Assembly (NCBI RefSeq): GCF_036588685.1
Contig: NC_086386.1
Span: forward strand, 49,414,001-49,478,000
Reading direction: 5' to 3'
Length of the DNA stretch: 64,000 bases
From: Mytilus trossulus
Taxonomy: Eukaryota
Every line of letters starts with the position of its first letter. Position 1 is the first letter of the stretch. Positions 1 to 64,000 of the stretch are shown in pieces. Made by a program: the position numbers and the translations under genes. The notes beneath the pieces were generated by a model. The model did no database searches. It was not told the origin of the DNA and was given only the letters and a program-made list of their open reading frames with translations.

Positions 1-190
1 AAAGTCCATAATCACATGGCAAAATCAAAACACAAAACGCATCAAAAACGAATGAACAAGAACTGTCATATTCCTGACTTGGTACAGGCATTTTCAAATG
101 TAGAAAATGGTGGATTAAACCTAGCGCTAACCCTCTCACTTTAATAACAGTCTCATCAAATTCCGCTTCATTTACATGATGCGTTAAATA
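1..190 (-). repeat. Interspersed repeat; related copies in opposite orientation at about 8390-8560 and 54490-54660
   Basis: Shared ccaccattttctacatttgaaaatgcctgtac..agtcag motif. Confidence 0.7.
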
Positions 191-1455
191 ATACCTTTAA
201 AAAATATATAGATTCGGGTGTATTGCTGCCAACAAAATGTTTTGTATTTAAAAAGAAGATCTGTTCATATAGTTGTTAGTGCTTTCAATTGTTGATGTTT
301 TGTTATCGTAAATAAAAGATTATTTAGACAAAGTAAGACTTAGTGCTCGACAAAAATCGTTTGGATATTTGTCAATTTGTTAGAGCGTGTGTTGTTGTGT
401 TTTTGTTTCACATGAGCATATAGTTTGTTTCTTGCTACGCTATTGGTCCGCCAACACAGTCAATGTGCATTACTATGAAACAATAAAGGCGAATTCAAAA
501 ATGGTTATAGTTATTTCACATAACTTAATGTCAGCAAGATCCGTAGAAAAGTATATTACGCATACAATTTATAGACGTGTGAGAGAATTAGGTAGATAAG
601 TGTATGGTGGCAAGTTTGAATAACCCGGAAGTTATTAGATTAATATGTGTATGTTCGTTTTAATGCAGACGTTTAAAACATTGAAGTGAAATGTGCATAT
701 TTATATTTTACAAATGAAATTTGGTTAAAATATATTTCTATTACAAAACTTTTTCTACCCATTATACACACAGACAAACAAAACAAAAACATTTTAACTC
801 TCTGTTTACATTTATTTGATATAACACATGTGTATTTTGACTTTTTCAAAAATGAGTCAGTTTACTTGAATAATAAGACACTTTTTTCGCTTAATACAAT
901 GCCAAAAACCTTTTGAATTTGTGTCTGCAATAAATATATGTAAAAATTATTATAATCTTTACTATGATAATATAACATGTTATAGTGTGTGTAACAAAAA
1001 TTATCGTACCTTTGGTTAAGGATTCAGTGCAAATATGATGTATACCGGAAATGAGTGTTTTAAATGACTGCGAATGTACTTTAAATAACTTTCTCAAATG
1101 TAACCAGGTCACTTAAATCTATAGATAAAAGTAGTAAGTACGTGACCACACTACAGTAATATTGAAATAAGTAATAGTTGGAGTAACGTTATATATGAAA
1201 AGTACATTTTGATATTTTTCTTTACTTTATATGTAATTTTTAATATGTTTACCCAATTCTTTATGATTGAATAAAATTTCAATTAAAGGCTTGATTTGGT
1301 GCTAAATTAAAAAAAATATATATTAAAACTTTCAAAGCGCTTCACCATGAATTTAACACCCAAATCTATCATTTTCAAATCCAAGAGTGAATAATGACCA
1401 AACGAAAAGCCATTTATCTTAATAAATTCATCATCTAGACCAGGCTTAAAATTAT

Positions 1456-1497
1456 GGTAGACGTGCGTTTCGTCTACAAAAGACTCACCAATGACGT
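1456..1497 (-). ncRNA. Degenerate type I hammerhead ribozyme motif (Penelope/retrozyme type)
   Basis: Minus strand: cgtca TTGGTGA gtct-tttgt-agac GAAAC gcac GTC. The core box has two changes from CTGATGA, and stem I is poorly paired. Confidence 0.5.
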
Positions 1498-3740
1498 CAT
1501 AAAAACCCAATTAGAGTAATATTTCATTTTCAATAATAATGATTTTTTTTACAGCTATAAGGTTACTTCTGTACCAGACATCAACTAACTCAATCAAAAG
1601 TGACATTTGTGAGTTCTAGATAAAAATAAAAGTTGATAAATATATTATTAAACAGTAACTTAATAAAAAAAAGAGTTATGAACTACATTCAGGCATACTC
1701 AGAAGGTCTATACTACGATAGTCAATGATAAATAAAAAAAATCTATCAATTTACGTTCATTTTAGTGTTATTCAGTTGAAAATACATTGGAACTAAGATT
1801 CAAACAAAGTTTAAGGATACCATTTATATATATATGTAATATGTTGGCATTTGTTTTTGTTTCAGTTCAGTGTTTCTGTTGTTCCATTGATTTCCTATTA
1901 TAGTTCATATGTTTCTTTCAGTTTAGTTTGTAACTTGGATTTGTTTTCGCTTAATCGCCTTATGACTATTGAAAGCGCTATACTACTGTTGCCTTTATTA
2001 ATCGAAAAAGTGTTAGAAAGTATGTAATACATTAACATTACGCTTTATAAATTTCATGAGTTTAGATTGCTTTTATAGGTTTACAATCATCAGCAACTCT
2101 CAAACATAAACTATTTTAAATACGTAGAATTGTACCTTATGAGTATTATTATCAAAGGGGTCCACAGAGAAAAGACAAACTTCTTATAAGATCACATTTG
2201 TCGGGTGAAGTTTGACCTGAGTTTTTCAGATAAATCTTAATTCATTAACTGGTTCTCAATAAGGTCAGTATCGAATCAGGTTAAACGGACGAGGAAGATA
2301 CCAATATCAAAATTAAAAACTAATAAGTCGAAAATCGAGATCCGTATATCAACGTTGCCTGATTGAATAGAAACTTTTGTTCTTAAACAAAAAGTATTTA
2401 TCATATAGGTATTTTAGAATAGTCAATACCAAATCACTGACTACAGAGCTGAAAATAATTGAAAACTTATAGTCTATCAGCAGTCTATTGAACCATTACT
2501 AGTAAATTTAAATAAAAAATGGACAACAAACTGAACAATATTAAATTTGTGATTTTAAATGTAAAAATAAATATACATTTAAGGAAAAATGATCACTGCT
2601 ATCAAAGTATTTTCATCAACAGCTGTAGCATCCATACAAATGAATTTATGTTTATCTATTGGTTCAGAATGTGTATTTTCCAATTTTTCAATATGCTATT
2701 ACATGTTTCCAATTATGGCAAAAACTAAAGGGAATACAGATGTTTTGGTTATTGCATTTAAAATTCTTTATGAATCAATATCACAATTGCATGGTCATAC
2801 TAAACTAATGACTTTATATGTTTTTGTAGTTTTGTTTTTTATTGCATGACATTGACAGTTTTCCCCTCAAATATGAGTTTTAAACGTTCCAACGGTATAA
2901 TCTGCATGTGCTTAACCTGCATTTTGTACTATGTTGGTGATTATTCATTCTGGTCGACAACGATAACGCAGACATGTAGGAAAACTAGTTTACGGGAAAG
3001 AAATTCTTAGTTCCTAGACTAGAGGAACATGAACCTTTTGATTATGTTTTGAATAATATCTATTCTTGAAATTTTGCTCTGTTCATTTCATCTTCTACCT
3101 TTTATTGAAGTTAATTGGTCTTCAAACATATTCGGGTAACTGAATTCCACGAAATTAGGTTTTATTTTATAAGAATAATGATGACTTTCTGACCAATTTT
3201 TTAAACTATAACTAAAAATATCACTTCTGATTGATTGTCAATTGATAGCATATGGCAATTCTCCAATGTATTTAAAAAGAGATAAATGTGCATTTATACT
3301 GTTTTCTGCGTTTTAGGTGAAACCTCTTGAAATGATAGGCATCTAACCATTTTACAATTTACGATTAACTGGTGTGGTAAGGATTAACTCGATACAAATA
3401 CATTTGGGAGAAAAAAACAGGATACATCGGATATCTTAGAATTGAAAGACAATGATAATTATTTCTTAGTTTTATACATCCACATGAATCCCATACACGT
3501 ATCACGATGGAGTTAAAATAAAGAATTATTTCCCAAGTGGACAAGTTCAAACGCAAGTGATAAGTGTGGAATTAAAAAACATGTGTCCAAAAATGATTTT
3601 TTACACTTTTTTATTTTCTAATAACATCAAATCATATATTACGTACCATAATAACAAGTGTATGGTTGGACGGGATGTATAAATTCGCTGTGATGTCCGG
3701 TCTCAATAGTTATCAAAGGTACCAGGATTATATTTCTAAT

Positions 3741-3786
3741 ACGCCAGACGCGCGTTTCGTCCACATAAGACTCATTAGTGACGCTC
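3741..3786 (-). ncRNA. Degenerate type I hammerhead ribozyme motif
   Basis: Minus strand: gcgtca CTAATGA gtct-tatgt-ggac GAAAC gcgc GTC tggcgt. Stems I and II pair; single core change (G5A). Confidence 0.65.
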
Positions 3787-4890
3787 AGATCAAGACAGTT
3801 ATAAAGTCAAACAAGTTCAAAGTTGGCGAGCATTGAGAGGCAAAATCTAAAAAGTTGTGCCAAATTCGGCTATGGTAATCTATTCCTGGGACAAAGTGGA
3901 CGTTAAATACTTTGAACTATGTAGACATATGTTCTTATGCAGAGAGTATCACACTCTCTGTACGTTAGAAACACTTTCATTGGTTCAAAGGGGATCTCTA
4001 GTAAATCTTTACTGTCCCTTACAAAAATACAATATTTTTTCAGTGGCAATCAATCATCCGATAATCATCCCGGCCAACTGTGTGTATCGATAAAAACAAA
4101 ATCTTGATCTGAACATGCGTGAAATAATAACCACTAAATAGAAAATTCTTTCAATCCAGATAAAACTAGATACAACCAGATAAAAAACAAATATGACGTC
4201 ACTTAATTTTCTAAGATTAAGGGGGATAATTGCACAATAGGTATAATTTATTACATCTAGGCATGCGTCGCAATCGCATAAAGATATCGCATATTAAGGT
4301 AGAGTACATTAAGAACATATTCGTGATATTAATAATCGCATCAACTTTATCTAAAAAAAATTCTAAATATGAAAATTACCTCAAAGGATTAGTGTGAATG
4401 AATACAAATGATACAAAGCACGCAAAAGCGCCAATATAAATAAAGAAAATATAAGCATATGTTAACAAGTAATAAGTACACAGTGGCTGCATTGGAGATT
4501 ACCTGCATTGTTGTAAGTATTTTTTTCTTAATTACTACTTATTTCTTATATTACCTTTATCTGTTTATTACTAGAATTAGATTCAAATGAGTTGAATTAT
4601 TAACTTGCAAGCAAATAATACACCAGTGATTCTTTTTTGAGATTTTTGTGACGAAATGAACCCAAACAGACAGCGAGAGGCGAAAAAAAGTTTCTACATT
4701 CAACTTTAATGAATGTTTGAAATAAAAATAAAATATTTTGTTTTCCCTATTGATGTAAGACTGTTGTATCAACAATTCTGGTAGGTCAGTCTTTATTAAT
4801 TAGAAATGAATACGTTAGTTTTATGTCAATGTTTTGCACACATTTCTTTGTATTGGAGCAGCTTTGGCCATGCAATTTTTTGTATTCGAT

Positions 4891-4931
4891 CGTCACTGAT
4901 GAGTCTTTTGTAGACAAAACGCGCGTCTGGC
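4891..4931 (+). ncRNA. Degenerate type I hammerhead ribozyme motif
   Basis: cgtca CTGATGA gtct-tttgt-agac AAAAC gcgc GTC tggc. Single core change (G12A). Confidence 0.65.
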
Positions 4932-5583
4932 TTAAATAGAAAATTTAGTTCCGATATCTATGATGAGTATATTTTTATCATCCATCCTGTTTCAACGCGA
5001 AAACCTACGGCCTGATTTAAGCTCAAACAAAAACAAAACATATTTGACTGACAGTAAATTACGACAATCACTGACTTACCGGCTCCTTATTTGGGATAGA
5101 CGTATACAGAATCTAGTGGGGCTAGACAATTTTGTGAGCTCTTACTGTTATCCTTACCTGGTTTACAAGAGTGTTATAAGAATAATTGTGTTAAATTCAG
5201 TCCCGAATAGCTTGCATAATCAGATCCTGCCCAATACACAACCATTAAAAAAGACAAAAGCCAAAAAGCACTAATCATAGATTACTCATACAGATACTGA
5301 TAGCTTGTTCAAAGCTGATAACAATTGGTAAATAAATATTTTTTTCTAAGATTTAACGAAAGTGGCTACGAAGACGAAGCAAATAAATTAAACATATATG
5401 AAAGCCATTAGAGGACTAAGCAAAATTGCTATTTTCCTTTTTCATAAGAATTACTACGTCAATTATTGTCAAAATCGAAATTATAGTAAAACTTGCAGAT
5501 TATATTAGGCATTAGCAATACACTTAATTAGACAGGGATCCTTATTTCGATCAATAACAAGTTTTTAATTGAAAGTTTTAATT

Positions 5584-5853
5584 CAGGAGCCTGTAATTCA
5601 GTGGTTGTTGTTTGTTTATGTGTTACATATTTGTTTTTCGTTCATTTTTTTACATAAATAAGGCCGTTAGTTTTCTCGTTTGAATTGTTTTACATTGTCT
5701 TATCGGGGCCTTTTATAGCTGATTATATGCGGTATGGGCTTTGCTCATTGTTGAAGGTCGTACGGTGACCTATAATTGTTAATGTTTGTGTTATTTTGGT
5801 CTTTTGTGGATAGTTGTCTCATTGGCAATCATATCACATCTTCTTTTTTTATA
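5584..5853 (+). repeat. Abundant interspersed repeat family; other copies at about 14455-14670, 35370-35485 and 51160-51310, inverted at about 10480-10760, 56005-56290 and 58460-58650
   Basis: Shared core gggccttttatagctgactatgcggtatggg...gttgtctcattggcaatcataccacatcttctt is seen repeatedly in both orientations. Confidence 0.85.
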
Positions 5854-8800
5854 TTTTAATTGAAACGCAGATATATCTTTCATATCAACGAATGTATCAA
5901 ACACATATGTTCACATCTTATCCGGCTTTAATTATTGTGGGATATTATCTCATTTGAATAATCCGCTGTTTCCTTATATCTTTTATCACTGTCCAACCAA
6001 ATACAAAGTAATTCAAATAGAAAAGTTTAAGGCGGAGAATTGTGTAAGAAAGAAAATTGGTGGTATCTTACATGCGACTTCATGATACATAAAGAGGTTG
6101 ATATCAAAGAAGTGGTATATTGTGGATTGTTTTTTTAATAATTGATATGAATGCATTAGTATCATGCGTATAATGTCTTTGCACATGAACAATGTATCTT
6201 TGGATTAAATCATAAAGAGGTGGTTGGTTGTTTATTATCTGGTATCATCCTTGGTTGCAGCTAAAGCTATGTGCATTACAGTAAGTGATTGAAATAAATT
6301 ACAACTGCTTTATGGTATTGGATTGTGAGAGGTTCTTTTATTATTAGTATTTATTTAATGGGCAAACATTCATTTGAAAAAAGGCAAAAGATACCAAATG
6401 TTCAAACCTATAAGTCGAAAACAAACTGGCAATGCCAATACGATTTTTAAAACTTATTACACATAAGGATCAAGAGGATGAACAAAAGCATTTGGCACCA
6501 CACAAAACCTACCACAAGAGATAAAAGGGTAACGATACTTATTATTCTGTAGCTGATGCGCATTTCTAAAAATGATTTCTCCGATAAAACAAAAGAAAGA
6601 CCTAGATTATGGCAAAATCAGACAACGAAATCCGATTAGCAAACGACCCTTAAAAACTATACACACATAAACAAAGGCAAACCACATAGACGGACCACAT
6701 AGTTCCAAGATAACCGGACTTAGAACTGTGAATCTGGCCTACGAATAAATAAAGACATCAGTAGTAAACAACTGTTAAATAGTCATAATTCGATTAGGCA
6801 AAAACATATCCGGATAAAACACCAAAAACCGAGGAAACTCATTTTTTAACACATTTAAACGTTTAATTCCCGTATACAATTACCTTAGTCGTCCAGGTAA
6901 CAGACTAGGGGTCTCTTTTTACAAAATTAACCATATATCCAGGGGCAATAGAAGGCTAATAAAGTAGTCCACTTAATACCTTGGATTTACTATTAGTTAC
7001 AAGAATAAATCCACTTAATGTTAGAAGCGTCTGAGGGAAACACATTGACTGTCTGAGGAACTCAATGGAACAACAAAAACACCGAACTACAACACAAGCC
7101 AACGCCAACATAATAGAAATATACTGTGGATGACAACTGTAATGTTTTTAATAAGGAAACCTCCCGAATAAGGAGATGCATAGTCACAATAATCTACATA
7201 ATAATTTGTAACTTTATCGTTTGTCTATGGGGAACAAAAAAATATTTATTGATATCAGTCATCAAAGACTGCTCAAATATAAAGGATGTGAAGATTATAC
7301 TGTGGTATGCCAAGTACGCTTTCGTTTATAAACCATATGTGAAATATATTGAAACAATATAAAAACTAGATAGGGATTAGCCAGGAATTAGACCAAAGAA
7401 TTGCATCTTGATATGACTTTCATACATTCATCATGTCCTTAATGAGCAAAATGATTATGGATAAAGGTGTCCAATTTATAGAAATCATATATCTTATTAA
7501 ATTTTAAGATTGTAAAACACGCAAAATATCAATTTTACTTCTTGTGATATTACATTATATTGCAATTATTACAAGATATGGTAATTAAGCATATCAATCA
7601 TGTAGTTGGAAATCTATTTATGGAATTAAAATATCTTAAAACACTTGAAAGCTCAAATCAAAAGTATAATATCTATAGTTTCAAACAAAAAGGGATAGTG
7701 CTAAGGCATATATGTATAGGATCTCCTTGGTTTTTTTAGAACAAGAATCATTGTGTTTTAGAAGAAAACGTGAGTTTTATTGTATATGAATTTTGTGTAA
7801 CATTTTATTGTGAATTTATACTATTTCGCAATTTCAGTCTTTAAGGGCAATCGCTTGTTTATAAACACATGATGTTTGTTTTTATGTTTTGTGTAGCTTC
7901 GGAAGCCAGTACATAGTTGAAACTTTTATTGTATTTTGGTTCTGCTTGTAAAGAGGTAGCTGAAAGTTTATTAATATAGGACGATGTGATATGAGTGCCA
8001 ATAAGACAACTCTACCATCCAAGTCATATTTTGTAAAAGTAAACCATTTGTTTGTTAAAACCGTTCAATCGCGTAGTGGAATTAACTATTTGTGAATTCT
8101 TATAAATTCTATATAACTTTTGGGCTATTTTAAATCTCGGTCTATTTCTGAAATTTATTCTTACATACTTTTGATTTTTTAACCCTGTATGCTAACATTT
8201 TAAAATTGTTTATATGTACATTAAACGGCAATTATATGTGACGTATAAATTTTCTGACGTCAGACACGCGAATCAATGAATGTGTTTGTAGATAGATGTT
8301 TTTGTGTTCTGTTAAATTGTTACTTTTAAAATTGTTACACTATGATGACTGCTGTGCCAATATTTTGACTATTTTATTTATTGTGTCTGTCTAGTTAACA
8401 CATCGTTGTAAATATAACGGAATTTGATAAAACTGTCATCAAAGTGAAAGTGTTAGCGCTATAAAACCAGGTTTGATCCACCATTTTCTACATTTGAAAA
8501 TGCCTGTACTAAGTCAGAAATTTGACAGTTTTTGTCCATTCGTTATTTATGTGTTTTGTTCTGTAACAAACAGCCTTAGATAGTCTTGTATCTTTTTTTC
8601 AATTTTAGTAGGGTGAGGTATATGACGTCCAGTCTAGCTGAATTAATACATATTTTTGTTAAGGAGCTTCTGCAACCCGCCTCTGGGTGCGGGATTTTTT
8701 TGTTATGTTGAAGACCCATTGTTTGTCTTTGGGTGTATTTTTTCGTCTTTTGTCGGGTTGTTCATTTTGAAAATTTTCAATTCTAATTTTTATAATAACA

Positions 8801-9144
8801 ACAACAAAAAATTCTAGATAATAAAAAGTATAAATGTATCTGCCTATTTTTAAACATATTAAAAGAATCGTCTTATGCTTATCGATCATATAAATGTTGT
8901 TGGCAAAGGAATTCTAGATTTGTGTATGACTTTCATACATAAATCATTACGGATTTCAAAGATTATTTAGGTATGGGTCAAGTTGATCTCATTTCCAATG
9001 TTTATATGTCTTTGACATGCCGAAGATCCATTCGATGTCGGTCGTTATGAAAATATGAGTTTAATCAATGTGAGATGATTGATTATGTAAAAGATCAGTA
9101 CATCAAGCAAGCATTTCTTACCGTAGAATACGAACGCCAAGGCT

Positions 9145-9580
9145 GTCTTCTGATGTTCATTTTCAATATGTTCGGTGCTTAAAGAATCATATTATGTTCA
9201 GCAGTTTTGATATTATGTTCAGCAGTTTTGATATTATGTTCAGACGTTTTGATATTATGTTCCGTGCATTATTATATGCAGTGGAATAATGTTCGGTACT
9301 TCTGAGGTTAAATTCAGTGCATGTTTCATTATGTTCAGTAGATTCAATATTATTTGCAGTACATTAGGTATTAATTACCTTACGTGGTCCCGGTTTTCTT
9401 ATATTCGGCCAATTATTCATTAATGAATAATCCACCGACTATAAAGAAACTGGGACCACGGAAGGTAATACATAATGTACTGCAAATATATAAATATTGA
9501 ATCAGAAAATAATATAAATATAATACTCAACATAATGCATGAAGCACCGAATAATATTAAATAATCACCACCAGAAGACA
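9145..9580. mobile_element. Degenerate palindromic (foldback) element
   Basis: The centre ttattcattaatgaataa is flanked by attaccttacgtggtccc / gggaccacggaaggtaat and atttgcagtacatta / taatgtactgcaaat, with outer ttcggtgctt / aagcaccgaa and tgtcttctg / cagaagaca. Short 21-bp tandem units lie in the left arm. Confidence 0.65.
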
Positions 9581-9838
9581 AAAGAAGCTATAATATCAGG
9601 CAGAACTGTTTATACTGATTTAGTGCAAAATGAAAACCTAATTTAAAAAAAAACAACATTTTTTTATTTAAAGTGTAAACAAATTATATTTTAAATAGAT
9701 AACCTATCCGGAGCACCTAGCTAATTTCTAATTTTTGTTATGTTTGTGTAGCTCAGGCTTAATTTTCTATGGAGTGTTTTGAGACTGTGTTTATCATTTC
9801 ATCATTCTTCTTTTTCTGCGTTGACACTGACAGTTTTT

Positions 9839-10261
9839 TTTTATTTATTGATTGTTGGTTGCCTAACGTCCAGTGGCAAATATTTCATGCATATTCAGGA
9901 CGAGAACAAGTTCACAATAAATACAATAGGTAGGTTGATACAATAGAGGCCATCTGGGATGATGGTCGGAGAAATTTGGACTGCCACTAGAAAAAAAGGG
10001 TATATTGGATAGGGACAGAAATTTTGCCTTGCAACAGGCCACCTACGGACCCCTCAAAGAGTTGTTGCAAGGGTTCTGAACGTGCAAAGAGCGTGGCAAT
10101 CTCTTTACACGAGGCATCGGATTTAACGTCCCCCTTCTGACCGGACGTGACTGCGAACTTGATACATCCCGCACAGCCAAACGGACGCCCCACTTCAGCA
10201 AGCGTTTTACTGCCGGTCGGGAGAAGACCAAGTGACCATATTTCTCTTCCCCAGTCACCCT
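9839..10261 (-). mobile_element. SINE-like retroposon, probably 5'-truncated
   Basis: GC-richer block with a simple-repeat 3' tail (caaccaacaatcaataaataaa on the minus strand) and an 11-bp TSD tgacagttttt at 9828 and 10262. Confidence 0.65.
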
Positions 10262-11614
10262 TGACAGTTTTTCTTCCACTCATTAAGACTAGGTATCTTC
10301 TGTCTCTTATTATTGATGAAATTTTTTTTTAAAAACCTGTGATATACTGTTCCCCAATGATGCCCACGCTATCAAAATTCGATTGTCTTTGAGGTTTCTT
10401 CATATGATTTGTGTACATCTGCCACTACGAGCCAGTAAATCAATACAATTTTATAAAAACAAAATATATGAAAATAAGAAAATGTGGTATAGTTGCCAAT
10501 GAGACAACTCTCCACAGGAAACGAAAAGACACAGAAATTAAGAACTACAGATCATCGTACGGCCTTAAACAATAAGCATAGCCCATATCGCATAGACAGC
10601 TATTAAAGGCTTCAAAATTACTAATGTTAACCAATTCAAACGAGAAAAATATCGGTCAAAATTATGAACAACATAATGAACTAAATATAAATATATTACA
10701 CAGCAATAAACGATAACCACTGAATTAAAGGCATTTGTCTTGGAACCAGCACATGCAGACTAAAGAATGAAGCGGGGTAAAACTTATTTTAAGACAGTCC
10801 CCCCCCCCCCCACACGCCCTTTCTCCTTTTCGCCTCACTTTGGACAGTGGCGTAACAGTACAACATAAACTCAAACTACAAAAATCGTCAGATGTACACA
10901 AATAGAAGTACATCTTACAAAAACACAGAGTGGACGAGGACGGTAACATATATATGAAATTAAGAATGGAAATGGGAAATTTGTCAAAGAGACAACAACC
11001 CGACCAAAGAGTAAAAACAGTCGAATGCTTTTAGAGTTTTTAATATTACCCCCTTATTACCTTTCGGACAATGATATTAAGATACGTAATGACCTTGGTG
11101 TATATAACATTACGCATTCGTTGGAGCACTACCCATTCCCACCCCTTAAGGTATCGACTACCTTGGACTCAGGTAAAACGTTTTGGAAATTTCGGTTTTT
11201 AATGATCTTCAATTTCGTATTTTTAAAATTAGACCTCCTAATTGAATTGATTCGAGCATTATAGCGTAATAAATTATTAGCCTGGTATCTTAAGTGAGAT
11301 TTTTCGTGAATGAAAAACAAAATATGTTAGGTGCGGAGACAATTTTCACAAAATATATATCTTTATGAAAGTCTAGTCCACTAGAAGTAATACCGACAAA
11401 GAAGTGAGCAAAAAAAGCAAGTGGCATATCCTTTCTTTGAAATCCATAAATTTCGCTAAAGGTTTTGTTTGTCTGAAATACAAAATCAAATTAAGGTAAA
11501 CCATTATGTTTCCGGTCAAAAGGCAAACTTTTGTAAATGTTATCCAGTTTTTTCAGAAGGATGAATTTCTTATTTATCTCTTTCAGATCTAAAAAAGGCG
11601 AGACGAGATTTATA

Positions 11615-13550
11615 ATGGCTAGTCAATTACTGGATGTGTTCAATTATTCTTTTGAGTCCGAGGAGCATATTGAACACTCATCAAAAGATGATAAAAATGT
11701 GATTGAAGATTCGTCAAAAACCGAAACGAAGTACGAAATTTTTAAAACCGAAGAAAGTGGAAGTCAGATACATAGAAGAACCGAGTCGAAGGATCCAAAG
11801 GAGGAAATTAGTGACGAAAAAGGTTTGCCATCTAGTTTTGGCTTGACTTGTAGAACTTGCATTCTTTCAAACTTTTTATAAAGAGCCAGTGTCTAACCTG
11901 CTTTGATAATGAATCAAAATAGTTTTACTCAATACATTTACTACTATAATCGCGGATCCAAGTTTTAACATATATTATAGAATTAAGTTAGATTAATCAT
12001 AATATATTCGTAATATTTTTCTTGACTACGGATCAAATAATTAAACGTCAATAACAAATCTACTAGTCTCATATCCGAATACCATTCTATTATCATCAAC
12101 GATAATATAAACGCCGGAATAAAGGTAAAGTAGTAAAAAAATAATGTTATGGGATATCTTTCCATGACACAAAATCAGATCTTTCACATCAATATATGCT
12201 TTAAACTAACAAGTTTTCTTAACATCTAACAGTTTTAAAAGTGATATATTATAGGAATTATTTTACTTCCTTTTTCCCTTTCAGATCTTGACATTCTGGA
12301 AGCGGATAACGTTATCGCTCGTCCGTTCCAGAAGGTGTCTATATCTATTGAGTCCGACAAGCAGTTTGAACTTACAGCAAAAGAAGAGAACAATGTTGTT
12401 GCAAAATCCATCGTAGACGAACTGAATTACGATATGGCAAAACTCAAAGAGAGCGACGAGCAAGAAGAGGACAAACCTGATTTTACTGATAGAAGAGAAG
12501 CAACTGGCAGTAGAAAAAGATATCATAGTGGTATTCTTTTAATATTTCTGTTCCTCAAAATTGGTGTCTTACTTTCAGTGATCGCTACGCTCAAAACTGC
12601 TTATCATACAATCAATAAACTATTAAATAAAAAAATCAAATCAAATCCACAGTGTTGAATATATTTCATGTTCACATGAAAGAAGCCAAATTAATCTGTT
12701 TTCTGTATCTTGAATTTTTTTTAAAATCATTTAGTATTTTATTAGAAGAATACAACATAACTTATGTGTTTTCATTACAACTGTATAATTATATTTTTTA
12801 AAGGTATAATTATATCTCCTTTTACTTTCTGTTCTAGAAAACAATGAAGATGGTAATATGATTGCCAATCCGTTACAGAATATGTTCAAACTTGTGTCCG
12901 ATGAGCAATTGAAAAATACCACAAAAGAGGAGAAAACGGTTGTAGCAGAATTTTTGATAGCTGAACTGAATTACAACATGATTAAACTTAAAAAGAGCGA
13001 CAGTCAGAAAGATAAAAGTATTGAATCGGAGAAAAGGAAGGAGGTTTCAGGTGACAGCTCTGATGGCATTATGTCGGTAAAAAGATACTTGGAAGTTAAC
13101 TTTCCTAATAATACACCTGTCCTTGAAAATCATAATAAGAACCCGAGTAATAAAGAAGTGTTTGGTGCCAATGGAGAAAACGATAAAAGGGAACCCACTG
13201 TCGACTACACATGGTTAAAAAGTTCATCGGTGAATGATATTGCAATGTCACAGTTGGAGAATAAGGCACTACAAAAGGTTATCGGTCAGGTTAAACAGGA
13301 GGATTGCAACAAAATATTAGCTCTCTTTAGAAATTCAGTTCAAGACAAGGGCATTCAACAAGCAAATGAACTGCCTTCACTACTGATGGAAAGCGCATTT
13401 CAAGTTCTTGAAAAAAAGAGATCTGAAGATGTATTATTAGTTGATTTGTTACCGACTATAATTAGAAATAACAGTGAAGGATCAAATAGTGCTAAGGATG
13501 ACCATGCAAGTACTTCGGATGATCAACCTACGACAAATGACAAAGACTGA
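11615..13550 (+). CDS. RD3 (retinal degeneration 3)-domain protein, 3 coding exons, about 388 aa
   Basis: Exons 11615-11822, 12285-12530 and 12838-13550 have GT-AG borders, all phase 1, total 1167 nt open. Exon 3 resembles the RD3 fold: VVAEFLIAELNYNM, VDYTWL (RD3 VDYSWL), LENKALQKVIGQVKQEDCNKILALFR, ELPSLLMESAFQVL. An acceptor at 11586 implies an unlocated upstream non-coding exon. Confidence 0.75.
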
Positions 13551-15091
13551 TAGTCTTTTATAACAAATAATAAGATAATGTATATAAAAAAGCTTATCGT
13601 TTTGACAAAAAGCAAATAAGACTAAAATGCTGGATGCTTAATATATTAAAACGAGATCGCACCTTGTAGAATCTCTGGAAACATAAAGCTTAGCTGATAT
13701 ATTACTGGTAAAATAAATATATACCATGGGAGCCGTGATTAAATTCTGAAACACTAAATTCAATTGTTAGGGTAAAAATAACCTTTCTGTCTTACAAAAT
13801 AGTTACCCGTCTATTTGGTCATTTATTTAACTGTCGACATGGATGTAAACTCATTTAAAAACGATACTTTTAACAGAATTTTTGAATATTTCTTCATAAA
13901 TATTACATTGAACGATATGGTCACTTCGGAATTTGAAGAGTGTGCTCTTCATCAAGGTAGTCAAATTAATTTACACATGTGAATGCAGTTATTGTTATTT
14001 ATTCTGTAATTTGTAAATGTGGATTATCAATCATCGTATTTGTTAATATGATCATATATTGAAAAATATTGTCTGATAAATTATGTAAAAATTTATTTAA
14101 CATTAAAAAACGTGGATAAATTCATGTGTTATGTTAGGTTAATCTCTTATCACCCATCATCAAATTATTAGAATTATTTGTTTATTAATTGCTTAATATT
14201 ATTGATACAAATGAACGCTTCGTGTTTTGTTTTTTTATTTTAACGACATCATTTCCAATTGTAATTATAATGCCTCTTTGTGAAAGACATGTTTGTTTCA
14301 GATAACGATGCACTTGACTGTGATTCTTTGCTTTTGTGTATGAAAAATATACATAAAAAGTTTCTGTGTGAGCATCAACAAATAAGGGCAGATGAAGACC
14401 ATTCATGTCTTCTAAGGTCAATCTTGTCTAAGGGTGATTTAGTAGTAATACATAAACTATTCATTTTTTTTATATAAATAAGACCGTTAGTTTTCTCGTT
14501 TGAATTGTTTTACATTGTCTTATCGGGGCCTTTTATAGCTGACTATGCGGTATGGGTTTTGCTCATTGTTGAAGGCCGTACGGTGACCTATAATTGTTAA
14601 TGTCGAAGTCATTTTGGTCTCTTGTGGACAGTTGTCTCATTGGCAATCATACCACATCTTCTTTTTTATATAACTCATATCAATTGGCGTTTGATTCTGA
14701 ACGTTCGAAAACCAAGATTTAATCCGATCTGCATTTCATTTGCCCCGATTTTTATTTTCATTTGCTACAGGTAAATTACGGACTGGAACAATGTCCACTG
14801 GCATAGACAGTGGTTTATTAAAAACTCAGAAAAATTTCCAAGATAACTTCAATAAAACAAACTTTCGCGAGCTATTTAGTTTACTGACTCTTACAAGTAA
14901 TAGATAACCCAAATAAGTTTAACTTGAATCTTTTGTTAAATTAATGCAAGGAAACTATCATTGAGTAAAAATTTATTCTGATTTTTTTTCTATCTGCAAA
15001 TTATATCATAACGCTCATTTCCACTTGCAAATTATATTTTAACGCTTATTTCGTGTCATATTTATTTTTAGCTCTTATGACAAGTCAACTA

Positions 15092-17776
15092 TCATTGTCG
15101 TTTATAAATACATTCTTCTCCGTATCTATCCTTAATCACATGAAACATTAAAATGATTAAGTGTATCAATGCCACGTTTTGTCTCCCTGTTGGAACTGTT
15201 TGCATTAACGACTTTGTATAACACTCAAACGCTTTTTTAAAATCGCCATTATAGAAATAACAATACCCTAATATGTTCAAATGCCTGAAACTATGGAGAG
15301 TTCCTTCGCATTCATTCACTGTAGAGTCTAAAGCATCCATGTACATGTAAGCCTCTTGGTCACATTCGGTGCAAATCACGGCTAGGTATAACATATACAC
15401 TAATGGATGAATCAAGAAAGCTCTCCCAACGGTGCATTCGAATTTCAGAGCATGGGGAACAAGCGATATGTCTGCTCTAGAAAATATTACATCTTGAGCT
15501 GTAGAAAGATATCCTTTTTTGTGATCAAAAGGATTTGGAAGTCCTTTCAGTTGAGTTGTAGTACCATTAAAAAAGTGTAATGTCTTGTATTTAGAACAAT
15601 GACCAGTGTACAGTAGGTTTTGTGACGGCGAATCTAGGATACTCCGAATAATGGAAATCACTTTTTGAGTATTTTGGAGTCTTAGACAGTATGTAGCTAA
15701 ATATAATTTACCAGATAATGCATCAATATTTTGGTTATCGTCCAGAAACTTCTGTAACTTTTCCAGTTTTTGCTGCTTTACAGTATTATCTTTAACATTA
15801 ATGATCGTCTCTAAATACGTCAATGCAATTCGAATATTAATAAACATGCGTACAGCTTCAGTGAATCTGTCTTCTATGTCCGTTAACGGTTTGTGATCCT
15901 CAAAGCCTACAAAATATTCAGCAAGTAGCTTAAAGTCAGCAAGAACAGTTTCTATATTCACTCCTAAAAAGCCTCGACCCTTATGATAATATTCCAAAGC
16001 CAATTTGTATGTTTCAAATTCTGTTGTGATTCTAGAATCCAGTTTTTCTCTGCATAACTGCAGAAAATCATCAACCTTCATTTCACTGTCTAGCCATGGG
16101 GATAAAAGGTCAACACCACCGACACACTGCAAAACATGGGCTACAATATCGGCTGAAATATCTTCAATGCATTTGATCATATTTTCTTTAAAAATGTGAT
16201 TTTCAAATCTATACGAGAACAAATTTTTTCGACGATCAATGTAGTGCTCCAGATAACGTTTTTCTATGCAATGTTTTAGAAATAGAAGACAATTGATGGT
16301 GCAACGAAGTAAATATTTTGGTTGCCATAGATGTTGAGGATTATTTTCAGACTGCCAAAGAAGTACAGTTTTCATGTGATATGAGCTCAATTCTTCTGGT
16401 GCGATAGGGTGTAGAAATTTCTTCAAAATATTTTTCATCAAAATAAAGCATTGAAGCTGTGTATCATTAAAATTCCATACCAACTCCCTTTCTTGTAACA
16501 AAAACGATACTCTCCATTCTAATGACGATGTAGATGACATTTTGTCTCCAACAGCGACTACGTGACATTTCAACTTTGTAATTTTTTCGATAAATTCTGT
16601 AGAAGGCCATCCATATTTTCTTTCCCTGGTAATCCACTCTTCGCCATCAATTGGCCATTCGTACAACGATATTCCAAAGGCGAAATCTTGTTCCACTGAT
16701 GCACCTAGCTTTTCCTTAATAAAGCCGTATATGTCTAAATTAGCTGCAGTGGCACTTGGTCCATGACGGGATGTTTCTGTTGGCGTATCTGCTGTCTTCG
16801 TCTTTGTCAGGAAATACATCCAGAAATCAACCATTTTATCACTGGAAAGAAATGTTTTATCCCCTTCGGTCGTTACCAACATATCATCAATAGTCTTTCC
16901 ATGATCATTAAAAATTGTTTTTATGTTTGGATCAAGTTTTACAGGCATCAATCTAGCAAACCCTGGAAGGCAAACTGAACTGTCTAGAATAAAAACCTGC
17001 CCTTCGATATCGTTTGATTGGTCTCTATCCTTACAAGCCGTAATATTTGAAGCAACGATCATTTTGTCGATATCGCTGTCTTTCACGTTCGTTCCTTCAG
17101 CCGTACTACCACCAAAGAATCTGCGTATTACTCCTTTATTTCGTGTATAATACAAATACTCTAGTGTAAGCATAGTGTTCTTTTGACCTTTAGTCTTACA
17201 AGAAGATGCCATTGTAAAAAATGTTGCGTTAGAGACAACATCCGATACTTTTTCCAACTCAGTGTCATTAATCTGAAATTGAAAATATAAAGTGTTACTG
17301 TCTTAAATCTGTTAACCAGACTCCTATTGAATATGCTTGTTATTGCCAACATTCGTTTCGTTTATTTCTATACACTTTGCAGGTGGCCTATTTGTTATTC
17401 TTATAGATTATCGTTGATCATCTCAACGAGATTGATTTTCTCGCTTGAGACGGGACGATAAAAGCATTCGAGTTGAGATGACCAATGATAATCTGTTTAT
17501 CGCTATTTTACCTATAAAGACGTTGTCAGTTTCATGTCAATTTCGTTAGCAACGGCACGCGCTTCCTTAATTTCTAGCGATAATCTTCCATCTCAAGCGT
17601 GTATTATGATGTGAAAAATCATCACAAAAAAAAACCAAATGAACAAAATAGCGATAATAGTACCATACTTTCCAACCTCTGACAATAAGAAATCACATGA
17701 CATGTCAAAAAGCGTGTAAAAACTGTTTACTTGTGGAAAATTATACCTCAGTCACCTCTCGAGATCGTGCTAGCAT
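15092..17776 (-). CDS. cGAS-like receptor (cGLR; Mab-21 family nucleotidyltransferase) with C-terminal helical/TPR-like region
   Basis: Large exon 15092-17272 after a tttcag acceptor. Motifs: GGSTAEG..SDIDKM (GS plus DxD), third acid in QDFAFGI, WRVSF, LSSYHMKTVLLW, LEHY..KNLF, and TPR-like LNILGYCYFYNGDFKKAFECYTKSL. A candidate phase-0 first coding exon at 17747-17776 (MLARSREVTE|gtataa) is less certain; the alternative start is the ATG at 17212. Confidence 0.88.
17402..17657. mobile_element. Crypton-like hairpin element, copy 1 (in the predicted cGLR intron)
   Basis: Internal inverted repeat attatcgttgatcatctcaac / gttgagatgaccaatgataat, and ttatcgctatt / aatagcgataa. Highly similar to 18182-18457. 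Confidence 0.6.
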
Positions 17777-18181
17777 AATAATGATTGAATTTGGGCAACT
17801 GTAGGAACTTAATAATTGGCAATGCAAATCTTAATGTCTACTAATCTATTGGTCAATTCTCGCCTCGATATAGCCTTTTTTTAAATTAGCGTGCATGCGG
17901 CGTAAAGCAAACACCAATCAATATTGGTCAATTATAATGATTTGCATGAATTATGACCCAGTTAACGATATACGCTGTCGTTTTCCAATAATGGTTAAGT
18001 GAAGACAGTAGGAAGTATAATGCCAATTTAATATTTCCATGCTCTCAAGAAAATTCGATTTGAGGTTGGCTAATATAATCGTTGTCATCGAAAATGTCCT
18101 GAATACTTATACTTATAAGTATTTGTTAAAATTGTATCTACTAGTATATCTAATCTCATTTTCTATCAATGAGTCTGTAAT

Positions 18182-18457
18182 TATAGATTATCGTTGATCA
18201 TCTCAACGAGATTGATTTTCTCGCTTGAGCTGGTACAGCGAAAATGAGAAAAGCAATCGAGTTGAGATGACCAATGATAATCTGTTTATCGCTATTTTAC
18301 CTATGACGACGTTGTCAATTTCATGTCAATTTCGTTAGCAACGCCACGTGGCCTGCTTAGTTTCTAGCGACAATTTTTCCATCTCAAGCGAGAAGCATGA
18401 TATGAAAATTATCACAAAAAAAAGATCAAAGGTAAAATGCAAAAAAAATAGCGATAA
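18182..18457. mobile_element. Crypton-like hairpin element, copy 2
   Basis: Same sequence as 17402-17657. Absent from the paralogous site at about 25468 (gagtctgtatttgaaaataa), which supports an insertion. Confidence 0.7.
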
Positions 18458-21400
18458 TTGAAAATAATACCGGTTATCTGTGTTTTTTTTGTTCGGGTCC
18501 CGTACTGGCTTTGTCTGTACTGTATTCGGGACGTGTTTTGTAGATTAGTTTGTCTTTCAAGTCTCAGTGGTTAAGTTAGAAGTAATGATCATTTCGGTTT
18601 TTTTATCTAGCGATTAATTCTTTTGTATTTGTATTTTTCTTCTCTCTTTTTTTTAACATAAAGACAACTGCATTAAACTGTTAATATGAACATCAACAGG
18701 ACATTTTACCCGGAAAATATGCTATATTGAGTTTAAACACGATTAACAGTCAAATCAAAAAAATTATGTCATAGAACCCTGTTCGTGAACTCCACAGTAA
18801 AAATCGTGGAGATTTCTTGTTTTTTAAATCCCAAAATTTTATGGTCATTTCGTCTCTGTTGGAATTTGGTTCAACACCAAAATCTCTGTGTGGTTTGAAG
18901 TTCGGGCAATTTTTATCTAGAAAGTTTCTTATCACCCATTTTCTGGTTGGAACATTGCAAAAGATTACTTATTTGAGTTCAATGTTAAATGCAATATTTT
19001 TGAATATCAAAAATGAAAGTAACTTTATAAATATGTTTAAATATAACATACCAACGATGAGTCTGATGTTGATTGTGTCATATCTTAGACTTAATCTAAA
19101 GCTATAAATGTAGGTTTGTTATCTGCCTGTTTCTTAACGTCATAAGTTTCATATGCTCGAACCGAATAAAGGAAGTAATATTCTTAGTATGTCACGTGGT
19201 TTGTTTAAATTTATTATAAATATATGTTAGGATAAAAAAAAAAGTGGACTTTTTTTTATTATTATTTATTTCAAGTAATATTTTTGGCAACCGTTTGCAT
19301 TTTGTTTTATGTGAAAAATATGTATATGTCTGTTTACTATCATTCATTTTATTATTTTTAATCAGTAATTTCAAGACCTTTATAATTAAAATCAAATGAG
19401 TCAGGACCTCCAATAATATTTTCATGATATTCTGAAATATTTAAGGACCTCTGCAATTCGATTTCAGGAAACAGTGGAGGACCTCTATCAATAGTTAGAT
19501 TAAAATTGTTTTGAATATTTCATGACCTCCACAAACATTAACAAATAATCTGTCAAAGCTTTGTTTAAATAAATAGATCTTTAATATGAGCGTCTCGATT
19601 AGGTTTACAAAGTTATGAATAATTTGTTAAAAGTGAAAATTAAAGGTGAAAAATCAAGAATAAGGATTTGATTTTTTTACGATGATTTATACATGTATCT
19701 CTTTTAAAAAAAGTAAAATTGTTTAAAAGGGGGCCCATATAGCTTCAACTGAATGAGCTAGTTAATTATTTGTCTATATAATCCGGATTGAAACGTGAGG
19801 AATAAAAGGCTGTTGAATGTACAATGGAAGACATTTAGATATAAGAAGAGAAAAAAAATATGCCAAAAAATAAAGAATAGCTAGAGAATGATCGAGAATG
19901 ATTGGATGATTGAATACAAAGAAGGGAAAATAATGGACAAAATCAATAGAGAATAGAAAAAATGGTATAAAAGGGGTATTCTGAAATTGAATTGTGAAGT
20001 AGATCTTGCCGTGTATAGATAACAAGTGCCTTTGCTTTTTTCCTCTGCTCGTTCCTGTTGACCTTTGTTTTGAATACACTTGATCAACACAAATAACGAC
20101 CAGGTAAAGTCTGCACGTTTATTGTGTTATTTTTAGGATCTGCATAATATTCGAATCACGATATTCCTAATTTTGGAGGTCTTGAACATGTTGAAAAAGG
20201 TGTGGAATCCTATAAAATTGGAATTAAATTTAAAAGGTCTTGCAATCGGGAACATATATATTGATTTAGGTATGCTGTTCCCAGTTAATGTATTTAAGGT
20301 AGACGGTACGTATACCGCCATCTTAGATTGAACAATCACAGTAAAAAAAACGGTGTCGTTATTTGCCTTCAGTTGATCTGCACATTTGGAGACAGATTTG
20401 CAATTAGACTGTTTAATAATGTAAAGAAAACTTGGTAGTTTATTGTATATTTCTAAATATTTAAACAAATATATTTTTTTAGCTCTTAGAATCATTTTTT
20501 TCAAAATGAGCCATTCAAGGGGAGATAACTCTTTTAGTAAAAAAAATTATACTAGACTAATAGGGATTTTTTTATTTTTACTTGTAACAAGAAAACAAGT
20601 TCGGTGACACCATTTTTTCTTTTTATTTTCTTGAAACATATTACAAAACATATCTTTTCACAAGTTATTTCAAAATTCTATCTCATACGTTATTTTTTAT
20701 GCATACAAATGTGTTTTTCCATGAACAATCAAACCAAATGTATGCAATTCTTCAACGACTCATAGCTTGAAAAAATAGCACGGTCACCTTTTATTATATT
20801 TTTGAAAAGAGCATATTAAAATCTTCATTCTGGCTAAGTATAAGAAAATTCTGTTTCGAAAAATATTTACTTATGATCTACTTTAATATCGCTCGTGTGT
20901 ATACGGAACTTGACAATTTTTAAATTTCTTTACTTGGAAAAATCAATTATCCGTAGTAAATAAGGATAGTGGATCGTGTCATGGATCATAGATAACAGTT
21001 GTATGTGTGCATCACTTTATGTTTAGCCAATATTTACATATTCAAATAGAGTTGTCGTTCATAAAAGTCGTCTTTTGATATTTTCTTGCGTATTAAAATA
21101 TCTTTTAAATTTAAGTTCATATTAAACACTCATTACTGTTATCAATAATTTACATAATGTAAAATATATAAACATTCTTCGTATATGTTCAGATTAGTAT
21201 GCATCTGTAGATCTTCAAATAGTATTACGCCATTTATGATTATTTATTAATGATGTACAACCAAGTTCAGTCAACTAAATGCTCTGACCACTTATGTGGT
21301 GGATTAAACCTGGTTTTATAGATTCTATTTGAAAATTAAGTCTGCGAAGAAGTAGACTTTACATTTAAACATAATTATCCTGCAAATGGATGTTCAACTA

Positions 21401-21900
21401 TACATTACTATTATACGTCCTCTTTTTTTCCCAAACATTTCTTTAGAGCAATAAGAATCAGCTGAATGTGTGATTACTGAATCGTATTACTACAGTTACT
21501 CAAGGGATTTCAAATCGAAAATAAATGCAATTAAAACATGTGTTTTTGTGTCTAATATACAGAATTAATTGCAGGATAAAGACAATAACTGAGACAATAA
21601 ATGTAATCATAGATGTAATGCCAATATGATGTATTGCAGCCAATGTGAAATCTTTCTATCATATGCCTCAACAGAGGAAAAAAACAACAGCGTAATATAT
21701 TTTTATATTGAGATTGCGAGATGAAATTTTTTTTTATAAAAAACTTTTAAAAAACATTATCACACTGTTTAGAAATGCCCATAACAATTTTGTAAAGAAT
21801 AACTAATGTTATGGAAATTCGTTCCGCATTTGTATCATTTGTTATTTTTGCATTTTTAATTATATATTTTCCTGTTTCTGGATAATTGTTTTGTATCCTA

Positions 21901-24900
21901 CACTACCAATAATTTACCCATACTTTTTTGGTACATTTCTACCCTCGTGCATATCAGTACTGTAAGGAAAGACTGAAAACTTATAATGTTATACTTTCAA
22001 TGAAATCAGTACTGATTTTGTCAGTACTGTTTCAGTACTGATTTTGACAGTACTGTTTCAGTACTGATTTTGACAGTACTGTTTTAGTACTGATTTTGTC
22101 AGTACTGTTTTAGTACTGATTTTGTCAGTACTGTTTAAGTACTAATTTTGACAGTACTGTTTTAGTACTGATTTTGACAGTACTGTTTTAGTACTGATTT
22201 TGACAGTACTGTTTCAGTACTGATTTTGTCAGTACTGTTTCAGTACTGAATTTGACAGTACTGTTTCAGTACTGATTTTGTCAGTACTGTTTCAGTACTG
22301 ATGTTGACAGTACTGTTTCCGTCAGTAATGATTCAGTACTGATTTCGTAAGTAGTGGTTCGTTACTAATTTCTTCAGTACTGTTTCATTATAACACTTTA
22401 AATCAGACTGTATCTGTATAGATGCCTAGTTGTTTTGAATATTTGGGGTGGGTTAATTGTTCTCTTTGACACTAACCCCATTTCCATTCATTTTCTATAT
22501 CGTGACATGTTTATAAAGATCACATAAATAGACCGATGGTTAAAGCTACACGTGTATGAAATACTTGCCACTGGCAAACACCAATACTTTGATGATGATG
22601 AAATAAATTATCATATTTTCCTTCTTTTTTTTTATTTAGAAACAAATTTCAACTTTGATTGATTATAATAAGACATGTAGTATCAGAAGTCCAGTCAATT
22701 AGTGATTACTGGACTTATGGTAGTATATAAAGTAATAAGTAAATTTTGATGTCATACCATTCCCTTCCATAATTGTGCATTCCTTTTATTTTTACATAAC
22801 ACAGAAATGAGGAAAGTTTTAACATCAGAAAATGTATTGTAGCCTAGACCTGTTGGTGACCTTCTGCTGTTGTTTTTTATTTGGTCGGGTTGTTGTCTCT
22901 TTGACACATACACCATATCCATTCTCAATTTTATTATTTATAAATTCATTACATTTTCTTTCCTCAGAATGATTAACAGCAATGGAGACAGGAGCAGACA
23001 TGGGAAAGTTCGATGTGAAAATTGAAGACCTATAAACAAAATGATGTATCAATATGGCACTCATCAGAAAAAAACAACCAACATTTAATCATGAACCATT
23101 GAATCCGGAGTTTCGTTCAAGTACCAAAACATTAAAGGTGGATGCTTATAATGAGCTCATATTAGAACTAAAGTGTCCTCTTGAATTACCACTGTATATG
23201 TACAAAGATACATCATATCCGGGACTGAATTGGGGAAAAGAGCCAGGAAACTGACATTCAACAAAGCATTCCAAAGAAAAGATGGCATAGGGGGAGAGCA
23301 ATGAAACATGATACATGCAAAATTAATTGTTTCTTTGATTGTTTTATTTATGAGCTTTAAAAGGTCATAAAATAACCAAGGGGCATGCAAATGACAGAGA
23401 TTTTTGCCACAAACTTCACATGTTGGTATGACATTGAATGTTTTATTAAATATTAGAAAATGATTATGATAAATAAAAGAAATTCCAGTTATGATTAATA
23501 ATAAGGTAATCGAGACATTGTTTTGTGTTGATTATAATGCATTGCCTAACATAGTAACATATGACTGCATTAATTACAACATATTTTAAGCAATAGCAAA
23601 ATACCAAAAAATGAACAGTATTGAAGATTCTAATCTTGTTTGATATAGATATAAATTATGCGCTATTATACAATTGATACTGTAAAATATCAGCCTCGAA
23701 CCACAGTGTGAATCTTCCTGATGTTGAGTGCGTATTATTTTTATAAACACTGAAAGACAGTCACAATCAAAATCAAGAAGTAAGCAAAGAATCACTAAGC
23801 GAAAGGGCATTTACAACAACACATTGAAAAATACATATATATAAAAACAACACGAACTCCATTAAAAACCGGGAGTGAATTCAGGTGCTCCTAATGCGTA
23901 TTATTTTTATAAACACTGAAAGACAGTCACAACCAAAATCAAGAAGTAAGCAAAGAATCACAAAACAAAAGGGCATTTACAACAACACTTTAAAAAAAAA
24001 ACATAAAAGACAACACGAACTCCATTAAAAACCGGGAGTGAATTCAGGTGCTCTTAATGGGTAAAATCCGATAAACTGCTAATCTTGCTTCATTTCTGTT
24101 GTTTTCTCCTTCGCCTCAATAGTTTTTCGATAGACAAGAGTGAGCTTGATCATTTTCCTTGGTCATGTTCACGTCGCTAAAAAAAATCTGCGCAGCAGGG
24201 TGATATAGTCAAAGAGAAAAACGTAACCAGCTAAAAAAGGATAATAATAATATTGCCACAGAATTATCAAACCTATATTTGGATACCAATTGTACTGAGA
24301 TGCACATTGTAAAAACTTCTCTAATGATAAACACTTAATCAGAGATATCTACAAAAGATACAAAATATGCCACAAATTATTATATAGCATACTTTACTTT
24401 ACCGATTTTAAAAGTTTTCAGTTCCAAATATTTTTTGAAACAATACACATTCAAGTTAAAAAGATTAACAACACCAAATCTACAAAAACAGTACTGAAAA
24501 TAACAATACCGAAATAGTACTGTCAACATCAGTACTGAAACAGTACTGACAAAATCAGTACTGAAACAGTACTGACAAAATCAGTACTGAAACAGTACTG
24601 TCAAAATCAGTACTAAAACAGTACTGTCAAAATCAGTACTGAAACAGTACTGTCAAAATCAGTACTAAAACAGTACTGTCAAAATCAGTACTGAAACAGT
24701 ACTGACAAAATCAGTACTGAAACAGTACTGTCAAAATCAGTACTAAAACAGTACTGACAAAATCAGTACTAAAACAGTACTGTCAAAATCAGTACTGAAA
24801 CAGTACTGTCAAAATCAGTACTAAAACAGTACTGTCAAAATCAGTACTGAAACAGTACTGACAAAATCAGTACTGATTTCATTGAAAGTATAACATTATA

Positions 24901-24981
24901 AGTTTTTAGTCTTTCCTAACAGTACTGATATGCACGAGGGTAGAAATGTACCAAAAAAGTATGGGTAAATTATTGGTAGTG
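21901..24981. mobile_element. Non-autonomous CACTA/EnSpm-like foldback element with long, internally repetitive inverted arms
   Basis: Ends CACTACCAATAATTTACC...GGTAAATTATTGGTAGTG, with TA on both sides. About 100 bp of near-perfect unique TIR is followed by arrays of a 26-bp unit (CAGTACTGATTTTGACAGTACTGTTT) at about 22007-22385 and, inverted, at about 24489-24876. No transposase ORF. Confidence 0.85.
23729..24058 (+). repeat. Tandem dimer of about 165 bp inside the CACTA-like element
   Basis: tgcgtattatttttataaacactgaaagacagtcac...gaattcaggtgctc occurs twice. Confidence 0.85.
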
Positions 24982-25346
24982 TACTTTGTTATGTTTTTCA
25001 CTGAAAGTGTACCATGAGGTGTATTTTCCAGAATTTGCAGAGTAACGCCAGAATGCCTTGTGATAATGTTTGGGAAAGGCATGTGATAATTTTTCTTTTC
25101 ATATATACTTAGAGAAAATAAACATAATTTTTTACAGTATGATAATAGCATTAAATTAACGTGAATTCCATGTTTTTATGACATGGTGTTTAGCGGGCTG
25201 ATATGAAAAATTTATCACATGCTTCGATTATTATCAAATGTCTTTCCGTAGCTTTATCACATGGCATTCCTGCGATACTCGGCAAATTGAGATATACACC
25301 TCAATGGTACATTTCCAGTGAAAAACATTACAAAGTAAGGTACAAA
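24982..25346. mobile_element. Palindromic MITE/Crypton-like element whose left tip was split by the CACTA element
   Basis: tactttgttatgtttttcactgaaagtgtaccatgaggtgta is inverted at tacacctcaatggtacatttccagtgaaaaacattacaaagta. The symmetry continues imperfectly across the CACTA insertion (ttgtatccta at 21891 versus taaggtacaa). Confidence 0.6.
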
Positions 25347-26195
25347 CCATTTATTTGGATACTGGAAAGTATATTGTGTAAAATGAAAAAAAGAAACATT
25401 AAACAAATGATATATTTTTGTTAAATTGTATTTATATTAAATCTCATTTTCTATCAATGAGTCTGTATTTGAAAATAATCCTGGTAATCCGCGCTTTTTA
25501 TTTCAGGTCGTGTACTAACTTTGTGTATTGTATGTGAGACGTGATTAGTAGGTTTGTTTGTCTTTCCTCAGTGGTTTAGTAAGTAGCTATGATGATTAAT
25601 TCATGCTCTTTTAACAAGCGATTTTTCCTACTGTTTCCTGTATTTCTTCCTTCTCTGCTTTTTTTAACATAAAGACAACAGCATTAAAGACTTATTAAAC
25701 TGTTGACATGAACAATTATCCACAGGACATTTCCCAAAAAAAATATGCGATATTGAGTTTAAGCACGGTTCACAGTAAAATCAAAATAATCATTGATGTC
25801 TTGGAAAACTGTTTGTTTATTCCACAGAAAAGATCGTGAAAAATTATAGAAAAAAAAAACATTTAAAAAATCTCAATATGTTATGGTATCTTTGTCTATA
25901 TTGAAATTCGAATCGACATCAAAATCATTCAGTTCAAATGACAAGAATTGTTCAATTCGTGTTAAGGTTGAATCCATTTTATCTAGTAAGTTTCTTATCA
26001 CCCATTTTCTTGTAAGATCATTGCAAAAGATTACTTATCTAAATTAAAGCTAAAATGTAATATTTTTAATAATTGAGAAAATGTTATAAAAGGGGTATCC
26101 TGAAATTTAATTGTGAAATAGATCTTGCCGTGGATAGAAACAAGTGCCTGTGCTGTTCCTCACTCGGCTCATTCCTGATGGTCTTTGTTTTGAAT

Positions 26196-28340
26196 CCCGT
26201 GGGGGAGGGGGGTTACTTCCTATGTTTTTAGTGGTATGAATGTGCTGCAAAACAGGGTCGCCTTTTCATGCCCTGCTGGTGAGAACATGGCCTTTTTTAA
26301 AACACAGTATGTGTCTTCAGCAGGATCGCTTATTAAACTGTTTTATATACAGTCTATAACCTGGGTGCAAAACAGGATCTATTTTATATGGTCTAAAACA
26401 TATAGGAATCTGTCTAGGACAGGGCCTACATTTACTGAGAGTGTCTAGAACAGAGTATGTTTTTCAATATTTCTGTTTAGAACAGGGTGTTTTTCAATAT
26501 TTCTGTTTAGAACAGGGTATATTTTTCAATATTTCTGTTTAGAACAGGGTATGTTTTTCAATATTTCTGTTTAGAACAGGGTATGTTTTTCAAAATTTCT
26601 GTTTAGAACAGGGTATGTTTTTCAATATTTCTGTCTAGAACAGGGTATGTTTTACAATATTTCTGTCTAGAACAGGGTATGCTTTACAATATTTCTGTCT
26701 AGAACAGGGTATGTTTTTCAATATTTCTGTCTAGAACAGGGTATGTTTTTCAATATTTCTGTCTAGAACAGGGTATGTTTTTCAATATTTCTGTCTAGAA
26801 CAGGCTATGTTTTACAATATTTCTGTCTAGAGCAGGGTATGTTTTACAATATTTCTGTCTAGAACAGGGTATGTTTTTCAATATTTCTGTCTAGAACAGG
26901 GTATGTTTTTCAATATTTCTGTCTAGAACAGGCTATGCTTTACAATATTTCTGTCTAGAGCAGGGTATGTTTTACAATATTTCTGTCTAGAACAGGGTAT
27001 GTTTTTCAATATTTCTGTCTAGAACAGGGTATGTTTTACAATATTTCTGTCTAGAACAGGGTATGTTTTACAATATTTCTGTCTAGAACAGGGTATGTTT
27101 TACAATATTTCTGTCTAGAACAGGGTATGCTTTACAATATTTCTGTCTAGAACAGGCTATGTTTTACAATATTTCTGTCTAGAACAGGGTATGTTTTACA
27201 ATATTTCTGTCTAGAACAGGGTATGTTTTTCAATATTTCTGTCTAGAACAGGGTATGTTTTACAATATTTCTGTCTAGAACAGGGTATGTTTTACAATAT
27301 TTCTGTCTAGAACAGGGTATGCTTTACAATATTTCTGTCTAGAACAGGGTATGTTTTTCAATATTTCTGTCTAGAACAGGGTATGTTTTACAATATTTCT
27401 GTCTAGAACAGGGTATGTTTTACAATATTTCTGTCTAGAACAGGGTATGTTTTACAATATTTCTGTCTAGAACAGGGTATGCTTTACAATATTTCTGTCT
27501 AGAACAGGGTATGCTTTACAATATTTCTGTCTAGAACAGGGTATGTTTTACAATATTTCTGTCTAGAACAGGGTATGTTTTACAATATTTCTGTCTAGAA
27601 CAGGGTATGTTTTTCAATATTTCTGAGGGTATGCTTTACAATATTTCTGTCTAGAACAGGGTATGTTTTTCAATATTTCTGTCTAGAACAGGGTATGCTT
27701 TACAATATTTCTGTCTAGAACAGGGTATGTTTTTCAATATTTCTGTCTAGAACAGGGTATGTTTTTCAATATTTCTGTCTAGAACAGGGTATGTTTTTCA
27801 ATATTTCTGTCTAGAACAGGGTATGTTTTTCAATATTTCTGTCTAGAACAGGGTATGTTTTACAATATTTCTGTCTAGAACAGGCTATGTTTTACAATAT
27901 TTCTGTCTAGAACAGGCTATGTTTTACAATATTTCTGTCTAGAACAGGGTATGCTTTACAATATTTCTGTCTAGAACAGGGTATGATATACAATATTTCT
28001 GTCTAGAACAGGGTATGTTTTACAATATTTCTGTCTAGAACAGGCTATGTTTTACAATATTTCTGTCTAGAACAGGGTATGCTTTACAATATTTCTGTCT
28101 AGAACAGGGTATGTTTTTCAATATTTCTGTCTAGAACAGGGTATGTTTTTCAATATTTCTGTCTAGAACAGGGTATGCTTTTCAATATTTCTGTCTAGAA
28201 CAGGGTAGGTTTTTCAATATTTCTGTCTAGAACAGGGTAGGTTTTTCAATATTTCTGTTTAGAACAGGGTATAATTTGAAAAGTGTTGTCGGCATAGTTA
28301 TACCAAAAATGACAGTCAGTAACACCCCTCTTCCTACGAG
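26196..28340. mobile_element. Non-autonomous TIR element with 8-bp TSD carrying a minisatellite
   Basis: TSD TTTTGAAT at 26188-26195 and 28341-28348. Imperfect TIRs CCCGTGGGGGAGGGGGGTTACT and (reverse complement) CTCGTAGGAAGAGGGGTGTTACT. An empty paralogous site is present near 20068. Confidence 0.8.
26443..28272 (+). repeat. 32-bp tandem array (GTCTAGAACAGGGTATGTTTTWCAATATTTCT), about 57 copies
   Basis: Directly visible, with few variant positions and one internal deletion near 27625. No spacers. Confidence 0.97.
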
Positions 28341-28380
28341 TTTTGAATACTCGACAAACAAATCAGGCTATAACAACCAG

Positions 28381-28516
28381 GGGTTGAAGTCATAAAACTT
28401 TGCTCAGTGCTCAGAGCACAAAAATCATGCTCAAAACATGAAATCCAGCATTTTGATTGGTTGAATTTCGAGTATGAGTACAAAAAACTGACTCAAAAGT
28501 TTTATGACTGCAAGGC
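28381..28516. mobile_element. Small PIF/Harbinger-like MITE
   Basis: 21-bp TIRs (GGGTTGAAGTCATAAAACTTT / GCCTTGCAGTCATAAAACTTT) with CAG on both flanks. Absent from the paralogous site near 20100. Confidence 0.7.
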
Positions 28517-31500
28517 CAGAGGTATTCTGCACGTTTATTGTGTTAATTCCTAACTGATCTAGATCCTCATATTTTAGGATCTGCATAATATTCGAATCAG
28601 GTTATTCTTAAATCTAATTTTGGAGGTCCTGAAAAAGGTGTGGAATCCTATAAAACTATAATTACATTTTGAAGGTCTTGCAATGTAATATAAGTTAGTG
28701 TTACTGTATTTAATTTTATATGAGTGTGCGGCAAAACAGGGCCACATTTTCATGTCCTGCTGGTTAGAACATGGTATCCGATTTTTCATGACCGGCTGGT
28801 TAGAACAGAGTCGCATTTTCATGCCCTGTTGGCGAGAACATTTGGTTGAGGCAAACAAAAGTAAAAGAACAGAAACGATGGGAAAAATTCAACAATTTTT
28901 CATTTGTAAAGGGGCATAAATCTAGAACAGTACATGTGACACCACAAAAATTCCTCAAATTTAATCAGTGTCTTGTGGTAATAAGAATTGTGTATAAGTG
29001 TCATAATATTTGGTTGAGGCAAATTTAAGTGTGTACATACAAAAGTACACAAGTAAAATCTAAAAAATATTTCTAAGCATAATTTCCACATCTCTTATAC
29101 TTATTTCTAGGCCTAGTTTCCATAACTCTTATGCATAGTTCTACGCCTAACTTACCCTATCTCTCCTGCTGATTTCTACGCATTATAACAACATATCTAA
29201 AGCTCAATTTGAAATCTAAATTTATGCGGCTAAGCAAGGAATAAGTTTTAGTTTTCTCAGGCTTGAAAAATCTGAAATGATTTTCTTGAATTCTTTTATA
29301 TTTTGTTACAGATGATGTTACAATTTTTAGAAACTAGGAATTAACTTTTTTTTCAAAACTCTCTAACAAGTCTAGTTGTGTTTTCAGACAATAATTCTAA
29401 CACATAAGTCTGTATGCTTTTTGTTTAATTTCGACCACAGATGTTTTGCATGTACAAATATTGTACAAATATACACAGCAGTAATATACATTAAATACAT
29501 GCTCTATACTACATCGAACTATATATATTTATCTAAAATAGACATATTTACATTATATTCTTTTAAAAATGCTCTTGCAAACTTAATGATATTAATACAA
29601 TATCCCAGGATCATGTATTGCTAACCTATATAATGCTCAAAATGATATTGACCCTATACAAGTTTGAATGGCCTGAAAAATGCAGAAAAACAACTATTAA
29701 AGCCCTCCAAATTGAAATACGAACTATTATGCAGAAAGCACTACTGAAACCCCCTACATGTATATTGAAATACAATTTTTTACTTTGAATGCATAAAACT
29801 ATTGCCCCCCCCCCCAAAAAAAAAAATTAAAAAAAATATTGTCCAGTCACTAGAAAAACAATGAGTCCTCAGACACTGGATCTACCTGACATGTGAACTT
29901 TGAACATTAATATATAACAAGATTATTGTGATAGTACAATGACTTTTTTCATCCAAAAACTTCAATAAAAATTTTGAATATATTATAGTTTCAACAAAAA
30001 TAAGATTTTTTTTTAATCTTCTACTACATCTAAAAAAAAGTATAAATAAAAATGTTTAAAAATTCAATATTTGACAGATTAACAATTCCACTAATGAAGG
30101 AGTTAAACCTCACTGAAGAGACACTTAATTATCTTAATTTTCCATGATTTTATGAATTCAACAATATTCATTTAAAAGATGCCATTGTGAATAAAGATGC
30201 TATTTTGAATTTCAACATGTGCATAATGAATATGTTGAATACCATTTCCCCACAACTTGCTTTGCTATTGCCAAACAATTTACAGCTTAGTAAACCTGTT
30301 CATGTCATCAGTAAGAGATTTTGAGATATTGATATTCCATGATAGATAAATGTAAATAAAGAAAAGATGAGAAAATGTAACTCATAAGGCAGAAAATTAA
30401 TTGTTTTAACTTCAAAATCAGTTGATATCTAAATCACCTAATGTAGTGGATAAAATAAAATAATATATGGTATAAAAAAATGTGTCCATAGGACACATAT
30501 GCCCCAACTCCATAATCATTAATGTAGGAGGGATTAGCATATTATGCATATTCATCATGTTTATCATGTTGGTGAAGGACATGGGGTTTGGTTCTTTTAC
30601 TATGTTCTAACATAAAAAGCCTGGTTTTTGGGGTATTTATAGATCAAATATCTTATCTACTTCCTGGTTGAAAACAACATTTAAATGTTTTGGCTGATGC
30701 TTATTCAAGTTATATTGCATCATTCAGACCCCAAAAACTTAATTATCAATTTTTTAATCTGAAAGTACAAAATAGAAATTGGTCGATTTATAACTAGATT
30801 TGTGTATGATGGAAGTGTTTAACGACCTTGAGTGGCTATACAGCCTTAGCAGGGTTGGTTTGTGTAAAGTGGTCCTTAAGAGATCTTCACAAATCTGAAA
30901 TGATTTATTGGAGGTAACTCTAGTTGTCAGGAACAAAAAAGAAGAATGGCACTGTATGCTGCATAACCTTACAGCATATACATTTCAATAATTTGCAAAC
31001 TAGAAAGTTCTTTTGTCATAATAAAAATTACATGTAAATATAATCCTAATAATTTTATTAGAAGACTAGTTTTCCTGCATTGTTCAGAGTTCACAAAGTG
31101 GATTGATGATTATCTTGCCTTGTGAGCAGGACTAATGTACATGTACTTAGACTAAGGAATCAACCAATCAAAATCCTTGATGTGGTGCTTCGAGCACAAA
31201 TTTTCTACTCAAAGAGTACTGAGTAAAATTTGTGATCAAAGGGCCCTGGATATTAGATCAGGTTAAACAATTTTCATTACAGGTTGGCAAAATATTTCAA
31301 TGAAAGATCAATGATATAAACCAAAATTTTCAAATTTTATTCCAATGAGTTCATGAATCTTATTTAACTGTTCAAAAACTGGTTTCACTGTTGGCGAATG
31401 TCATTTGTGAACTCATAAGTTGCAAGGATTACAAGACTACATTATAATAAGAAATGAATTTCACTGTCACTACCCTGGTGACAAGATCATTAAAGAAAAT

Positions 31501-32320
31501 ATGATTATACACTGTATTCATGGTATTCGAACATTTAATCATCTTGTGAAGAAAAATAGAAAGATCAACCAAAAATAATTATATAACACTGCAGTAATGT
31601 TAGTTTACAAAAATAAATGCATACATGAGTAACTTGCCCTTTCAGTTCTTTCGTAACAATGAACTTGCATCTTCATTTCATAAATACAAAATATTATAAT
31701 AATCTTATCAATAATAAAAAAAGTTTATGTGGAAACCACCAATATCTCAACCAGTCAATAAACAAATATATCTTTAGACTAGAAAAAATATTACTGACCC
31801 AAAGTTTTTGTTTCTGCACATGCTATCCAACTAATCTATTTTTTTCATTTTTGTGTTAGTTTTTTTTACCAGTTTAAAATGTTTTAATATATGCTTGATC
31901 TTTTATTAGAAAAATCATAAAAAGATGATGAACCCACTGCCTTTATGAAAATAATGGTGCAAACATTGGATTTAGTTAACAGTGAACTGTGAAGTACAAA
32001 TAGTAGTTTGTATACATGTCATGTGCCACCAAAAGAAGAAAATTTTTTGTAGTCATTTTGTAGAATTTACAGAATATCAAATTCCTGATAAAAAGCCCCC
32101 AACATTTGCGTGTGATTATTATTATTAAATTTTGTTAACCTAATCTTTCTTTAAAAGGATCAGGCAATTTATGGCAAGTGACCATTTATTTTGTATTGTA
32201 ATGGTTTATAAATGAAACACATAAATATGGCTTGTGTCAATGACTTTGAACAAAAGGGTTTTAGCTGCCTTCATAAAACAAATTAATGCCATTCATGGAC
32301 AAACATATAAAAATTCTCTG

Positions 32321-35300
32321 CTATGACAATATAGTAGAAAATTTATCTTTAAAATCTAACGAGTCTCTTGAGCTCTCATTATCACTGAAGACTTGACTTC
32401 TAGTCACTCTTTTTAACGGAGTATTATCAGAATCGGTATAAATATTTTCTACATCTACAAAACCATGGTTAGAATCGGTAAAACTTTTACGTGACGATGG
32501 CGAATCTGATCTCATTTTCAATACACGCCTAAAACTTCTAATACTAGCAGGAGAATTCTCCCGACTACTTCTTGTACTGAATGCTTCCCGACTGTCTGAA
32601 TCGTAACCATTGTCTGTTTTACGACGAGAACTTCTTGTAGCTGGTCCTGGAGAATTTCGATCCAATAAACCATTTTCACCATTTACAATATGTGAAGGTG
32701 TACGAGGAGAGCCACGTGCATTTTTGCACCAACCATTATCACTGGGAGTGCTAGCTCGGGATGGAGATATTTCGTTTAATACTCTTGATATAGATCTTCT
32801 CCCGTTCACAGGAGACAAACAAATTGGAGAACTGATGTTACTATTCACACAATTTTCTTTCTTTTTTGATCGATCTATCATTCCATTGAGGAAATTATTT
32901 CGTAAAACTCGCTTATTTTCTAATAGTCCTTTTTGTACAGTATCTTTAATATAATCTGCAACCACTAATTTTGAACCAAGTATATAATTGTTCAATTCAG
33001 CTTTTACTCGGTCAGTAACATTGCCCGCCTTTGAGGATTTAGACAAATTTCTTATTACACTTATTTCTTTTGGTTCATCTTTGATACTTATAGAAGAACT
33101 TCTTAATTCACGTGGAGATTTAGAATTTTCATTGGCAAACATATCAGCATCACATGTTTGTCTTCGTGTCCGTAATTCACGTTTTATTGGTGAAACTGAT
33201 GGATCAAAATCTTCCTCTTCATCAAAAGCTTTGGTTTCTAACGAATCTATTGTTTTTCTTCTTATCCGTTCATGTTTAGAAGTGTCTGCTTTAATCAGAC
33301 TTATACCTGTAAAAGTTGTACTACGAAGACGGTAATCACCACTTTTTGTCATGTCCACTTCATCAGGGCTCATAATAAAAACATCACAGAAATTTCTCTC
33401 CTTCAACTCTTTTTTACGTTTATATCTTTCCTTCTTAGTCTGAACTAACCTATCTGGTTCAATAGTCAGAACATTCCTTAAGTTTTCAGTCACTAACTTT
33501 CCAGAAAATCCCAGTTCTGAACCGGCATCACCCGCATCCTTACGCGGTGATAAGGATGATAGTTCAGGAATATAGTCTTGTGTGTCATCATCTTGCAGGA
33601 GAAAGTCGGTAAAACTTCTTTCCCTTTTTTCTAAATGCAAGTCCTCGATTTCTTCTTTAATGTCAGGGGATGTTTCATAAGCACTAGGGTCAAAATTATA
33701 GTATATATTCTGTTCTGGGTATAATTCCGCTATTTTTTGTGCCTCTCTATCTGAGAGACGCATGTCAACTAATGCGTCATTTAGTCCATGGAATGCTTCT
33801 ATTCTAGATTTATAGTACTGTTTCTTCATCTTCTCACGTTTACTGACCATATAACACAAATTACGAACCTGTAAAATGAATGAGAGATTGTTAATATTTG
33901 CCAATCATAACATGAAAGTATTCATTTCTTCATAAAAGCTAAATAAGTGATGTCCATGAAGTTGGGGCCTCTTCTACAATCATGGATTGTAAAAAAAAAC
34001 AAAAAAACAGAGATGTTTATAGATCTTAAAAGCCATATTCAAATTCTGAAACGGGACCAGAATTCATTTGTAAAGAGTTTTCATCTAATTTGAAAAAAAA
34101 TGAAAGATTTTTTTTTTACAATAGCTTAAACACGTACAGAATATTTTTGTATGATTTAAAAAATTCTAACTTGCCCACATAAGCAAAGACAACTCAGATA
34201 ATTTGATTATATAAAGAAATGTAGAGAAAATTTACCTATCATGTTATGTTACAAGAAAACAAGAACAATGACTCCCATGTTTCTTTTCTGTCGGCACATA
34301 CACATCTGGTATGAGCTTTTTCTCCTATGTGTTCAAAATGTTATGCTTATATTTTATGTTTAACCCTGGTTAATTCCTACTAAGTGCTCACTTCTCATAT
34401 CTGATTTCAAAATTCTTGTTTTTTTTTTTTATTTCCTGGTACACAAGTACTTTTACATGTATAATTCTTACAATATTTGAAAATGTCTGTGACACATACC
34501 TTTTATTTATATTTTTCAACAAAAACTTTAAAATTATATTTCTGCAAAGGATTGAAAAATTCTACTGGCTTAAACTAAGAAACCCTTATAACTACCAATA
34601 ATGCTGCAATCAACCTTCCACATGTGAAAGATACACCATAAATGTTTATAGATAAATATTATTTACAAAAATTAGCTCTATAATTGTGATTGATCTATAA
34701 TTAATCTGCACTTTGTAAAACTCTTTACCCTTTCTAAATCTTGTCGTAGTTGTACAAACATCTTCATTCTGGACAATAAACTATCTTCTTGTTGTTTTTC
34801 AAAGAAATCTTCCTCCTCAGTTTTAGGTGTTAATAATGGTGCACCAAACATGGACTAAAAACAATAAAATAAAATTAAATATGTATAAATGTAAATATCA
34901 AAAGTTAATTCTGAATAATAATTATGGCATCCATATTCTCCTTTTTATAACCCTTATCAATCAGGTACAAAGAGTGATTAAACAAAATTATTATTGGGTG
35001 GTAGAAAACACTGCTCTTCATATTGCTTCAGTTGTATGTATTTTGACAAATGAACAGTTTTTAATCAGTGCTTATTTCAAAGCCAAGGTTCTATCTGTAT
35101 ATTAACATTCTTCTCTCTGTTGGAACTGTTGATACTAAATTTTAATGGAAACAAACTTCTAATTCACCTATAATTTTATTTTCCTTAAGTTTTTATCTGT
35201 ATAAATTTTACCTACAAAGCACCACATTCAAATTAAATTGTACATGTTTTACATGTCTTCCATTGTTGGTCATTTGAAAGTTATTACCTTAAATAACTAT

Positions 35301-38300
35301 ATTAGTTGTTTAGCAGTATATATTTCCTGTAGAATTTCATAATAATCAGAATAAAATTTGTAAAATAATTTTATGTGTTTTGCTCATTGTTGAAGGTAAG
35401 AGTGTGACCTATATTTGTTAAATCCTGTGTCATTTGATCTCTTGTGGAGAGTTTCCTTTTTAGCAAAAATAGGACATCTTCTTAATTTAATATTTGTTAA
35501 GCATATATATTTTAACATGTCTTTAAAATGTTTCATCAATTTCATCAATTTTACTGTCAGATTTCTGAATTGTGTTATTTTTTTTCATATAACTTAGTTT
35601 ACCACTGTTGTGTCTTACCTTTCTTTTTAGTTTCCAATATTCATATATACTTTCTATAATGTCTATATCTAACTCTAATGTTCTGGATAGCTCATCTAAA
35701 TTAATTATACTGTAAAATTCTTCTTGTAGTTTCTTTGTTCTGTAAATAGAAAAAACCCAAAATAAAGCCTTCAAAAAGAAGAGATGTGCTACTTAAGGTA
35801 GCACAATACAAAGATTGTATAACTCCACCTCCCAAGTTTTAAAATGCTGTAACTTTCTTAAATGCTTGAAAATTTATAAAAGTGGTAGTTATGGATAGCT
35901 AACAGATTACTCTTTCAAATTAATGCAATGTTAGTATTATGCAACAATTATGTAACCAATTATAAAGTTAACTGTGTCTAAAATATTTTTCACCAAATTT
36001 CCACTTTCAAATGAAATTAGCTTCTGCATAGGTATCCCTAGAGGGTTGATTTTATTATATGTTGTTTCTATGGCCATTATCTACAAAAGGGTGTCTCAGA
36101 TTTCAGATAGAATGTATAGAACAAATTTTACACCTAATTCAACATTATCTTCTTTTATGTGGTTAGGATGTTTACACTAATTACAGATTTATGAGAGAAT
36201 GGAATACCATAGAGACAATCTGAGACACCCTTTTGAAGCCCATGATGTGTTGATTAAGATTTTGTTAAAATTTTCAGTATAGTTAAAGAGATGAAAGAGC
36301 TAAATTCATTCAAGCGAACTTACCCAGATTTTGCCATTAATTACATAATGATTGCATAATAAAAATATTGCATTCATTCAAAAGATTAATATTTTATCTA
36401 TCTATATATATCTCTTTTATTATTTTCTATGCAGTCATAAGAAAGTTACAGCTTTTCAAAGGTTAGTGATTGGAAGTAAAACAATCTTTGTATTGTGCTA
36501 CCTTAATAATCATTTCAATTTAGATAGACTTTAAATTTTACATTCTAGGGGAGATAACTCCAATCATATTACTTCAAAACTTTGAAAACATCTCCACTTC
36601 AACTCTTCTTTCATGATAGTGTGCTACTTTATGGATACTGTTTCAAACAGTTATAATGTTACCAAAATAAACAGACAAGTTTGAAAAACAGCTACATTCA
36701 CCAAAAAAATATTTAAGTATACTTCACAGAACTTTTTCTTCTGGGAAGTAGTACGTCAGAATTTCTAACAAAGAGAGTGGAAATGATATTATCTTGATCT
36801 TTATAGAAAGGTGTTTAAGGTTTTATTTGAATTCAAACTTACTTTTCTGCCCTCATTCTAGCTATTTCTTCATCTGTTAGCCCCTTCCTAGGAGATCCAG
36901 GTGGACTTTTCCTGGGAGAATCAGTGTCGGACTCTGATCCTTTCCTATCACGATTTTTACTATGTCTGGGACAGTAACCCTGGAACAATTAATATTTATA
37001 ATGCTATTTTCTTTTCGTTTGAAGCTATATTATAAGTTTATATGTTTTCTATTTAAGAAATTACTGTAACTAAGAACTTACAACTTAATTATCACACATT
37101 CTATCAGAAATTTGTGACTTAAAGGAGAAATAAACAAAATTAACATTTATGAGTCACAATCAGACCTTCAACAAGGACCAAACAGCTTGACTTGAGGCTA
37201 GTCAGGCTTCATAAATTCAAAAGCAACAATTTAATGTCTTACTCCAAAGCTCTTTAGAGAGAGTTTGGACTACCACAGAAAGTCATCTCTCTCCCAGTCC
37301 TGCAAATTAGATTATCTCCCTTTATAAGTTGGACCATGATAATATTCCTTTGTGCATACTAAATCTGATTTAAAACAGTTTGTTTGGACATTTAGGACAG
37401 AGGAAATCTGTAAAAATAATACACCTTCCATTATTTTATTCCTTTTTACACCTCATGTCAATAAAAGTCTCTGTTAAATTAATGTTTTGTACATTCAAAA
37501 TTACCTTTAATTTCAAGCCTCCATCCAGATCTACATCATCTGTCAGTATAGTTTTCATTTCTAAAGTATTATGATGAGCACATGACACATGAAAGGCAGT
37601 TTTACAAGCTTTTACGCAACATTGAATACAGGCTCCTTTCCTCTCTTTACACAGACAACAAATTAAAGCCCATCGACTAGCCTGTAAATATATAATTAAT
37701 ATATTTCATAATATGTTAAGTATTATGAAAACAGAACATGTGATTGTGTGATGAAATTTTTCAAAAATGCAAAAATAATCCTTTCATTTTAGAATCAACA
37801 AAGTTTATTTTGAAAAATTTGGTTGTAATGTTTAAAAGTAATTTCTTACTGTTTCTAGTTGTTCTCTACAAGTAAAAATTTGGAAAGTAAATAGCTGATT
37901 TGTCCTCTGAACAATGTAATAATATGTTTACTGTTTTCAATGAACATTTGTAATGTAACAACTAAAAGCTAAAAGATCATAATTCTAATGGATTTATATT
38001 TTTATGCAAGAATCCGCAGTTGTTTTTTTTTATTAAATAAATTCATATTTCCTGCATCTTTCCTGTCTCAGGATTCCCAACCATTTATTGCCTTTCAAGT
38101 GTGTATTCTATATAAGAATATGCCTGTACCATTAGGGACTTTCCATTTTGAATTTTTATCAGAGTTCAGTATTTTTGTGATTTTACTTTTTTTTCTTTCA
38201 TACTTACAGGTATTTGAGATATTTTAGTAACTGGTTCCATTTTCTCAGCATCCCCTATGCTTACTTCAGGTATCCACAGTGCACAACTTACATGAGCCCA

Positions 38301-41300
38301 TTTAGTTCCACTCCTGTAAATACAAATTAATATCATGATTGAAACAACTATTTAATGTCAGTCTTTGTGAGGTATAGTCTGTTCAACTTTTAACTATATT
38401 TACTCAGAGGTAGGGTGCCCATAAAACATAACTCACTACTGCTAAGAAAGGATTACAAGTTTGAACTTTGATATTAACTGGAACCTAGGTAATATTTCTG
38501 CATATTTTATTTATATTGAAAGCAATTTTTTATATATTGATTGAATGGAAAAGGAAAAGGAAAAGTAATAGTAAAATTATACCTTGTACTTTTCATTGCG
38601 CCACTAGACCTAGGACACAATATACAGGTAGGTTTGATTCCTAGAGCACAAGGTCTGCACAACCAACTACCTTCAGGGATTTTCTGTATACCATAACATG
38701 CCTGAAAATATGCATAAATTCATCAATAGAGTAGTTGTTAAATGATTGCAAAATGGGTTTTACATAAAAGTTAAACCATTCAATGGAAAAATTAACTTTA
38801 ATAGTCTAAATATGGAATTCCAAATATCATTTTTTCACAAAAATTAAAACAGAAGAACAAAACAAATTGAAATGAACAACAAATTTAGTTATCAAAGTCA
38901 GCTGATTTTATAGCAAAATTGGCACATATACAACAAAAAATTTCACAATAAGTATGCATAAACAATTATAAAACTTCAGTAGAAAGACAATTTTTCCAAA
39001 ACAGTTTCATAACACATTGCATAAATCAGCAAAAGTTAAAGGAATCTAATGGACATATTTGTAAAATGTCAACAGACGAAGCGTTCAAGCATAACTGATA
39101 CCTAATTAACAGAAGGCAGGTGCAAGGAATATGGACAGTTTACAGATTTAAGAATGTCTTCTTTAATGCATGAATAATGTATGACAAAGATTAACTACTT
39201 GTGAATTGCTGCTGAAGTTAATGAACTTTCTTCCTTACCTGATGAACACAAATATCACAGCCATCACAAAACACCATCTCATTACATTCTTCACTCTCAG
39301 GCTGTAAATTAAATCATAAAATATTTTACAAATAAATATAATTAAAATTTTCTAATCATGACATGCAAGATAAGATTTTATATAACTGAAATTTGAACTT
39401 CCTCAGGATGAACATGAATGTGTTGATAGAACATGTGTGCCCTGGTGCTTTGTAGAGAAGCTGCAAATGTCAATTTTCAAGTTTTTGTTTTAATTCATTA
39501 ATTAAACTCTGTTTACTTTATTCACTGAACTTTGGCTTATTGGTAAATGTCCCATTAATGATAGGATTAAAACCATTTCAAACGCAACTGAAAAGCAAGT
39601 TTTGATTATGTTTGCTGAGGAATACACTTAAAAGGTGTGCATTGATTATGTTTGCTGATGAATACACTTAAAGCTGATGAATACACTTAAAAGGTGTGCG
39701 AGTAGCATAATCAAAAAGTTCTTAGCTTGGCCAATAAATTTCTACAAGTAAGCACATATCATTAAAGTATCAGATTATGTTGAATGGACTTCTTATAAGT
39801 CATTATTTCAGACATCTTATATGTCATTATTTCAGACATCTTATATGTCATTATTTCAGACATCTTATATGTCATTATTTCAGACATCTTATATGTCATT
39901 ATTTCAGACATCTTATATGTCATTATTTCAGACATCTTATATGCCATTATTTCAGACACCTTATATGTCATTATTTCAGACACCTTATATGTCATTATTT
40001 CAGACATCTTATATGTCATTATTTCAGACATCTTAAATGTCATTATTTCAGACATCTTAAATGTCATTATTTCAGACATCTTATATGTCATTATTTCAGA
40101 CATCTTATATGTCATTATTTCAGACATCTTATATGTCATTATTTCAGACATCTTATATGTCATTATTTCAGACATCTTATATGTCATTATTTCAGACATC
40201 TTATATGCCATTATTTCAGACACCTTATATGTCATTATTTCAGACATCTTATATGTCATTATTTCAGACATCTTAAATGTCATTATTTCAGACATCTTAA
40301 ATGTCATTATTTCATACATCTTATATGTCATTATTTCAGACATCTTATATGTCATTATTTCAGACATCTTATATGTCATTATTTCAGACATCTTAAATGT
40401 CATTATTTCAGACATCTTAAATGTCATTATTTCAGACACCTTATATGTCATTATTTCAGACATCTTATATGTCATTATTTCAGACATCTTAAATGTCATT
40501 ATTTCAGACATCTTATATGTCATTATTTCAGACATCTTAAATGTCATTATTTCAGACATCTTATATGTCATTATTTCAGACATCTTAAATGTCATTATTT
40601 CAGACATCTTAAATGTCATTATTTCAGACATCTTAAATGTCATTATTTCAATGAAATACAAAGACAAACATGTATTTAAAGCATATTTTTTTCTCATTTA
40701 ATTTAATAACATCTACATGTCAAGAGTGAGAAAAAAACACCATCAACTGACACGGTGTATGGCATGAAAGCATTAAGTCTTTAGATGCAAATTTTCTGTG
40801 TTCCATTAAAAATGGACAGTTATACAACTTACAGATCTACACACTTCACAGACAATATCTTCATCATATTCTATTCCTAAGCCTTCTTCTGTCTTTTTCT
40901 TCTTCTCTGCTTGTTCATAATACTAAAAATATCATTAATAGATTTGTAATGTAATTTAATGAGGTAAACAAAAGATTTCAAACTGTTGTTCCCTGTATGT
41001 TGTACTGATAATTCTGAGATTTATAAAATTATTGGTGTAATCTTGAACACATTCAACACTTTTCATGCTGCAGGGCTAGAGCTGTATCATTGAAATACAT
41101 AATTATTTTACAATTAGACTTTGATAATAAAAAAAACCATTTTTTTTCCCTCTTTGATAGTAAAACATTTTTCCCAGTCATTAAAATTGTATCTTTTGAG
41201 AGAACAAAAGAATTAGAACATTTCTGAAAAAGAAGTATATCATAACCTGCAGACCAGTATTTATTGCAAAAAAAACATGTGTTAAATAAAGTTTCAATTC

Positions 41301-44300
41301 AAAATACCTGGTTTTCTAATCCTTCTATAACTCTTTCCATTATCCATTCATGAATATTTATCAATCCTGCAAAGTATTTTTTATAACATTAAATAATATT
41401 ATATATAACAATATAATATAAAGAAAATAATATTCGCTATACAACCAGTATTATATTTGCTTGTATAAATTTACAGCTTTGATTGGCATCTATAGATTGT
41501 TGAAGATTGCATTTATATAACACTTTTCAGACAATTTCTTCTCAACTACATAGATTTCAAATCATTCAATAATGAGCAAATTTTAACTTTTATATTTTTT
41601 TCCACTGTAGATTTTTAACAAGAATGTGCCCAAAGTACACGGATGCCCCAATGACACTATAATTTTCCATGTTCAATGGACGATGAAATTGGGTACAAAA
41701 TCTAATTTGGCATTAAAATTAGAAAGATCTTACCATATATATATAACTTTATTTCCTCTATTATAGAGATTTGGTGTACATGAAATATATAAATTACAAA
41801 ATTACAAAAAACAAAGAATTAAAGTCACTGTTTAAAGTTAATATGAGAAAAAATGAGCACTGTTTATAATATCGATAACGGACACATCTTCTATCGATTG
41901 TAGAAATCTCTGCAGATTTTTTCAACGTGACGAACACAAGTCTTAGAGAAAAAAGTTAATTCATCGTTTTCTAATTCATATGACGTATTGCAAGAGAGAA
42001 TTGTTGTTGTGAATTCATGTGCCGAAAGACTGTCCATAAAAACACTGAACTGAATGGGATTAATGTTAATAATGTCTTGCCATAAATCATCTCTTTTGTC
42101 TTGAATAAAATCACAGGATACTAGTAAGTGTTCAACGATATTCAGGAAGAACTTTCCACATTTGTCGCAAAGTAAATGTCCATCTTCATAACGTACTATA
42201 GAACATAAGTCAATAACATACTTGGCGGAGGCACGAAGTTCGGGAAACTGTTTCGCAATTGTCCATGCTTTATGCGGTTTGATTGCAGAATGAATACGTC
42301 TAAACATATAAAAGTCATTATCGCATGAAATTCGGTAAGACCACCATGTTTCTTCACTTGCGTTTATATTCTGATTTACAATAACTGACCAAAGTTTTTT
42401 TGATGGGAAAGAACCAGTATTTGCAAAATTGACAATATAATCTGTAATGTTATATTTTTCGGCTGCTTTATAGATGTCAGGTATAAAACCAAGTTGTTCT
42501 GGAACACATTTATGTTTGAATTCCATAAGTCTGCTTATCATTATTCGTTTTGGTAACGCAGAAGACTTTAACCTACACAGTCTACCAAAAAATAAAAGTT
42601 TACATCTGTTGATAATGCTTTCAACTGAAAACCAACCTAGAAGACTTGTACATTTATCAGAACGGGTTCGTTTTGGAAGTCCTTGAATGATTTTACACAC
42701 AAATCTGTGAGATCTTTCTAACATCGTAATTTCTGTTTGAGTCAAATTGTTCCATAACTCACAACCATATAGAGCTTTGCTGTAACAAATTTGAAGTATT
42801 ATCTTGGAACACGTCAAAGGGTTTAAAATTGATGGATGAATTCCAGAATTTAGAACTGAAAGAGCAGTTGATCGCAACACTCTACAAGCATTCAACGTCT
42901 GGTCCATTGATCTAAATTTACAGTTCAAAAGAATACCGACATGTTTGGCAGACGTCACGAGTGGTATGATGTCATTATATAAAGTTAGATTGCTTGAAAC
43001 ATTCTTGTTCTTCTTTGAATAATGTAAGACGTTGCTTTTGGTCGGAGAGAACTTGAATGCCCACTTCTCGCTATATGTCTGACACATGTTAATAAGGTGT
43101 TGCATTCCTTTTTCTGTTGTTGAGAGTAACGCAATGTCGTCGGCTTGAACAGAGCTGCTTACACTGATATCTAGAAGAACGCATCCCAATTTAGAATCTT
43201 CAATGTCACACAAAAGATCGTTTATGTATACTAAATATAACAGAGCTGATAAGACGCCACCTTGGCGAACGCCTCGTTTTAGTTCAAACCAACGAGATAG
43301 CCTACCATTGAACAGTACAGAACTACGCATCTCACTGTACATTTCATCTATGAGCAGCCATAAATCACCGGTAACTCCATATTTATGCAGTTTACATAAC
43401 AATGCATCATGCCATACAGTGTCGAAAGCTTTCGTGCTATCTAAAAGAACAACTATAACATCGCTGTTACGTTCAATGTAATGACGAATCGGTTCTTGTA
43501 AGTTAAATGAAGCGTGTATACTTGATAATTCCTTTTGGTATGCCATCTGAGATTGATGTGGAAACTTTATGTGCAAGGAGTCGAATCGAGGATAAAGAGA
43601 CTTTTCGAATATCTTAGCAATACAACTTGTTAACGATATACCGCGGTACGAATTGGGATCGGTTTTGTTTTTATGTCCACCTTTGAATAACGGTATTATT
43701 ACACTTGTTTTCCAATCTAGAGGAGTATAACGTGTTTGTATTATCAGGTTGAATAGATTGCATAAGTGTTTTTGCAATGTTTTACCACCATATTTTATAT
43801 GCTCATATGAAACGTTGTCTAAACCTGTAGATTTGTTGTTACATAAACATTTACAAATGTTGTAAATTTCTTCAAACTCAAATGGGTTGATTGGAACTTT
43901 GATTTCCTTCTGCGTTTGTCGTATTTTATTCACCTTAAGTTTTACCAAATTTATGTTTGCTGAGTTTGTTAACTTGCTATCAAACTGAAAAATGGATTCA
44001 AAATGGTCCGCCCATGCTTCGCATATTTCGCTTTCGTTTGTATGAGTTACTCCATTTAAATTTAGTTCACGACAAAAAGTTTTCTGTTTACGTCTGCTTT
44101 TTAAGACCGACCATACATATCTTTGATCATTGTCGATAGACTCTTCCATTCTGTTGGCAATGTTCATAATATGTTCGTTGTAAGCTTTATCCATTTCATT
44201 TCTGAAAGTCCGTTTTGCATGTTTGTAATCAGCAAAGAATTGATCGCTTCTATCGTGAACTTTTCCGTTCAGTATCCATAAACTGCGCTTATTTAGCATT

Positions 44301-47300
44301 GTTTTGTGTGATAGATCTACGACTTTCGTCCAATAAGGCTTTATATGTTTCACAAATTGCTTATGTGGGAGTGTTTCCTTGTCAGCTTTTTGAATAGCAA
44401 CTATAATAGTCTTATAGTAGAGCTCGATATCTTCTTTGGTCGCTGGTTGTGAAGGCATTTGAACAGACCATAAAAATTGTGAGACTGCAAATGAATAGTC
44501 GTTAACTGAATTCGTTTCTAACGCTTTGGTCCACGATACTTTGTCAGCCATAACACTTTCGTATAAGTTGTCACTATCAGCATGACATTGTTCAATTAGT
44601 AAAGTACACGCGATAGGCTTGTGATCAGAAACGTTAAAAATGCTTTCGTCTGGGACAAACACATTGTAAATATCTCGTGTATTTTCGTTATTTGTGACTA
44701 TGTGGTCTATCCCTGTTTTTGGACCATCCTCATAAGATTGAAATGTACATACCGGACCTTTGGCAAAGTCCTGAACATGTAATGATATACTGTTATTGTC
44801 AATAAGGAGACTTTCAAGAAGTTGACTACGACGATCCTGAGTAAACGAATATCGTGGTCCACCAATCTTGCAGTTGAAATCACCAAGAATAAACACCGTC
44901 CCATGATTCGAATACGATTTGTATATGTCCATTAAGTATTCAAGTTCATTAACAAATGCTTCGTTGGGTTGTGTAATTGCTGGTAAGTATATAGACAGAA
45001 AAAATATGCTAGGTAAATTAGGAAGTTTTAGTTCGATACCACATATCCTATTGCTATCAATGACTAATTCTGTGACATACGGAGATAAAGTTTTAGAGAC
45101 CATAATCGCAACACCACCACGGGCGCTAAAACTGTATTTTTCAGGGCAGTGTTCATCGGCGCATTTTCCAAATACTAAATAGTTTTGTTTATCGATTGAA
45201 TTAAGGAAGTGGAATTGTGATTTTCTCAGCCAGTGTTCAGATAAACAAATAACATCAATCTTATTATCATTTAAGAATTCTTGTAGATACGGTACTGCGG
45301 ACATAATTCCGCGACAGTTCCAACATGCTATGTTTAAAGACATTTATGGATGTTCGGTCTTTGAAGATAGAAAAACTGACCATGGAAGCCATTCTTTTAG
45401 AAAAATGCCTTCAGGCCAAAAAGAAGGATCCCGTATTAAGCTTTCACATTGAGCATCGATATTAAGTTGCGCAGAAGCTGTTCGTCGGTTTTGTTTATCA
45501 AAATATCTTAAATGTGTTACATTAACACCTCTTGCAGCGAGATATTCACGCATAGATTCTTCACATGAATTGTGTTTGTCGATACCACCTACGTAGAATC
45601 TGGATACACGGAGTCTTGTTTTTTTAACAAATCCACGAAAATTGTCAACAGTTGTGGGATTACACATGGAAGTTGGAAAATGCACTTGTATATTTGTATT
45701 TTGTTCATTTCCTGATATATTGTTGTTGGTGTTCTTGATTTTATTTTCTATTGAAGTAGACGGAGCTGGATTAACAACATTACTTTGTACATGTATGTCT
45801 TTGACTAAAACGGACAAATTCGAAACATCAGAGGATCTGACGTGTTTTGTGTGTGAGTCAACTAGAGAATTGGAATGTTCATTAATGGTATTCCTTTGAA
45901 TTGGCTTTGTGGACTGACTCAAATCGGATTCAATCACATTGTAATTATCTAATGCTTCAGCTGAAGCTGTAACTTGTTTAGATTTTGATTTTAGAATGTC
46001 TGCGTACGATTTTGTAGACTTGTCAAGGACTTTGACATCTTTCTCGGTGTTTATGATACGTTTTCGCAAATCACTAATTGACCTCGTGTGAGAACAACAA
46101 TCAATATTTACTTTTTTGAGTTCATCGTCAAATTCTTTCAGTTTATCACTCATGATGTTTGTTTTTGTTTTTAGACTGACAACGCCTTGCGCTCGTGTAT
46201 CACTTAGCTGGTTAATTCTACATGACTCAGATTTCACGCTTGAACGTAGTTCGTTAACGTCTAGTTTTACTGTTTTAAAGTCGTTTTTTATTTTGTTTAC
46301 ATCTGTCGTTAACTGTTGAATGCTGTTTTCGTATTCATCAAGTTTGTTTCGGAAAGTTCCTGAACTTTTTTCAATTTCTAATTTATTTGATTTGCAGATC
46401 ATTTCCGCTTCGTGTGTAACGACACTCATGTTGTTAACTGTTTTAGCTAGGTTTTCGTTGTTATCTCGTAAGGATGAAATTTGATTCTGAAAGTTCCGTA
46501 ACCGGTCATTGTTTTTCTGGTTAGCATTGACCAGTTGCTTGTTTTCTCGTACTAATACAGAGACGGTTTTATTCAGATATTCGATTTCCTGAGTGTAGTC
46601 GCCTTTCAATGTATTAATTTCTCTTTCTATGCGCACGAGAGTCTCTTTCAGACACAAGTTCTGAGAAAATTCGCTGGAATGTGTTTGGTTATTTTCATCT
46701 GCTGTAGATATTTTTCGGGCACTTTGTGTATGCGAACGAGTATTAAGTGTTAATCTTAAATCTTCCGTATATTCTCCGAGTGATGCTAAATAAAGCGCAT
46801 AGCAATCGCTACCAAGTTTGTTTTCAACTGATTCACCGTTAGGTTTTCTAGGATAAAGACGCTTTTTAAGAGTTGCATTCAGATATGGAAAGTTATGTTG
46901 ACATTTTGCAATTTCCAGAAGTGCGTAGCGAATGTCGTCAATTTCACAATGTGCGTTTTGGCATTTATCAATTAATTTAGACACAAAGCTGTCTTTAGGT
47001 AAGGATAAAAGTTCATCTTGGATAAATTTTATTATCGATTTTGTTATGCTTGTATCGTTGCTTATGTTGCTTGTGTTGGAAGGAACATCTATTATAATGT
47101 TTGTTTGTCTTTGTGACGAAAGAAGATCATCAAAAGGATCAAATTGACTATCTATAAAACTCGAGTGAACAAGTAGATCGCTGGGTCTAAGTTCCGTTAG
47201 ATTATTCATGATATATTAGATATGTTGTGAATCGCTGAAAACAGTTCACAGTGATCTGATTTTGAAAATCAATACATGTTTATGAAGTAATATCTGTTGA

Positions 47301-50300
47301 TGTTTTGAAATTCTTTTTATCAATATGGTGTTGTTGAATGTATGGAATGATCTCACCAAATTCTTGATCTTTGAAGATGTATGAAAACTGTCCTTTTCTA
47401 GAATAATAACAAGAGCACATTAACAACACGTCCTTCACTAAGGGACATAATCCAATGCCCCAATGACACTATAATTTTCCATGTTCAATGGACGATGAAA
47501 TTGGGTACAAAATCTAATTTGGCATTAAAATTAGAAAGATCTTACCATAGGAACATGTGATTTTAGTTTCAATTTGATTGGACTTCAACTTCATCAAAAA
47601 ATCCCTTGACCAAAAACTTTAACCTGAACTCACACTTTCATTTTCTATGTTAGGTGAACTGTGAAATTGGGGTTAAAAGTCTAATTTGGCTTTAAAATTA
47701 GAAAGATCATAAAGAACATGTGTACTAAGTTTCATGCTGATTGGACTTCAGATTCTTCAAAAACTACCTTGACCAAAAACTTAAACCTGAAGCAGGAGAT
47801 ACGGACGAACTATCGTAGGGGGGAAGGGGGCATGAAAAAAGTTATGCTTGAACTAATTGGCGATATCACCAATAAATAAAATTTTCCATCACATGTTTAT
47901 ATTTACCTAATCCTAATCTTTCTGCATTCATACTGTCTAACCAAGACACATCAAGGTCATCAAGATCATACCGTACAACTTGATCTGCTAACTGTTGCAT
48001 CCCTGTCAGCTCATGGTCACCTTGTTTATAGCTTTCATCTTTACAACTGTGTAATAGTTTTCTAGGCCTGAGATAAGTAAAGTCAAAATCAAACATAATA
48101 AAAAGAATGATTAATAATACCAAACAAAAGTTTTATCAGACTGTAAATATTGCGAATTTTTAAGAAAGGACAAACATGCACGATTAAAATTGCAATTTCA
48201 GGAAATCTGCATAGAGATTTTTGTATCATCTATATGAATGTGAGTTTATGCTATTGCAATACTCACCTAGTTGCAATATTTGCAATTATCAAAACCTTGC
48301 AATAGTTTTTGAATTTTTGAAAATACATTAATAACTTTGGCCTGTCAAAACTTACGTCGCATATATATTCATGCTGTTATGAATGCATAGAATGAATTTA
48401 AATGACACACACAAAATATGTTCTGACCAAACTTTGTAACCATAATACAATAGTTCATACAATGCTTCTTTATCAATAGATTTACCACTGAAAACCTTTT
48501 ATTAGTGTTTTCCCTGATATTCACCAGAAGATTTAGAAGTTATGAAGGTGAATTCTGAGACTCAACAATTTAAGCAATGATGATTCAACAGCAGGGAAAA
48601 ACGATTTCACAGTCTTAATCTATTATAGATTTGTTCAAGACTACCTTTCTTACCTCTATTACTACTTTTTACTAGAGTACTTACATTTTAAAATCTCCAG
48701 TTGTTTTTGCTTTTTCCCCATTCTCCCTGAAAAAAAAAGCAACTTTTATAATCAACATCTAATATAAGAATTAATAATTCATGTATTTATATACATTTTA
48801 AAAGTATGTGTGTCATGGTCAATTTGAACAAAATTTTATCCCACGATTTACATTTATTTTTCTAGCATGGTCTATTGCTTCTTGTGTATTATACATTAGT
48901 CCCATTTGTTCAAGACTACATGTTTGCAATCTGAATCCAGGCTTATCAGTGATGTATATGGGCCAAAAATAAAATATTGCTTGTTTCCCCAATCCAGACC
49001 AACTCGGCAAAAATGGTGCTACTGATAAAATGTTATTGTCACAACTATGTCAAATACTATTTTATTTATTTTTGGATTTTCAGGCTTGCTAGATTGTCCA
49101 CTAACGTTCAATCTTTTTGGAAAATAAAATCATTTCCCTACTTACCTACCCACACCTGGCTTGACAGGGTGGGGATTGGGGAAACAAACAATATATTAAT
49201 TTAGGCCTTATGCAATGTTTTGTATAAATCCTGAATATCACAGATGGCTCATTTAAAAGAACATTCAAAGATAGACTGTGTTAATTATATAATTTGCATG
49301 CTTAAAATTGAGATAATGACAATGATAGATAGCTGTTTAACAATCAGTTACATTCAAAAACAAGAATGTGTCCCCAGTACTCGGATGCCCCATCTGCACT
49401 GTTTAACAATCAGTTTCTTCCAAAAACAAGAACGTGTCCCCAGTACTCGGATGCCCCATCTGCATTGTTTAACAATCAGTTACATCCAAAAACAAGAATG
49501 TGTCCCCAGTACTCGGATGCCCTATCTGCACTGTTTAACAATCAGTTACATCCAAAAACAAGAATGTGTCCCCAGTACACGGATGCCCCATCTGCACTAT
49601 CATTTTCTATGTCCAGTGGACTGTGAAAAAAGGGGGAAAATCTCTAATTTGGCATTAAATTAGAAAGATCATATCATCCGGAACATGTATACTAAGTTTC
49701 AGTCTGCATGGTTAGCCACTAGTCCGATGCCCCAGACTAATAAAATTTCATTCTGACTAGTAAGTTTTTTGCAAAACCTTGTTTGAACAAATAAGAAACA
49801 TGTCAGGGTATTGTTCTTTGGACTAGTAGTTGATCAAGTTTTTGGTGCAGACTGCAGTTTCTGATTAGACTTCAACTTCATTACAAACTACCTCGACCAA
49901 GAACTTTAACCTGAAGCGGGTCAAAAAGACGGATAAACGAACGGACACACAGACCAGAAAACATAAAACCCATAAATTGGGCATAAAAAGCATGTTTTAA
50001 TATGGACAATAAGTTGTTAATGTAATATGTATATTAGCTGGTTTTATACAACACCTCGTGCTGAGATTGATTATTAACATACTTGTTTACAGGGTAGCAG
50101 TCTACAGGGAACCATGTTAACAAGACATTTAATTATGATTCTTGCCAAAAGCAGCAAATACCAATTTTTAAATCTTTGGTTTGCCACCTGCTAGGGGCAA
50201 ACATGATTTGGAGATGTGGTGAGGACTTCAATTACAATTGAAGACTAAATCCGAGAAAGAGATTATGATCAGGTATCAATTGATGAAATATTTTATTTTT

Positions 50301-53288
50301 TAGACAATGTTACCTGATCTGAGGTTCATGTTTAAGATCTTCATTAACAGGAACTTGAACCCCTTTCTCCCAGTCTTGTTTCCAGGAATCTGTTATATAT
50401 AGGTACTCTTCTGGGACTAATTGTTCAGAGTCAGCAAGTTTCATAGCACTAATCAAGTCTTTCCTGAACAACTGAAACAAATAAAAAAAAAAAAATCAAT
50501 GTAAAGATTGTTTTCAGTTGGTTTTTTTTATATTCAATCTTTCACTACATACAGCAATACATTTTAACCCTTTCAACAGTCTCATTATTTATGTAGAATT
50601 TTAAACAAAATATATTTCTATCGATCTACAAAAAAAAAAACTTGTTCAAACTTATTACTGCTCTGCCACAACTAGTAAGAACTTATTACTGCTTGGAATA
50701 ATTATTACTATCGTATATGTCAATATTCTCCACAGTTATTTCATTTAAAATCCTGGAACATTGAAATACCATCTTGTTTCTAAAAAATCATAACATCATA
50801 TTCATAAAATAATCTATAAGAAAACCAATTCAGATAGAATCAAAAGGCCCTGGGGAACAGTATGTTCCAATGCTGTTGCATAGTTAACAAATTCCAGGCG
50901 TTTCAACTTTCAAAGATCTGACAGCTCAAATTTTTCTTTTTACAAATTGCTTTAAATGGGTCAATCTCTCTGTTGTTCTTTTTATAGTCATGAATAGTAC
51001 TTGGGGAATATTCTTTAAAATTGAGGAAGCAAACAACAGCTATTTTAACTATATTAAGGAAGCTTATCTGTAACACAAATAATTGCAACTGCTTTTAACT
51101 GTTTTTTCTGCTGTTGAACTGTACACTTTTGTTTTTAGGCTAATAGTTTTTCACAATTGAACAGTTTTACATTTTTCGTGTCTGGGGCTTTTAAAGTTAA
51201 CTACAAGATATTGTTGTAAGTCATTGCTGTAAGCTGTAGGGTTGCCTTTAATCTTACATCCACTTTACTGAAACTCTGGTTGTCTTATTGGCAATCATAT
51301 TCATTTTTTTTTTACTTTACATTTAAAAGTTTTACTAGAACAGATGCATTTTAGGTATAGATCCTCAAATAAATATCATGACACTGGTATCATTATTGGA
51401 CATTTTTGTAACTGACAAATGCTATACCTCTGCAGGTTTCTGGTGTACGATTGTTGGTGCAGGACTTTTAAGTTGACCTTTACATAGTGAACCTGAAAAT
51501 ATATTATAAACATTTTCAATAATCAACAACACACAGAATTTTAATCATTATTTGCTGACCTTGCTAATTCTAATAACTGCACATTAACTTTATTTTAGTA
51601 TATTACCAATGCAAAAATTGGTGTAGTTAGTAACTTATGTGTTTTGTATAAAAAAAAAGTTAAAACCACTTTATTTTTTCATTATTGCTTGAATTTCTTT
51701 TGTAATAATTTTTTTTTTAAATTTCAATTGCCATTGAAATAAATGAAAACATTAATTTATAAATACACTCTTAAAAAATCTATTAAAAAATATCAATTCC
51801 ATTTATAAAATTTTAACTTGTCATTTTTCTAACTAATAAAATGTTCAGGTATTTAAAGTTTTTGAAAAAGATACAATATGCAAAGGGAACTAACTGCTAA
51901 TATTCATCATTGGTTAAAATCATTTCATTAAGGTCGTCAAAATGCTTCATATTTATCTTAAAGCTAATGTTTTACAATTCATTTCTTACCCTTCTATGCT
52001 TTATTTTATACAAACTGATAAATTTCTCCCAGTTTAAATAACATAATTGTTCAAGTAAATCATAGACTATGGCCAAAGGGAAGTAACCCATTACTGATAT
52101 TACTTGTTATAATATATAGCTTTAAAATGTAGATCCCAAAAGTTTTAACAGAGTTATGTTTATATAAAGTTATTTCCTTATAGTGGATGATAAGGACCTC
52201 ACATTATACTATTCAATATAAAAAGCATTTAACAACAAAGTTCCTTTTTGATATGTGCACCATACCTGATCCTTCGCCTGTAGTAAACACTGATTCATCT
52301 TCAACAATGTCTATATCTGTGCATGTCTTTTTTGTAGGCCTTTCTTCATCTACAAAGCAGATCAGACAATGAACATATATTTTACAATTTTTTTTATTGA
52401 AGCGTAATTACAAAGTATGGAAACTAGTCAGCTGTTCATTGCGTTCTTTTTGGTTTGAAAAATTGTACACCAAATATTTAAACATATTTGATTTTAATTC
52501 TGAACATGTTCTCTGCAAATAATAAAGGAGTCAAACAAAAGGCAGATGATGGAATTAGAAGTTTTTAACCCTAAAGAGGATAAAGAATATGGAACAGACA
52601 GTCCAACAAAATTACAAACTGTCTTGTTACTTAAAATCCCTTGAAGGAACAGAAAGTATAAATATAAATATTCCTGAAAGTGTTCAGCACTGGAAGGCCC
52701 AGAAGAACATGATGTTTTTGAACTATAATATACATTTTACTTATTCAATTGACTAATCACAAGCTTAGATATAAATGCTTTTTCTGTTTTAAATATATAC
52801 ATTCTTATTCTTATCATTATAATTGCATATCATGATTTATAGATATAGAAAGATGTGGTATGAATGCATGACTAATTGATTCAGGTCACTAAAGTTCACT
52901 CAGTCTAAAATAGAGTTACGCACCCTTGAAATTTTGTGCCTTAAAAAATTCCTGGGGAGAACACTGTTCAGTAACAGTTGATATATTGCCTCCGACAATA
53001 AGAGAAATCCCTACCTAGTACCCTTAATAAGTTATACAAAGCCAACTGTGTCATTGAATTCATACTAAATATAAGAACTATAGCTTTCACAAACAAACCT
53101 GTGACATGGAAACAAAGCAAACTAAAATATAATGATTCTGAGTAAAAGCATATCCAAACAGTTCACCAAAACGAAACACTGTATTTTTCACATTTGTTCT
53201 GTTTCCATGGTAACAGCAGCCATCTTGTACTATTATTAAACTTACCAGACATGTCTTCCCGAACTCTCTTGCTTTTATTTGGTGGCAT
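32321..53288 (-). CDS. JADE: Jade family (JADE1/2/3, PHF15-17; Rhinoceros-like) PHD-finger scaffold of the HBO1 acetyltransferase complex, about 1032 aa
   Basis: 16 coding exons with GT-AG borders and consistent phases, total 3099 nt: 53246-53288, 52266-52349, 51428-51492, 50314-50471, 48685-48726, 47907-48067, 41308-41366, 40833-40922, 39239-39301, 38583-38701, 38208-38313, 37505-37681, 36843-36979, 35619-35739, 34729-34854, 32321-33868. Motifs: [123 protein letters not shown]. Confidence 0.95.
35797..36502. mobile_element. Non-autonomous Kolobok-like DNA transposon in a Jade intron
   Basis: Perfect 22-bp TIR GGTAGCACAATACAAAGATTGT, TTAA TSD, purine-purine (GG) terminus. Confidence 0.85.
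39791..40650 (+). repeat. 24-bp intronic tandem array (GTCATTATTTCAGACATCTTATAT), about 35 copies
   Basis: Directly visible between Jade exons. It generates the MSEIMTYK and HLICHYFR pseudo-ORFs. Confidence 0.97.
41891..45343 (-). CDS. LINE ORF2: AP endonuclease, reverse transcriptase and C-terminal CCHC zinc knuckle (1150 aa)
   Basis: EN motifs WNCRG, CLSEHWL, GDFN, IDHI, SDH. RT motifs [32 protein letters not shown]-terminal CDKC...EHLLVSC. Confidence 0.96.
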   Translation of the reverse strand: MSLNIACWNCRGIMSAVPYLQEFLNDNKIDVICLSEHWLRKSQFHFLNSIDKQNYLVFGKCADEHCPEKYSFSARGGVAIMVSKTLSPYVTELVIDSNRICGIELKLPNLPSIFFLSIYLPAITQPNEAFVNELEYLMDIYKSYSNHGTVFILGDFNCKIGGPRYSFTQDRRSQLLESLLIDNNSISLHVQDFAKGPVCTFQSYEDGPKTGIDHIVTNNENTRDIYNVFVPDESIFNVSDHKPIACTLLIEQCHADSDNLYESVMADKVSWTKALETNSVNDYSFAVSQFLWSVQMPSQPATKEDIELYYKTIIVAIQKADKETLPHKQFVKHIKPYWTKVVDLSHKTMLNKRSLWILNGKVHDRSDQFFADYKHAKRTFRNEMDKAYNEHIMNIANRMEESIDNDQRYVWSVLKSRRKQKTFCRELNLNGVTHTNESEICEAWADHFESIFQFDSKLTNSANINLVKLKVNKIRQTQKEIKVPINPFEFEEIYNICKCLCNNKSTGLDNVSYEHIKYGGKTLQKHLCNLFNLIIQTRYTPLDWKTSVIIPLFKGGHKNKTDPNSYRGISLTSCIAKIFEKSLYPRFDSLHIKFPHQSQMAYQKELSSIHASFNLQEPIRHYIERNSDVIVVLLDSTKAFDTVWHDALLCKLHKYGVTGDLWLLIDEMYSEMRSSVLFNGRLSRWFELKRGVRQGGVLSALLYLVYINDLLCDIEDSKLGCVLLDISVSSSVQADDIALLSTTEKGMQHLINMCQTYSEKWAFKFSPTKSNVLHYSKKNKNVSSNLTLYNDIIPLVTSAKHVGILLNCKFRSMDQTLNACRVLRSTALSVLNSGIHPSILNPLTCSKIILQICYSKALYGCELWNNLTQTEITMLERSHRFVCKIIQGLPKRTRSDKCTSLLGWFSVESIINRCKLLFFGRLCRLKSSALPKRIMISRLMEFKHKCVPEQLGFIPDIYKAAEKYNITDYIVNFANTGSFPSKKLWSVIVNQNINASEETWWSYRISCDNDFYMFRRIHSAIKPHKAWTIAKQFPELRASAKYVIDLCSIVRYEDGHLLCDKCGKFFLNIVEHLLVSCDFIQDKRDDLWQDIININPIQFSVFMDSLSAHEFTTTILSCNTSYELENDELTFFSKTCVRHVEKICRDFYNR
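45344..47209 (-). CDS. LINE ORF1: coiled-coil plus C-terminal RRM-like nucleic-acid-binding protein (621 aa)
   Basis: Directly upstream of ORF2. Long heptad-rich central region, then RFYVGGI...[11 protein letters not shown], typical of LINE ORF1 RRM-like domains. Confidence 0.88.
   Translation of the reverse strand: MNNLTELRPSDLLVHSSFIDSQFDPFDDLLSSQRQTNIIIDVPSNTSNISNDTSITKSIIKFIQDELLSLPKDSFVSKLIDKCQNAHCEIDDIRYALLEIAKCQHNFPYLNATLKKRLYPRKPNGESVENKLGSDCYALYLASLGEYTEDLRLTLNTRSHTQSARKISTADENNQTHSSEFSQNLCLKETLVRIEREINTLKGDYTQEIEYLNKTVSVLVRENKQLVNANQKNNDRLRNFQNQISSLRDNNENLAKTVNNMSVVTHEAEMICKSNKLEIEKSSGTFRNKLDEYENSIQQLTTDVNKIKNDFKTVKLDVNELRSSVKSESCRINQLSDTRAQGVVSLKTKTNIMSDKLKEFDDELKKVNIDCCSHTRSISDLRKRIINTEKDVKVLDKSTKSYADILKSKSKQVTASAEALDNYNVIESDLSQSTKPIQRNTINEHSNSLVDSHTKHVRSSDVSNLSVLVKDIHVQSNVVNPAPSTSIENKIKNTNNNISGNEQNTNIQVHFPTSMCNPTTVDNFRGFVKKTRLRVSRFYVGGIDKHNSCEESMREYLAARGVNVTHLRYFDKQNRRTASAQLNIDAQCESLIRDPSFWPEGIFLKEWLPWSVFLSSKTEHP
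49333..49597 (+). repeat. 66-bp tandem repeat, 4 copies
   Basis: Unit tgtttaacaatcagttacatccaaaaacaagaatgtgtccccagtactcggatgccccatctgcac. Confidence 0.9.
49557..49990. mobile_element. Second copy of the Helentron-associated-like element
   Basis: aacaagaatgtgtccccagtacacggatgcccc start, shared core, gacggataaacgaacggac tract, terminal hairpin cccataaattggg, A/T-run flanks. Contains a small insert bounded by CAGTCTGCA/TGCAGACTG (about 49700-49854). Confidence 0.6.
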
Positions 53289-54086
53289 CTTGCTGCAATT
53301 TTATCCTCTCCGTATTGAATATTTCTGAAAAAAATATTAATGGACATTTCAAATTTTTGTAAACCTTATTATCTTCTCTTCCACAATTAAACTATAGATA
53401 CATTATTCATCATTATATGTATCTTTCAACTCACAACAGGCATAAATAGATAGAATACATTAATTATATATATAATTGACAACAAAATGAGAATACAAAT
53501 GTATCTGGGTCCTAAATAAGGAGCCTCTGGCCTTTGAATTCTTTAATTTCAGTTCATTTATTATTAAAAAAAAAAGTGACTCCTGTACACAGAGGTTGTC
53601 CTCAGCTGGCCTCTAAATTGAATCTAAACTAGAATCCAATGAGGAAAATTTGACAAATCACAGTAAAGTTTCAACCAATTTGACACTAGTTGTAGCTGAA
53701 AATAACCGTTGAACACCTGACGGTAAAGGACATTACCATCCTGAAGGACAATAAGAGCTATGTCCTATGATTTAGAGATAATTTGGGGAATAGCTGATCA
53801 TCAGTCATGTAAACAGAACCAATCAGACATAATTGGGAACTAAATATAGTGAAAAAGATTTGAATCTAGGACTTAAACAATCTGTCTTCAGAGGGAGCGT
53901 CTTCAAAACTGATCAGAAGGTCACGTAAGAACCCACAGGTGCATTGAGACGATATAAACAATGTAGATTTATGAAATATTTAGGAGCCCAATTTTGAGAC
54001 GCAGAACACGAAGAACTGTGCAGTTTACATACTAATTGAAGAATACTAAATGTATAAAACAACTTTTTTAGTCGTGACAGGTATAC

Positions 54087-54280
54087 CTGATTCCCAATTT
54101 TATCTGTAAAATAGCATTTTTTGGTTGAATTTCACAATTTCAGCAAAAATTGGCGCCATCATGGCGATTTGGATAATTTTGTGTTCACGGGATTTGAGCG
54201 AGATAAAACGACAGTTGGATAAAAACTAATGATTTAGTCGAACCGGGAGATAACGCGAAATAATTCCGTGCCGACTAATG
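54087..54280 (-). promoter_or_regulatory. Probable non-coding first exon and promoter of the Jade gene
   Basis: Donor tcag|gtatac at 54087/54086, local CpG enrichment, and YY1-like ATGGCG motifs (ggcgccatcatggcg near 54151-54165). The start-codon exon begins at an acceptor (53324), so an upstream exon is required. Confidence 0.5.
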
Positions 54281-54869
54281 AAACCATGGATTTTACTTTA
54301 CAAATTTTCGGCTTGGTTGGAATTTAATAATTTTAAGTCAATTTTGAATATTATTAAAGAAAGAAAAGAATACAATACAGAATATAAATTCTATATTACT
54401 GTGGATTGTAAACTTGGAATTGACAGTAAATGGTAAAATAAATTAGTTGGGGATATTTTTGTTTTCATTATAAATGTATACTGAAAAATCTGGTTGAATC
54501 CACCATTTTCTACCTAGTGCCTGTACCACGTCTGGAATGTGATAGTTGTTCTCCATTCGTTTAATGTGTTTGAGCTTCATAATTCCGCCATTTGATAAGC
54601 GTGGACTTTCCGGCCTTTTTGAATTTTCCTCGGAGTCAGTCAGACTTTTTGTGAGTTTACTTTATATAAATAAAACATGCAAAGTGAGCCCGACAGCTAT
54701 ATAATATGAAAGTCGACTATTTGGGCATAAGCAAAAATTTTCATTTATAAAACCATATCACAAACTAGTAAACAGCAAATAAAATGGATTATGAGCATAT
54801 TATGTTTCACTCCGCATAGGCACTTGACTCAGAAAAACATTTGAATCCTATACATACCTTAAATATAAG

Positions 54870-55530
54870 GAGTCTAAATTGAAAACTACGTTCAAACTTA
54901 TGATTGCGTTGAATAAAAGCCACAATTTTTATACGTGTGCATGTAAAACAAATGTCGTTGTAGAAGGGTCTAAATACAGCACAAACAATTTTCCAAAAGA
55001 CCAAAAAAGTGAAAAAGTATATTTAAACAAAACGCATTTGACTCAGTAACAGGTCGAACAACTAATGTTCTCTAACCCTGCTGATTGCCATTGGCGATTG
55101 CCAAATAAAATTAATCACAAGATGTATCAAAATGGATCTTAATATAAATTTAATACTAAACAGAAAAAAAATAACTTGTGGCCACGATGTTATGCCCAAA
55201 CATAAGGTGTCAATATTTTTTCGACCGTCAATAATGGCTCTTCAGTGATGTTAGGGATCGAAACGGTATTAGGAAGGCCATATAAATTGTACCCTCATTT
55301 TGAGATAGACTCTTGAATTTTAAGAGTCAATATAGGATGAACGGATCATAAAAACCGGAGGGAAAATATGATACAAGCCCAAACGAAAAAAATATAAACG
55401 AGTCTAAATTGAAAACTACGTTCAAACCTATGATTGCGTTGGATAAAAACCGCAATTTTTATACGTGTAAAACAAATTTCGTTGTAGAAGGGTCTAGATA
55501 CAGAACAAACAACATTTTCCAAAAGACCAA
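54870..55530 (+). repeat. Direct repeats of about 130 bp (54870-55003 and 55400-55530) with adjacent accttaaata(t)taagg hairpins
   Basis: gagtctaaattgaaaactacgttcaaac...ttttccaaaagaccaaa occurs twice. Confidence 0.8.
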
Positions 55531-56374
55531 ACCTTAAATATTAAGGTATATATAGGAAATGTTTATTTAGGATCTTTAGGACCTTAAATATTAAGGTATA
55601 TATACGAAATGTATATATAGGTATCGTTTTTTCGAAGACAAGTGCCTTTGCAGATGTGCCGCGGTTAAAACCCACTTCATCGGGGAATTTTCCAAATATA
55701 TTTTGCCTTTTTTAATGCAAGACCTAGCGCAATCATGATAGCCATATATATGTATTCGAAATGTATAACAATATTTGATAAGGTATGTTTTTGTTTTTTT
55801 TCAAAATATATGAAAGGGTGAGATACTGGATAACTCAATTTTCATTGAATGCCCAACCATACCATTCCGGCACTAAGAATGGTGAATAATAAAATGCGAT
55901 TCGAAAAGACCAAATTTATAATTTTCCAGCCATTTGTCGACATGAATCATTGTATCATCAGGTTACTATATTATATATATGTAACCATAGATTGCATGTG
56001 ATATAAGATAAGGAGATGTGGTTTGATTGCCATTTAGACAACTATCCACTTAAGTCCAAAAGACATAGATTTAAGCAACTACTAAGTCACCATACGGCAT
56101 TTAACAATGAGCTATTTAAAATTCATACCGCTAAGCCACTGAAATGAAAATTCAAACCAAACCAACATGTGAAATACTGGTAAGGTAAATAAAACACAAA
56201 AAGGTCTACTTTATGACAAATAATAAACGGAAAACAAATATTACAGGAAGCAAGCAACGACAATCACTGTATTACAAGCTTCTGAATTAAAGTAACATAT
56301 GGCAGGTTGAAACAAACCTTTGATCGCTTCCCTTTTATTAACATGAGATAGTAGTGTAACAGGACTCCGTAAAA

Positions 56375-57117
56375 TCCTTTTGCGCCAATTACTATTTTTC
56401 AGGGGCATCATTTGCCCCAAATTTTGTTTTCCAAATGTATTAATTGGAACTCATTTGCGCCAATTTACCTGTACACATATCTTTAATACAAATTTCAATG
56501 ATTAATATGTATTCTTATTTTTGGCTGAAAAAGTATCATATGTTCGGAGATATTTCACCATGCCTGTAGATGAGCATTTGGAGAGAAATGACTTGAAATG
56601 CATTAGACAGTCCATGCATAGAGAGAGAAGAAAACTTATTGCTTTGCTAAATGTCAAATAAAAAATATACCAAAAGCGAAGAAAATAGAAGCTTTTGCTG
56701 ATAATGTTTTAGCCGCATATGTTGATGACACAGTGCTGCAAGTTTGCTCCCACCGTCCGTATCGGCTAAACTCTATCAACCGCAAGACGTAGCAGTAATG
56801 GAGCAGAAGCATTCTTCAGGAATTATCATGAACTGTTTTGTGCATTTCATCCTTCAATGTTTTTTTACAATGAAGTGAAGTTACAAGCTACTAAATACAT
56901 TAAACTTCGAAGTACCAAAGCAGCAACATTTTCGGTTCCGAGTCCGATCCGAATAAAGGAGAAGGGAAGTCATATTTCTTTTAATTGGCGCACTCGTATG
57001 TTTTCTTTTGGCGCAAATGATACCATGTAATTTTAAAACAGGTGGCGCAAACGTGGCATTGGAGAAAAAAAGTTGTGGCGCAAAAGGATGCATTTTTGGC
57101 GCAAACGGATCTCTCCC
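56375..57117. mobile_element. Degenerate TIR element with subterminal TTTGCGCCA repeats
   Basis: tttgcgccaa motifs at the left, several tggcgcaaa at the right, and c(c)gtaaaa on both flanks. Confidence 0.5.
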
Positions 57118-59164
57118 GTAAAAATGGCTTTGCTCACTAGATTGACAGGCAGCAAAATAGAAGATGACAACCCCCCCCCCCCTCCCCCCGAAAAAAAAAC
57201 AATACCAAAAAAACAACAAACAAATAAAAAACAAAACAAAAAAACATAACTCGCAGAAAGACAGGATTAAGACATTAAATAGTGTTCAAAATAACAACTA
57301 ATAAATAAATGATCCCGTTTTCCCAGAATAAGATATACAATAATTTTTCTTGTATTATTGTATGATTGATTTCGACTTTATTCAGAAACTATAAGTTAGT
57401 GGGTAAAATTCGGTGTAAACTGCATGCATTGAATTTCGTTGCATCAGTGACTTGGCTATTCTTTCAATTCATTTTGCCGATCATGTTGCTCCTCGAGTAG
57501 TCAACTATTTATCATACATCCTTTGACTATGACATTGTTTGGTTTATGCGTTCCTGATGGAGTTGAATCCAGTTAATATATCATCGGATTCGGACGAACA
57601 TCAAAGCCTTAATCTACATACATTTTTTTTGTAAATTGGTGGATACACTGCCAGAGTGCTTCGATATCAACTTTATCTATTCATTCATAAACAACTGCAT
57701 GTATCAAATTCTCTGTTTTAAATTATTTTATAATAACGTCCAAACTGGTTAAAGGGCAAGGTTGGGTCAAGGTTGATCGTTGATTTGAAGCATTAACTTG
57801 TCCAAAATCGTTAAAGGACAAGGTTGATCGTTGATCTGAAGCATTGGCTTGGTTATTCGTTTTTATACGGGCTGTCGTTTTCCATTTGTGCAAGATAAAC
57901 ATTTGTTTTTGACAATTACTATCTTAATTAAATGTGTACGGCTGTACGCGTATCAACCCTTTTAGTCCTAGATCCTACACAATTTGACATTGCCCAAAGC
58001 CGGCATCATGCTTTTCTTATACGACTTTTGACATCTTTACGCTAAATTCGTTGGATGTGTACTGGTTTATATTTTTGTCTGCGAAAACATGTTTCACAAG
58101 TTCAGTTTTTGTCGTTGGTTGCAGTCATTTTTTTTATTGGTTGTAACTTTTATTAGAACATTGGTTTTCTCTTGATTTTTTCTTCAAATTTATTCATGAC
58201 GAGACCTTTAGTTGTTTACAATAAGGTATGGGTTTTGCGCACTTTGCCCCTTAGCAATTTGCTTATACTGAGGTCACATTTTCGAATAATTGTCAATTAA
58301 AGTTTAAGTTAGATGAATTTAGCTGTTTTCCCCCCTTTTGTTTATATATATTACTACATTGTTATATTTGGTCATATTGCTCTTAACGTTTTTACATATT
58401 CATACATCATATAGCTTTCAAATGTTTGGGTTTGAACGTATCTAAATAAAGATCATATAAAAAAAAGAAGATGTGGTATGATTGCTAATGAGACAACTAT
58501 ATATCAACGAAAGACCAAAATTACACAGACATTAACAACTATTGGTCACCGTACGGCCTTCAACAATGAGCAAAGCCCATACCGCATAGTCAGATATAAA
58601 AGGCCCCGATAAGACAATGTAAAACAATTCAAACGAGAAAACCAACGGCATCGGTCTAGATTGTGGCTACCACAGAAAAACGATCAGACAAAATTGCCTT
58701 CTGTTATGTTTGCTTCAGAAATCCATTACCAACGTTAACAGAATCAGCAAAGGCAAAGATTTTTAAAATTACTAAATTATTAAATGCTCCATCATAAGGA
58801 ACGTTGCTGGTTTTTCCAAGTGCTACACGGAAAGTTCCAAACTCTTTTTAAATTATTAACATAATTTTTTATCAGAAATCAAAGCCGGGCTTCAAAGTTA
58901 TTGCGAAACTACCTTTTTTAGATGTGGCGTAAATCAAAAGTAGATATTAAAAAAATCTTTTAGAGTACATACAATCTAAGACTCTTTCATCTTGCAACAG
59001 TATAAAACCATGTGTTTCTTCTACACTTTAATCAAGTATTCCCCATTCTAAACTTAAAGACAATCTTCAAGTAAAGGGTCGTTCCTGCTTTGTTTCATAA
59101 AAAAAATGACCAACGTGAAATACAAGTATATCGGCTAAGGTAGGATAAATCTATAATAAGTGAC

Positions 59165-59385
59165 ATTATCAGGATGCTTGATTTTTAATATACAATATTT
59201 TTGTTCCGTTTGGAGGACGTGTTTTCAATAAACAATCGGCATTCCCATGGGAACAAACTGTCTTGCTGACTTGTTCCTATATATTTATATGAGGCTCTCT
59301 TCATACAGGAGCTTCTAAAATAAGTTTGCAGTATCCTTTTAATTTCCGCTATATAGATGATGTTCTTTCACCAAATAATTCAAAA
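59165..59385 (+). pseudogene. Decayed Penelope-like reverse transcriptase fragment
   Basis: Frameshifted translation gives FGGRV..TIGIPMGTNC..LADLFL..FRYIDDVLS. Confidence 0.75.
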
Positions 59386-59805
59386 TTTACCTTTTCATGC
59401 GGAGATTGACTTAGTTTGGGAAAGTTTAAAAAGTAACATATAAAACGAAATAACTGAATCCAAGTAAAATTCAAAACCAAATGCTTTATCAGCTGTCTGG
59501 CGAGTTAACAAATTGCCGGTGAGCGTGGTCGGAGTTGTATTTAGAGGACGTCACAGCCTGAAGCCATGTATATATTCACTACAGTCACTATATATTTATA
59601 TATAAATGACTTTAAAAAAAATCATACCTTGAACCTTTGTTTTTCTCTTATATACTCTTATTCATGTATTCTGTATTATATGTCAGTATTCTCAAGTAAT
59701 TAGATTTTAAGAAGCCAAGTCAATATATGCACTATATATGCTTCACAAGGAATGTGTTTTTTTTATTTTAATTTTCATAAAAAAACATGCCAAATCATAG
59801 GAAAT

Positions 59806-60237
59806 CAGTGGCGGATCCAGAAATTTTCATAAGTAGGGGCCCACTGACTGCCGACATAAGAGGGGGCCCGCTCCGTCAGTCACGCAGGGACGTATATAGA
59901 GGAATAGGTAACTTCTTAACAATCCTTGTTGCGATAAAAAAAATATGTAGAGAATCATTGGAGAAACCACACTGTACACCTTAAAACTTTAAAAGTTGTT
60001 AATGGATTTTAATGAAATAAAGATTTTCTTAAACTTAAATGATTCCTACATTGATAGAATTAATTTGGTTAATAATTTTCATGTCCTTCATGTAATTTGA
60101 ATTATTTAAGAAAGGAGGGTAATTAATATAAGTCCTTGGTTCACGCTTTAGTGATTTTCCTATATAAGCAACCATTTTTTCCCCAAAAGGGGGAGCACGG
60201 GCCCCCTGCCACCCCCACCCCCCTAAATCCGCCTCTG
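59806..60237. mobile_element. hAT-like MITE containing a nested insertion
   Basis: Ends CAGTGGCGGATCC / aaatccgcctctg. An internal segment (about 59885-60138) is bounded by cagggacgtata / tataagtccttg. Confidence 0.55.
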
Positions 60238-60242
60238 GAAAC

Positions 60243-61524
60243 AGTGGCGTAGCTAGGTCATTTTTACGTGTACGCCCGAACCTCGATAAGGGGCCTGAAT
60301 GCCCAAGCGGTTCCAGGCAAAACAAATGCTGGACGTTGATAAGCAGGGAATAGCCTCCGGAAGTTTTAGAGTAATAGAGAATGTCATAAAATTCCTGTCA
60401 TTAAAAACTCACAAATAACAACATTTGTAGATTCAATATACATTTTTTTTATGTTTAATCTATGTGTTTAAACTCTATTTAGAATGAATCTAATGACGGT
60501 CAATGGTTTAATTTGGAGTAAACGTCCAAACCATGCAGTTACCTTTAAAAACTATGATTAAAGGGATCCCTGGATTACCTTCAATCATTATCAAAACAGT
60601 ATGCGTGGTTTTTCATTTAGGATTTTTTTTACTTTATGAAAACAAGATGGATCAATCGCAGAAAAAATTTCTCGACTTCTTCATGTTCTTTGGTAAAATG
60701 TTTTCATCTGAAATTGAACCTAGCAAAGCGATGGCTTCTGCATCTGTCAATCTGACGTAGCAACGTAACTAGATCTTACAAGTATTTGAAATCTTGCAAT
60801 ATGTTACTAAACAATGACCAGATTGTCTGACATTAATCATGCAAAAACTAAAAAAGGAACAAAAAAAATGGTTTCTTAAATTAACAGTGAAAAAAAAACT
60901 TCAAGGAAATTTAAGTACATTCGATGAAGGTTTAACAAAGTAATTGATATGTAATTAATTTTAACATAACACTGTAAATGCCAAAAAAAAATAATAAATA
61001 AACATAATTTGGGAAACTCATCATATATTTATTTCGTCAATATGCTCTGTATACTCGTTTGAGCATAAACAGTTTTTGTCTAGCTACCGTAAAATTTCAC
61101 AAATGTTTGACAAAGTTATTTATATCTTAAAAACTAAAACAACGCAATGAACCTGCATGTACATAGTTATCATATTGGCACTGTCGACGAAATTTACGAT
61201 GAAAATAGCTCGCTTTCGCGACATAACTGTCAATGGCTTGACAAAAAATAAAAACTACATATCGAATCTTAGCCGTCATAATGTATTGCTTAAAAAAATA
61301 AAAGGAGAGAGAGAGTATAGAATTAACGGTAGATTTAGAATTTGACAGAAATAATATGAAACTAATTTTCGTCACTTTTATTCGCAATTACAAGCCATTG
61401 AAGAGAGAATAAGAAGGATCAACTGTTAACCAATTCTTTTATTTTTATTTATACGAAAATATTTTTTAATTTTTTATTCAAGTGTACGCCCGGGCGTTTT
61501 GACGTCAACGTAGCTACGCGCATG
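60243..61524. mobile_element. hAT-like non-autonomous element adjacent to the previous one
   Basis: Ends CAGTGGCGTAGCTAG / cgtagctacgcgcatg, with subterminal gtgtacgcccg at both ends. Confidence 0.5.
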
Positions 61525-61807
61525 GGAAATATCACATACAAATATTTTTTACCAGTATTCTCATGTAATTAGATCTTTTAAATTACGCACTCTGCTATTC
61601 AAATGATCCTACATAGCTATGGATTTTTCTTTTTTAATCCGTTTAATACTGAATAAATAAAAGTCATTTTTTTTTTATATTTTGAGGCAAAAATGTGTAT
61701 GATAGATGTCGAAAGCGACCTGAAGTTGACCTCGTATGCATACCTACTTGAGAAGTGGGTGTGTCAGTCAAAATTGCCCGGATGTTAGGCGTGGTAATGG
61801 GCAAAAC

Positions 61808-61874
61808 ATGGCGACAGACGGGAAGATATCCGACACGGGTAACGGGGAAAATAACACAGAATTCGATTGCTTTG
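61808..61874 (+). CDS. Probable first coding exon of an unidentified gene continuing beyond the window
   Basis: aaaacATGGCG start context in a CpG-rich patch, MATDGKISDTGNGENNTEFDCF, then a strong donor G|gtaag. A candidate acceptor lies at 63971 (tttttcag), but direct splicing to it gives an early stop, so the structure is unresolved. Confidence 0.5.
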
Positions 61875-63018
61875 GTAAGAAAATGTTCATTTTATTCATA
61901 TATAGGAATAATTTCTCTCTCACTTTACGTGTCATTCATTTTCAATTCCGGATACAATGCAGTGGCTGCTGAAACAGAAAGTCAGCTGATTAGCATAAAA
62001 ACAATCGATATCCAATCTGTCAATAGGAATTTTCCTTTATTTACCGCATTAAACATGTAATATTTCTTCATTTAAATATTTTTAAGTCGAAATGTATTTA
62101 ATTGCAATTAAATACGATAAAAATTAAATTATCAATTACATATCAGCTGATCCAGGTCCATGCATGTATGTTAACTAGTCGTTTACTTTTTTCGTGAGAT
62201 ATAATTGACCAAAATAAATAAATTGTTATTGAGTTTTGGGAGAATATTTTAAAACGAAATTAATAAGCTGAAAGGAAACAATTTTCCTGGATATTTTAAA
62301 AAGAAGATATCATGGTTTAAATATGGTTGGGTTAATTGTTTTGTTGGGGCTATAATATTGTGAGCAAGTCCTAAAAATTGGTAGGCCCCTATAGATACAT
62401 GTACATGTAGCTATATAAAGCTGACCTTTGTGGCAGCTGTTAGATGACCAAGATAGTTTTTTGTATCATTTACATATACAGTTTTGTGATTTTTTTTCTT
62501 TCTCAAAATGAACAATTGTGCAAATTTCTATTAAAGTTGCAACATAATTTCTTAAAAAATGTATTGCAATATGGATACACATGTGTCTAAATCAAATTAG
62601 CAAATGCACTATTTGAACTGATTATGGATAGTTCAATTGTGTTATTGGAAAAAAAAATTGAACTAGTTATTAAATTTTCTCATACATGTTCATGATGTTA
62701 CTCAAATCCCAAATATCTGATAAACATGGTCATGGTGGTAACAGATAATGTATTTATCTAAAATGTGAATTTTTGCTAAGTTTGCAATTATAATAAAAAA
62801 AATCAAAATATTCCTAGAAAAAATAAGTCTTTGTGTAACGATATGAAAGGTATATTAAATTGGAATTAAAGAAACTGATAAATAAAACTTCGCAAACAAG
62901 TTTGGTTCAAGAAATTGTGAAATATTAAATATATCCCCCAAATTTTATAAATAAGCTTTCAGTCTCCTCATAATTTTGTTTCACATAGGGATTTCATCAA
63001 ATTTTTGAAAGATACAAA

Positions 63019-63243
63019 GGGGGTCTCATTGGGGGGTTCTAATCCCGGATCCCGCTTACTGTTTTGACAGATTCCTGTATCCCGCTTATGCAATGTACTT
63101 AAGCAACTCCTATTTTTTTGTAATTTCCCAAGTCCTGCTAGACTCTATTTCCCGTTTTTATGCCACAATAATTCAACTTTCACGTGTCACGCTTACTATA
63201 AATCAGCAATCCTGCGTCACGCTTAGATCCCAATGAGACCCAC
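63019..63243. mobile_element. Small MITE with apparent 6-bp TSD
   Basis: TIR GGGGGTCTCATTGGG / CCCAATGAGACCCAC, with TACAAA on both flanks. Confidence 0.65.
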
Positions 63244-64000
63244 TACAAATGTATCTATTATGCAAAAATTCCTTATTGGATAAGTTACAAACAAAATGTT
63301 GAGAGTATTTACCAAAAAAAATGGATGTCATTTTTGTTACTCCTCTGACTCCTCTGACTAAGATTAAATGGAGAATAGTTGAGTTCCTCATACTCTAGTC
63401 AGAGATTGCTCTGGTGTCTCCAGGAGTCAGAGCAATCTTTAACTACAGATACTGATCATGTTGGGAACTTAGTCAGTGAGTGTTTTAGGTGTTGGTTACA
63501 AGATACTGATACAAAATGTACATGTATAAAAATAAGCGACTGCTTTCAAAAACACCAACTTCCAAAAAGGAAAAAGAATTCATGATAAAAATAAGGTCAA
63601 ACAAACAAAATTTAAATAAAAAAATCTTCATTTTCCAAATGAGATAAGTTTTGAAATGTTCCTAGATTTATGTCCCTTTGAACACATTTGATTTTTGATA
63701 ATACCTATACAATGTAAATAGATGGAACTTTTTCAGTGAATCACAGGTAAATAAAGACAATAAGTAAACATTATTATAACATATGCAATAAATGTAATAA
63801 AAAAATAAAGGCTAACCACAGTTTTATTTTTAGAAACTTGTTTTCCTTGATCCACAAGCAATTTGACAAATGTATGGTTTTATGTCGATACCTTTTGTAT
63901 TTAAAAAAACAAGTGAAATAATCAACATGAATAAAAGAAGGTAGAAGTTCATGTAATTTTTGTTTTTTCAGGCTTTATTTGTCTTCATTGAAATCTAGGA

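Follow-up and report, generated by a model that had tools for sequence, protein, structure and literature searches.

Why is an intact LINE in Mytilus trossulus flanked by two identical 95-bp copies of host sequence, and how could an insertion duplicate so long a stretch of its target? We addressed this question in a 64,000-nt window (contig NC_086386.1, positions 49,414,001 to 49,478,000), the features of which are given below in window coordinates.

41617..47797, no strand assigned: interrupted host repeat, in two parts (41617-41737 and 47455-about 47797)
41643..41737, plus strand: target-site duplication (TSD), the 95-bp copy next to the 3' end of the element, within the host repeat, identical to 47455-47549
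41738..47454, minus strand: full-length LINE of 5,717 bp, assigned to Proto2, both ends common to sister copies L002, L003, L004 and L006
41738..41890, minus strand: 3' UTR, 153 nt, ending AATAAAGT(TA)n, the tail (~41738-41745) overlapping TAT of the target
41891..45343, minus strand: ORF2, 1,150 aa (Pfam and structure model)
45344..47209, minus strand: ORF1, 621 aa, ATG at 47209, coiled-coil-like middle
47210..47454, minus strand: 5' UTR, 245 nt, beginning TGGATTATGTCCCTT
47455..47549, plus strand: TSD copy at the element's 5' end, identical to 41643-41737
49557..49701, plus strand: uninterrupted host-repeat relative in which the 95-mer homologue occurs once (79%, in an alignment of 146 columns that covers both junction positions)

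The identity of the two 95-mers, noted in a preliminary description of this DNA, extends 0 bases beyond either side, and between them lies one intact two-ORF LINE on the minus strand. That description took the repeats for a duplicated piece of pre-existing host repeat and not for LTRs, and our comparisons bear this out. Sister copies have the element's terminal bases but not the 95-mer, and the flanking repeats differ at every copy, so LTRs were rejected; 3' transduction was also rejected, since the flank would not then recur at the 5' side. After removal of the element and one 95-mer, the reconstructed window site aligned in one piece to the relative at 49557-49701 (79%) and also to six other host-repeat copies (72-86%) among 19 hits in the fetched loci. 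The single-copy pre-insertion state of the window site is read solely from such diverged paralogues (72-86%), and no further copies of the 95-mer at 90% or above were present in the fetched loci. The host repeat, whose internal units of ~166 bp are 80% alike, is present in very high copy, with a contig depth of 1e4-1e6 versus about 50 in unique flanks (run X1). Matches in short-read contigs from runs X1 and X2 ended at 47455 and 47457, where the element has its 5' end. Public short-read contigs did not yield an empty allele for the window locus, as the host repeat swamps the joints in them. We consider it confirmed that the 95-bp duplication in the window is a true TSD.

Judged from its sequence and a predicted structure, the window element is an APE-type non-LTR retrotransposon in which ORF2 encodes an N-terminal AP-like endonuclease followed by a reverse transcriptase (RT). 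It shows the hallmarks of a LINE, namely no LTRs, a (TA)n simple-repeat tail and a 5'-truncation series among its copies. The TAA stop of ORF1 is followed without a gap by the ATG of ORF2, in which Pfam identified Exo_endo_phos and RVT_1 domains; the AP-like endonuclease occupies residues 8-241, the RT, with a QADD motif, residues 559-777, and a Cys/His motif lies at the C-terminal end. The predicted ORF2 model (pLDDT 84) had full-length human L1 ORF2p as its top fold matches (E 4e-37), resembling it in overall fold and domain order. No helicase, RNase H or other extra domain was seen by Pfam, in the predicted model or by fold search, and the model has no added domain to account for long duplications. 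ORF1 had no Pfam family above the cut-off, Atlas matches all below 0.9, and seven homologues, of which the named ones are from Mytilus.

The RT stretch is nearly identical, by eye, to M.edulis_270_LINE, an entry that its authors' tree puts in Proto2 and that the available text of Martelossi et al. (2023, PMC10294476) classes as RTE/Proto2. A FastTree tree without named references grouped the window element and its sister families with support of 100, and on these indirect sequence comparisons we place the element in the Proto2 clade of the RTE group. A placement in RTE-X was rejected, as ORF2 identity to our control families is 21-24% and these form a separate FastTree clade. We also rejected the RTE clade proper (RTE-1, BovB), which has a single ORF, about 3.2-3.6 kb and TSDs of 7-15 bp, versus two ORFs, 5.7 kb and TSDs of at least 54 bp in the window family; the RTE affinity proposed earlier thus holds for the RTE group and not for that clade. 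The suggestion that the family is young agrees with four sister copies 99.8-100% identical to the window copy. A metagenome scan for relatives with flanks in other organisms returned one 1,001-bp contig with no flanks.

Tabulated over sister copies, duplications were not all short: among 16 sister loci whose 3' end is intact, 8 were flanked by duplications of 54, 296, 357, 382, 664, 808, 1,500 and 1,527 bp, a wide range in which the 95 bp of the window is one of the smaller values. Across the distinct loci of the window family with an intact 3' end, 9/17 had a long junction-to-junction duplication, 1/17 was ambiguous (minisatellite) and 7/17 had none within 10 kb. Duplications reached about 3.6 kb in related Proto2 families, with longer flanks adding lengths of 331, ~2,010, 2,812 and ~3,600 bp and two further families lengths of 508 and 670 bp. 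The 25 lengths in all (L111 doubtful) have a median of 475 bp; 22 are at least 100 bp and seven at least 1 kb. Satellite cases (L004, L202/203, L139, L140) were left out of these counts. The target sequences of sister copies are unrelated and have only TA/AT in common. Two loci are repeat-element-repeat-element arrays.

The junctions point to target-primed reverse transcription. In all 16 TSDs examined the first bases are TA/AT and overlap the (TA)n tail, which is what that mechanism would produce. The microhomology at the priming site that had been noted in the window was confirmed, the tail there running into a TAT of the target. The overlap between tail and target, scored by eye, is at least 2 nt in 16/16 cases and at least 3 nt in 13/16, versus 24% and 10% at random sites. 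We think it rather likely that this young, intact Proto2 LINE between 95-bp target copies, and the duplications of 54 to about 3,600 bp at roughly half of young Proto2 copies and at none of the RTE-X copies examined, arose through a distant second DNA break. The first nick would be normal, with target-primed reverse transcription starting from the TA/AT overlap; the second break would fall far from the first, at a variable distance, which likely explains the long and variable duplications; and gap filling between the two breaks would leave the duplication, in the manner of human L1 insertions in cells deficient in NER.

An alternative, which we consider unlikely, is that there is no prior second nick: after a single nick and cDNA synthesis, the 3' end of the cDNA would invade the top strand, still intact, or a replication fork, some distance downstream, and be extended back to the first nick, with replication or repair then fixing the looped heteroduplex. 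The broad, unpeaked length spread, the 1-6-nt microhomologies at truncated 5' ends and the lack of a short TSD class among Proto2 copies (only 6-7-mers were seen near both junctions) would suit such a loop-back, and the available text of PMC7617806 mentions a replication-intermediate model for L1. Against it, the 5' joins of the full-length copies L001, L002, L006 and L233 show no microhomology and have 0-4 added bases, in keeping with a template jump to a free 3' end. The loop-back would be equally element-dependent and its product identical, and the two routes are indistinguishable from sequence.

A distant second break could also reflect the host, if the mussel germ line were slow on all LINE intermediates (an NER/ERCC1-XPF-like weakness) and gave long TSDs to any LINE. 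The length range is like that of L1 in NER-deficient cells in the available text of PMC5223499, and the cell type or stage of insertion could still differ between families. We regard this as improbable, because equally young RTE-X copies have no long TSDs. By the same method with 1.5-kb flanks, long duplications were found in 17/31 young Proto2 copies versus 0/38 young RTE-X copies (Fisher P 4e-8, for copies that are not independent, from three Proto2 and two RTE-X families). Copies counted as young if they matched the query at 97% or more, and duplications up to about 2.9 kb were detectable in the RTE-X controls. Among 12 of the 31 Proto2 copies with none in these flanks, L206, L212 and L223 proved positive with longer flanks, and the other nine had none in 5-10-kb flanks. 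In 10-kb regions around 15 RTE-X loci of six families, none had a long duplication, two satellite cases apart. The control families were linked to RTE-X entries M.edulis_43, 140, 219 and 279 through 15-residue motifs; RTE-X is the sole control clade, other LINE clades having no usable full copy among the fetched loci. The element itself, or its meeting with host repair, probably determines the trait, and not a genome-wide repair defect.

It is very improbable that the duplications arose in two steps, with an ordinary insertion into a target tandemly duplicated before or after by unequal exchange. This origin does apply to the satellite copies L004, L202/203 and L111, to RTE-X copies L139 and L140, and on C40 to the second copy of the element. 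Elsewhere the duplications run from tail to 5' junction within a few bases (16/16 cases shown), and a later exchange would have duplicated the element as well. For L007 a two-step origin is refuted, as all eight empty paralogues (98-99%) have a single 54-mer between unbroken flanks; a search for empty paralogues of L204 gave no other hit for the duplicated part.

We give equally little credence to an assembly artefact in which an insertion haplotype was joined to an empty one. Many duplicate pairs are 100% identical, and at L020 the upstream junction is in none of the short-read contigs, the contig depth of 26.8 does not clearly indicate two copies, and no empty allele was found, with no short-read contig joining across the element. 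The 382-mer of L020 was found only on both sides of its element, and a run X1 contig spans the tail, the 382-mer and the downstream flank with 0 differences. Other pairs have aged (95-100% identity), with a later TIR element inside one duplicate copy at L223 and a repeat inserted in one copy at L234; both ends abut exactly, and RTE-X copies in the same assembly lack duplications. Divergence of TSD pairs and of elements was uncorrelated in the window family (rho 0.30, P 0.43, n 9). Finally, an R9-like, enzyme-set stagger of about 95 bp would suit the window copy alone and is refuted by sister lengths of 54-1,527 bp, no two alike near 95, which also disposes of the earlier proposal that the family's second nick falls about 95 bp from the first.

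R9 of bdelloid rotifers, reportedly described by Gladyshev and Arkhipova in 2009, is said to be an rDNA-specific non-LTR family that uses a restriction-like endonuclease and has an unusually long TSD, fixed at 126 bp. The window family is likewise a non-LTR family with exceptionally long TSDs; unlike R9, Proto2 is dispersed and AP-endonuclease-based, with lengths that span almost two orders of magnitude, and we rejected an R9-like fixed TSD since one family spans 54-1,527 bp at unrelated targets. Long repeats of about 200 bp have been reported at C. elegans RTE-1. For RTE-clade LINEs, which share with Proto2 the RTE group, an AP endonuclease with RT and a microsatellite tail, the available texts (PMC6007223, PMC1291365, PMC2887409) give TSDs of 7-15 bp, up to 20 bp, in contrast to 54-about 3,600 bp in Proto2; one survey among them limited its TSD search to 10-49 bp and would miss duplications of the Proto2 type. 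According to the available text of Ghanim et al. (2025, PMC7617806), the top-strand nick made by human L1 ORF2p lies at +7 to +19, which would cap TSDs near 20 nt, a geometry that cannot give 54-3,600 bp. In NER-deficient cells, human L1 TSDs range from 5 bp to 5.3 kb (median 1,495 bp), versus at most 10% above 100 bp in HeLa, in the available text of Servant et al. (2017, PMC5223499). Proto2 resembles that L1 phenotype in its TPRT-type 3' junction and in highly variable TSDs of up to several kb; there the cause is a host defect in cultured cells, whereas Proto2 insertions are inherited in a wild-type animal and involve one clade of the two tested. For bivalve Proto2 LINEs, PMC10294476 gives a mean length of 5,675 bp, near the 5,717 bp of the window element; its main text gives no TSD lengths for LINEs, calls TSDs hard to find, and does not describe the long variable duplication of this family. 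Our search, which left Repbase and most subscription papers outside, found no published description of long TSDs for Proto2.

Of the steps in LINE insertion, the cutting and joining of the second strand is the one least well settled, and Proto2 with routine duplications of 0.05-3.6 kb beside RTE-X with none offers a natural contrast for studying it. More tentatively, Proto2 as a whole clade may insert normally but without a nearby second nick, so that in many marine invertebrates most insertions would copy between 0.05 and several kb of host DNA. It could then be nature's own version, encoded by the element, of the L1 phenotype in NER-deficient cells, a hidden source of tandem duplications, and an element that erases itself, since its long repeats would let recombination remove or amplify it. 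Such duplications escape standard TSD searches with an upper limit near 50 bp, so the trait may be widely overlooked. Through Proto2 insertion, bivalve genomes would be steadily supplied with local duplications of exon size, and recombination between the long direct repeats would be able to excise or amplify copies.

The Proto2 LINE of the window lies between two 95-mers (41643-41737 and 47455-47549) that are fully identical, with zero extension beyond 95 bp. The 95-mer belongs to a very high-copy host repeat, and the site minus the element aligned in one piece to 49557-49701 and to 6 of 19 matches in the fetched loci, in agreement with the preliminary description, which had assigned the identical 95-mers to a pre-existing host repeat with an uninterrupted relative near 49557. 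This repeat (41617-41737 and 47455-47797), which may resemble pearl/BIV160-type bivalve elements, contains units of ~166 bp; in other copies, ACGG/ACAG-type runs come next.

Parts of the window element
Element between the 95-mers, minus strand: 5,717 bp
5' UTR: 245 nt
ORF1: 621 aa
ORF2: 1,150 aa, beginning directly past the ORF1 stop
3' UTR: 153 nt, with (TA)n at its end

ORF2 carries AP-endonuclease and RT domains (Pfam), and its predicted structure (mean pLDDT 84) best matched full-length human L1 ORF2p, with no added domain seen in that comparison. The RT motif is QADD here and in the sister families. Because the ORF1 stop TAA directly abuts the ORF2 ATG in frame (TAAATG, 45341-45346), the arrangement suggests stop-start reinitiation or readthrough. 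The closest homologues are in Mytilus edulis (97%) and M. trossulus (99%).

A genome search in which 40 of 404 candidates were scored yielded at least 30 loci of the element's own family. Excluding 12 whose main match had no 3' end, and counting L024 and L025, which have common flanks, once, left 17 distinct loci. At nine, a duplication begins at the tail and ends at the 5' junction (95, 357, 1,527, 1,500, 296, 54, 808, 664 and 382 bp), one locus (L004) sits in a minisatellite, and at seven no duplication was found within 10 kb, including L028, which showed partial matches. Of the 10 copies with 97% or greater identity to the window copy, 8 had duplications, as did 1 of the 7 others. The spread of sister TSDs from 54 to 1,527 bp rules out a fixed 95-bp stagger, so the proposal that this family's second nick falls about 95 bp from the first had to be dropped. 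At another family locus, L013, the truncated copy has a separate 100-bp 3'-end piece of this family some 50 bp upstream of it.

The first bases of all 16 duplications displayed are TA or AT, in continuation of the tail. By eye, tail and target overlapped by at least 2 nt in 16 and at least 3 nt in 13, compared to 24% and 10% of random window positions, bearing out the microhomology previously noted where tail meets target. The 5' junctions of full-length copies had 0-4 added bases, and those of truncated copies had microhomology of 1-6 nt or 0-8 added bases. Read from sequence, these features are marks of target-primed reverse transcription.

Sister copy L007 had landed in a young RTE-X-like repeat, within its RT region. 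Its 54-mer was single, with both flanks continuous, in all 8 paralogues fetched from 40 listed, and the 382-mer of L020 was found solely beside its element. The duplications, including the 95-bp pair described earlier as a TSD, are very probably real TSDs, although short-read contigs yielded no clear empty allele for the window locus.

Compared by eye, the RT stretch of the window element is almost the same as that of M.edulis_270_LINE (Martelossi et al. 2023, Data S2; PMC10294476), an entry listed as RTE/Proto2 in Table S7 of that study. Sister families (ORF2 identity 44-62%) cluster with it at support 100 in a FastTree tree built without named references; one links to Proto2 entry M.edulis_162 through a 15-residue motif, and the control families (21-24% identity) link to RTE-X entries. 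A single script processed 150 loci from five families with 1.5-kb flanks, removing loci without a 3' end, below 97% identity or representing second copies of a duplicated locus, and counting duplications from 50 bp up. Among 31 Proto2 copies, 17 had a duplication, 12 had none and 2 lay in satellites, whereas 0 of 38 RTE-X copies had one within 1.5-kb flanks (15 loci were viewed in 10-kb regions); Fisher P is 4e-8, the independent units being 3 and 2 families. An 8-9-nt exact repeat occurred near both junctions in 9 of 38 RTE-X copies, a raw count. Longer flanks added Proto2 duplications at L206 (2,812 bp), L223 (331 bp), L234 (~3,600 bp) and L212 (~2,010 bp, with a 706-bp piece confined to one copy) and revealed none at 10 further Proto2 loci. 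Two more families gave 508 and 670 bp; a 223-bp duplication in a tandem repeat (L111) is doubtful. The 25 lengths have a median of 475 bp, with 22 of at least 100 bp and 7 of at least 1 kb. The Proto2-RTE-X comparison makes it likely that the trait is clade-linked.

The sequences show tail-target overlap, a series of truncations, the kinds of junction, long duplications of variable size and the contrast with RTE-X. The route that we infer, with some reserve, is a distant second break after a normal first nick. First nick and priming would proceed normally, no top-strand cut would follow within about 20 nt, unwinding would reach a distant break, and joining and gap fill would complete the insertion. 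The same scheme has been proposed for L1 when cells are NER-deficient, a setting with TSDs of 5 bp to 5.3 kb (PMC5223499), but it differs from human L1 ORF2p, which nicks the top strand at +7 to +19 (PMC7617806). cDNA loop-back without a prior second nick would leave an identical product and is a less probable route; a host-wide effect is improbable. A two-step origin is very improbable, and so is assembly artefact, since some pairs have diverged to 95-99.5% identity with later insertions in one copy, which assembly error would not give. In contigs from short-read run X1 (filtered records; possibly the source sample), the 3' junction of L020 appeared with 0 differences and the 5' junction was absent.

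In G000:C40:2511051-2551050 (L264, L107, L108, L263), an element sits between two 2,812-bp repeats, and ~580 bp further on comes a second element plus repeat, a 99.96% copy beginning at the element's 5' junction and either a later duplication or an assembly duplicate. At G000:C13:41380350-41420349 (L265, L103, L104, L266), two Proto2 copies separated by 10,151 bp are set into a 1,054-bp satellite as X-E-X-E-X; X (~5.2 kb, 99.8% alike against a 97.5-98% background) is possibly a 5-kb TSD amplified through unequal exchange. L276, in the L223 flank, is a 1,253-bp element inserted in one TSD copy; its terminal inverted repeats are ~25 bp long, and tandem units lie between them.

Other features of the window
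12810-13547, plus strand: frame with an RD3 domain
15095-17302, minus strand: 736-aa open frame; Pfam matches are to Mab-21 nucleotidyltransferase, Mab-21_C and TPR
32324-33904, minus strand: 527-aa frame, no Pfam match
47866-48132, minus strand: short frame, weak EPL1 match (E 8.5e-4, under the cut-off)
22006-22349, 24486-24876, 26442-28272, 39787-40650, 49333-49598: tandem arrays, units 26 (two arrays), 32, 24 and 66 bp

The frame at 15095-17302 looks like a cGAS-like receptor gene. That at 47866-48132 could be an exon from a Jade/BRPF/EPC-like gene, which may place the LINE inside an intron. The two 26-bp arrays are mutually inverted, 2.2 kb apart.

R9 has a TSD of 126 bp, and C. elegans RTE-1 a repeat of roughly 200 bp. 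Earlier reports give RTE-clade TSDs of 7-15 bp in a survey limited to 49 bp (PMC6007223), 10-12 bp (PMC1291365) and as long as 20 bp (PMC2887409). We found no literature account of long Proto2 TSDs, although prior mention is possible, for example in survey supplements or Repbase Reports; none is given in the main text of the bivalve survey (PMC10294476), and excerpts of PMC7943196, PMC4455052, PMC7846101, PMC2912911, PMC2861651 and PMC3175473 hold no information on them. Proto2 commonly leaves target duplications of 0.05-3.6 kb in this genome.
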